Of a stretch of 43,799 nucleotides of DNA, positions 1 to 43,799 are shown piece by piece. Both the position numbers and the translations under genes were made by a program. Source of the DNA: a virus (taxonomy: Duplodnaviria > Caudoviricetes). Each line of letters begins with the position of its first letter. Within the stretch, counting starts at the first letter, position 1. The notes below the pieces were generated by a model that worked only from the letters and a program-made list of their open reading frames with translations, did not search any database and was not told the DNA's origin. Location of the stretch: the IMG/VR virus record IMGVR_UViG_3300016476_000200, positions 1 through 43,799 of that record; one strand, given 5' to 3'.

Positions 1-113
1 CGGGCTTCGTCCTCCCCGCAAGGTAGGCACGTACTGAATCCCGCCAAGACCCTGCGCGGATCGACTGGGGTGTACATTCCATGCATGACGCATGATCGGC
101 AAAAGTTAGTCAT
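1..113 (-). CDS. Partial (3'-truncated) small C4 zinc-finger protein, DksA/TraR-like Zn finger
   Basis: Not in the ORF track. ATG at 113 with GGAGG Shine-Dalgarno (119-123). It reads MTNFCRSCVMHGMYTPVDPRRVLAGFSTCLPCGEDEA..., a CxxC-x20-CxxC pattern, and runs off the window edge. Confidence 0.75.
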   Translation of the reverse strand, partial: MTNFCRSCVMHGMYTPVDPRRVLAGFSTCLPCGEDEA

Positions 114-124
114 CCAAGCCTCCT

Positions 125-141
125 TCCTGACGATGTCAGGA
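125..141. repeat. Palindrome box 1, TCCTGAC-GAT-GTCAGGA
   Basis: Perfect 7-bp arms; abuts the SD of the Zn-finger gene. Confidence 0.95.
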
Positions 142-249
142 CTATCGTTGATACAACTAAACACCCACGCGGTCTCGGGATTGCCAAGACCGCTAGGCTG
201 CTCACTCGCTCATCGCGGCTCACAACTTTGTAGGCAGATACTCGGAGTC

Positions 250-266
250 TCCTGACAATGTCAGGA
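250..266. repeat. Palindrome box 2, TCCTGAC-AAT-GTCAGGA
   Basis: Perfect arms, extending to 249-267. Confidence 0.95.
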
Positions 267-570
267 GTCACACTCCTACCGCTGCCGGACATACATTGCC
301 TGTCCGTACCGGCTGTGGATCGCGGGTCAAGATTCGTCAGGAATCACATAGCGGTTAGGCTTGTCAGTCAGTTATACAACTGATCCCCGTTGCCCTTATT
401 TTGCACCGCCCCGACAAATCGACTTGTCACCTAGGCGATCCTATGTGCAGTCTCGTACTGCACCACGACTCCGATTGATACTCGAAGCACCGCTGTTTGC
501 CAGACAGCGTCACGGCTTTGCCACCGCGCCTTCACCTACTATCGGCTTACGACTTGTAGGATCGTTGTTG

Positions 571-587
571 TCCTGACGGTGTCAGGA
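571..587. repeat. Palindrome box 3, TCCTGAC-GGT-GTCAGGA
   Basis: Perfect arms; about 40 nt downstream of the predicted start of the promoter at 633-661. Confidence 0.95.
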
Positions 588-632
588 CTAGCGGGAGGGG
601 TCGTCTCCAACCGAATTCCCACTATAGACTAT

Positions 633-661
633 ATTATAACAAATGTAGCCTTATAAGTCAA
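633..661 (-). promoter_or_regulatory. Strong sigma70-type early promoter
   Basis: Minus strand: TTGACT (661-656), 17 bp, TATAAT (638-633). Confidence 0.85.
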
Positions 662-719
662 GTAATAAGCAAATTATTTTGCTTGGTGCGGATGTGGTGC
701 AGGTGTGGTTTATACGTTG

Positions 720-736
720 TCCTGACAATATCAGGA
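720..736. repeat. Palindrome box 4, TCCTGAC-AAT-ATCAGGA (one mismatch)
   Basis: One mismatch to the consensus; upstream of the promoter and at the left edge of the origin-like block. Confidence 0.9.
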
Positions 737-765
737 AATGCGCGGTTTTTCGGCAGCGTACACGC

Positions 766-1177
766 TAAGTTATTGATTAGGTTGGGGAAAAATGGAAAGT
801 TGTAATATCTTGTACGCTTTGTACGCAAAATGAAAGTTGCAATAAGGTACAAGATAATGCAAGTTTTGGGAAATGTGGCGTGTGCTAAGTTATTGATTTT
901 ATTATTATTTATTTATAAGAAGAAGAAGAAGAATAGAGAAAAAAATGGATTTGTACGCTTGTACGCTGTTTTTTGAGAGAGGACGGCCGGTAAAAAATTT
1001 TCCAAGTTTTTGAAAAAATTTTGCACTTGCCGAAGAAGACAAACTGGCTCCTCCGTCCCCTAGGTGCGAACAAGCGTACAAGCGTACAAATCGACCCTTT
1101 TCCCTTTAGAATCAAAGGCTTGGCGTGTTCCCGTCAACTTAAGTGTGAGTACAAGCCAAAAATGTAAGTCATTGATT
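766..1177. promoter_or_regulatory. Four IHF-consensus sites (WATCAANNNNTTR)
   Basis: 766-778 and 886-898 (reverse complement AATCAATAACTTA), 1110-1122 (AATCAAAGGCTTG), 1165-1177 (reverse complement AATCAATGACTTA). All four match the consensus exactly. Confidence 0.75.
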
Positions 1178-1231
1178 TTTAAGGAAACGCGAAAAATTTT
1201 GTACGCTATTGCAACTTTCAAATTACAACTT
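766..1231. other. Putative replication origin (or packaging/terminus control) region
   Basis: AT-rich and non-coding. Perfect 20-bp inverted repeat at 948-967 / 1073-1092 (GATTTGTACGCTTGTACGCT); outer imperfect inverted repeat at about 797-852 / 1199-1231; multiple TGTACGC iterons; AT tract and (GAA)n run at about 895-946. Confidence 0.6.
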
Positions 1232-1238
1232 AGCCCAA

Positions 1239-1435
1239 GGGCTAGGGCTAGAAAACTGGTATCGCGTCATTTAAACAATCCAAATCTGATCCTGACACCG
1301 TCAGGACACGAGACAAAGTAAGCATGGGCTGTAACTTGTACATGGGCTAGGGCTAAGGCTTTGGGCTTGGGCTTAGGCTTGGCCTAGCAAGAACTGGTCT
1401 CATCCTATAGAACTGGTATCCGTGGAACTGGCTTC
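1239..1435. repeat. Degenerate GGGCT(A/T) hexamer repeats and AACTGGYNTC repeats
   Basis: GGGCTAGGGCTAG at 1239-1251; GGGCTAGGGCTAAGGCTTTGGGCTTGGGCTTAGGCTT at 1344-1380; AACTGGTATC, AACTGGTCTC or AACTGGCTTC at 1254, 1392, 1411 and 1426. Confidence 0.8.
1290..1306. repeat. Palindrome box 5, TCCTGAC-ACC-GTCAGGA
   Basis: Perfect arms; at the right edge of the origin-like block. Confidence 0.95.
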
Positions 1436-1450
1436 GCGGAGCGCAGACGC

Positions 1451-1485
1451 AAAAAAGCCCCGCCAAGCATGAGCCTGACGGGGCT
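1451..1485 (-). terminator. Rho-independent terminator of the 275-aa/micropeptide operon
   Basis: Minus strand AGCCCCGTCAGGC-TCAT-GCTTGGCGGGGC followed by TTTTTT. Confidence 0.85.
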
Positions 1486-1489
1486 GTGG

Positions 1490-1528
1490 TTAGAACGGGA
1501 ATTCCAACTGTTCGGGATCAGCGCGCAT
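1490..1528 (-). CDS. 12-aa micropeptide MRADPEQLEFPF with a beta-clamp-binding-like motif
   Basis: Strong SD GGAGGT (1538-1533), ATG at 1528, TAA at 1492-1490, immediately followed by the terminator. Below the ORF-track cutoff. Confidence 0.65.
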   Translation of the reverse strand: MRADPEQLEFPF

Positions 1529-1555
1529 AGCGACCTCCGTTGATGTTATAGATGA

Positions 1556-1575
1556 GGGGCGGCTCGCGCCGCCCC
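1556..1575 (-). other. GC-rich GNRA-tetraloop hairpin between the 275-aa gene and the micropeptide
   Basis: GGGGCGGC-GCGA-GCCGCCCC on the minus strand with no U-tract; possible stabilising or processing stem. Confidence 0.6.
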
Positions 1576-1580
1576 CGTAG

Positions 1581-1597
1581 TCCTGACAATGTCAGGA
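1581..1597. repeat. Palindrome box 6, TCCTGAC-AAT-GTCAGGA
   Basis: Perfect arms; contains the TGA stop of the 275-aa gene. Confidence 0.95.
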
Positions 1598-2419
1598 ACC
1601 CGCCCGATCAGCCGCCGCGATGATCTCGTCAGCCAGAGCAGGATCGAACGCCGCTTCCAACATGATGGAGCAGAGCGCCGACCATTGATCCTCGGACACG
1701 ACTGAATCAGCGCCGTTTTCCTTGGCGTACCGCGCTCGCTTCTTGGTTCCCGCCTTGTGCAGACCGTTCAGCAGATCGGCGAAATCCTGTTTCGCACCAC
1801 CCGCGCGACCCGTCGCGTCAGTCTTCCAACCACGCGAGAGCGCCTGATCGACGTCATTCTTGATCCAATCGCGCATGCCCTGACCTTTGCCATCCGGACG
1901 GCAACCAGCCATAGTGCCGCGCATCCAAGCCTTGACACCGTTCGGCTTTTCAGCGACCGACGCAAGAGCCTTGAGATCGACGCCGAGCGCGAAGGCCGCC
2001 GTGAAAATGTGGTTCGCAGCCGGAGCATCCTTGATCGGAACCCACTTCCGCTGCAGCGACGACCACATACGCACCGGCAGGAAATTGTCGTCATTCCCGA
2101 CTTGGTGCACCTCGACCGAATAGTGCTCGCGAGTCTTGGCCGACTCGGTAGCCTTGGCATGCAGCACCGCATGCAGAGCCTTACCAACCTCGGACTCCCG
2201 ATCGAACACCTCGACCCCGTCGCGCTTGATCACCGGCACACCCGCCGCGAGGCACAAATCAGCAAACGCCGCGCGGAATGACTCGGTATCGTTCGCCGTC
2301 GAAATCTGAACGTCGATGGCCTGAACCGCGACCGCTTGCGCCTTGGCAAGAACTTCGCCCGCGAGAGCAGGATTGACCGACTTGGAAACAGCGACAGCGA
2401 CCTTGTTTGACTTTGCCAT
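1592..2419 (-). CDS. Early hypothetical protein (275 aa)
   Basis: Long Ala-rich ORF with GGAG SD, its own promoter and a downstream terminator. No family recognised. Confidence 0.85.
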   Translation of the reverse strand: MAKSNKVAVAVSKSVNPALAGEVLAKAQAVAVQAIDVQISTANDTESFRAAFADLCLAAGVPVIKRDGVEVFDRESEVGKALHAVLHAKATESAKTREHYSVEVHQVGNDDNFLPVRMWSSLQRKWVPIKDAPAANHIFTAAFALGVDLKALASVAEKPNGVKAWMRGTMAGCRPDGKGQGMRDWIKNDVDQALSRGWKTDATGRAGGAKQDFADLLNGLHKAGTKKRARYAKENGADSVVSEDQWSALCSIMLEAAFDPALADEIIAAADRAGS

Positions 2420-2447
2420 GATATGTATATCTCCACAGATGATGTAT

Positions 2448-2464
2448 TCCTGACATTGTCAGGA
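2448..2464. repeat. Palindrome box 7, TCCTGAC-ATT-GTCAGGA
   Basis: Perfect arms; between the promoter and the SD of the 275-aa gene. Confidence 0.95.
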
Positions 2465-2493
2465 GTCAGCGAGAACACCCCGCCGACGATTCT

Positions 2494-2522
2494 ATTATAC
2501 CACTTCTCTGGTACAATGTCCA
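2494..2522 (-). promoter_or_regulatory. Sigma70-type early promoter with extended -10
   Basis: Minus strand: TGGACA (2522-2517), 17 bp, TATAAT (2499-2494) preceded by TGG. Confidence 0.8.
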
Positions 2523-2836
2523 GTCAACGGCAGGCAATCGCAGCGGATTTTTGGGCGCGAATCGCAAGCCCATTACGTCGTCTAGGGTTTAGCAAAATCA
2601 AACTCAAGCCCACACAATGTGCAAATCGTTGGTGTCGTCACCCCACCGTACTGCCACCCTCCGCGCTGCGTTTACCTCCTGCGTAGCAGCGTTAAACACT
2701 CGAACTCTCACAAATCCCCACTACATTTCCAAAACTGGGCTGAACAAACCCCACCCCCTGTATATAAAAACACCCCCCGTCACTCGTTTGGTACCATGCT
2801 GTTTTTTTATATATTTATTTTGTACTATCCACGTCC

Positions 2837-3403
2837 ATGACTGACACGGTGCTTGTTCCAGAGATTGACGAGAACATCCCGCTGCCCGCTAACGCGGCCG
2901 AAGCCTTGCCCGAGTTGTCTGCCGAGGCTGAGATCCAGATGCGTGCCCGCACAATTAAGTTGATCTCGGATCTAACAGGTACACCCCTCATCCCGACTGA
3001 GCAGGACAAGGACGAAGCCGAGAAATTGGCCCGTCAAATGATCGAAGATCCCAAGAAGCGGATCGAATTCAGTAAGTATCCGAATGAAACGATGGCGTGG
3101 CTGGCTGGAATGGTGCAGCAAAGCACGTGTTCGCTCGTAGATGACCTTGCTCAATACAAAGATTACGTGATCAACAAGCTCGTTAATGAGATCGAAACGA
3201 CCTCCGACGCCAAAATTCGCGTGCAAGCCCTGACAAAGCTAGGCGAAGTGGACGGCGTAGACGCATTTAAGAAGCGTAGCGAAGTCACACACATCATTAA
3301 GCCCATCGAAGAGATCGAAAAGGAGCTTATTCAGGTCATTAACGTGCTGGAAAACGTCGAATACAAGGTTATAGAAGGCGAAAATGCAGCAGATAACGCC
3401 TGA
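2837..3403 (+). CDS. Probable terminase small subunit
   Basis: 188-aa helical protein overlapping the start of terL; assignment mainly positional. Confidence 0.6.
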   Translation: MTDTVLVPEIDENIPLPANAAEALPELSAEAEIQMRARTIKLISDLTGTPLIPTEQDKDEAEKLARQMIEDPKKRIEFSKYPNETMAWLAGMVQQSTCSLVDDLAQYKDYVINKLVNEIETTSDAKIRVQALTKLGEVDGVDAFKKRSEVTHIIKPIEEIEKELIQVINVLENVEYKVIEGENAADNA

Positions 3404-4895
3404 ATCGCTGCAAAAATTGAAGTTGGCGCTGCCAAACATGCCGGATAAAGACAAACGGCGGGTGGCGGAGCTACTAAAACAGTATCAAACTCAGATAACG
3501 CAGAAATTAGGTAAGGATTCCTTCTTAGATTTCATCAATCACGTGTATCCCGGCTACAAAGTCGGACCTCACCACCGCAAATTAGCCCGTATTTTCGAGG
3601 AGATTGCGGCAGGCAAGAAGAAACGGGTGATTGTTAACATTGCGCCGCGACATGGTAAATCTGAGATGATTTCTTACCTCGCTCCGGCGTGGTTTCTCGG
3701 GAAATACCCGCATAAAAAGGTCATCATGGCCTCGCACACTGCGGATCTGGCCGTGAACTTTGGTCGAAGAGTTAGGAATCTGGTTGGGAGTGACCTGTAC
3801 CGTGACATTTTCCCTAATGTCGAGCTTCAAGCAGATTCAAAAAGTGCTAGTCGGTGGGGCACTAATTTTAACGGCGAGTATTTTGCTATCGGTGTTGGCG
3901 GTGCTCTCGCTGGTCGAGGCGCTGATTTGTTCATTATTGATGATCCCCACTCGGAACAGGAAGCTAAACAAGGCCGCGCAGACGTTTTTGAACCGGCTTG
4001 GGAGTGGTTCCAGTCAGGCCCAGTCCAACGATTGATGCCGGGCGGCGCGATCATCGTAGTGATGACGCGCTGGAGTAAGCAGGATCTGACCGGCAAGATC
4101 GTGGATCACATGACCCGCGAGGAAGAGGCAGATCAGTGGGAAGTGGTCGAGTTTCCCGCCATCTTGAACGAGAAACCCCTCTGGCCTGAGTTCTGGGACA
4201 TCAACGAGTTGCTGGCTAAAAAAGCCAGTATGGATGTGCGGTATTGGCAAGCCCAATACATGCAACAGCCCACGTCCGAGGAAGGCGCGTTAATTAAACG
4301 CGAGTGGTGGCAGACATGGGAGGCTGAGAACCCTCCGCCATGTGAACACATCATTATGTCGCTCGACACCGCGCAAGAGAAATCCAACCGGTCGGACTAC
4401 AACGCTCTGCTCACGTGGGGTGTCTTCTTTAATGAAGAGGTCAAGAACTACAACATTATTTTGCTCAACAGTATCCGCGAGCGATTGGAGTTTCCGGAGC
4501 TAAAAGAGCTTGTTCTTGAGCAGTACAAAGAGTGGAACCCGGACACCTTTATTGTTGAAAAGAAGTCCAACGGCGCGGCGCTTTATCAAGAGATGCGGCG
4601 CATGGGTGTGCCCATCAGTGAGTTCACGCCGGGTAAAGGGCAGGACAAGATATCGCGTGTAAATGCAGTATCCGATCTCTTCTCTTCCGGTATAGTCTGG
4701 GTGCCTGATCGACGTTGGGCTTGGGAAGTCGTGGAGGAATGCAATGATTTCCCATCCGGCACCCATGATGACTTGGTGGACGCCACCACCCTAGCCCTCC
4801 TCCGATTCAGGCAAGGCGGGTTCATTAGGCTCCCATCCGACGAGCCAGAACCAACTAAGTGGTTTAAGAGCCACAGACGCGAAGGCTATTACTAG
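3384..4895 (+). CDS. terL: Terminase large subunit
   Basis: Walker A APRHGKS, Walker B IIDDPH, coupling motif MTRW, C-terminal RNase H-like nuclease (SLDTA ... HDDLVDA). Confidence 0.95.
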   Translation: MQQITPESLQKLKLALPNMPDKDKRRVAELLKQYQTQITQKLGKDSFLDFINHVYPGYKVGPHHRKLARIFEEIAAGKKKRVIVNIAPRHGKSEMISYLAPAWFLGKYPHKKVIMASHTADLAVNFGRRVRNLVGSDLYRDIFPNVELQADSKSASRWGTNFNGEYFAIGVGGALAGRGADLFIIDDPHSEQEAKQGRADVFEPAWEWFQSGPVQRLMPGGAIIVVMTRWSKQDLTGKIVDHMTREEEADQWEVVEFPAILNEKPLWPEFWDINELLAKKASMDVRYWQAQYMQQPTSEEGALIKREWWQTWEAENPPPCEHIIMSLDTAQEKSNRSDYNALLTWGVFFNEEVKNYNIILLNSIRERLEFPELKELVLEQYKEWNPDTFIVEKKSNGAALYQEMRRMGVPISEFTPGKGQDKISRVNAVSDLFSSGIVWVPDRRWAWEVVEECNDFPSGTHDDLVDATTLALLRFRQGGFIRLPSDEPEPTKWFKSHRREGYY

Positions 4896-4905
4896 GAGAA
4901 TTTAG

Positions 4906-7446
4906 ATGGCCGTCGATAAAAGTTTGATGCAGGCCCCTCTGGGTTTGGAAGCTCTCGCGGAGGAAGAACCCGCGATTGAGATCATGGTTGAAGACCCGGA
5001 GAGCATGGCTATCGGTATTGATGGCATGGTCATCGAGATGGTTAAAGATGAGCCTCGCGCTGAGGACTTCAACGCCAATCTTGCCGACTTCATGGGCGAG
5101 AACGAGTTGCAGAGTCTTGCCTCGGAACTCATTGGAAGCTACGAGCAAGATCTCTCAAGCCGCAAAGACTGGCTGGATACCTACGTTAAAGGTCTAAAGA
5201 TTCTGGGCATTCGGTATGAGGATCGCACCGAACCGTGGCCGGGTGCGTGTGGTGTGTTCCACCCGCTCTTGATGGAGAGTGCGGTCAAGTTCCAGTCTGA
5301 GACCATCATGGAGACTTTCCCCGCGATGGGGCCGGTCAAGGCCAAGATCATTGGCAAGGAGACTCCGGAGAAGCGTGACTCTGCGGTTCGTGTCGCTGAT
5401 GACATGAATTACCAACTGACCGAGGTGATGAAGGAGTACCGCCCGGAGCACGAGCGTCTGCTTCTCTCGTTGGCGCTTGCAGGTAACGCCTTTAAGAAGG
5501 TGTACTTCGACCCGTCCTTGGGTCGGCAGATTGCGGTCTACATTCCAGCCGAAGACATCATCGTGCCATACGGCGCGGCGAATCTGGACACGGCAGAGCG
5601 TGTTACGCACCGGATGCGTAAGACGAAGAACGAGGTTAAGAAGCTTCAGTACGCAGGGTTCTACCGAGACGTGGATCTTGGTGAGCCGATGCGAGTGATG
5701 GACGAGGTTGAGAAACAGAAGGCTGAAGATCAGGGCTTCTCGGCAAGCATGGACGACCGGTTCCAGTTGCTAGAGATGCACGTCAATATTGATTTGCCGG
5801 GCTATCCCGACGTTGATAAAGATAACAACGAGACCGGGATTGCACTCCCTTATGTCGTAACAATTGAGAAGGGGACGGGGACGATTCTTGCGATTCGCAG
5901 GAACTGGAGAGAAGACGATGAACTTAAAGAAAAGCGACAGCACTTTGTCCATTACGGATATATCCCCGGATTTGGATTTTACTACTTCGGCCTTATTCAC
6001 CTTATCGGGGGACATAGTAAAGCTGCAACGTCCCTCCTTCGACAACTTGTCGATGCAGGAACTCTCTCAAATCTCCCCGGAGGACTTAAGTCTAGAGGAC
6101 TACGAATTAAGGGAGACGATACTCCGATTGCACCGGGAGAGTTCCGAGACGTAGATATCCCAAGCGGCGCTATCCGCGACAACATCCTCCCGCTTCCGTA
6201 CAAGGAGCCAAGTCAAACGCTGTCTGCGTTGATGGATCGCATCGTCGAAGAAGGTCGCCGCTTTGCTGCGGTGTCTGACCTCAAGATCTCGGACATGTCC
6301 TCGCAGGCTCCGGTCGGTACAACGCTTGCCGTGTTGGAGCGCGTGCTGAAGGTCATGACGGCGGTGCAGGCTCGCGTGTACTACGCGATGAAGCAGGAGT
6401 TCAAACTCCTTGCCGCGATCATTCGTGATAACACGCCAGAAGAGTATTCGTACGAGCCGGAAATCGGTGATCGCAAAGCGAAAAAGGCTGACTACGATGA
6501 TGTCGATGTCATCCCGGTCAGTGATCCCAATGCGTCAACGATGTCGCAGAAGGTTGTGCAGTACCAAGCGGTTCTCCAACTTAGCCAGACCGCACCGCAA
6601 CTCTACGACTTGCCATACCTGCATCGTCAGATGATTGAGACGTTGGGCGTTAAGAATGCGGATCGGATTGTGCCGTTGCCGCAAGACGCCAAGCCGCGAG
6701 ATCCCATCACTGAGAACATGGATGTGATGACGGGCAAACCTGTCAAAGCCTTCATGTATCAGGATCACGAAGCGCACATCGCTGTTCACATGGCGCTGGG
6801 ACAAGATCCGAAGATTGCCCAGCAGATTGGTCAGAACCCGATGGCGCAGCAGATTACGGCTGCACTTCAGGCACACATCATGGAGCACACGGCGTTCCAG
6901 TATCGCCGCGAGATCGAGAAACAGCTTGGCGCGGCGCTCCCGCCCTTGCCGCAAGACGACCGAGAAGAGTACGACCTGCCGCCTGAGTTTGAGGCGCAGT
7001 TGTCGCAGTTGGTAGCAGCCGCCGCTGCACGAGTTCTTCAGAAGGATCAGGCCGAAGCACAGATGCAGCAGGCCGCACAGCAGCAACAAGACCCGCTTGT
7101 GCAGATGCAGATGATGGACTTGCAGATCAAGCAGCTTCAGGCGCAGACCAAGGCGCAGCAGTTGCAAATGGAAGCCCAGATCCAACAGGCCGAAGTACAG
7201 CGCAAACAGCAGAAAGATGTGTTGGATGCCGCTGCCAAAGCCGACGAGTTGGAGCTTCGCAAGGCAGAAATTTCTGGTCGTCAGCAGCTTGAGGCAGCGC
7301 GTCTCGGCGTGGACATCCAGAAGGACAAGGCTGCGTTGTCTGCCAAACAGCAGATCGAAGGAGTACGTCTCGGCCTAGAAATAGGCAAGGCGCGGGATGA
7401 ATCAGACATGAGGAAACAGGCTACACCGCCTGCATCTGAGGAGTAA
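4906..7446 (+). CDS. Portal protein (P22-like, long Q-rich coiled-coil barrel)
   Basis: 846 aa directly after terL; portal-like N-terminal region and long Q/A-rich helical C-terminus. Confidence 0.85.
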   Translation: MAVDKSLMQAPLGLEALAEEEPAIEIMVEDPESMAIGIDGMVIEMVKDEPRAEDFNANLADFMGENELQSLASELIGSYEQDLSSRKDWLDTYVKGLKILGIRYEDRTEPWPGACGVFHPLLMESAVKFQSETIMETFPAMGPVKAKIIGKETPEKRDSAVRVADDMNYQLTEVMKEYRPEHERLLLSLALAGNAFKKVYFDPSLGRQIAVYIPAEDIIVPYGAANLDTAERVTHRMRKTKNEVKKLQYAGFYRDVDLGEPMRVMDEVEKQKAEDQGFSASMDDRFQLLEMHVNIDLPGYPDVDKDNNETGIALPYVVTIEKGTGTILAIRRNWREDDELKEKRQHFVHYGYIPGFGFYYFGLIHLIGGHSKAATSLLRQLVDAGTLSNLPGGLKSRGLRIKGDDTPIAPGEFRDVDIPSGAIRDNILPLPYKEPSQTLSALMDRIVEEGRRFAAVSDLKISDMSSQAPVGTTLAVLERVLKVMTAVQARVYYAMKQEFKLLAAIIRDNTPEEYSYEPEIGDRKAKKADYDDVDVIPVSDPNASTMSQKVVQYQAVLQLSQTAPQLYDLPYLHRQMIETLGVKNADRIVPLPQDAKPRDPITENMDVMTGKPVKAFMYQDHEAHIAVHMALGQDPKIAQQIGQNPMAQQITAALQAHIMEHTAFQYRREIEKQLGAALPPLPQDDREEYDLPPEFEAQLSQLVAAAAARVLQKDQAEAQMQQAAQQQQDPLVQMQMMDLQIKQLQAQTKAQQLQMEAQIQQAEVQRKQQKDVLDAAAKADELELRKAEISGRQQLEAARLGVDIQKDKAALSAKQQIEGVRLGLEIGKARDESDMRKQATPPASEE

Positions 7447-7449
7447 TAA

Positions 7450-7638
7450 ATGTCCTACTCAAACGCTCTGGAATACCTTGAATCAAAACTCAAGGACGAG
7501 CGCACATTAATTGTAGATAACCTCGTTCAAGGCAAATTGGACGAAGGCGAATACAAACGCCTATGCGGGGCGTTACAGGGTCTCGACCTCGCAATGGGAT
7601 ACATCAAAGACCTTGCAAAGCGAATAGAGGAAGCATGA
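7450..7638 (+). CDS. Small hypothetical protein (62 aa) between portal and GroES
   Basis: GAGGAG SD, helical composition, ATGA overlap with the next gene. Confidence 0.75.
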   Translation: MSYSNALEYLESKLKDERTLIVDNLVQGKLDEGEYKRLCGALQGLDLAMGYIKDLAKRIEEA

Positions 7639-8012
7639 GTAACATCAATGTTGAGAGGACACAGGAAGAAGCCAAGAAAGCCAGCCTACTGCCCGAACCC
7701 CGAGGATATCGAATCCTTTGTGCTGTACCGCACGTGGAGGAAGAGTTTGAGGGAGGCATTATTAAGGCCGACGACACCAAGCGCGTTGAAGAGCAGACCA
7801 CTGTAGTTCTGTTCGTCATCAAGTTGGGCGATCTTTGCTACAAGGACGAGACTCGGTTTCCAACCGGACCTTGGTGTAAAGAGGGCGACTTTGTCCTTAC
7901 CCGTCCGTACACGGGGACTCGCGTGGTCATCCACGGCCGAGAGTTCCGCATCATCAACGACGACAATGTGGAAGCGGTGGTCGATGACCCCCGTGGCATC
8001 CGTCGCGCATAA
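7635..8012 (+). CDS. GroES/Cpn10-like co-chaperonin
   Basis: Start reassigned to ATG 7635 (GAGG SD). Motifs PxGYRIL, GGII mobile-loop segment, KEGDFV, and FRIINDDNVEAVV C-terminus typical of Cpn10. Confidence 0.85.
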   Translation: MSNINVERTQEEAKKASLLPEPRGYRILCAVPHVEEEFEGGIIKADDTKRVEEQTTVVLFVIKLGDLCYKDETRFPTGPWCKEGDFVLTRPYTGTRVVIHGREFRIINDDNVEAVVDDPRGIRRA

Positions 8013-8022
8013 GGAGTAACAA

Positions 8023-8973
8023 ATGGCTAATGAAGAATACAAATTTCCGGACGAGGTAGAGGCAAAAGCCGAAGCCGCCCCGGAACCAGAATTCAATATT
8101 GAGATTGAAGACGACACCCCGCCAGAAGACCGGGGTCGTGTACCGCTGCCGAAAGAGGTAGTGGACGAACTGGATAAGGACGACCTTGAGGAATACTCCG
8201 AGAAGGTCAAGAAGCGTCTCTCCCAGATGAAAAAGGTCTGGCACGACGAGCGTCGTGAAAAGGAGCGTGCTTTCCGTGAACGAGAAGAAGCTTTACGGTT
8301 TGCTCAACTTCGTGAACAGGAAATTAAGCAACTTAAGAGTCGTCTTGGTAACGGTGAAAAGGCGTATATCCAAGAGGTCACTAAGTCGGCCAACAGTGAA
8401 TTAGCGTTAGCTAAAGATAAACTTAAGCAGGCATATGAATCCGGAGACCCCGGTCTTATCGCTGATGCTCAGGAAATGCTGACCGACGCTAAGCTCAAGG
8501 TTAAGCAATACGAAAATTTCCGACCCTCTTTACAAGAAGAGGAATCAGTAGTACAACCAACACAACAGTACCAAGTGCCCACGGCATCTCAGTCAAGCGT
8601 CGACCCAAAAGCCGAAGCTTGGAAAGATAAAAATCCGTGGTTTGGCACAGACGAGGAGATGACCGCCCTCGCTTTGGGACTGCACGAAAAATTGGTCCGG
8701 TCTGGAGTCGATCCGCGTAGCGACGAATACTACGACCGAGTTAACGCGACGATGAGGAAGCGATTCCCCGATTATTTCGAGGAGGAGCAACCTCAAACGA
8801 AGCAGGAAGAGAAGCCTGCTCGCACAAAGCCAGCCAATGTAGTGGCTCCGGTTACGCGGTCATCCGCGCCACGTCAGATTCGTCTGACGCCGACACAGGT
8901 CATGCTTGCTAAGAAGCTTGGTCTGAGTAATGAGCAGTATGCCCGTGAACTTATGAAATTGGAGAGCAACTAA
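8023..8973 (+). CDS. Probable capsid scaffolding protein
   Basis: Acidic N-terminus, coiled coil, W..KNPWFG motif, and C-terminal helix (AKKLGLSNEQYARE); upstream of the capsid genes. Confidence 0.7.
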   Translation: MANEEYKFPDEVEAKAEAAPEPEFNIEIEDDTPPEDRGRVPLPKEVVDELDKDDLEEYSEKVKKRLSQMKKVWHDERREKERAFREREEALRFAQLREQEIKQLKSRLGNGEKAYIQEVTKSANSELALAKDKLKQAYESGDPGLIADAQEMLTDAKLKVKQYENFRPSLQEEESVVQPTQQYQVPTASQSSVDPKAEAWKDKNPWFGTDEEMTALALGLHEKLVRSGVDPRSDEYYDRVNATMRKRFPDYFEEEQPQTKQEEKPARTKPANVVAPVTRSSAPRQIRLTPTQVMLAKKLGLSNEQYARELMKLESN

Positions 8974-8974
8974 A

Positions 8975-9424
8975 ATGGCTGAAAACAGACTCGCACGCGA
9001 ACTCGAAAATCGGGAATCAGCGCAGCGCACGAAGACTTGGACTCCCCCTCAGACGCTTCCGGCCCCAAATCCGCAGCCGGGGTGGGTGTTCCGATATATC
9101 CGGACCAGTACTATGGGTGTCGCAGACCCACAGAATACCTCCGCAAAGTTCCGTGAAGGTTGGGAGCCTGTAAAGGCCGAAGATCATCCGGAGTTGATGC
9201 ATCATGCCGATCCGAATTCCAAATTTAAGGGGAATATCGAGATCGGTGGCCTGTTGTTGTGTAAGGCACCGGAAGAGCTAATGAAGCAGCGTGATGACTA
9301 TTACGCCATGCAAGCAAAGGCTCAACTCCAGTCCGTAGACAATAACTTTATGAGGCTGAACGACGAGCGTATGCCCCTCTTCAGTGAGAAGAAGACCACG
9401 GTCTCGTTCGGCAAGGGTAAATAA
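8975..9424 (+). CDS. Head-module hypothetical protein (149 aa)
   Basis: Clean ORF in the operon with GGAG SD and a REGWEPV motif. Confidence 0.8.
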   Translation: MAENRLARELENRESAQRTKTWTPPQTLPAPNPQPGWVFRYIRTSTMGVADPQNTSAKFREGWEPVKAEDHPELMHHADPNSKFKGNIEIGGLLLCKAPEELMKQRDDYYAMQAKAQLQSVDNNFMRLNDERMPLFSEKKTTVSFGKGK

Positions 9425-9441
9425 CTTTTTTGGAGTGACAA

Positions 9442-10101
9442 ATGGCATATCCTACTGTTGACAAGCCGTATGGCTTGAAGCCGATCAACCTGATCGGCGG
9501 GCAGGTGTTTGCCGGTTCGACCCGTCAGCGTCGTATTGCCTCCGGTGCTTCCAGCATCGGTTACGGCGACCCGCTGCAGTTCGCATCGGACGGCACCGTT
9601 GAAGTAACGACCGCCACGACGTTGGCCCCTGTCACCGGTTTTGCCGGTGTGTTTTTGGGCTGCACGTTCGTATCCTCTGTGACGGGTCAGCCGACCTACT
9701 CGCAGTCTTGGATTTCGGGCACTTCGGTCAAGGCCAATACGTATATTACTGCGTACGTGGTCGATGATCCGGACACCCTGTTCAAGGCTGTTGGTGTGAC
9801 GGCTTCGCTCGTCGTTTCCACCACGGGTGGTTTCACGTATTCAAACGTTGGCAACAACGTGGCTCTCGTAGCCAATACGCTGAACACCACGACTGGTGAT
9901 TCGCAGCAGGGTCTGTTGGTCTCGTCGGCCAGCACCACGTTGTCGTTGCCGATCCGCATCGTTGATGTGGTTGAGGACACGGCGTTTGTTTCGAGCGGTA
10001 CCGTTTATTACCCCGAAGTCATCGTTAAGTTCAACGCTCCGTACGTGAACTCCGGTGTCATCGAGGGCGGTCACGCTTACAACAACCCGACTGGCGTTTA
10101 A
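9442..10101 (+). CDS. Probable capsid decoration/cement protein
   Basis: Beta-rich, T/S/V/G-rich, immediately before the major capsid gene. Confidence 0.6.
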   Translation: MAYPTVDKPYGLKPINLIGGQVFAGSTRQRRIASGASSIGYGDPLQFASDGTVEVTTATTLAPVTGFAGVFLGCTFVSSVTGQPTYSQSWISGTSVKANTYITAYVVDDPDTLFKAVGVTASLVVSTTGGFTYSNVGNNVALVANTLNTTTGDSQQGLLVSSASTTLSLPIRIVDVVEDTAFVSSGTVYYPEVIVKFNAPYVNSGVIEGGHAYNNPTGV

Positions 10102-10118
10102 TAGGGGAGTTCTAAGAA

Positions 10119-11027
10119 ATGGCTATTTCACGTGCACAATTACTCAAAGAGCTCCTTCCGGGTTTGAACGCCCTGTTCGGCCTTGAGTACAAGACCTACG
10201 GTGAGGAGCACAAGGAGATCTACGAAACTGAGACCTCCGAGCGTTCCTTTGAAGAAGAAACGAAGCTGAGCGGATTCTCCGCTGCCCCGGTGAAAGCCGA
10301 AGGTGCCGCCATTGCGTATGACAACGCGCAGGAAGCTTGGACGGCTCGTTACAACCACGAGACCATCGCTCTCGGCTTCTCCATCACGGAAGAAGCGGTT
10401 GAAGACAACCTGTACGACTCGCTCAGCAAGCGTTATACGAAGGCTCTTGCTCGCGCTATGGCGTACACGAAACAGGTCAAGGCGGCTTCGGTCCTTAACA
10501 ATGGCTTCTCCTCGTCCTACACGGGCGGTGACGGTCAGCCGTTGTTCTCGGCCAGCCATCCGCTTGTCTCGGGCGGTACCAACAGCAACCGTTTGACGGC
10601 CTCGGATCTCAACGAAACCTCGTTGGAAGCGGCTGTCATTCAGATCGCTGGTTGGACCGACGAGCGTGGCCTCTTGATTGCGGCCAAGCCCGGTAAGCTC
10701 ATTGTGCCCCCGGCGCTGATGTTCACTGCCAAGCGTCTTCTCGACACGGAACTCCGTGTTGCGACCGCTGACAACGACATCAACGCTCTCAAGGCAATGG
10801 GTTCGATCCCCGGTGGCTACACCGTGAACCACTTCTTGACCGACACGAACGCTTGGTTCCTTACGACCGACGTTCCGAACGGCATGAAGCACTTCGTACG
10901 TACCCCGCTGCAAAACAGCATGGACGGCGATTTCGACACCGGCAACGTCCGGTACAAGAGCCGCGAGCGTTATAGCTTCGGCTGGTCGGATCCGCTGGGC
11001 ATGTTCGGTTCGCCGGGCGCGTCCTAA
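10119..11027 (+). CDS. Major capsid protein (HK97 fold, Mu gpT-like)
   Basis: 302 aa starting MAISRAQLLKELLPGLNALFG and ending RERYSFGWSDP; strong codon bias; followed by a terminator. Confidence 0.9.
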   Translation: MAISRAQLLKELLPGLNALFGLEYKTYGEEHKEIYETETSERSFEEETKLSGFSAAPVKAEGAAIAYDNAQEAWTARYNHETIALGFSITEEAVEDNLYDSLSKRYTKALARAMAYTKQVKAASVLNNGFSSSYTGGDGQPLFSASHPLVSGGTNSNRLTASDLNETSLEAAVIQIAGWTDERGLLIAAKPGKLIVPPALMFTAKRLLDTELRVATADNDINALKAMGSIPGGYTVNHFLTDTNAWFLTTDVPNGMKHFVRTPLQNSMDGDFDTGNVRYKSRERYSFGWSDPLGMFGSPGAS

Positions 11028-11053
11028 TAGGTTGATGGCGACCTAGAGAGATT

Positions 11054-11093
11054 GGGGGGTTACAAGTAGCAATGCTTGTAGCCCCTCTTTTTT
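11054..11093 (+). terminator. Rho-independent terminator after the capsid gene
   Basis: GGGGGGTTACAAGTA-GCAA-TGCTTGTAGCCCCTC followed by TTTTTT. Confidence 0.85.
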
Positions 11094-11110
11094 AGTGATA
11101 TACAGTCGTT

Positions 11111-11185
11111 CATCGGGAATAACAGGTTTATCAGACAGACCCGACTGACGACATGCAGACTGATAAACCTACTCGCATGTGAGGA
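11111..11185 (+). ncRNA. Structured pseudoknotted RNA element downstream of the capsid gene (candidate Mu-gpT-DE motif)
   Basis: 11-bp stem 11124-11134 / 11160-11170. Loop CCCGA (11140-44) pairs with TCGGG (11113-17), and loop ACATGC (11151-56) pairs with GCATGT (11175-80). The position fits the described Mu-gpT downstream element; the name is from recall and was not checked. Confidence 0.6.
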
Positions 11186-11191
11186 TTTGAA

Positions 11192-11425
11192 ATGGCACGT
11201 ACAACTTTCTCCGGCCCGGTTGCCTCTGATAACGGCTTCATCGGCGCTATTGATTCCGTTTCCGCTACGATCACCAATCTGACCTGCACGACTCTGACCA
11301 TCGGCAGCACCAAGCTGACCACGGGTTCGGTCTCGGGCACGGTTTCAGTTCAGACCGGTCGCATCCCGGTTCTTGTCGGTAGCACCACGCTCTACATCGG
11401 TTTGTACGCCAGTCTGGTTCCGTAA
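11192..11425 (+). CDS. Small virion protein (77 aa), possible head fibre/decoration
   Basis: GAGGA SD; MARTTFSGPV N-terminus; T/S/G-rich. Confidence 0.75.
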   Translation: MARTTFSGPVASDNGFIGAIDSVSATITNLTCTTLTIGSTKLTTGSVSGTVSVQTGRIPVLVGSTTLYIGLYASLVP

Positions 11426-11431
11426 GATTTC

Positions 11432-11456
11432 GTGGGGGGGCGTAAGCCCCCTTCAT
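11432..11456 (+). other. GNRA-tetraloop hairpin
   Basis: GGGGGGGC-GTAA-GCCCCCTT, intergenic, with no clear U-tract. Confidence 0.5.
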
Positions 11457-11475
11457 CCATTACAGGAGACTCAGA

Positions 11476-11781
11476 ATGGGTATGCAAACAGATGTCTTAG
11501 CTAGTAAGCCCCGTACAGATGCGGGGCAGCTACTAGACCAGAATAGCCTCGTCATTGGCCGCTGCCGCGTTAAGGCGATTTATATCGTCCCCGATGCCGC
11601 CGCTGGCGAAGTTGTGTTCAAGGACGGCGGCTCGGGTGGTCCGATCAAAATCACGGTCAACACTCTTGCTTCCTCCACCACCCCGGACTACATGCTGATC
11701 CCCGGTGAAGGTCTTCTCTTTCAAGAGAACATCTACATCGCTCCGTCAAGTGTAGTCTCGACGATGGTGATCTATGGCTAA
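11476..11781 (+). CDS. Small beta-rich virion protein (101 aa)
   Basis: AGGAG SD; IPGEGLLF motif; lies in the structural operon. Confidence 0.75.
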   Translation: MGMQTDVLASKPRTDAGQLLDQNSLVIGRCRVKAIYIVPDAAAGEVVFKDGGSGGPIKITVNTLASSTTPDYMLIPGEGLLFQENIYIAPSSVVSTMVIYG

Positions 11782-12028
11782 AACTCCGGCTTGGCAGCGT
11801 GCCGAAGGCAAGAATCCCAAAGGGGGTTTGAACGCCAAAGGCCGTGCATCCTATAACCGGGCTAATCCCGGCAAGCCGGGGTTGAAGGCTCCGCAGCCTG
11901 AAGGTGGCCCTCGCAAGAAATCATTCTGCGCGAGGATGTCGGGGATGAAAAAGAAACTGACAAGCGCCAAGACTGCGAATGATCCCAACTCCCGTATCAA
12001 CAAGTCCCTCAGAGCATGGAAGTGCTGA
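11774..12028 (+). CDS. Small basic protein (84 aa), possibly DUF6321-like
   Basis: K/R-rich with GGLNAKGRASYN, RKKSFCARM and W-K-C end. Family name from recall. Confidence 0.7.
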   Translation: MAKTPAWQRAEGKNPKGGLNAKGRASYNRANPGKPGLKAPQPEGGPRKKSFCARMSGMKKKLTSAKTANDPNSRINKSLRAWKC

Positions 12029-12029
12029 T

Positions 12030-12266
12030 ATGGAAATGGTGGTTTGGAACATGGTTCTCACGGGAATCGTGGCTATTTTGGGCTTTGTCGTGAAAGAGAA
12101 GTTTGAAGAACTCAAGCGTCTCGGCATCCTGCTCAACAGGACACGCGAAGAAGTCGCCAGAGATCACGTAACCCGTGCTGAAGTACGAGCGGATGCACAA
12201 CAACTGCTTGACCGGCTTGACCGGTTAGAGCAGAAAATCGACAGATTGGTGAGTCATGCCAAGTAA
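12030..12266 (+). CDS. Membrane-anchored coiled-coil protein (78 aa)
   Basis: Start reassigned to ATG 12030; N-terminal hydrophobic helix then heptads (LDRLDRLEQKIDRL). Confidence 0.75.
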   Translation: MEMVVWNMVLTGIVAILGFVVKEKFEELKRLGILLNRTREEVARDHVTRAEVRADAQQLLDRLDRLEQKIDRLVSHAK

Positions 12267-12405
12267 ATCCGGCAAACAACACCGTTTGATGGCTTTGGTT
12301 GCTAATGACCCGAAAGCAGCCAAACGATTGGGCGTTCCCCAGAAAGTGGGGAAAGAGTTCATGAAGGCTGACAAGGGTCGCAAATTCAAAGGTAAATCCA
12401 AATGA
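12256..12405 (+). CDS. Small basic protein (49 aa) MPSKSGKQHRLMALVANDPKAAKRLGVPQKVGKEFMKADKGRKFKGKSK
   Basis: Not in the ORF track. Fills the gap between its neighbours and overlaps the next ATG (ATGA). Confidence 0.75.
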   Translation: MPSKSGKQHRLMALVANDPKAAKRLGVPQKVGKEFMKADKGRKFKGKSK

Positions 12406-12635
12406 AAGAGTCCAAGGCGATGATGAAGAAAGAAGTGTCCTTCATGAAGAAGAAGGGCGCTCCGAAGTCAATGATCAAGCATGAAATGAAAGAAGCCGGA
12501 ATGAAGAAGATGCGAATGGGCGGTATGGCCTATTCCAACGGCGGTTCGGCATCTAGCCGTGCTGATGGCGTTGCCAAGAAAGGCAAGACCAAGGGCAAGA
12601 TGGTCAAGATGCGTATGGGTGGTTCCTGTGGCTAA
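12402..12635 (+). CDS. Small K/M-rich basic protein with [MFY]xxGG motifs
   Basis: MRMGG twice, YSNGG, and the SASSRADGVAKKGKTKGKMV module. Confidence 0.8.
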   Translation: MKESKAMMKKEVSFMKKKGAPKSMIKHEMKEAGMKKMRMGGMAYSNGGSASSRADGVAKKGKTKGKMVKMRMGGSCG

Positions 12636-12969
12636 TCAACTTCCTAAAGGCCCCCAAGGTCCGCGCCGCTATCCCGGTCAAAACGAAGCTGCTCAAAAGC
12701 AACGCGATGCTATGCAGGCCGTTAAGAATCAGGACATGGCTAAGAAAATGCGTGAGGCTTACGAGAACTTTCAAAAAAGTCCCGAGGCTGACACTGTTGG
12801 CATGAAGGGAGGTGGTATGCCCGACTTGACCGGCGACGGTAAGGTAACTCGCGCTGATGTTCTCAAGGGCCGTGGCGTGTTTAAGAAGGGCGGTGCTGTT
12901 AAATCTTCCGCTTCCAAGCGTGCTGATGGCTGCGCTGTCCGTGGCAAGACTCGCGGGAAGATGGTCTGA
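12628..12969 (+). CDS. Small basic protein with DLTGDGKVT loop and [MF]xxGG motifs
   Basis: Likely GTG start at 12628. MKGGG, FKKGG, EF-hand-like DLTGDGKVTRAD, and C-terminal SASKRADGCAVRGKTRGKMV. Confidence 0.75.
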   Translation: MANQLPKGPQGPRRYPGQNEAAQKQRDAMQAVKNQDMAKKMREAYENFQKSPEADTVGMKGGGMPDLTGDGKVTRADVLKGRGVFKKGGAVKSSASKRADGCAVRGKTRGKMV

Positions 12970-13265
12970 TGATGGCCTCTCGCGGAATGGGTGCAGTTAA
13001 CCCGAAGAAGATCCCCCGTGCTAAACGCCGGGGGGATTCTAAGCCTGTTGAGGGCACGGGCAAACCCATCCGCACCTTTAAGAAAGGTGGCGAGTCCAAG
13101 GTCAATCAGGCTGGCAACTACACCAAGCCCGGTATGCGTAAGAAGTTGTTTGAGTCAATCAAGGCTTCGGCTACGCAGGGTACGGCGGCAGGTCAGTGGT
13201 CGGCTCGCAAGGCGCAGTTACTAGCCAAGCGGTACAAGGAGAAGGGCGGTGGATACCGAGACTGA
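12969..13265 (+). CDS. Small basic protein (98 aa), DUF5872-like N-terminal part
   Basis: FKKGG and GQWSARKAQLLAKRYKEKGGGY motifs. Family name from recall. Confidence 0.75.
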   Translation: MMASRGMGAVNPKKIPRAKRRGDSKPVEGTGKPIRTFKKGGESKVNQAGNYTKPGMRKKLFESIKASATQGTAAGQWSARKAQLLAKRYKEKGGGYRD

Positions 13266-13662
13266 TTTGGAGATGTTCAAAGCGAAAGTTCAGGCCGAAC
13301 TTAATCGGCTTGAAGCGCAGTCGTCTGCCAAAGATGTTGCCGGTAAAGCCATCGGCAAAGATGGCCTGAAATATATTACGGCTATCGTCGTAATCGGTGT
13401 TGTCTCCAGCCTTTTCTTGGACAACGACAAGATTGCTGCCGTGATGGGGCTGCTTGGCGCATCTCTAACTGCTTTGATCTCCATGCTGAATGGCATTGCA
13501 GGCACGGTTGAGAAAGAAGAGAAGCCCGAGTACGGGGTCATCAAGGAACTTATTGCTAAGTTGGATCGACTGGATCGCAAAGAGATGCCGATGCGGGTCG
13601 ATGTTGAGGGAGACCATGTTGTTGTCACCAAGGGTGACGATGTGGTGAAGGCAAGCCGATGA
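13249..13662 (+). CDS. Two-TM membrane protein (about 130-137 aa)
   Basis: Two hydrophobic segments (YITAIVVIGVVSSLFL; IAAVMGLLGASLTALISML); overlaps both neighbours. Confidence 0.75.
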   Translation: MDTETDLEMFKAKVQAELNRLEAQSSAKDVAGKAIGKDGLKYITAIVVIGVVSSLFLDNDKIAAVMGLLGASLTALISMLNGIAGTVEKEEKPEYGVIKELIAKLDRLDRKEMPMRVDVEGDHVVVTKGDDVVKASR

Positions 13663-13907
13663 AGGCTCCGCAACAGTCCCTGAAGGCGTGGACGGCGCAG
13701 AAGTGGAGAACGAAGAGTGGTAAACGATCTTCTGACACGGGCGAAAGGTATCTACCAGAGGCTGCGATCAAAGCTCTCAGCCCTGCTGAGTATGCCCGAA
13801 CCACTGCCGCCAAGCGAAAAGGTAAAGCCCAAGGCAAGCAGTTCGTCGCGCAGCCCAAGGGTATATCGCAAAAAACCCGTGCGTATCGTCAAAGGGGCAA
13901 AGGGTAA
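13659..13907 (+). CDS. Small basic protein (82 aa), DUF5872-like C-terminal part
   Basis: QQSLKAWTAQKWRTKSGK ... GERYLPEAA motifs; ATGA overlap. Confidence 0.75.
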   Translation: MKAPQQSLKAWTAQKWRTKSGKRSSDTGERYLPEAAIKALSPAEYARTTAAKRKGKAQGKQFVAQPKGISQKTRAYRQRGKG

Positions 13908-13911
13908 ATAA

Positions 13912-14637
13912 ATGGCCTACAAGACTACAGCAACGACGGACTTTAACCTTGATCTCAATACGATCATCGAAGAAGCTTTTGAGCGTTGTGGTGCTGAGTT
14001 GCGGACGGGTTACGACTTCCGTACCGCCAAGCGCAGTCTTGGTCTATTGCTCATGGACTGGGCAAACCGTGGTATTAACCTCTGGACGTTGGAGACCGGT
14101 ACCCAAACTCTGACGTATAACGTCGGTACGTACGACTTGCCGGTAGACACGGTTGACCTGCTTGACCATGTAATCCGTACCGGATCTGGGACGAACCAGC
14201 AGGACATCAATATCTCGCGTATTTCATCCAGTACCTACGTGTCGATTCCTAACAAGAATGCGACAGGTCGCCCCATTCAGATCTGGATTAATCGGCGTAC
14301 GGGCGCAACGGATGCAGCGGGGGCTATAGTCTATCCCCAGTTCACGGTATGGCCGAAGCCCGATAACAGCACGACTTGGACGTTGTTTTACACGCGCCTC
14401 GTTCGTATGACTGATCCCGGCACAGGCGTAAACGGTCAGGACATTCCGTTCCGCTTCCTGCCCTGTATGGTGGCAGGACTGTCTTACATGCTGTCGATGA
14501 AGATCCCCGGTGCGGAAGCCCGCACGCAGATACTGAAAGCTCAATACGACGAGGCTTGGGATCTGGCGGCTGGTGAAGACCGCGAAAAGGCGGCGGTGCG
14601 GTTTGTGCCACGTGAGAGTTTCTTGGGTGGTTACTAA
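13912..14637 (+). CDS. Head-tail adaptor / connector protein
   Basis: N-terminal helical segment (IIEEAFERCG ... WANRGINLW), GRP..W and VWPKPD motifs typical of podovirus adaptors. Confidence 0.65.
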   Translation: MAYKTTATTDFNLDLNTIIEEAFERCGAELRTGYDFRTAKRSLGLLLMDWANRGINLWTLETGTQTLTYNVGTYDLPVDTVDLLDHVIRTGSGTNQQDINISRISSSTYVSIPNKNATGRPIQIWINRRTGATDAAGAIVYPQFTVWPKPDNSTTWTLFYTRLVRMTDPGTGVNGQDIPFRFLPCMVAGLSYMLSMKIPGAEARTQILKAQYDEAWDLAAGEDREKAAVRFVPRESFLGGY

Positions 14638-15014
14638 TGCCAAACAGGTTTGCAAGTGGCAAACACGCTATCGCGATGTGCGACCGGTGTGGGTTTCAGT
14701 ACAAACTCCGCCAGTTGAAGTCGATAGTGATCAAGACCAAGAACGTGAATATCTTGGTCTGTCCGGAGTGCTGGGAGCCAGATCAGCCGCAGTTGTCGCT
14801 TGGTCTATACCCCGTGGACGACCCGCAGGCGTTGCGGAATCCAAGGCCGGATACGAGCTACTTTGCGGTGGGCAATGACGGTGCAAACGGTAGCCGTCAG
14901 ATACAATGGGGCTGGGCACCGGTAGGCGGGGCCAGAGCAGATGATGCAGGATTGACTCCAAACGACCTAGCGCCGCTTGGAGAAGTTGGGACGGTTACGG
15001 TCGTTACGACCTAG
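14637..15014 (+). CDS. Zn-ribbon-containing protein (125 aa)
   Basis: CDRC ... CPEC; TAATG overlap with the upstream gene. Confidence 0.75.
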   Translation: MPNRFASGKHAIAMCDRCGFQYKLRQLKSIVIKTKNVNILVCPECWEPDQPQLSLGLYPVDDPQALRNPRPDTSYFAVGNDGANGSRQIQWGWAPVGGARADDAGLTPNDLAPLGEVGTVTVVTT

Positions 15015-15023
15015 GAGACTGAG

Positions 15024-15206
15024 ATGAGCATTAAAGATATGCTGAAGGCGCATATGAAGAAGGGTAAGGGTGCTCACCCTGATCCGGCTGTTAAGAAAAT
15101 GCGTGCTGGCGGTAAAACCAACAGCGACATGAAGAAGTACGGTCGTGGCATGGCGAAGGTGATGAACCAGCGCAGCCCGATGCGTGGCTCTTCTGGCCCG
15201 AGGTAA
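15024..15206 (+). CDS. Small basic protein (60 aa) with an MRAGG motif
   Basis: AGGAG SD; K/M-rich. Confidence 0.75.
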   Translation: MSIKDMLKAHMKKGKGAHPDPAVKKMRAGGKTNSDMKKYGRGMAKVMNQRSPMRGSSGPR

Positions 15207-15211
15207 GTGCC

Positions 15212-15403
15212 ATGAAAGATATGGGCAAGATCAAGCCGAACACTGACTCGACGGGTCGCAACGGCTACCCTGAAAAGGATGTAAACAAGGGCGTCACCCA
15301 CATGGATATGAAGGGTGCCGGTGCTGCCACGAAGGGTAAGAAATTCGTGTCGCAGATCAACCTTGAGAACAACGCTAAGTATCGGTCGGGCTGGTCGCCG
15401 TGA
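15212..15403 (+). CDS. Small basic protein (63 aa)
   Basis: GAGG SD; KGAGAATKG motif; GTGA overlap with the next gene. Confidence 0.75.
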   Translation: MKDMGKIKPNTDSTGRNGYPEKDVNKGVTHMDMKGAGAATKGKKFVSQINLENNAKYRSGWSP

Positions 15404-16038
15404 ACTACTCTCAGCTTTCTACACTGATTCAGGACTACTGTGAGTCCACGGAGCAGAGCTTCGTGGCGAACATTCCTACGTTTGTGCAGTTAGCTGAAGA
15501 GCGGATCTACAACACGGTTCAACTCCCGGCCATTCGTAAGAACGTGACGGGCAGCACGAGCAACGGCAATCAGTATCTTACTCTGCCGTCTGATTGGCTC
15601 TCGACGTTCTCAATGGCCGTGATTGATCCGGTGACTCAGGACTACGAGTATCTGCTGAATAAGGATGTGAACTACATCCGTGCGGCGTACCCGCCTCCGA
15701 CCAGCACCGGTAAACCCGCGTATTACGCCATCTTCGATGACACAACGATGTTGCTCGGGCCAACACCTGATGCGGCGTATACGATTGAACTGCACTATTA
15801 CTACTACCCAGTATCCATCGTCACAGCGGGCACTTCTTGGCTCGGCAACAACTTTGAGACGGTGTTGTTGTATGGTTCTTTGCGCGAAGCCTATACGTAC
15901 TTGAAAGGCTCCGAAGACATGATGAACTACTACGAGCAGAAGTATCAGGAGTCGTTGGGTCAACTGAAACGTCTTGGTGATGGCTTGGATCGTCAGGATG
16001 CGTATCGTTCTGGTCAAGTTAGGATTCCGGTGACTTGA
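15400..16038 (+). CDS. Tail adaptor / tail tubular A-like protein
   Basis: GKPAYYA, LGPTPD and LLYGSLREA motifs; helical ends. Confidence 0.65.
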   Translation: MNYSQLSTLIQDYCESTEQSFVANIPTFVQLAEERIYNTVQLPAIRKNVTGSTSNGNQYLTLPSDWLSTFSMAVIDPVTQDYEYLLNKDVNYIRAAYPPPTSTGKPAYYAIFDDTTMLLGPTPDAAYTIELHYYYYPVSIVTAGTSWLGNNFETVLLYGSLREAYTYLKGSEDMMNYYEQKYQESLGQLKRLGDGLDRQDAYRSGQVRIPVT

Positions 16039-16280
16039 TGTTTAGTGCAGGTTCAGAAATCGGTCAGGTATTTGTCCAGACCACTGATAACCGTGAGCAT
16101 ACGGTTGAAGAGATTGCAGAGCGTGCGGTTAATCGTGCGCTTCGCGTGGACACGCGAGAAGGTTTGAAACAGGTGCTGATCAAGTATCTGCAAGAGGCGC
16201 AAGACTCGGCCTTGAAGAATGCGCGACGTACGTTGATTGAACAAGGCTTTAACGACGCCGCTGAGCGTTTAGGAGACTGA
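16038..16280 (+). CDS. Hypothetical protein (80 aa)
   Basis: ATG overlaps the upstream TGA; lies in the operon. Confidence 0.7.
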   Translation: MFSAGSEIGQVFVQTTDNREHTVEEIAERAVNRALRVDTREGLKQVLIKYLQEAQDSALKNARRTLIEQGFNDAAERLGD

Positions 16281-16281
16281 C

Positions 16282-16737
16282 ATGGCTATTACTCAGGCAA
16301 TGGCAACGTCGTTCAAGGTCGAGATCCTTGACGGCATCCATAATTTTGGTACCGGCGTGATCCGCGCTTCGACGGCTGCGGATGTGTTCAAGCTGGCCCT
16401 GTATACCTCTTCGGCTACGTTGAGCGCCACGACCACGGCGTACTCTTCGGCTGACGAGGTTTCGTCGTCTGGTACGAACTACCCGGCTGGTGGTTTGACG
16501 CTAACGATCTCGCAGGTGCCGACTTCAAGCAGTACGACTGCTTTTATCGACTTTGATGATCTGACGTTCCCAAGCGCCACGATTACGGCCAACGGTGCGT
16601 TGATCTACAACTCGACTCAGGGCAACAAGGCTGTTGCAGTGCTGGCGTTTGGTGGTGACAAGACCTCGACGGCGGGTAACTTCACTATCCAATTCCCGGC
16701 TGCTGCGGCTTCGACTGCTATCCTGCGTATCGCTTAA
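16282..16737 (+). CDS. Virion structural (tail-associated) protein, 151 aa
   Basis: AGGAG SD; FKLALYT, YPAGG and GALIYN motifs; A/T/S-rich beta composition. Confidence 0.7.
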   Translation: MAITQAMATSFKVEILDGIHNFGTGVIRASTAADVFKLALYTSSATLSATTTAYSSADEVSSSGTNYPAGGLTLTISQVPTSSSTTAFIDFDDLTFPSATITANGALIYNSTQGNKAVAVLAFGGDKTSTAGNFTIQFPAAAASTAILRIA

Positions 16738-16749
16738 TCGGAGGGTTAC

Positions 16750-19506
<2,757 letters not shown>

Positions 19507-19509
19507 GCC

Positions 19510-20550
19510 ATGCCACTTCCAGCATCAGGTTCAATATCTATCTCTCAAGTATCTGTTGAGCTAGGTCGCGCTTCGACTGCGACCACTTCATTAGGTGAGT
19601 CTGCTGTTAGAACACTCGCTGGTGTTCCGACTGGCGCTATCTCCATGAGTAACCTCTGGGGTAAGTCAGCATACAACGGCCCTCCTACTGTTGAATATCT
19701 TGTTGTTGCTGGAGCAGGTGGTGGCGCTGGCGGTACTTGGGTTGCATTTTATGTCGCGCCATATTACTACCTACAAATTAACCCCGGCGGTGGCGGCGGC
19801 GCGGGCGGTTATGTAACTGCCTCGGGGTTTGCAATTACTCAGGGAACAACATACACAGTTACAGTCGGCGCAGGTGGTTCCGGTGGCGTTGCTGGCGTTA
19901 ATGGCAATCAAGGCTCAAATTCCGTTTTTTCTTCTGTTACCGCAGGAAGTGGGGCGGGAGGTGCAAATAACCAAAACGGAAATAACGCGTCTTTAGGTAG
20001 CGGTAGCGGTGGCGGTGGTTCCGGTAACTACATAAATGACGGCGGCTTTTATAGTTTTAGTCACGTAGACAACCGACCGGGAGGCAGTGCGGGCTCTCAA
20101 GGTAGTGCTGGTGGTACTGCAAGTTTAGGCTCCTATTCTGGTGCGTCTGGCGGTGGCGGCGGTAAGGGTAGCGCAGGCACTGTTAATGGCGGTTCTGGTG
20201 CCACATTTGATGGCGTTACATACGCTGGTGGCGGTGGCGGCGGCGGACAGGTTGATGGCCCTGCTGGAACCGGTGGTAGCGGTGGCGGCGGTAATGGCGG
20301 TGTCACATCTGGTGGCGGCACTCGAAACGGATTTGCTGGTAGCGCAAACACAGGCGGTGGAGGAGGCGGCGCTTCAATGCTTTTTGGGTTCGTTACTTAT
20401 ACTGGCGGTAACGGCGGTTCCGGCGTGGTAATCATCCGCTATTCCGACACCTACTCAGCGGCAGCGGCTACAACAGGCTCTCCGACATACACTGTTGCTG
20501 GCGGATTTCGCAAATACGTATTCACCGGTTCCGGTTCGATTCGGTGGTAA
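19510..20550 (+). CDS. Glycine-rich receptor-binding / fibre-tip protein
   Basis: MPLPASGSIS N-terminus, VEYLVVAGAGGG, GGGGGAGG and GGSGVVIIRY motifs. Confidence 0.8.
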   Translation: MPLPASGSISISQVSVELGRASTATTSLGESAVRTLAGVPTGAISMSNLWGKSAYNGPPTVEYLVVAGAGGGAGGTWVAFYVAPYYYLQINPGGGGGAGGYVTASGFAITQGTTYTVTVGAGGSGGVAGVNGNQGSNSVFSSVTAGSGAGGANNQNGNNASLGSGSGGGGSGNYINDGGFYSFSHVDNRPGGSAGSQGSAGGTASLGSYSGASGGGGGKGSAGTVNGGSGATFDGVTYAGGGGGGGQVDGPAGTGGSGGGGNGGVTSGGGTRNGFAGSANTGGGGGGASMLFGFVTYTGGNGGSGVVIIRYSDTYSAAAATTGSPTYTVAGGFRKYVFTGSGSIRW

Positions 20551-20553
20551 TGT

Positions 20554-20886
20554 ATGGCTCACTTTGCAAAACTAGACGCAAATAACGTCGTTTTGGATGT
20601 CATCGTTGTTAATAACGATGTTGTGCATAATTTGCCGTTTCCAGAGTCGGAACCTATTGGCGTGGCTTTTTGCCAATCCCTCTATGGTCTGGATACGCTA
20701 TGGAAGCAAACCTCATATAACAATAGTTTCCGAGGACACTACGCTGGAATTGGATACACATACAATCCATCAACCGACGAATTTGTTTTGCCGCCTGCTC
20801 CTCCGTTGTCTATTGAAATAGCAGAAATTCAAGCCAGAACTGGTGATCTTAACCATGAGCAGTTGAGTGAATCGGAGTTGCCGTAA
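20554..20886 (+). CDS. Tail-fibre-associated small protein (MAHFAKLD type)
   Basis: MAHFA ... WKQTSYN ... YAGIGYTY; directly follows the Gly-rich fibre gene. Confidence 0.75.
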   Translation: MAHFAKLDANNVVLDVIVVNNDVVHNLPFPESEPIGVAFCQSLYGLDTLWKQTSYNNSFRGHYAGIGYTYNPSTDEFVLPPAPPLSIEIAEIQARTGDLNHEQLSESELP

Positions 20887-21476
20887 TGATATTTCATAAA
20901 GCAACGCAGAAAGCATTTATCTGTCCAACCAAGGTTGGTACGTTCACGACTATTCATTTTTTGAAAAATATTGGGTGGAAGTCGCTTGGCGGCCCTCATC
21001 AATTCTTTGGTGAACTTGCTGAAAAATATCCAAACCTTTTGCAATACCAAGTTTATTGTTTTATGCGAGACCCGCTTGCAAGGTTTGAAAGTATTATTCT
21101 TCATTTGAAGCAGATGCCGTATACCCGTGATGACTTTAAGAACGTCATTGATGAGCAAGGTATTGGCAAAACCCCAGAACAGATTTCTTACGATGAAGTC
21201 GTAAATATATTTCCGGCCTTGTCTATTAAATTTGAAATGCTGTTTAAGCAACAGACCGCGTGGTTTACGCACCCAAACATTCAGGCGCTAGACTTTCAAA
21301 ACATGGAAGCCGAGTTGCGCCGGGTGTCTAGTAATACCGATCAACCACTAGTTCGTTATAACGCTTCTACTGACTTTGGCCGTAGCGTTATTACCGACAA
21401 GGTTCGTGCTTTTGTGCGCGAGTATTACGCTACTGACTATACGTTAATCAAAGACCGACTAGGTAAGGAATACTAG
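20886..21476 (+). CDS. Sulfotransferase-family-like protein
   Basis: Degenerate 5'-PSB loop FICPTKVGTFT, 3'-PB motif FMRDPLARFES, and C-terminal VREYYATDY. Confidence 0.65.
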   Translation: MIFHKATQKAFICPTKVGTFTTIHFLKNIGWKSLGGPHQFFGELAEKYPNLLQYQVYCFMRDPLARFESIILHLKQMPYTRDDFKNVIDEQGIGKTPEQISYDEVVNIFPALSIKFEMLFKQQTAWFTHPNIQALDFQNMEAELRRVSSNTDQPLVRYNASTDFGRSVITDKVRAFVREYYATDYTLIKDRLGKEY

Positions 21477-21479
21477 CGA

Positions 21480-22175
21480 ATGCTTGGCTTTACCCCATTT
21501 GCTGCCGCGCCATTTGCTGATCTTGGTAGCGGCAATGTAAATGTACAGGTTACTGGGGTAGAGGCCACCGGTCAGCTTGGTGATGTCGTTGTTATTGCCC
21601 AAGCCGATGTATTCCCGAACGGCGTAGCAGCCACGGCAGAACTGGGTGTTGTAACCATCCAGATCATCTTCATTATTGAAGTAACGGGCGTTGAGGCTAT
21701 TGCGGTTCTTGGTGACGCTCGTGCCGCAGCATCGGCTAATGCTCCGGTAACTGGAGTTCAGGCTTCAGGGGCTGTTGGTGACGTTACGGTTGTTGCCGAA
21801 TCTGTCGTATTCCCAGTAGGGGTTGTCGGCACGGGGCAAACCGGAGACGTATTTGTTACCGGTATTGCGATTTTCTCCGTTACCGGCGTTGTGGGCACAA
21901 CCCAACTCGGTACGGTCACGGTCAGTATCCCCAAAGATGTCCCGGTCACAGGGGTATCGGCGTCGGGTGCAGTCGGTACGGTCAGTGTCACAGGCACGGC
22001 TATCGTATTCCCAACCGGCGTTACCGGAACCGGCGCTATTGGTCAAGTCCTTGTTTGGGGTAAGATTGTCCCAGTTCCGACCGGGCCTTGGACTCCTGTG
22101 GACGATTCGCAGGCAGGTACATGGACACCGATTGACGACACACAAACGCCTAACTGGATAGAAATTGCGGCGTGA
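21480..22175 (+). CDS. Virion structural protein with periodic VTGV-x-A-x-G-x-[LV]G repeats
   Basis: About seven imperfect 25-26-aa repeats and a W-rich C-terminus. Confidence 0.75.
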   Translation: MLGFTPFAAAPFADLGSGNVNVQVTGVEATGQLGDVVVIAQADVFPNGVAATAELGVVTIQIIFIIEVTGVEAIAVLGDARAAASANAPVTGVQASGAVGDVTVVAESVVFPVGVVGTGQTGDVFVTGIAIFSVTGVVGTTQLGTVTVSIPKDVPVTGVSASGAVGTVSVTGTAIVFPTGVTGTGAIGQVLVWGKIVPVPTGPWTPVDDSQAGTWTPIDDTQTPNWIEIAA

Positions 22176-22183
22176 GGTTTTAA

Positions 22184-23461
22184 ATGGCTAGTACATACTC
22201 AACCAACCTTGCTATCGAACTGATCGGAACAGGTGATCAGGCCGGTGCATGGGGTAACACCACCAATACGAACCTCGGCACGCTCATTGAGCAGGCTATC
22301 TCGGGGTACGTCACGCAGGCAGTTGCTACCGGAACGGATACGTCGATCACGATCCCGAACGGTGCCACGGGTGTGGCTCGTAACATGTATATCGAGTTGA
22401 CGGGCACGGGTGGTACGAATACCAACCTGATTGTTCCTGCCAACAAGAAACTATACTTCATCTACAACAACACCGCGTCTGGTCAAGTCACGGTCAAAGT
22501 GGCTGGTCAAACAGGCGTGTCTGTGCCGAATGGCAAGAAAATGGTGTTGGTGTCTAACGGCACCGATATCGTCAACGGCCTGAATTACATCGCTGACTTT
22601 GGTACGAACAGTTTCACTGTCACTAATTTGACGGCAACCTCGGCCAGCATCACGACGCTGACGGGCACTTCTGCCAATATTACGGCGCTGACGGGTACGA
22701 CAGCCGGGTTTAGTAGCGCCAACATCACTACTCTTAGCGGCACCAATTTCAGCGCAACTAGCCTAACGTTAGGTAGTGCGTTGCGGGTTTCGCAGGGTGG
22801 TACGGGCAGCAGCCTCACCCCATCTAACGGGCAACTTCTGGTTGGCAATGGTACCGGCTATACGCTCAGCACTTTGAACGGTGGCCCCGGCGTTGGTATT
22901 ACGAATGCGGCGGGTTCAATCACCATCACGGCAACAGGCACAGGGTTCATTGCTTCTGTTAATGCGACTTCACCCCTTCAATCAACGGGTATTCAGTCAA
23001 TCGTCATAAGTCTTGCTAGTGCCGTGCCGGTGTCGCTGGGAGGTACAGGGCAAACTTCTGCGCCGTCTAATGGGCAACTGCTAATTGGTAACGGATCAAG
23101 TTTTGTTCTCTCGACGTTGACTGCCGGTACCGGCATGACGATTACCAATGCAAGCGGCAGCATTACGCTTAGTTCAGCGGGTTTGCCGACGATGAATATC
23201 GTTTCCGGCACGACTCAGGCTGCTGTAAACAATAACCACTACGTTCTGACCAACGGTTCTGCTACGACTGTGACACTACCTTCTTCGCCTTCGGCTGGTA
23301 ACGTAGTTTGGATCACGGTGGCTAATGGATTGACGACTAACGTCGTTGCTCGCAACGGACAGAACATCAATAGCATTGCTGAAGATATGACTATCAATAG
23401 TGCATACGCAGGTATTCAGTTGCGCTATGCCGATGCAACGAGAGGATGGGTATTTACATGA
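22184..23461 (+). CDS. Second tail fibre / spike protein (425 aa)
   Basis: MASTYS..L ... WG..TN.N anchor; shaft modules shared with the 918-aa fibre; C-terminal TVTLPSSPSAG domain. Confidence 0.75.
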   Translation: MASTYSTNLAIELIGTGDQAGAWGNTTNTNLGTLIEQAISGYVTQAVATGTDTSITIPNGATGVARNMYIELTGTGGTNTNLIVPANKKLYFIYNNTASGQVTVKVAGQTGVSVPNGKKMVLVSNGTDIVNGLNYIADFGTNSFTVTNLTATSASITTLTGTSANITALTGTTAGFSSANITTLSGTNFSATSLTLGSALRVSQGGTGSSLTPSNGQLLVGNGTGYTLSTLNGGPGVGITNAAGSITITATGTGFIASVNATSPLQSTGIQSIVISLASAVPVSLGGTGQTSAPSNGQLLIGNGSSFVLSTLTAGTGMTITNASGSITLSSAGLPTMNIVSGTTQAAVNNNHYVLTNGSATTVTLPSSPSAGNVVWITVANGLTTNVVARNGQNINSIAEDMTINSAYAGIQLRYADATRGWVFT

Positions 23462-23739
23462 GTACGCTTACGCAGTTTTTGCCGCAGACCGGCATCAAGT
23501 CAATTCAACGCGGTGTCACGGGTTCAGTGGCAGCAACTGGCACAGAATCAATCACTATCAGTTCAGTCGATACTAATAAAAGCATTTTAACGAATTTGGG
23601 TACTACAGCTACAAATACAGCCACGTATTTTACCGCCCAAGGATACTTTGAGTTGACTAGCTCAACTAATATCAACTTTCAAAACGGCTCCAGTGGTAAC
23701 AGCGTAAAAGGTGCTTGGCAGCTTGTGGAGTATTACTAA
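23458..23739 (+). CDS. Small fibre-associated protein (93 aa)
   Basis: Start reassigned to ATG 23458 (ATGA overlap); IKSIQRG ... WQLVEYY. Confidence 0.7.
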   Translation: MSTLTQFLPQTGIKSIQRGVTGSVAATGTESITISSVDTNKSILTNLGTTATNTATYFTAQGYFELTSSTNINFQNGSSGNSVKGAWQLVEYY

Positions 23740-23915
23740 TGCGTTACTACTACGTTCAGCTTGATAAAGACAATATTGTTAAGAATGCTCTTGATACGTT
23801 TGCTCCAATTAACCAGTCCAACATGATTCAGACTGATCGCTTTCGTTCTGATCTACTTGATTGGAAGTACGAGAACGGTCAGTTTTATCCGCCTCCTCCG
23901 CCTGTAGAGGGCTAA
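23739..23915 (+). CDS. Small fibre-associated/chaperone-like protein (58 aa)
   Basis: Start reassigned to ATG 23739 (GGAG SD, TAATG overlap); WKYENGQFYPPP end. Confidence 0.7.
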   Translation: MRYYYVQLDKDNIVKNALDTFAPINQSNMIQTDRFRSDLLDWKYENGQFYPPPPPVEG

Positions 23916-23918
23916 GCC

Positions 23919-24404
23919 ATGATGACCTTAGTCTCGACGTTCCTCTCGTTTCTTGCTGGTGGATTGCCCAAGATCTTGTCGATCTTCCAAGACCGGCAGG
24001 ATAAGAAGCACGAACTCGCCCTCGTTGCTGCTCAGAAGGAGCGTGAGTTGGCTCTGGCCGAGCGAGGCTTTCTGGCACAGGCACGGGTGGAAGAGATCAA
24101 GCTGGAGCAGATCCAGACTCAGACCGCTGCCGAGGAACGTCAGGCTCTCTATCAGCACGACATCGAAATTGGCAAAGGTGCATCACAGTGGATGATCAAT
24201 CTTCGCGCCAGCGTCCGTCCGGTCGTGACGTACATCTTCGTGCTGGAACTCGTGGCGCTGAATGTCGCCGGGGTTTGGTATGCGTACACTACGGGCATCC
24301 CTTTTGCGATTGCGATGGAGAATGTCTTCTCGGACGACGAGATGCTGATTCTGTCCTCGATCATCGCCTTTTGGTTCGGCACTCAGGCATTCAATAAGAA
24401 GTGA
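23919..24404 (+). CDS. Holin (3-TM, GTA-holin-like)
   Basis: Hydrophobic segments, SVRPVVTY and IIAFWFG motifs; directly upstream of the lysozyme. Confidence 0.75.
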   Translation: MMTLVSTFLSFLAGGLPKILSIFQDRQDKKHELALVAAQKERELALAERGFLAQARVEEIKLEQIQTQTAAEERQALYQHDIEIGKGASQWMINLRASVRPVVTYIFVLELVALNVAGVWYAYTTGIPFAIAMENVFSDDEMLILSSIIAFWFGTQAFNKK

Positions 24405-24889
24405 AAGTCTCTGCTGCCGCCATCGACATGATCAAGCACCATGAGGGGGTGAGGACAAAGCCTTACCGCTGCCCTGCCCTCTTGTGGACTGTCGGCGTCG
24501 GCCACGTGATTGACCCTACCCATGCTGCGGTGAAGTATGAGGAGCGCAAGAATCTACCGATACCCGCAGGTTGGGATCGCGTCCTCTCTATGGGAGAGGT
24601 GGATACTATTCTTGCTCAAGACCTTGGCCGGTTTGAGCGTGGCGTTCTTCGACTTTGCCCTGCTGCTTCTGGTCGCCAAGGAGTCTTTGATTCTCTCGTA
24701 TCTTTTGCCTTCAACGTGGGACTGGGAAATCTTCAGAGATCTTCTCTCCGGATGAAGACCAACCGGGGGGAGTTTGACGAGGCGGCTGATGAGTTCCTGA
24801 AATGGACGAAGGCGGGTGGTAGAGTTCTGCCGGGTTTGGTTAAAAGGCGCAACGACGAACGTTCGTTGTACCTGTCAGGAGTACGGTAA
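24401..24889 (+). CDS. Endolysin, GH24 lysozyme
   Basis: IKHHEG ... YRCPA..WTVGVGH, LVSFAFNVG and LPGLVKRR motifs. Confidence 0.9.
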   Translation: MKVSAAAIDMIKHHEGVRTKPYRCPALLWTVGVGHVIDPTHAAVKYEERKNLPIPAGWDRVLSMGEVDTILAQDLGRFERGVLRLCPAASGRQGVFDSLVSFAFNVGLGNLQRSSLRMKTNRGEFDEAADEFLKWTKAGGRVLPGLVKRRNDERSLYLSGVR

Positions 24890-27189
24890 TGCCACTCACG
24901 AAACTGGAGTTCCGACCGGGTATCAATAGAGAGTCTACTAGCTATGCCAACGAGGGCGGCTACTACTCTTGCGATAAGGTACGGTTCCGTTCAGGTTATG
25001 CCGAGAAGATTGGTGGTTGGGTTAACCAGACTACTGACGTATTCAAAGGCATGTGCCACACCCTGTGGAACTGGATTACGTTCGGTGGCAGCAACCTGCT
25101 GGCTGTCGGTACCAACACCAAGTATTACATCGAGAACACGGGTACGTATCACGACGTTACCCCGCTGGCTTTTTCAGGCACGATTGCTGCCAACCCGTTT
25201 ACGACGACGAACGGAAGCCTTCTTGTTACCGTCACTCATTCTGGCCATGCGTCAACGATTGGTACCTACGTTACGTTTTCTGGCGTATCCAACAGCGGCG
25301 TTATCAACGGTATCAACTTTGACGGCGAGTTCCAGATTGTCGGCATACCTACGTCCAACTCTTACGAGATCGTAGCCCCCAACGTCGCTACGGGATCTGG
25401 GTCTGGCGGTGGATCGCTTGTCATCGCTCAACTTCAAATCGCGGCTGGTTTGCCTACGTATTACGGTGGTGTCGGTTGGGGTATGCCGCCTTGGGGATCA
25501 GGCGGATGGGGTTCTGCTTTGTCGTCAGGTACGGAAGCACGACTGTGGTCGCAAGACAACTTCAACGATGACCTGATCTTTAACTACCGTCGCGGCCCGA
25601 TCTATTACTGGCCGTTAGATCTAGCAAATTATGATCGTGCGGTACTGCTTTCCGATATTGCTAACCAAACAGTACGTGCCACAACAACGGCTGCGTTCTC
25701 TCTATCGGTAACGACAATTACGGTTGCTGATCCGTTTGGTATTGAGTCAGGCGCGGTCTTGGTGGGTACTGGAATACCGACTGGAACCTACGTTACTACG
25801 GCCTATGCAGGCGGCACCTCTGTGCCTATTTCTGCTCCTACCAGTGCTTCAGCCACCATCTCGACAATTACGATCAGTTACGCCGGGCGGCACATTCCTG
25901 AGCAGACCAGTCAGGTCATGACCTCTAGCGTGAGTAACTTTACGATTTGCTTTGGCGCTAACCCATATAGCCCTGATACGTTCACGGCAGACTTTGATCC
26001 GATGCTTGTACGCTGGTCAGATGCAGATAACGCCTATGATTGGGTGCCTGTAACAACGAACCAATCTGGTGAGCAGCTTTTGTCGCATGGTTCGTTCATC
26101 CAGTGTGCGCTTGATACTCGTCAGGAAATCTTGATTTGGACGGACGCTGCGCTCTTCTCCATGCAGTACCTTGGCCCGCCGTACGTGTGGGGCATCAACT
26201 TGTTGATGGACAACATCTCCATCATCTCCCCGAACGCTGCCATCACGGTCAACAACGTGACCTACTGGATGGGTGTAGACAAGTTCTACTCGTACTCTGG
26301 TCGTGTTGAAACGTTGCCTTGCACGCTTCGTCAGTATGTCTATACCGACATCAATACGAGCCAGTACAGTCAGATCGTGTGTGGCACGAACGAAGGTTAT
26401 AACGAGATCTGGTGGTTCTACCCATCTGCTGACAGCATCGTAAACAACCGATACGTCATCTATAACCATCTGGAACGTATTTGGTATTACGGAACGATGG
26501 ATCGTACGGCATGGCTAGATTCGCCGGGGCTTCGTCAGTACCCGCTTGGTGCTTTCAGCGTTGCCAATACTTATTTGACCAGCGCTGGTATTAGTTCTTC
26601 TGCAACGATACTGCCTGTACTAGACGTAAGTTCGTATCCCAATACAGGCACGGTCATAATCAACTCGGAAGAAATTACTTATACCGGCAAGGGCGATACC
26701 GTACTTAACGGCTGCATACGTGGTGTAAACGGAACTACGGCGGCAAGCCATGTTGGTTATAGCCCGGTTACATTCAGGGTGCAGAACCAGATTCTGTTCC
26801 ATGAGATTGGCAACGATGACGTATCTCAGTCTCCGTCGCTGCCGATTGAGGCGTACATTGAGTCGTCGGACTTTGATATCTCTGACGGTGAGACGTTTGG
26901 TTACGTCTGGCGCATGTTGCCTGACCTGACATTTGCTGGCTCTACGACAAGTACGCCGACTGTAACTTTGACGGTTCGTCCCCGGCAGAACTCGGGTTCT
27001 AACTATACGGCGGCAGATAGCCCGACCGTGACCCGTACTTCGACGATTCCGATTCAGCAGTATACGGGGCAGGTATATACACGTGTCCGTGGTCGTCAGA
27101 TGGCGTTCCGTCTAGACTCGACCGATAAGGGCGTGGCTTGGCAGATGGGTGCCATGCGTATTGATGTGAAGCCGGACGGTCGCCGCTGA
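24889..27189 (+). CDS. Tail nozzle / DNA-stabilisation protein (tail tubular B / P22 gp10-like)
   Basis: 766 aa, beta-propeller-like composition (VRWSD, EIWWFYPS, YVIYNH); precedes the ejection genes. Confidence 0.65.
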   Translation: MPLTKLEFRPGINRESTSYANEGGYYSCDKVRFRSGYAEKIGGWVNQTTDVFKGMCHTLWNWITFGGSNLLAVGTNTKYYIENTGTYHDVTPLAFSGTIAANPFTTTNGSLLVTVTHSGHASTIGTYVTFSGVSNSGVINGINFDGEFQIVGIPTSNSYEIVAPNVATGSGSGGGSLVIAQLQIAAGLPTYYGGVGWGMPPWGSGGWGSALSSGTEARLWSQDNFNDDLIFNYRRGPIYYWPLDLANYDRAVLLSDIANQTVRATTTAAFSLSVTTITVADPFGIESGAVLVGTGIPTGTYVTTAYAGGTSVPISAPTSASATISTITISYAGRHIPEQTSQVMTSSVSNFTICFGANPYSPDTFTADFDPMLVRWSDADNAYDWVPVTTNQSGEQLLSHGSFIQCALDTRQEILIWTDAALFSMQYLGPPYVWGINLLMDNISIISPNAAITVNNVTYWMGVDKFYSYSGRVETLPCTLRQYVYTDINTSQYSQIVCGTNEGYNEIWWFYPSADSIVNNRYVIYNHLERIWYYGTMDRTAWLDSPGLRQYPLGAFSVANTYLTSAGISSSATILPVLDVSSYPNTGTVIINSEEITYTGKGDTVLNGCIRGVNGTTAASHVGYSPVTFRVQNQILFHEIGNDDVSQSPSLPIEAYIESSDFDISDGETFGYVWRMLPDLTFAGSTTSTPTVTLTVRPRQNSGSNYTAADSPTVTRTSTIPIQQYTGQVYTRVRGRQMAFRLDSTDKGVAWQMGAMRIDVKPDGRR

Positions 27190-27803
27190 TGGCATTCCAA
27201 GACGGCCCAATTAGGAACATCGCTAACCCGAGCTTGCCGGTTGCTCCGGTCAGTTATGAGCAGCGATACATGGATCAGTACAGCAACGTACTGCGCCTGT
27301 TCCAAAACCAAGTCGTCAACGCCATCAACGCGCCACTGCCTCACGGGTCTTTCTACGACACGACGACCCAGACCAATCCGGTAGCCAATGCTGTCAATTT
27401 GATGAAGGTCAACAGCACTTACGATGCTGGTGCTGGTACGGCGTATGCCATTCAGAAAGACACTACCCGCATCTACATCACGCAGACTGGCGTATACAAC
27501 ATTCAGTTTTCGGCTCAGTTAGATAACGTAGGTGGCGGTAATACGTCGGTTTATATCTGGCTGCGGGTCAACGGAATCAACGTCGCCCACTCCGCTAGTA
27601 AGGTTGCCATTGCTGGCCCAAACGACGAGAAAGTGGCTGCTTGGAACTTTGTAATAACTCTCAAGGCCAACGACTACTTTGAACTTGCTTGGGCGTCACC
27701 CAGTACGGACGCAGTGCTGCTCTACGCCGCAGCCAGCGGGAACATTCCGGAGATCCCGTCCGTTATCATAACGGTCACTTGGGTGTCCAATGTCGCGCTT
27801 TGA
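27189..27803 (+). CDS. Tail-associated protein with a C1q/TNF-like beta domain
   Basis: GVYNIQFSAQL, IWLRVNG and LKANDYFELAW motifs. Confidence 0.6.
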   Translation: MAFQDGPIRNIANPSLPVAPVSYEQRYMDQYSNVLRLFQNQVVNAINAPLPHGSFYDTTTQTNPVANAVNLMKVNSTYDAGAGTAYAIQKDTTRIYITQTGVYNIQFSAQLDNVGGGNTSVYIWLRVNGINVAHSASKVAIAGPNDEKVAAWNFVITLKANDYFELAWASPSTDAVLLYAAASGNIPEIPSVIITVTWVSNVAL

Positions 27804-27842
27804 AGTGTTAACATCCACGAAACTTGACCCCGTGGGGGGAGT

Positions 27843-30509
27843 ATGTACAACAACGACCCGAAATTCATGAATCCCCCCGAGGCGGGTCTAGCCTCCCTTC
27901 TGGCCTCCCGTGGTCGGAACGGGGATTCCGTGTTGGTTCACATGGCTCCCGAAGAGGTTCAGGGCTTACAGAAACTTGCCTTGGCCCACGGTGGTAGCCT
28001 AACGATTAACCCGGAAACGGGTCTTTACGAAGCCTCGTTTCTCAAGAAACTGCTCCCCACGATTGCCGGTGCGATCCTTAACACCGTGGCTCCCGGTATC
28101 GGCGGGACTATTGGCAAGTTCTTTGGTCTTTCTGGTGCCGCTGCTAGCACTTTGGGCACCGGACTTCTTGTCGGCGGTGCGACAGCCCTGATTGAGGGCG
28201 ACCTGAAGAAGGGCTTGATGGCGGGTCTTGGGGCGTATGGCGGTGCGAACCTCGCACAATCGTTGCAGGCTGCAGCCGCAGCGCCTGTTGCACCTTCGGC
28301 TGAAGAAGTAGTCAAGGCGGCGGAAGCCACCGATGCGGCCAAGAGTATTGTCGGTGCGGGTGAAGGCGCGGTAATGAACCCATCTGTACCGGCTGATTTA
28401 ATGGGGCCACCTGATGTGGCCTCCGGTATGGGGGGAAGTTTTACAAGACCCTCTTTAGGTGGCGCACAGTTTGACAAGGCTGGCAACTTAATAATGTCGG
28501 AAGCCTTGAGTAAGCCGACTTCTGTAAGCGGTTTGCCGGGGATACTAGAGGGTGGGAAAAGTCTTCTTACCAATCCCAACGCTCGTGGTGCGTTTATGCA
28601 GGGGTTGGGTGGCGGCTTTGAGTCCCCGATGGCTCAGAACTTGTCCCGCTATGCCACCTTTGCTGGCGTGGCCGATGCCTTTACGCCTGAATATGAAATG
28701 CCAAGTGGGGAGGAAGAAGGCGCTTCGGTTTACATACCCGGTGCCGTTAACCCCATGTACGGTTATGGCGGTCAGTATTCCTATTTCTTGCCGGGACAGT
28801 ATTACAAGAGAACCAAACAAGGACTTGTTCCATACAATCCTTACGCGATGGCACCGGGGGTTCGCAGCGCCGCTGGCGGCGGTTTGATGCAAGTACTTGG
28901 TCAACAGCGATCTATACCGCAGCCCTCGCAGCCTTATCCGTATCCCAATCAGAACTACCCACTCTCCACGGTAGCGCAGACTAATTACTCTGCAAATTCT
29001 CCGCAGGGTCGAGAGATTCTGAGTGGCTACGATGCCAAGATTGATCCATTTACCGGGGAAGAGAAGTTTGCAGATGGTGGCGAAGTAGGTGTGGCTCCTC
29101 CTAAAGGACCGCCGCTCGTAACGCTTCCGGTGGAACCGCCCGTTGGCCCACCACCTGTAATTCTACCGCCTGATAATCCGTTTGATCCGGCGCGACAGCG
29201 ATATATAGACATGATCAATGCGCCGCCCAAGCCTCCGGTTGATACGAAGGCCGCTATGGATTACGTGGCGGATCTAAATCGTCGCGCCAAGAATCCTGAG
29301 TTTATTGCGTTCCCGCCGGGTGGAATTGGTGGTGGCACGGGTGGAGATCCGAATAAACCGCCTCCGGATAAACCTGATCCTGATTGTCAGGCAGGGTACA
29401 CGTATGACCGTGCTGCAGGCGCGTGCGTGCCTATTGGTTCTGTTACAAATCCCCCCGCTCCCCCACCAAGCCCACCGGGTCCGCCGGGGACTACCATCAC
29501 GCCGCCACCGGGTCCGGCTAAACCACCTGCTAAAAAGGACGAGCCTAAAAAGGACGAGCCTGTAAAAACAGGTGAAGAAGGTGACGAAGATAAAGGTCTC
29601 TTAGACAAACTGACGGACTATGGTACGCAAGCCCTAATCAACATGGGTTTGTCCTCTATCAATCCGTACCTTGGCCTTGCATATTCAGCCTATCGGATGT
29701 TCCCGAAGAAGACGCAAAATCAAATTAAAAAGTATTTTGGTCTAAGGGTAACGGACGAGGCTGGCAACCCAATACCGGATCTGACTGATGAAGAAAAAGC
29801 CTCTACTGAAGAGATGCTTCAGCAGATGTATAGAGACGCAGCAGCCGCAGGTGAAACTACTCCCAATAAACCGGGCAGTGGTGGCGTAGGCATTCCGGGT
29901 GGAACCGGAGGCAGTGGGCGTCCAACCGGAGGCAATCCTGCATTTAGAGCGCCGGGTTCAGGTCGAGTTACGGTTGTTGGTAATGATGGTAGAACCTACT
30001 ATCAAAGATCAGATGGTACCTACGAGGACGAAGATGGTAATCCGGTAGATGAAGACGGGATGCCTATTCAAGATACTCGCGTTGGTCCGATGTATGGTGG
30101 CGGTCGAGTTCGCGCTATGCAGGCCGGTGGCATGACTGCACCTCCGATGCCTATGCCTCCTCCGAATAATCCGTATGGCGCTGCTGTCGGTGAAGACTAT
30201 AACTTTGGTTTCTCAGGTGGTGGCGCAATGCCAACTGAGTACTTGGCTGGCGGCAAACTGCTTGAAGGCGAAGGCGATGGAATGTCTGATGATATCCCTG
30301 CCGTGATTCGCGGTAAGGGTGTACAACGTGCTGCATTGGCTGACGGCGAGTTCGTCGTACCGGCTGATGTTGTATCGCATCTCGGTAATGGCTCCACCAA
30401 AGCAGGAGCCAAGAAACTTTACGCAATGATGGATCGGATACGTGAGGCTCGCACGGGTAGGACTAGACAATCCCCCGCTGTAAATGCCAATAAGTATCTG
30501 CCTGCTTAA
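27843..30509 (+). CDS. Internal virion / ejection protein 1 (888 aa, modular, six [AFMY]xxGG motifs)
   Basis: N-domain GRNGDSVLVH ... INPETGL; Gly/Ala hydrophobic stretch; Pro-rich linker; C-domain GDGMSDDIPA ... LADGEFVVPADVV. Confidence 0.7.
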   Translation: MYNNDPKFMNPPEAGLASLLASRGRNGDSVLVHMAPEEVQGLQKLALAHGGSLTINPETGLYEASFLKKLLPTIAGAILNTVAPGIGGTIGKFFGLSGAAASTLGTGLLVGGATALIEGDLKKGLMAGLGAYGGANLAQSLQAAAAAPVAPSAEEVVKAAEATDAAKSIVGAGEGAVMNPSVPADLMGPPDVASGMGGSFTRPSLGGAQFDKAGNLIMSEALSKPTSVSGLPGILEGGKSLLTNPNARGAFMQGLGGGFESPMAQNLSRYATFAGVADAFTPEYEMPSGEEEGASVYIPGAVNPMYGYGGQYSYFLPGQYYKRTKQGLVPYNPYAMAPGVRSAAGGGLMQVLGQQRSIPQPSQPYPYPNQNYPLSTVAQTNYSANSPQGREILSGYDAKIDPFTGEEKFADGGEVGVAPPKGPPLVTLPVEPPVGPPPVILPPDNPFDPARQRYIDMINAPPKPPVDTKAAMDYVADLNRRAKNPEFIAFPPGGIGGGTGGDPNKPPPDKPDPDCQAGYTYDRAAGACVPIGSVTNPPAPPPSPPGPPGTTITPPPGPAKPPAKKDEPKKDEPVKTGEEGDEDKGLLDKLTDYGTQALINMGLSSINPYLGLAYSAYRMFPKKTQNQIKKYFGLRVTDEAGNPIPDLTDEEKASTEEMLQQMYRDAAAAGETTPNKPGSGGVGIPGGTGGSGRPTGGNPAFRAPGSGRVTVVGNDGRTYYQRSDGTYEDEDGNPVDEDGMPIQDTRVGPMYGGGRVRAMQAGGMTAPPMPMPPPNNPYGAAVGEDYNFGFSGGGAMPTEYLAGGKLLEGEGDGMSDDIPAVIRGKGVQRAALADGEFVVPADVVSHLGNGSTKAGAKKLYAMMDRIREARTGRTRQSPAVNANKYLPA

Positions 30510-30521
30510 TCGGGAGCGATC

Positions 30522-32024
30522 ATGGCTGAACCTACTGAACAAATACAAACCAGCATTCCTAGTTGGCTTAAAGACCCTATCCTTAAACTGATAGGGCAGG
30601 CTGACGTTCTATCCCAACGGGGTTATCAACCCTACGCCCGGCCTAGACTAGATAAAGAAGGCAAGCCGGTATTGGATGCTCAGGGCAAGCCAATACTTGA
30701 TCCTATTCAGCGCGTTGAAGGGTTTAATCCGCTTCAAGAACAAGCGTTCCGAAGAATTTCTGGAATGCAAACTGCGGATCAACTTAATAGAGCCACGGGG
30801 CTTGCGGGGCTTGCTGGTTTAGATGCATCAAGGCTTTCTCAATACGATCCCGCCGCTGCTCAGAACTTTTATGAATCTCCGAAGTTTGAGCGAGGAACAG
30901 TTGATTTTGAACGTGTTGGTGCTCGTCCAGATACTCAATACCAGATGGCTGCTCCGGAGCGCGTAGGTATTGGCTCATTGCAGCAGTACCAGATGGGTCC
31001 GGCTGAGCGTATTGGCGCTGAGCGTTTCGGTATTGGTGCGATGCAGGAGTACATGTCGCCCTACATGCAGGGCGTCGTTGAGCGGCAGAAGCAGGCCGCA
31101 GTCAAAGACTATGCTCGCCAGATTCCTGCTTTGCAGGCGGCAGGTGTTCGTGCCGGTGCCCGAGGCGGTACTCGTGAGGCTCTTCTGCAATCCGAAGCCC
31201 GTCGTAATTTGACGGAACAGTTGGGTAACATTGAAGCGCAGGGCTTGCAGCAGGCTTATCAGCAAGCGGCGTCACAGTTCGGCCAAGACCGTGCTGCTCA
31301 GATGCAGGCTGCTTTGGCTAATCAACAGGCTGGACTCACCACAGGTCAGCAGAATCTGGCCGCGCTTCTTGGCGTGCAACAGTTGGGCACTCAGTCAGGG
31401 CTTCAAGCGGCTTTGGCTAACCAACAGGCTGGACTTACGACGGGGCAACAGAACCTTCAGGCTCTCATCAACCAGTCGCAGTTTGGTGCGGGTCAGGGCT
31501 TGCAAGCGCAGCAACTTAATCAGGCTGCACAACTTCAGGCTCAGCAACAAGCTCTGGCTCAGTTGGCTCAAGCCAATCAGTTCAGTCAGCAGAACGCAGC
31601 GCAGCGTGCTCAGTATGGTCTGGCCGGTGCAAACCTTGCCGAGCAGTCACGTCAATTCGGGGCTGGCCTTGGTATGCAGGGGCTTCAGCAGCAGTTGGCT
31701 GCAGCGGGCATGTTGGGTAACTTGGGTCAGCAGCAATATCAGCAAGAGATGGGTATCAACGCTGCTCAACTTGGCGCTGGCGGTCAGCAGCAGGCTCTCG
31801 GCCAAGAGTTGCTTAATACACAGTACCAAGACTTCCTCAATCAACAGCGACTGCCATATCAACAGATGGAGTTCATGTCGGGTATCCTGCGTGGACTCCC
31901 GGCGACCGGCCAGACGCAGACGATGTATCAACAGCCGGGTAGTTTGTTTGGACAGATTGCTGGCGTAGGATTGGGACTTGGTAGCTTGTTTGGTGGACTT
32001 GGTACCACCACGGGAGGCAAGTAA
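30522..32024 (+). CDS. Internal virion / DNA-pilot-like ejection protein 2 (Q/A/G-rich)
   Basis: Repeats of QAALANQQAGLTTGQQNL; C-terminal hydrophobic glycine zipper. Confidence 0.7.
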   Translation: MAEPTEQIQTSIPSWLKDPILKLIGQADVLSQRGYQPYARPRLDKEGKPVLDAQGKPILDPIQRVEGFNPLQEQAFRRISGMQTADQLNRATGLAGLAGLDASRLSQYDPAAAQNFYESPKFERGTVDFERVGARPDTQYQMAAPERVGIGSLQQYQMGPAERIGAERFGIGAMQEYMSPYMQGVVERQKQAAVKDYARQIPALQAAGVRAGARGGTREALLQSEARRNLTEQLGNIEAQGLQQAYQQAASQFGQDRAAQMQAALANQQAGLTTGQQNLAALLGVQQLGTQSGLQAALANQQAGLTTGQQNLQALINQSQFGAGQGLQAQQLNQAAQLQAQQQALAQLAQANQFSQQNAAQRAQYGLAGANLAEQSRQFGAGLGMQGLQQQLAAAGMLGNLGQQQYQQEMGINAAQLGAGGQQQALGQELLNTQYQDFLNQQRLPYQQMEFMSGILRGLPATGQTQTMYQQPGSLFGQIAGVGLGLGSLFGGLGTTTGGK

Positions 32025-33655
32025 TGTTCGGTCCAGTTAGCGGCACAGGTCGTGCGATGATGGCCTCGCTTCAGCAGGCCATGCAGAAAGGTATGCCCCC
32101 TGATCAGGCTATTCAGTACGTAAAGAGTATGGCGACCCAAGGGGTTGCACCTATGGCGGATCTGTACGCCATGATGAATCAGTTCCAACGACTGAAACAG
32201 CAACAGGTCAAGCCGCCGCAGACTCCGCCGACCATTCGTGATCAGTTGAACATACTGGATCAACAGCAGCAGATGCAGCGTGATACCACCGACCGCAGCG
32301 GTGGGCTTGGGAGTCTTGGTGGCCCAACTAGCTACGCTGGTCAACAAGAAGCTCAACCGATGGATCGTGGTCTTGGCGCTATCGACGCTGGCCGTATGGA
32401 GTATCCGCAGTTTGCCGGTGGCGGCATTGTTGCGTTTAGTAATGGTGGAACAAGCAACACCGAGGGTTTGACACCGCAAGAAGAACAAGAGTTGGCTGCT
32501 CTTGAAGGGCTTGAGCGAGAAAGCATGGCTCCATTTGCGCCCGGTGCAGGCAAAAGAGAATTTGGTCCGTCTATTCCAGAAGGCGGCGTGGTTAGTCTGT
32601 ATCAAAATAGAAAAGCCAGATTGCAAGAATTGCGTGCTAAGCAAGCTATTGCCAGAGAAGCCGAAAGAAAACTTGCTAGAGAGCGGGCTGTTGCTGAGGA
32701 GGCTAGACGAAGAGGAATTACTCTTCCGTCTACGGCTGCTGCTCCAACGACCCCCTCTGCTACTGCACTGCCCCCTGCAGGGGCTGCTCCTACCACTGCT
32801 ACGGGGGCTCCTACGGCTACCGCGCCTACTGGCGCTCCCGGTCTGGCTCCGGTCAATTACGATACGTTTGGTAAGTACCGAACTGAAGCAGAACGTCTTC
32901 GTGCGGGTGCTCAAGGCGAGGCTGACCTCACTGCCATGCAGCGTGCTTCACAGATGCAGAAAGATCTTGAAGCGATGGGTATTGGTGAAGCCACTCGTAA
33001 GCGTGGCGAATATCTGACTAAGCGCGAAGCGGAAGCAGAGAAGGATCTGGCAAGTGACAAGCGAATGGCGCTTGCTCAGGCTGGTTTTGCTATGGCCGAG
33101 GCCGCATCACGCCGTGGCCGTGAGCGTACTGGGTTCTTGGGCGCTGCCGCTATTGGCGGTACGACGGGCACCAAGTTGTATCAGGCGGCTCTTAAAGAGA
33201 ATCGTGCGCTTAAGGACAGCATTGCTCAAAATCGGTTTGCCCTTGAGCAGGCACAAGAGATGATTAAGATTGGTAACTACCGTGATGGTGTTACTCAGGC
33301 TCGTCAGGCCAAGGACAACTTGGCTAACCTTAATCAGGCGCTTGCTACGAACGAACTTGGTATTTCTAAACTTGTCACTGAGCAGCGGGCGGCTGATCGC
33401 AGACTTGGCGTTCAGACCGGGCTTGAGAAAGAACGTATTGCCGCTGATAAAGCCTCCAGAGAAAGACAGGCTGCGATTGAAGAGCAGTATCGTAAAGACC
33501 TTATTGGTCTTAAACGCGGCGAACTTAATGAGAAACAGCTTGCTAGAATTGCTCTCATTCCCGACAAGGAAGAACGTGAGAAGCAGTTGCTTGCTGTGCT
33601 TGGCGGTATAGCTGGCGGGGAAGACGTAGAAGATCTGGTTGCAAGATACAAATAA
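32024..33655 (+). CDS. Internal virion / ejection protein 3 (coiled-coil)
   Basis: FAGGGIVAFSNGG motif, long helices, and position in the ejection cluster. Confidence 0.7.
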   Translation: MFGPVSGTGRAMMASLQQAMQKGMPPDQAIQYVKSMATQGVAPMADLYAMMNQFQRLKQQQVKPPQTPPTIRDQLNILDQQQQMQRDTTDRSGGLGSLGGPTSYAGQQEAQPMDRGLGAIDAGRMEYPQFAGGGIVAFSNGGTSNTEGLTPQEEQELAALEGLERESMAPFAPGAGKREFGPSIPEGGVVSLYQNRKARLQELRAKQAIAREAERKLARERAVAEEARRRGITLPSTAAAPTTPSATALPPAGAAPTTATGAPTATAPTGAPGLAPVNYDTFGKYRTEAERLRAGAQGEADLTAMQRASQMQKDLEAMGIGEATRKRGEYLTKREAEAEKDLASDKRMALAQAGFAMAEAASRRGRERTGFLGAAAIGGTTGTKLYQAALKENRALKDSIAQNRFALEQAQEMIKIGNYRDGVTQARQAKDNLANLNQALATNELGISKLVTEQRAADRRLGVQTGLEKERIAADKASRERQAAIEEQYRKDLIGLKRGELNEKQLARIALIPDKEEREKQLLAVLGGIAGGEDVEDLVARYK

Positions 33656-33665
33656 CGGTGACTAA

Positions 33666-36600
33666 GTGGCTACACTTAATGATATTGCTTCCGCTTTGCG
33701 TAAGGCTGATGCAGCGGGAGACACTGAAGCCGCTAGACGTTTAGCCAGAGCATACCGGGACCAAAAGTCACAACTGCTCAGTATGTTTGAACCCCCCAAG
33801 GAACAGGCGGGGTTCCTTGGTTCTTTTAGAGAAGCCGTTACTACACTTGGTTTGACAGACGAAGCGGCAGAATATGCTGCTAATCCAACGGCAGAAAACC
33901 GCGAAGCGTTTCTTAAAAAGGCTGAGTCCAAGTACAAATCTGTAGGTGGATTTGGCAAGGGCGAGAATTGGGAAGCCTTCAAAGAACTGCTTGGCGGTTC
34001 GTTAGGTGCGCTTGTAGCTCCGATTGGCGCTGCCGTTGTTGGCGGTGGTTTGCCCGGTTTTGCTGCGGCTAGTGCCGGTCAGTACGGTATCCAGAACCTA
34101 CGCCGTCAGGCTGAAGAACAGCAGGCTGCTGCCGAAGCAGGCGAGGTTGTACCAGAACTATCTTTAGGTAAGGCCGCTGCCGCTGCGGGCGCTTCCACTG
34201 CACTTGACGTTGTTCCCGGTGCGTTGATTCTTAAGGGACTTAGTAAGTTCCCCATCGCTAGAGGCTTGTTGTCTGAAGACGCTACGTCTAGCAAAGCCGC
34301 ACAAGTTTTAATTGATGCATTCAAAAACGAGAATCTGTCCCTTAAAGGCAACATAGTTAAGGGCGTCGGTCTTGGCGTTGCATTTGAAGTTCCACAAGAA
34401 ATTGCTCAGCAAGCCTTGGAACGATGGCAGGCAGGTCTGCCGTTAGACGATGCAGAAGCAAAGGAAGAATTTAAACAGGCCGCAATCGGCGCTGCCGTAC
34501 TTGGCGGTGGATTTGGTGCGATTGGTGGGGCGGGTACGTATCGTGGCGTGCAGGCAGAAAAAGCCAAAGCAGCCGCTGAGCAAGAGCGCGAACGTACAGA
34601 AATTGAGCAGAGTATTTTTGGTGCGCCACTACCTTCTGATGTTGGTGTACCCGCTGACTTCTATGCAGCCGATGAAGAACGTCGTGGGCGTGAGTTAGAA
34701 GAAAGCATCTTTGGGGCTATTCCAACTGATACCGGCATTCCTGCTGATATGTTGGAGACTGAGGCTCAACGAGAAGCCCGTCTTGAGCGCGAAGCAATTC
34801 AGGCTTATGAACGTGAGCAACTAGAAAAAGCCGAGCCGGAAGAATTACTGCGTGGTCAATACAGTGCTCGTACGTTGCGTGAAGCAGCGGAGGCAGAAGC
34901 ACTTGCACCTCGTGAAGAAGACGAGGGGGCTCCATACATACCACCTGCACAAGTTACGGATGAGGGAGAAGTTGAAGCTGTAGCTCCGCCCGCTCCGTTT
35001 ACTGAAGGAGTCATGGAAGGTCTGGGTGCACCTACAGAAGGTGGTATCCCTGCGGAAATGCTCGCGCCTACTCCTCGTGAAATTGCGCTTGAAGTTATTA
35101 AAACGACTCCTACTATTAAGGCAGTTGCAGACGCCACGGGATTGAATCAACCTCAAGCCGCTGGATTGATGCGGCAATTTGTTGACGAGGGTCTGCTTGA
35201 GCGAAAAGGCAGTAAATTTAAAACCGTTACTCCCGCACCTGCCGTTGAGCCGGAGGCTACCGATGTACCAAGCGCAACAGTTGCTACTACAGAGACTGAC
35301 GGTGGAGCAGGTCGAGGAGGCGCTGATCTGTTTACATTGGGACCGCCAGCCGGAGAACTTGGTGCTCCGCCAACTGGAGGCGCAGGACTGGCTGCTACTG
35401 GCGACGTTACTGAACGGGTTGATGACCGAGAAAGAGATGTATCCCCTACACTAGAGGCTGATCTTGAAAGCCTTGGTCTTGAAAGTGCACCGACCGAAAC
35501 CGGTCTACCACCTCGTAAACTTGAAGCCTACCTTGCTGAAAGGCAGAAAGTCCGTGATCTAAAAGATCGTGCCGTTGCCTTCATCCGTGAGACTGGTAAG
35601 GGTTCAGCCACAGAACTTCAGGCGGCGCTTGGTATCCCACTTACCCAAGCCAAGGCACTGCGTAGTGCGTTACTTGGTAGCGGTCAGGTAGTACAGAAGA
35701 CCAACGTCAAAGCTGCAAAAACTGCTGGTCGCAGTTATTTCGTCGTTGAAGGGGATTACACACCATCTGGTAAGTTTGCTCCCCGCGAGGCTGCTGCAAC
35801 TGAAGCACGCCAAGAACCTGTTGCAGAGACAGGTCTTGAAGACCTTGGTCTTGAAGGCGCACCCGCCGAGACTGGTCTGCCCCCCGAGATGCTCGACAGA
35901 TACTTTGCTGAGCAACGTCTTGAAGAGGCGCGGCAGCGTGCCACAGGTAAATTGCGTGGCGAAGGTGTTGAGTCCGAGGCTGAACGTATTCAGCGTGAGG
36001 CTGATAAGGCTGCTGAAATAACGGACGCCATTCCTCGTGAACTGCCTCCCACCTTGAAGCCTGAGATTGGTAAAGGGGAGTATGGTCTACGCTACAAGGA
36101 CGCGCAGGGCAACACTGTTTACCGTGCGTATGAGTCAACGGGGCAGCGTAGCGAGGCGCGTGCCAATTTAGCCAAGGAAGGCAATAAAGACTTTGGCACG
36201 TTCTCTCGTATGGCAGAAATTGCCAAGTTTGAACTTGATTACATAAAGCGTCAGGCGATGCCCGCCATGACCAAACCGCAAGTTCAACGTGCTGTCCAGA
36301 ACATTAAAGCCGGCATGTCTAAGCTTAAAACACAGCTTGGATTGTTTACGGAAGAAGAAGCCCCAACACCTAAAAAAGCGGTGCCTAAACGCGTTTCAAG
36401 AAAAGAAGTAGTTGATTACGCCAAGAATGTCATAACGCTTGCCCGCGACTCAGGAAAGCTCAAGAAATACGCCAAGCGTATTCAGGGGGTGCTTGATTCT
36501 GTTCAGCGCGGTGACACTGACCTACGCACAGACTACAAAACGCTTCAACGTATTGAAGATAGTATTACTAAGGCTGAAGCACAGTTGGGCGAAGCCACTC

Positions 36601-39600
36601 AAGCAAGGCTTGAAGAAGATATTGATACGGACGTTAGAGATACCGTAGACGATGAAGTAAGCGTTAAAGAAAGAGATGACTCTTACGAACCTCTTGACTT
36701 TCGTAAAACAAAGTACACACGATTTAAAAAGATCAAAAGCCTTACGAAAGGCTTGAAGGCTGACACTGTCAGGTCGTTGATTGGCAAAATCACGGCTGGC
36801 TGGAAGAACCCGCCTAATTTTATTGTTGTACAGTCGTATCTTGATCTACCGCAAGAACTTGATCCCGAGGCTGCCGCAGACAGCATGGGCTTTGCCTCTG
36901 GTAACGATGTGTACATTATTGCAGACAACATTCGTCTGCCGTCTGATCTAAAAGCCACGGTATTCCACGAATCACTTGGTCACTACGGTCTTGAGCAGTT
37001 GTTTGGGGAGAGGCTTCTCCAGACGATGCTGGACATTTACAACACGAACAATCGTGTTCGCGCCGATGCCGATGCGTGGCTTGAAGAAAACCCGGACGTG
37101 TATCCGGAGAGCGAGTTCACGCAGGATGAACGCAGGGCGCTGGCAGCGGAAGAAGTCTTTGCCGAGATGTCAGAAGGTGGCCCGATTGCCAACTCGCAGT
37201 ATCGCGCTGCGTTCAACCGTGTTGCTGCCTTAATCCGTAAGTTTGCCCGTGCCTTGAGTCGACTGGTTGGCCGGGACGTTTCTTACAGCAACCGCGAAAT
37301 CCAAGACATCATCGCGCAGGCTCACAACAAGGTCATTACTGGTAAGACCCGCCTCATACCGCGTTACAACAATATCCGGTACATGAAGAAGTGGTACGAC
37401 CGCACGTTGACCAATGCAATGGACTACGCGCAAAAAGCGCCGGAAGCCTCGCGAGAACTTCTGACCGGTAACGTCGACGCGCTTAGTAACATTCCTAACT
37501 CACTGCGTAACGCAAAGCTGGCTACGTTCTCAATGCATCACATTATGCAGTTATTTGAGAAGTATGCCCCTGCGTTCCGTGCCCTGAACAATTTGATTGA
37601 AAGAAAAGCCTACGACTCCACAAAGGAGATGGTGGAGTTCACCAAGCAGGCAAGTAAGTATCGACAAGTCCTGCGTAACAACAGTCAGTACGTAGACGAG
37701 TTCAACAAGGTCGCGCACCTGATTAACCTCTCTCAGGCCCCAGTGCTTGCGGAACAGGTAAATGCAAATGGTGACTTTGAGCGTTATGTACCAAACGTAG
37801 CAGCGCAACGGATGCGTAATATCCCTGCGAATAGCGCGGCGTACAACGCGCTTACGCCTGATGACAAGGTACTACACGAAGCGGTTAATAGGTTTTATGC
37901 ACTGCCGACTGATGTTCAGCAGGTGATTGCTGACGTATACACTGATTACAGGAATTACAGTGACAATGCGTTCAAAATTAAACTGACGCAGTTAATGAAC
38001 AGATTGCCTGCCAATATTGTTGCAGGCATCAAAGCAAACTTCCAAAACAACCGATTGAAGTTCTATCTGCCCCTGCCACGCGAGGGTATGTACAAACTTG
38101 TCTATTTGGATAACAACGGCATACGAGTTAGCCAGTTGTTTGATAGCTTGGCTGGGCGAGATAGCGCAGAACGACAGGTGCGTAGTCAGGGCATGACTGT
38201 CCTTGATGAACCCAAGGTGCTACGCCAGAGAAACTACAGCGATTCAAATCTGCCGCCGGGATTGCTCAAGGAACTTCTTGAAAATGTGCAGGACTCCTTG
38301 ACCAGATCAGGTGTAGCCCCTGCCGATATTGATAAGGCAAAAGAAACGGTCTTTGATACGTTTGTTGAGTTCATGCCCGGTGCTTACGGTAACGATCTGC
38401 GTCAAGAGATTAGTTCACGTAAGACTTTCATGCTCAACGGCGTGATGTATTACGGGCGGCTTGGTTACGATGAGGATGTGATTGGTGCGTACGAAAAACG
38501 CATCCCCGGCATCATTTATCAAATCAACAATCTCAAGTACACGATGCCCTTTGAGAAGGTCAGGAAACTGATCAAGGAGCAGTTGACCACATATCGTGAT
38601 AACAAGGGTGCACCTGCCTATGCAGGATTGCCGGATCTAGATGATCCGTACCTTGAGTCACTGCGTGAGGACTTGGATTCTCGAATCTCGTTTGCCAAGA
38701 CGTTGCAGCAATACTCGCCGTATGTGTACACAATTGGTAAAGCCAATTACATCTACAGTATTGCGCTAAACATATCTTCAGCCATGATCAATACGACCAT
38801 CATTCCTATGATGGCTTGGCCTGCGCTTGCGGCTAAATATGGCGTTGTTAATGCTACACGTGCTGTGGGGCAGGCAATGCAGATGTTCTTCAAGCACTCG
38901 TACCGTGATCCGCAGACCGGTAGGTTGAGCTTCGACTACAAGCGTTTGGCTGATATGCCCGCCTCGTTTGGTGGCGACAATATGCCTGCTGCTTACGCGC
39001 AGACGGCGCACGGTAGAGAGTTCAACCGCTTCTTCCGTACGTTGGTGGCTAGATCTGTGGTGGGAACTGCTGCTGAACAAGAACTGATTCAGGCAGAGAA
39101 CATTACTGTTCCGGGTTACGAAGGCTTGAGTGCCAAAGCAAATTTGCTGATGAGCTATGTATTCCGTAGTTCTGAGCGTATGAACCGTGAAGTCACAGCG
39201 CTCGCTGCCTACATGCTGGCTCGTAACATTGACGTAAATGGGCAGGCATTTGATGCTAACAGGCAGGGAGTAAGTGTAGGCAAGGCGTCGGAAGAAGCGA
39301 TCCGTCTTAACTACGATATCAACGGTGCTACCACGCCTGAGACGAACAGCCGTTTGTACCAGACAGACATCGGCCGTATTGCTCTTACGTTCAGAACGCA
39401 CGCTCTGAACATGATCTTGAATCTCGCCTTTACGTTTAATCAGGCGGTCGAAAAGATCAACGCGAACCAGCCGAACGTGGCTGAGCGTAAACTTTTAAAA
39501 TCAATCGCTCGTAGAAAATTGCTGTACATCTTCGGTTCGACGTACATGCTGGCGGGCATAAAGGGTTTGCCGCTTTTTGGCGCTGCCGAGGTGCTCGCGT

Positions 39601-40367
39601 CTCTGCTGATGGGCGATGATGACGAGCCGTATGATCTTGAGCAGGAAGTGTTGGATTCGGTTGGCACGTTGGGATTGAACGGTCCTGTTAACGAGTTGTT
39701 GAATATTGATATCGCTTCTAGAACTGGTTTCTATGGCCTTCTGTGGCGCGATGACCCGAAGCGTTTGGCGGAGGTGGGCGTGCCTGTGTATGTTCTGGAG
39801 CGTTTGGCGGGACCGACTTACGGACTGGTTGAAGCAGCGCGTCGTGGATTCAATGACTTTGCGGAAGGGGATTTGCAACGCGGGTTTGAGGCCATACTGC
39901 CTGCTCCGTTACGTAACGGATTGAAGGGTATGCGGTATGGTATAGAAGGTGCTTTGACGAGGGACGGGCTTCCCATCGTTGACGATGTCAATGCGTATAA
40001 CTCAATGATGCAGGTGTTGGGTTTTGCCCCGGCAGATTTGGCGGTGGCACAGGCGCAGAGAGGTGCGACCTATCAGGTTAGCGAGAAGTTAAAGAACCGA
40101 CGTACTTCTCTTTTGACGAATCTTTATGCTGCACGAAAGGCGGACAATCCAGAGGCAATGGAGAAGGCTCTGGAGGATATTCGTTCATTCAACGGTTCTA
40201 ATCCCTCCTACGCAATTACATCCGACTCCATTACCAAGTCGTTTAACGAACGCGAACGTAGGGCCAGAGAAGCAATCATGGGTATTTACCAACCCAGAAA
40301 CTTGCGTTACGCCACGTCTGAGTACGTAGCGGATCTGGATGCAGAGGATGAGGATGCCTTCTTCTAG
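33666..40367 (+). CDS. Large polyvalent ejection protein (2233 aa) with wHTH, zincin-like HExxGH and PLxRFG-like motifs
   Basis: N-terminal Gly/Ala membrane-type segments; HESLGHYGL at 36966; YLPLPREG near 38070; two wHTH-like segments; QLGLF at 36333. Confidence 0.8.
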   Translation: MATLNDIASALRKADAAGDTEAARRLARAYRDQKSQLLSMFEPPKEQAGFLGSFREAVTTLGLTDEAAEYAANPTAENREAFLKKAESKYKSVGGFGKGENWEAFKELLGGSLGALVAPIGAAVVGGGLPGFAAASAGQYGIQNLRRQAEEQQAAAEAGEVVPELSLGKAAAAAGASTALDVVPGALILKGLSKFPIARGLLSEDATSSKAAQVLIDAFKNENLSLKGNIVKGVGLGVAFEVPQEIAQQALERWQAGLPLDDAEAKEEFKQAAIGAAVLGGGFGAIGGAGTYRGVQAEKAKAAAEQERERTEIEQSIFGAPLPSDVGVPADFYAADEERRGRELEESIFGAIPTDTGIPADMLETEAQREARLEREAIQAYEREQLEKAEPEELLRGQYSARTLREAAEAEALAPREEDEGAPYIPPAQVTDEGEVEAVAPPAPFTEGVMEGLGAPTEGGIPAEMLAPTPREIALEVIKTTPTIKAVADATGLNQPQAAGLMRQFVDEGLLERKGSKFKTVTPAPAVEPEATDVPSATVATTETDGGAGRGGADLFTLGPPAGELGAPPTGGAGLAATGDVTERVDDRERDVSPTLEADLESLGLESAPTETGLPPRKLEAYLAERQKVRDLKDRAVAFIRETGKGSATELQAALGIPLTQAKALRSALLGSGQVVQKTNVKAAKTAGRSYFVVEGDYTPSGKFAPREAAATEARQEPVAETGLEDLGLEGAPAETGLPPEMLDRYFAEQRLEEARQRATGKLRGEGVESEAERIQREADKAAEITDAIPRELPPTLKPEIGKGEYGLRYKDAQGNTVYRAYESTGQRSEARANLAKEGNKDFGTFSRMAEIAKFELDYIKRQAMPAMTKPQVQRAVQNIKAGMSKLKTQLGLFTEEEAPTPKKAVPKRVSRKEVVDYAKNVITLARDSGKLKKYAKRIQGVLDSVQRGDTDLRTDYKTLQRIEDSITKAEAQLGEATQARLEEDIDTDVRDTVDDEVSVKERDDSYEPLDFRKTKYTRFKKIKSLTKGLKADTVRSLIGKITAGWKNPPNFIVVQSYLDLPQELDPEAAADSMGFASGNDVYIIADNIRLPSDLKATVFHESLGHYGLEQLFGERLLQTMLDIYNTNNRVRADADAWLEENPDVYPESEFTQDERRALAAEEVFAEMSEGGPIANSQYRAAFNRVAALIRKFARALSRLVGRDVSYSNREIQDIIAQAHNKVITGKTRLIPRYNNIRYMKKWYDRTLTNAMDYAQKAPEASRELLTGNVDALSNIPNSLRNAKLATFSMHHIMQLFEKYAPAFRALNNLIERKAYDSTKEMVEFTKQASKYRQVLRNNSQYVDEFNKVAHLINLSQAPVLAEQVNANGDFERYVPNVAAQRMRNIPANSAAYNALTPDDKVLHEAVNRFYALPTDVQQVIADVYTDYRNYSDNAFKIKLTQLMNRLPANIVAGIKANFQNNRLKFYLPLPREGMYKLVYLDNNGIRVSQLFDSLAGRDSAERQVRSQGMTVLDEPKVLRQRNYSDSNLPPGLLKELLENVQDSLTRSGVAPADIDKAKETVFDTFVEFMPGAYGNDLRQEISSRKTFMLNGVMYYGRLGYDEDVIGAYEKRIPGIIYQINNLKYTMPFEKVRKLIKEQLTTYRDNKGAPAYAGLPDLDDPYLESLREDLDSRISFAKTLQQYSPYVYTIGKANYIYSIALNISSAMINTTIIPMMAWPALAAKYGVVNATRAVGQAMQMFFKHSYRDPQTGRLSFDYKRLADMPASFGGDNMPAAYAQTAHGREFNRFFRTLVARSVVGTAAEQELIQAENITVPGYEGLSAKANLLMSYVFRSSERMNREVTALAAYMLARNIDVNGQAFDANRQGVSVGKASEEAIRLNYDINGATTPETNSRLYQTDIGRIALTFRTHALNMILNLAFTFNQAVEKINANQPNVAERKLLKSIARRKLLYIFGSTYMLAGIKGLPLFGAAEVLASLLMGDDDEPYDLEQEVLDSVGTLGLNGPVNELLNIDIASRTGFYGLLWRDDPKRLAEVGVPVYVLERLAGPTYGLVEAARRGFNDFAEGDLQRGFEAILPAPLRNGLKGMRYGIEGALTRDGLPIVDDVNAYNSMMQVLGFAPADLAVAQAQRGATYQVSEKLKNRRTSLLTNLYAARKADNPEAMEKALEDIRSFNGSNPSYAITSDSITKSFNERERRAREAIMGIYQPRNLRYATSEYVADLDAEDEDAFF
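35263..35454 (+). CDS. Putative overprinted gene (63 aa, +1 frame) inside the 2233-aa gene
   Basis: GGAGG SD at 35252-35256, 6 nt before the ATG; Leu-rich helical product ending in LH; the host frame here is a low-complexity linker. Confidence 0.6.
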   Translation: MYQAQQLLLQRLTVEQVEEALICLHWDRQPENLVLRQLEAQDWLLLATLLNGLMTEKEMYPLH

Positions 40368-40576
40368 GCTACGCGCCAAACCCTCACGCCAAGGTGTCCA
40401 TCCTTGGACACGGTATAGGCTTTAACCTTAATACCGTAAACCTTGGCGCGAGAGTCGACGACGTAAATCAAAGCCGCAGGTCTAACTGTGGGGATGAAGA
40501 ATGAATCCCCGACCTCCATGCCCTGAAATGGAAAGATCCATTCAGGTTCCGTGAGACTTTGATTTTGATTCTGCAA
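40364..40576 (-). CDS. Small hypothetical protein (FPF..MEVGDSFF ... VRVWR type), possibly DNA-binding
   Basis: Recognisable recurrent phage motif; last gene of the minus-strand replication operon; start codon uncertain. Confidence 0.75.
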   Translation of the reverse strand: MQNQNQSLTEPEWIFPFQGMEVGDSFFIPTVRPAALIYVVDSRAKVYGIKVKAYTVSKDGHLGVRVWRVA

Positions 40577-43391
40577 TCAATTTCTCCATCTGTTCTTTAG
40601 ATGTATCTATCTTAAATGAGTAGCACTTAATGCCATTAAGAGTGCCGCCCTTCCATCCCGTAGACAGGCGCTTCTTCTCCTCAATACCAAGGAAGACACC
40701 CTTTTTAGTCAGAACCTGCTGCATCTCGGCGGTGCTTACCTTGCAGGTCTGAACCAAAAAGTCATCAAAACTCTGCTTGGGAATAAAGAAGTGCCCGGTA
40801 TCCAACTCAAGCCGCCCCTTCAACGGGCCGTAAATCTCTGTCGTACTTACGCCGCCATTAAAGATCAGGATGCCGCGATGGTATTCGTTGAAGAATTCGG
40901 TTATCAAACTTTCGTAGTCTACTAACTGCTCCTTAACAGTCTTGTCGCGGATCATGATTGACCGAAGCATGACTTCATCAAACACGCGGTCTAGGTCGTA
41001 CTCTACGATGTCAAAGTTACGAGCCAACTCCAGACCGGCAAAGGTGGCAGCGGTAGCGTTCTCAAAAAAGCGGAACGTAATGTTCCGACCAAACTTGGAA
41101 TTAAAGATACGCTCACGCCACTTGGCAATCAGGAACTCAATGTCAGCATCGGGAGTAACTATGAGATTCTTGGCGTACTCTCGCCCTGCCCATCCGTAGT
41201 TAGTATTAAATGGGTCGAACACTTGCTCACCCCAACTCGGGTTCTCTTCCAAGTAGGACGGTCTTGGTATCCGGTACTCCATGTAACGAGCCATCTCACC
41301 GGTTGGGTTTCGCTTTGCTGCGTACAACTTATCAACCATCGACTCGTTTGACGTCCATAAAGATATTTGTGCTGCCGACAGTTCTTGTGCGCGTTCTGCA
41401 TTGACGCTCGCCTGCATACGGATTGTTCCCTTGCCTTGGGAAATGGAGTGAATGAGGTTAGCTAACTCTTTTGGATCTTTATCCTTAACTTCGTCGATGC
41501 CTAGCACGATGTTCTTAAAGTTAAGGGCACGCATGACAAAGCCGTTGTCGGTGGCCTTGAACACGCTTGCTTCCATAGGCGAGGCAAACACGCTTACCGC
41601 TGCGATCAACGCACCTGTCTTCGCGCTACCGGTATTGCCCGTATAGCAGAACGTCATGCCTTTCGTCTTGCAGAACCGCATCAACGGGGAGCCAAACGCC
41701 ATGCCCATAGCAAAGGCGTGCATCTCAAACTCGGGCCGGTTGAGAGCACTAGCGCACTCCTTCCACTTCTCGTAACTGCCTCGCGGCTCCATCATTTTGG
41801 CAATGCCGCGCACCAAGGGTGACGTAGCGGACTTACGTTCGTTACCGTTTTTATCGTACTCAACAGAACCAATGATGAATGCAGAGTTATCTTCAGACCA
41901 ACCCATCTGCCCACGGATCAAGTCAGCAGCAGACTGTGACTGTAAGTAATGTGCCCATTTAGTCATGTAGTCCACCAACATCGGCCATAGTTTCTGGTTT
42001 GGCGGGGCGATACCCTCCTTACCCAGAACCTTTTTAAATGCGTCAAGCGAGTTGAATGCCTCCATCGACATATCGAACTCACGAACTTCATGCGGCATCA
42101 CCGCACGTATGACGTATATCTCGCCCGACCCCGGACTGTACTTGCGCTTGATCGGGAAGAAGTCACACATGGAGAGCATGACAGGAGGTGACTGCACCTT
42201 CTGCCCGTCATCATCTATTTCCGGTGGGGGGAGGTAGTAGATTCCTCCGTTCTGTCCTCGGACAAACGGCTTGAGGAATGCGGGAAAGATCGGAACTTCT
42301 TGGGGATTCGTCTCGACCCGAACTGCGTCCTCTTCACTAATCGTTTCGGTTGTCGGGGCTTCAACGAGTCGTCTTCCAAGACCAAGGGGGTTCGTGATCC
42401 GTCCTTTGAATGGGCATCCATCGCATCCACCGGGATTGAGGTCGTTGAACTTGTCGCACGAAAACGGCTTACCAAACGCTTGATTAGCCTTTCTAACAGT
42501 TGTTTCATGGTTGTACTCTGGGTGATCTTCAGACATCAAATGAATGGCGGTTTCCCAGTCGGTGCAGTGCCGTGCAATCGACAACCCTGCATACCACATG
42601 GGTTCTTCCAAGGTCGCTGCATTAACCAGAATGTGCTTGATCTGGGCACAGCCTTTATCGGTAATGCTCTTCTCAGCGATGTCTTGGAATGAAGTCTCGT
42701 AGTTATCAAGCCGCGCAATCTTGCGCGTATCCTCGTCCAAGCCCTTGGGCAGCGTGTCGAAGATAGTCAGTTCAACGTCGTCCTTGGTGTGTCCAAGGTA
42801 ATTCTTAAATTCTTCGTACGACCATTCTTGGAAATCCGTGTCCAGAAGTTTGGTCGGCGTAGGGGGGTTACGTTTGTAGTTAAGACTGTCTGGGCAACGC
42901 AAGATACGGGCAGAGTCTGCCGTCACCGCAGGATCAATCTTCAAATGATCAAGACATAACTTCTTGAATTTAGATGCGTAGGTTTTCCACTCCGCACTCG
43001 GTACGTCCTGATCCAGAATCCAATAAGCATGAACACCGCCGCCCGAATCCACACGGACTGGTGGAGGCAGTTCAGTTACCTTTAAGAAGTCTTCTATTGC
43101 AGACAGCGCCTCGTCCTTACTGGCGTACTTCTTTGGGTTCTCTGGATCAACGTCCAGATCAATAAAGAAGGTTCTGCAATACTCAGCGCACTCGGCTTTT
43201 CGGCTACGCTGGCTAAACGTGTGTAGTGCTACGAATACATTTAATTCACCTTCTTGCAGTTCGACAATAAAGTTTTCCAATTCGCTGAGCGACTCTGCAA
43301 ACCGATGGTAGGTTCGACCGTCTCGGTCGATCCCGGCTGCACAGTACAAACCCTGCGACGGTAATGCTTTCTCGTAAAATTCTTTTCGCAT
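40542..43391 (-). CDS. Primase-helicase (AEP/RepB-like primase, Cys-rich domain, DUF927-type helicase)
   Basis: FFIDLDVD and VDSGGGVHAYW primase motifs; RILRCP; C...SC...CxxC domain; Walker A GNTGSAKT; Walker B LGIDE. Confidence 0.85.
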   Translation of the reverse strand: MRKEFYEKALPSQGLYCAAGIDRDGRTYHRFAESLSELENFIVELQEGELNVFVALHTFSQRSRKAECAEYCRTFFIDLDVDPENPKKYASKDEALSAIEDFLKVTELPPPVRVDSGGGVHAYWILDQDVPSAEWKTYASKFKKLCLDHLKIDPAVTADSARILRCPDSLNYKRNPPTPTKLLDTDFQEWSYEEFKNYLGHTKDDVELTIFDTLPKGLDEDTRKIARLDNYETSFQDIAEKSITDKGCAQIKHILVNAATLEEPMWYAGLSIARHCTDWETAIHLMSEDHPEYNHETTVRKANQAFGKPFSCDKFNDLNPGGCDGCPFKGRITNPLGLGRRLVEAPTTETISEEDAVRVETNPQEVPIFPAFLKPFVRGQNGGIYYLPPPEIDDDGQKVQSPPVMLSMCDFFPIKRKYSPGSGEIYVIRAVMPHEVREFDMSMEAFNSLDAFKKVLGKEGIAPPNQKLWPMLVDYMTKWAHYLQSQSAADLIRGQMGWSEDNSAFIIGSVEYDKNGNERKSATSPLVRGIAKMMEPRGSYEKWKECASALNRPEFEMHAFAMGMAFGSPLMRFCKTKGMTFCYTGNTGSAKTGALIAAVSVFASPMEASVFKATDNGFVMRALNFKNIVLGIDEVKDKDPKELANLIHSISQGKGTIRMQASVNAERAQELSAAQISLWTSNESMVDKLYAAKRNPTGEMARYMEYRIPRPSYLEENPSWGEQVFDPFNTNYGWAGREYAKNLIVTPDADIEFLIAKWRERIFNSKFGRNITFRFFENATAATFAGLELARNFDIVEYDLDRVFDEVMLRSIMIRDKTVKEQLVDYESLITEFFNEYHRGILIFNGGVSTTEIYGPLKGRLELDTGHFFIPKQSFDDFLVQTCKVSTAEMQQVLTKKGVFLGIEEKKRLSTGWKGGTLNGIKCYSFKIDTSKEQMEKLIAESKSKSHGT

Positions 43392-43405
43392 ACGCGCCTA
43401 CAGAT

Positions 43406-43433
43406 AAAAAAGGCGGGGTGGCAGTCCCCCGCC
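43406..43433 (-). terminator. Terminator-like hairpin just upstream of the primase-helicase gene
   Basis: Minus strand GGCGGGG-GACTGCCA-CCCCGCC followed by TTTTTT. Confidence 0.75.
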
Positions 43434-43457
43434 AAACAAAGAGTCGAGATCGTTAGA

Positions 43458-43766
43458 TCAAATCGACTCTCCTACCATGCTTGAGAGGTACATCTTCGCG
43501 TCAATCGCATTTTTGGCAGGGAGAGTGCCTGCCTCCATGTCCTTACTGACGAGATTGATGAACGCTTCTACAGTCCTACGGTTGGACTCTCGGATGTACT
43601 GTCCACGAAACCATTCGTAAACGGTTGTCTTCGATACCTTCAGTACCTTGGCAACGTACAACGCCGGAAGGTTAGCATCGACGCACAACCTGCCAAGTTG
43701 AACGCCCAAGCGCGTAGGATCAGCGTCTCTAAGTTCCAGAAGAAACTTCTGACCGTAAGACCGCAT
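43458..43766 (-). CDS. XRE/Cro-like HTH DNA-binding protein
   Basis: LPALYVAKVLKVSKTTVYEWFRG helix-turn-helix; AAGGAG SD. Confidence 0.8.
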   Translation of the reverse strand: MRSYGQKFLLELRDADPTRLGVQLGRLCVDANLPALYVAKVLKVSKTTVYEWFRGQYIRESNRRTVEAFINLVSKDMEAGTLPAKNAIDAKMYLSSMVGESI

Positions 43767-43775
43767 AACGACTCC

Positions 43776-43799
43776 TTACTTCTTCGCCCACTTCTTGAC
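43776..43799 (-). CDS. C-terminal end of an upstream gene (...VKKWAKK*)
   Basis: Open frame from the window edge to a TAA overlapping the SD of the HTH gene. Identity cannot be determined. Confidence 0.45.
   Translation of the reverse strand, partial: VKKWAKK

Follow-up and report, generated by a model that had tools for sequence, protein, structure and literature searches.

We found that the presumed early region of a phage genome carries seven copies of a 17-bp palindrome (TCCTGAC-NNN-GTCAGGA; hereafter, the box) and that among related phages a change of palindrome goes with a change of the first gene in that region, indicating that the boxes are likely operators bound by the uncharacterised protein that this gene encodes. 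The array is real, phage-specific and not matS. We propose, with a probability of roughly 0.55, that the boxes form an operator network resembling stoperators or the CIRs of phiC31 and bound by the 275-aa first-gene protein. Judged by the sequence comparisons, recognition of the boxes as DNA by a dimer is highly probable, the 275-aa protein is a well-favoured candidate for the binder, and repression or roadblocking is the putative function that we somewhat prefer.

The window analysed here (43,799 nt) is a whole linear virus record with an estimated completeness of 69%. Given that it carries genes for terminase, portal, major head, SU10-type adaptors, a DarB-like protein and primase/helicase, we infer that it belongs to a podophage. 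HTVC023P and MinM2 are distant relatives; the TerL of the window is ~50% identical to those of HTVC023P, HTVC027P and DSL-LC04 and 43% identical to that of MinM2. Transcription of the boxed region runs away from terS, starting from sigma70-like promoters, and we take this region to be the early operon. In relatives, the presumed operon continues past the left end of the window with genes for a 298-aa protein, an AAA ATPase, a DUF2201/VWA protein and proteins of ~345 and ~119 aa, and ends with a VRR-NUC gene. A search for tyrosine integrase (PF00589) found none in 5 of 5 relatives, one of them 98% complete, so that a role in classical lysogeny is unsupported.

The palindrome array in the window and in its clade

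Six of the seven boxes are exact and the one at 720 carries one mismatch, its right arm reading ATCAGGA. Shuffling the window 200 times, allowing up to one mismatch, gave a mean of 0.03 sites and a maximum of 1, and beyond the seven boxes the closest matches in the window carry 3 mismatches. A sequence-only reading of this DNA had placed the copies at 125, 250, 571, 720, 1290, 1581 and 2448; all these coordinates are correct and the number is far above the shuffle expectation. The ordered placement that it described (at an SD, at a stop codon, downstream of promoters and around an origin-like block) also stands (Table 1). It had not flagged the mismatch at 720, and had noted a half-site at 336-342, which is missing from the close relative L107 and is not conserved. 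The R-N-Y pattern that it saw at every centre is a tendency only, found in 96 of 118 boxes from 14 contigs, a set that includes near-identical phages.

Table 1. Features of the boxed end of the window.
Feature	Positions	Strand	Remarks
Small Cys-rich ORF, 5' part	1..113	-	cut by contig end; relatives show the operon continuing
Box 1	125..141		exact; adjoins SD of the ORF whose start is at 113
Leader RNA, ~430 nt	142..570	-	conserved, structured, non-coding; from folding, conservation and covariation
Box 2	250..266		exact; inside a variable segment of the structured leader
Box 3	571..587		exact; 45 nt past the -10 of P2, immediately ahead of the structured leader
Sigma70-like promoter P2	633..661	-	11/12, extended -10; consensus match only
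Box 4	720..736		one mismatch; exact copy in relatives L107 and G019
AT-rich block with iteron-like repeats	737..1289		origin-like by sequence; independent of box class
Box 5	1290..1306		exact; far side of the AT-rich block
Intrinsic-terminator-like site	1456..1485	-	downstream of the 275-aa gene
Box 6	1581..1597		exact; supplies TGA stop of the 275-aa ORF, then GC-rich hairpin (~1556-1575)
275-aa ORF, first gene of presumed early operon	1592..2419	-	candidate box-binding protein
Box 7	2448..2464		exact; P1 on one side, SD of the 275-aa ORF on the other; 29 nt past the -10 of P1
Sigma70-like promoter P1	2494..2522	-	11/12, extended -10; consensus match only

The same reading had proposed scanning relatives for the motif. 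An exact scan of viral contigs returned 106 loci, 98 of which merged into 56 contigs; 24 of these carry two or more boxes and all 24 belong to the clade of the window phage (19 by a direct match to the window, 5 by having genes from the same operon). Counted over nine phages, 61 boxes precede the VRR-NUC gene and 2 fall in the ~207 kb beyond it. Confinement to the presumed early region holds in these phages, while the apparent limit of 2.5 kb is an effect of the contig end, since boxes in relatives span the whole presumed early operon of ~9-11 kb, lying ahead of ribosome-binding sites and within genes.

How the boxes are spaced bears on the main rival explanation, that the first-gene protein binds them as an organiser which bridges, compacts or shields early DNA, or recruits the 298-aa, AAA and VWA proteins, much as parS or matS systems work. 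Box-to-box spacing of 0.1-2.3 kb, intragenic copies included, would suit such a protein, as would the 66 of 118 boxes (14 contigs) that lack an SD and start codon within the following 45 nt, and the co-occurrence of boxes with the 298-aa/AAA/VWA trio, in MinM2 too. We regard this organising or shielding role as rather unlikely, because the remaining 52 boxes lie just ahead of an SD and start codon, 30 promoter-like hexamers precede boxes by 24-78 nt, boxes lie on either side of the first gene, an arrangement typical of autoregulated genes, and Tunturi_3 has a homologue of the 298-aa protein, yet no array in 50-97.6 kb.

Copies inside genes show what is conserved. The intragenic box reads Pro-Asp-x-Val-Arg, and its codons are identical in 9 of 9 aligned rows of the 298-aa gene and in 10 of 10 of the AAA gene; the neighbouring codons vary among the same rows. 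Identical codons occur in 9 of 96 invariant four- or sixfold degenerate columns of the 298-aa gene and in 18 of 123 of the AAA gene, and box codons make up 3 of the 9 and 3 of the 18. Given that the intragenic codons stay fixed against this low background, we concluded that the nucleotide sequence of the box is under selection. At this position the AAA gene of L172 carries a TCTGAC variant of its own. A DNA site fits these comparisons better than an RNA stem.

Alongside the array, the window holds a structured leader RNA (142-570) with a folding z of -5.0, conserved in both the TCCTGAC and the CGTATTA class of phages, in which 39 of 81 predicted pairs show compensatory change among 11 sequences. 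It has no Rfam match at E<=1. Boxes 250 and 571 sit in and beside it.

The sequence-only reading had offered two further alternatives, both of which fit poorly. Were the boxes RNA hairpins, acting as processing sites or translation gates, one could account for the many boxes that adjoin an SD, for centre bases able to lengthen the stem in 85 of 118 boxes and for the two boxes in or beside structured RNA. The arms, however, are fixed within a phage and show no compensatory change, whereas the helices of the leader covary; 13 of 15 single-mismatch boxes are not G-U compatible (2 of 15 are), and processing at intragenic copies would cut essential genes. Nor do we give much weight to recombination sites that shuffle early gene cassettes. 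The small early genes between boxes do differ, and the first gene has a box on either side, but conserved copies, with fixed codons, lie inside collinear genes, and the five relatives lack a detectable tyrosine recombinase. We judge both very unlikely.

Joint control of the origin by the boxes, also suggested by that reading, found no support in the comparison. The block bracketed by boxes 720 and 1290 has 38% GC and 8 iteron-like words, but sisters without boxes have such an iteron block too, and phages with one and the same box differ in its words; the block is independent of box class and origin control is unsupported.

Other palindromes in sister phages and the fit of a host factor

To compare box classes, we collected 80 relatives by TerL (88-99% identical), examined 33 of them for palindromes and examined the 45 with at least 1.3 kb of upstream sequence for the first gene. 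Sisters whose TerL is 89-93% identical have other multi-copy palindromes, at least eight of them, at matching positions, the arrays in sisters being CGTATTA-N2, CGTATCA-N2, CCTTACA-N4, CGTTACA-N3, CATAACA-N3, TCTGAC-N3, CGTGTCT-N2, CGAATCA-N2 and TTCA-N8; more distant contigs have arrays of CTGAGA-N2 and GTGACA-N2. Phages of the TCCTGAC and CGTATTA classes have a non-coding leader in common, in which either class carries its own palindrome at corresponding positions: the position of box 2 holds the class's own box in 4 of 5 aligned CGTATTA phages, and the position of box 3 is boxed in CGTATTA phages as well. Six box-less sisters with at least 8 kb of sequence have no such first gene and at most 3 copies of any palindrome with 5-bp arms.

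These sister arrays bear directly on the possibility that MatP or some other nucleoid factor of the host binds the boxes. The site matS is a 13-bp sequence (consensus in PMC3116907) bound by E. coli MatP; like the boxes, matS sites are dispersed palindromes, some of them intragenic. The link to matS made by the sequence-only reading is right for the 11-bp core, which is that of matS, and fails at the flanks: in all seven boxes TGAC is preceded by C and GTCA is followed by G, so that they read CCTGAC..GTCAGG and not GTGAC-RNY-GTCAC, the site is 17 bp long, and no exact matS is present in the window, where bare 11-bp cores without box flanks occur twice (36761 and 39980). On the side of a host factor, the palindrome of L498 begins GTGACA, with a spacer of even length. 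In bacterial genomes the site is about as frequent as expected by chance (~170 stretches with its 16-base form in 596 Gb versus ~139 expected under uniform composition), and 78 of the 80 matches listed, out of 120, are single copies. A fixed host factor such as MatP does not fit, and sisters use other, unrelated palindromes at the positions where the window phage has its box, the box being replaced rather than retained. That reading had proposed sites for a dimeric protein, either a phage repressor or a host factor; the dimeric, phage-encoded part is favoured and the host factor appears scarcely credible.

Which protein follows the palindrome

The first gene, usually flanked by boxes, follows the palindrome. 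Of the loci with a gene of the 275-aa family (p275), 24 of 24 have TCCTGAC..GTCAGGA arms, one of them with a 4-nt spacer. Among the 45 TerL loci, 9 have p275-type genes with TGAC boxes, 8 have p202-type genes with CGTATTA (one imperfect), 3 have p180-type genes with CGTATCA or CGTGTCT and 4 have p229-type genes with TTACA, ATAACA or GTATCA, while 16 have no such first gene (L173 may be cut short). Every first gene seen at multi-copy CGTATTA loci is p202. The site motif thus co-varies with the first-gene family among related phages, although p180 and p229 each pair with several different boxes, CGTATCA half-sites occur with two families, and p275 proteins from different subgroups with the same box are only 32-38% identical. 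As exceptions, the first gene of L153 has no 5' box and boxes only downstream, and none was seen in the short contigs L145 and L175.

Since the early arm tends to move as a whole, the case that discriminates is G004, a natural swap and a single event. This phage carries CGTATCA boxes, and its 298-aa, AAA and VWA proteins are 84-85%, 85-86% and 75-76% identical, respectively, to those of L137 and L289, which carry CGTATTA. Its first-gene protein is only 22-28% identical, versus 44-99% within the CGTATTA class. The 298-aa, AAA, VWA, 345-aa and 119-aa genes of G004 nest among those of CGTATTA phages; box and first gene have changed.

G004 also weighs on the idea that another phage protein binds the boxes (the DUF3150-like 298-aa protein, the 345-aa or 119-aa protein, the 102-aa HTH protein HTH102 or the primase) and that the first gene is a regulated passenger. 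Two of these proteins are closer within the TCCTGAC class than outside it, the 298-aa protein with 81-91% versus 38-49% identity and HTH102, which has weak HTH Pfam matches, with 71-85% versus 50-59%. Yet 298-aa, AAA, VWA, 345-aa and 119-aa genes are unchanged where the box of G004 changed. HTH102, which the sequence-only reading had put forward as a possible binder, does not track the box: its helix is the same in G026 (CGTATTA) and in G004, differs within the CGTATTA class, and the gene is present in box-less G005. A 198-aa HTH-DUF3310 protein, considered separately, does not track the box either. Another binder is, in our view, unlikely, and the first-gene protein remains the preferred one.

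Searches for the fold of the 275-aa protein gave no known family. AlphaFold modelled it with a pLDDT of 88 (82 sequences) and a p202 member with 91 (70 sequences); the two models have a similar order of elements, a helical N-domain with a small beta insert, a linker and a C-terminal helical pair. Neither model matches a known fold or MatP, and the 275-aa protein has no recognisable DNA-binding fold and is not basic overall (35 K+R, 34 D+E). It had no match in PHROGs, Pfam, PDB sequences or cultured phages, and Foldseek matched it to no structure of PDB or BFVD at E<=0.001. The best VIA Z scores, 5.6 for the C-terminal helices and 6.2 for a TetR-like regulator chain (residues 73-183, rmsd 3.9, 98 aligned), are both within the background range of the tool. 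By hhalign, p202, p229 and p180 are related (E 1e-5 to 6e-3); no significant relation of p275 to the other first-gene families emerged, though local motifs in common can be seen in an alignment. In the ESM Atlas, the phiC31 c family (PF25746) is among the nearest Pfam-bearing clusters of two first-gene proteins (0.77 and 0.80), a lead only: direct comparison with ten c-family proteins gave no significant homology (hhalign E 0.05-0.65; no Pfam hit at E<=1).

Known repressor-site systems and the proposed mode of action

The phiC31 repressor c binds CIRs, which, like the boxes, are a multi-copy palindrome dispersed in a phage genome and present at or within the regulator gene; we counted 15 CIRs, mostly intergenic and one inside the repressor gene. 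Unlike the window's clade, in nine phages of which the boxes keep to the early operon and in five relatives of which the search for a tyrosine integrase was negative, phiC31 has an integrase and genome-wide sites, and the first-gene proteins have no significant sequence or profile similarity to c. In cluster A mycobacteriophages (L5, Bxb1, Trixie), PMC6550527 describes many repressor sites, most of them away from promoters, and stoperator motifs that vary among related phages along with the repressor. Here too the site motif co-varies with the candidate repressor, the first-gene family. Stoperators, however, are asymmetric, oriented and genome-wide and belong to temperate phages, whereas the boxes are palindromic and clustered and their candidate binder matches no known family. 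By analogy, then, the array would work like stoperators or CIRs, and we assign it to neither system.

A closer counterpart in layout is MinM2, a cultured Synechococcus phage with 25 copies of GTTCA-NNN-TGAAC, a first early gene with boxes on both sides and the DUF3150/MoxR/VWA trio. Its genome size, 65,014 bp, is the same as that of Pag-Yong1 and Pra-JY27. In contrast to the window phage, the palindrome is another one, copies lie in the structural half too (20 in the 30-65 kb half and 5 in the 1-30 kb half), and the boxed first gene matches none of the first-gene profiles, its protein being not detectably homologous. No such array was found in HTVC023P (1-22 kb), DSL-LC04 (10-45 kb) or Tunturi_3 (50-97.6 kb). 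In the literature, mostly openly accessible papers, we found no description of these arrays or of that of MinM2. Because MinM2 has the same layout as the window and is cultured, the idea is open to direct test.

According to the proposed mechanism, the 275-aa protein would be the first made and would then dimerise. Its dimer on box 2448 would repress its own promoter and so limit its own synthesis, and dimers on the boxes around P2, ahead of ribosome-binding sites and within genes would damp early transcription along the operon. We infer a role in timing early shut-off or in excluding superinfecting phages of the same class; given the lack of a detectable tyrosine integrase in the five relatives, the network may serve lytic timing, superinfection exclusion or maintenance of a non-integrated state.

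More tentatively, and as a possibility that we hold with clearly less confidence than the operator network itself, a sequence-specific DNA-binding protein of new fold, the first made on infection, would read a clade-specific palindrome across the early genome, with gene and palindrome swapping together fast, so that near-identical, non-integrating podophages would fall into many immunity-like classes and have a repressor-operator code without an integrated prophage. The operator network, if confirmed, would give a function to a large uncharacterised family of phage proteins without a known fold, provide a natural table of protein-site pairs (at least 9 palindromes) for studying how DNA specificity changes, and extend control of the stoperator or CIR type to phages without a detected integrase.

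Palindromes and repeats in related phages

In MinM2 (OQ594354; L243 and L482), a cultured Synechococcus phage distantly related to the present one, we found 25 copies of another palindrome, GTTCA-NNN-TGAAC, most of them with a Shine-Dalgarno sequence directly downstream. The first early gene of this phage, MM2_92, is boxed and has a paralogue, MM2_72. The size of 65,014 bp is common to three records of the MinM2 group (MinM2, Pag-Yong1 and Pra-JY27), whose stated hosts differ.

In the related locus L227, whose first gene belongs to the 275-aa family, both boxes (5845-5862 and about 6575-6592) carry a 4-nt spacer; this is either a variant in spacer length or a fault of the assembly. Two sisters lacking the box array, L178 and L168, each carry a short palindrome over the -10 hexamer at three promoters upstream of early genes, and in L140 seven spaced copies of CATCGCAG lie inside 500 nt, about 7.6-8.1 kb upstream of terL.

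Origin-like block and leader RNA

Features of the window
Feature	Position	Strand	Remarks
Structured RNA	142-570	minus	~430-550 nt across homologues
AT-rich, origin-like block	737-1289		counterparts in L133, L141, L142, L146
GroES-like co-chaperonin gene	7563-8012		
2233-aa protein	33666-40367		C-terminal part DarB-like

The iteron-like 7-nt words of the origin-like block vary by lineage (TGTACGC, GGAACA, TGACACA). The structured RNA has homologues in related phages (L107, L206, L307, L351, L137, L156, L259, L492, L277 and L315) and shows strong covariation, at 39 of 81 pairs. Neither it nor its homologues contain a long ORF, and it has no match in Rfam; it is possibly a new large phage ncRNA.

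Follow-up and report, generated by a model that had tools for sequence, protein, structure and literature searches.

The question raised by this locus is whether twelve codons, placed between a Shine-Dalgarno site and a terminator in a phage record, constitute a gene, and if so what a product of that size could do in the host. The window, by which we mean the whole 43,799-nt stretch analysed (IMG/VR record IMGVR_UViG_3300016476_000200, positions 1 to 43,799), had been described in an earlier note as having a GGAGGT Shine-Dalgarno, an ATG, twelve codons, a TAA and then an intrinsic terminator. All of these elements were borne out, and they lie on the minus strand, which that note had left unstated (Table 1). 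Our reading of the locus as a whole, to which we give a probability of roughly 60%, is that it holds an accessory gene whose product would be a free clamp-binding motif and a decoy for the host beta-clamp.

Table 1. Position, strand and properties of the features of the transcription unit in the window.
Feature	Position	Strand	Remark
Sigma70-like promoter, TGGACA-17-TATAAT with TG (extended -10)	2494..2522	minus	11/12 consensus
Palindrome copy	2448..2464		between promoter and first cistron
275-aa gene	1592..2419	minus	first cistron
17-bp palindrome TCCTGACnnnGTCAGGA	1581..1597		overlaps stop of the 275-aa gene
9-bp GC hairpin	1555..1576	minus	between the 275-aa gene and the slot
Shine-Dalgarno GGAGGT	1533..1538	minus	4-nt spacer to ATG at 1528
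12-codon ORF MRADPEQLEFPF + TAA	1490..1528	minus	11 distinct 12-codon alleles
Motif QLEFPF, hexameric clamp-binding type	1493..1510	minus	free C-terminus
Intrinsic-terminator-like hairpin, 13 pairs + U-run	1456..1485	minus	starts 5 nt past TAA

The promoter and the 275-aa ORF behind it indicate a two-cistron unit, which would be transcribed by the host RNA polymerase and translated early in infection. The peptide had been called the last cistron of a strong early operon; it is the second of two cistrons, and the words "early" and "strong" derive only from the promoter consensus. The GC hairpin between the two cistrons, absent from the earlier note, may be a leaky terminator or a transcript stabiliser and could attenuate read-through to the peptide. 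Homologs of the 275-aa protein in carriers of the 12-mer are 26-83% identical to that of the window (9 compared). The 275-aa gene had no PHROG match, no Pfam match above the cut-off was obtained among the 9 proteins checked, and none of the protein's Atlas neighbours is named; across the clade the gene belongs to a fast-evolving family beside terS, and its products often carry a basic tail at the C-terminus. In the five sequencing runs the matched share of the words was only 0.05-0.14, and the four examined consisted of contigs of relatives, none of them shown to be RNA of this phage.

The palindrome TCCTGACnnnGTCAGGA occurs seven times, at 125, 250, 571, 720, 1290, 1581 and 2448, all in the end region 125-2464. 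The copy between the promoter and the first cistron appears operator-like, and in relatives the copies often lie shortly 3' of sigma70-like promoters; this placement suggests that the palindromes are operators of some regulator. On the minus strand about 500 nt (112-633) separate another promoter (661-633) from the next gene start; this stretch has palindrome copies and no clear gene, and is possibly a structured leader. The AT-rich non-coding region at 760-1220, which contains TTGTACGC repeats as well as long inverted ones, may be a genome end, a packaging site or an origin.

To estimate how often such an arrangement arises by chance, 300 windows were simulated with a first-order Markov model of the window. 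A Shine-Dalgarno followed by an ATG ORF of 6-26 codons that ends in a loose hexameric clamp motif was found in 3 of them; the observed count of 2 in this test is one single ORF with two overlapping Shine-Dalgarno words.

Related loci were sampled by the terminator alone, blind to the peptide, which gave 23 loci in viral contigs and 58 in metagenome contigs. The clade palindrome or hairpin was present in 45 of the 81. An ORF ending in the motif, defined here as Q-[LYHF]-x-[LFM]-x-[FL]-stop, stood just before the terminator in 37 of these 45 marked loci and, after duplicates were removed, in 28 of 34. Of the six exceptions, three had an empty slot; the ORF lacked the motif in two and ended in EIVLVFV in one. 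Among the 36 loci without a marker the motif was found in 2, and the remaining 34 look unrelated. The slot sampled in this way lies between the inner hairpin and the terminator, 3' of a gene of ~230-290 aa, in a subclade of what appear to be HTVC023P-like podophages; comparison of relatives of the 275-aa gene had already shown this space to vary.

The slot is occupied by alleles of two lengths. The short alleles have 12-13 residues (MRADPEQLEFPF, MCAEPEQLEFPF, MRDDPQQLEFPF, MRCDPEQLEFPF, MRDEPEQLEFPF, MDDIPEQLEFPF, MNDEPEQLELPF and MNTSEPEQLEFPF). The long alleles have 50-77 residues and several dissimilar bodies, with the tails QLEFPF, QLELPF, QLDLPF, QLDLPL, QLRLNF, QLSFVF, QLSFAF, QYEFxF and QHEFxF. 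The ribosome-binding region and the tail are common to short and long alleles, and the pattern looks as if a body had been deleted or swapped. What the earlier note had not seen is the modularity of the slot: the window peptide is its shortest allele, and at other loci the place is taken by 50-77-aa proteins with this tail or left empty. A 13-aa allele (L126:62-103), the ATG of which overlaps the stop of a 68-aa ORF, suggests translational coupling or a split long allele. Of the 579 viral loci that bear terS, the best 80 were considered; 40 of these extended for at least 1500 nt upstream, and 4 of the 40 had a slot ORF. The slot gene is accessory and dispensable.

The terminator hairpin is kept regardless of the content of the slot, and this bears on the idea that the ORF is a leader peptide controlling termination at the hairpin. 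The short distance from the stop codon to the terminator (5 nt) would suit such a leader, but the same terminator stands behind 12-aa, 50-77-aa and empty alleles, no gene follows on that strand for ~800 nt past the terminator, and selection acts on the identity of the residues, all of which leaves a leader barely credible.

Selection was examined in the 11 distinct 12-codon alleles, the window's included. The ATG, the length and the stop are intact in all 11, and each allele has a purine-rich site 5' of its ATG in otherwise divergent sequence, so that the Shine-Dalgarno region of the relatives is still purine-rich while differing from GGAGGT. Synonymous codons are used freely at some positions (all four at Pro5, both at Gln7, three at Leu8). 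The uncorrected pairwise pN/pS was 0.054 for codons 7-12, 0.105 for codons 5-6 and 0.51 for codons 2-4, values that are descriptive because the 11 alleles are related to each other. By hand count, at least 9 of the 11 minimal changes in codons 5-12 were synonymous (binomial 9e-5 to 1.3e-3). The peptide is very likely under selection, and the ORF, to judge from this variation, is a real micro-gene that would be translated as an accessory gene. Conservation in relatives was one of the tests that the earlier note had set for its proposal, and both these 11 alleles and the slots counted above keep the ORF and the motif.

Such conservation could have another source if the 12-mer were what is left, without function, of a longer protein tethered to the clamp, with its 3' end kept through linkage to the terminator or through an RNA hairpin. 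The ribosome-binding region and tail shared by short and long alleles are what an internal deletion would leave; empty alleles occur, the last codons of all 11 alleles fall within a weak hairpin, and codons 11-12 are identical in DNA in all of them, with no synonymous change. A remnant is nonetheless quite unlikely. None of the 11 short alleles has a frameshift, a premature stop or a lost start, synonymous change is saturating at Pro5, which lies outside the hairpin, the Shine-Dalgarno is kept in divergent sequence, and the upstream protein falls to 26% identity. Moreover, 1.4-30% of synonymous shuffles fold as well as the hairpin, and only 1 of the 11 alleles falls below the 5% level, that is, folds better than 95% of its shuffles. 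RNA structure may add constraint, but it leaves codons 5-7, the start and the frame unexplained.

What the selected residues might bind was approached by comparison with the clamp-binding consensus, published as the hexamer Q-phi-x-[L/M]-x-[F/L] (PMC11139829; bioRxiv 2025.08.20.671105), which Hda realises as PAQLSLPLYL; acidic flanks and a free C-terminus favour clamp binding (PMC11139829). The likeness to a clamp motif proposed in the earlier note stands as to the hexameric type and its conservation, and the alleles with Leu at position 4 fit exactly: QLELPF, QLDLPF, QLDLPL and QLRLNF all match the hexamer consensus, and the P-x-Q-L-x-L-P of alleles mirrors the PAQLSLPLYL of Hda. It does not stand for the window's own Phe4, which departs from the consensus, a point missed in the earlier note; because of it, the window peptide is a variant and not a strict member of the motif. 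Among the known E. coli ligands described in PMC11139829, position 4 is only Leu or Met, and Phe there weakened inhibition. The pentamer QLSFF of B. subtilis MutS showed 1.5-3-fold weaker binding than QLSLF (bioRxiv 2026.05.27.728225).

A profile of 16 aligned long alleles, tail included, retrieved 50 proteins homologous to the 56-61-aa allele, some of them identical to those of the slot loci. The motif is terminal in 46 of the 50 and lies 1-6 residues from the end in the other 4. Position 1 is Gln in 11/11 short alleles, all of which are also present in the motif-blind slot listing, in 16/16 aligned long alleles and in 46/46 homologs, the last set having been filtered on it. Leu occupies position 2 in 11/11 short alleles, while the 46 long homologs have mostly Tyr (25) or Leu (19); position 3 is Glu or Asp in all 46. 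At position 4 Phe is found in the window and in 8/11 short alleles, with Leu in 3/11, and the long homologs divide similarly (Phe 29/46, Leu 17/46). Position 5 is free among the long homologs. Position 6 is Phe in 11/11 short alleles, and Phe (34) or Leu (12) in the long homologs, of which 44/46 have a Pro two residues before the Gln. The motif is free in the 12-mer, and in the 56-aa allele residues 46-56 are predicted to be without secondary structure (last-block pLDDT 57).

The same alignment bears on mimicry of the SSB tail, which the earlier note had offered as a second target and which would block SSB-binding pockets. The SSB tail, DDDIPF, has Ile-Pro-Phe at its C-terminus, after a run of acidic residues. 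The window peptide is indeed acidic and has a Pro-Phe end, as do 11/11 short alleles, and one allele begins MDDIP. Yet the window peptide ends in EFPF, its last three residues not being preceded by an acidic triplet, and the penultimate Pro is found in only 18/46 long homologs versus Gln at -6 in 46/46 (filtered). Since a Pro-Phe end occurs in only 6/46 long homologs while the Gln at -6 is constant, SSB mimicry is disfavoured and must be considered highly improbable.

To determine whether the tail could be accommodated by a clamp, allele L177 (56 aa, ending EQLEFPF like the window peptide) was modelled with E. coli DnaN as a stand-in clamp. The allele is predicted to fold into a small domain of beta-beta-alpha-beta type, its tail remaining unstructured; a fold search with it gave a best Z of 5.3 and no match at 8, and a likeness to T7 Gp2 (Z 4.9) was set aside as not meaningful. 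The model with DnaN scored 0.84, compared with 0.02 for the best of three controls; among solved pairs 116 of 157 reach a score of this level, and among mismatched pairs 2 of 215. Agreement between runs extended to at least 97% of contacts, and the partner pLDDT was 89. In the model the Gln of the tail contacts DnaN residues 175, 320, 362 and 364 and Phe4 contacts 172, 174, 175, 177 and 362, residues that are listed as belonging to the subsite II and subsite I pockets (PMC11139829); the body helix adds contacts at 150-152. Modelling with DnaN had been proposed in the earlier note, and it placed the same tail of this longer allele in the canonical pocket. Because many clamp-peptide complexes have been solved, the result may be a memory of the motif. 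The model shows likeness and a predicted accommodation of Phe4 in the pocket, and it concerns the 56-aa allele, not the free 12-mer on the host clamp.

Taken with this model, the alignment makes the beta-clamp the probable target of the peptide. Among the points against the clamp are that Phe4 and Tyr2 (25/46) are common and that the slot is dispensable. The partner could instead be a different protein of the host that recognises Q-phi-[DE]-phi-x-phi at a C-terminus, for instance a protease or adaptor for which the peptide would be a decoy. Hydrophobic C-termini are recognised by several proteases, and aromatic residues are more prominent in the family consensus, Q-[Y/L]-[E/D]-[F/L]-x-[F/L], than in that of the clamp. 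We regard a partner of this kind as unlikely: the invariant Gln, the acidic position 3 and the alleles that fit the clamp consensus exactly interchange in one aligned set of columns, the Phe4 tail was modelled in the DnaN pocket, and small ORFs of related phages carry QRELF, QKPLF, QLELDF or an N-terminal QLDLF.

Those small ORFs were encountered in the same region of distant relatives, with terminal QRELF, QKPLF, QRELDL or QLELDF or an N-terminal QLDLF. They include a family of 80-82-aa ORFs upstream of terS (L248:-, L266:-, L267:-) ending in QRELDLV, QKPLF or QRELF, an ORF starting MKEQLDLF (L272) and one ending near QLELDF (L205), all possibly independent clamp-tagged early proteins. A further 63-aa ORF (L088:2636-2827) starts MTIQYQPDLF, its pentamer being the C-terminal motif of MuC. 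A loose C-terminal motif starting with Gln was found in 10 of 253 distinct small ORFs from 57 loci (4 slot alleles, 4 other clamp-like ORFs and 2 doubtful), and the same test with ten other first residues gave 0-3 each. A scan for hexamers in viral contigs returned 20 pattern matches, among which no real free-standing motif peptide from outside the clade was found: clade alleles accounted for 3, another 3 contained an in-frame stop, 13 were out of frame, and the remaining one, L009/L185, was dropped as a micro-gene since its frame is the end of a longer open one.

The 43.8-kb record encodes a terminase, portal, GroES, capsid, endolysin and primase-helicase, and its terminase shares ~50% identity with the terminases of Pelagibacter phages HTVC023P and HTVC027P. 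The core of HTVC023P-type phages comprises terminase, GroES, helicase and a family A polymerase (PMC9599517). A family A polymerase was found in 3 of 4 related records, all of them incomplete, and the window stops short of the polymerase region; no clamp domain was found in these same 4 incomplete records. Assignment of a host through terS relatives in seven binned contigs was abandoned, since the bin labels (Terrimicrobiaceae, Fluviibacter, Rhodocyclaceae, Gammaproteobacteria and unclassified) are mixed and the contigs are probably mis-binned phage; no host is called. In two of the bins, Hda-like genes encode Leu at motif position 4; they were given no weight here.

Binding to the clamp need not be hostile, and the peptide might be positive or neutral for the phage, tuning the clamp for phage replication or transcription while the host goes uninhibited. 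Phage Mu MuC uses clamp motifs for late transcription (PMC12867686), and motif-like words occur in other proteins of the window: a 125-aa ORF at 14637-15014, which has a weak zinc-finger hint, has QLSLGL in its interior, which matches the hexameric clamp motif strictly, and a 2233-aa protein at 33666-40367, with a DarB-like C-terminal match, contains an internal QLGLF. Against this, the 12-mer has no second domain to tether, and the three relative polymerases, which were partly translated, share no motif match (0, 1 and 2 matches, none common to all). A non-inhibitory role is very unlikely.

In the decoy reading that we prefer, Gln7 of the 12-mer would enter subsite II of the host beta-clamp, and Phe10 and Phe12 with the free carboxylate would enter subsite I, as modelled with the longer allele. 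Because the 12-mer lacks any other domain and has nothing to tether, it could only occupy the pocket, and so compete there with Hda, translesion polymerases, mismatch repair, Pol I and Pol III. Host replication and repair would be slowed or deregulated as a result, and the longer alleles would display the same tail on small carrier folds. Given the likeness to the Hda motif and the precedent of MuC, a loss of initiation control or of access for repair is as plausible an outcome as fork stalling. Competition at the clamp would presumably benefit the phage, which could afford a blockade, since for replication its relatives have a family A polymerase of their own. A free 12-mer may, however, be short-lived in the cytoplasm. 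The odds are about even that the gene is a bare short linear motif, a 12-residue ribosomal decoy that resembles the Hda motif and represents, in minimal form, a swappable clamp-tag cassette missed by standard annotation.

The motifs of Hda (PAQLSLPL), Pol IV (QLVLGL) and the Pol III alpha C-terminus (QVELEF) have the same order of Gln-aliphatic-x-hydrophobic-x-Phe/Leu, and the peptide resembles these ligands in its acidic flanks and free C-terminus, with the Pro two before the Gln as in Hda (PMC11139829). It differs in that those motifs tether an enzyme or a regulator, whereas here the motif is nearly the whole product and position 4 in the window is Phe. Phage Twort Gp168, with the smaller Gp240, is likewise a small phage protein directed against the beta-clamp of the host (PMC8565349). 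Gp168, from Staphylococcus phages, is folded and occupies the DNA channel, away from the protein-binding pocket (PMC8565349); a channel blocker of that type was rejected for the present peptide, which has only 12 residues and whose tail was modelled in the pocket. Phage Mu MuC and Mor also have clamp motifs, and their over-expression is lethal through interference with Hda-dependent control, but they are transcription activators that use the clamp through pentameric motifs and are not motif-only peptides (PMC12867686). SocB of Caulobacter is a natural blocker of replication at the clamp's hydrophobic cleft (PMC9690074), and unlike the 12-mer it is the folded toxin of a chromosomal toxin-antitoxin pair (PMC9690074). 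Phage N4 gp8 inhibits host replication at the clamp system, its target being the clamp loader and not the clamp pocket (PMC12817073). The published phage proteins of the clamp system that we found are folded, and they bind the DNA channel or the loader or make use of the clamp. No motif-only phage clamp peptide was reported in the literature searched, which was mostly non-subscription and taken without supplements.

The closest parallel in mode of action is with the APIM peptides and griselimycin, short peptides that occupy the pocket as is proposed here. Those compounds are synthetic or non-ribosomal and are delivered externally, while the 12-mer would be a ribosomal phage product. If the decoy reading is true, the slot is an example of a class of genes that gene callers drop, and its allelic series (12-mer, carrier folds and empty slots, with position 4 as Leu or Phe) amounts to an experiment, already set up, on the tolerance of the pocket. 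The peptide itself would then be among the smallest effectors of host takeover, and a natural, genetically encoded counterpart of the pocket-binding peptide antibiotics.
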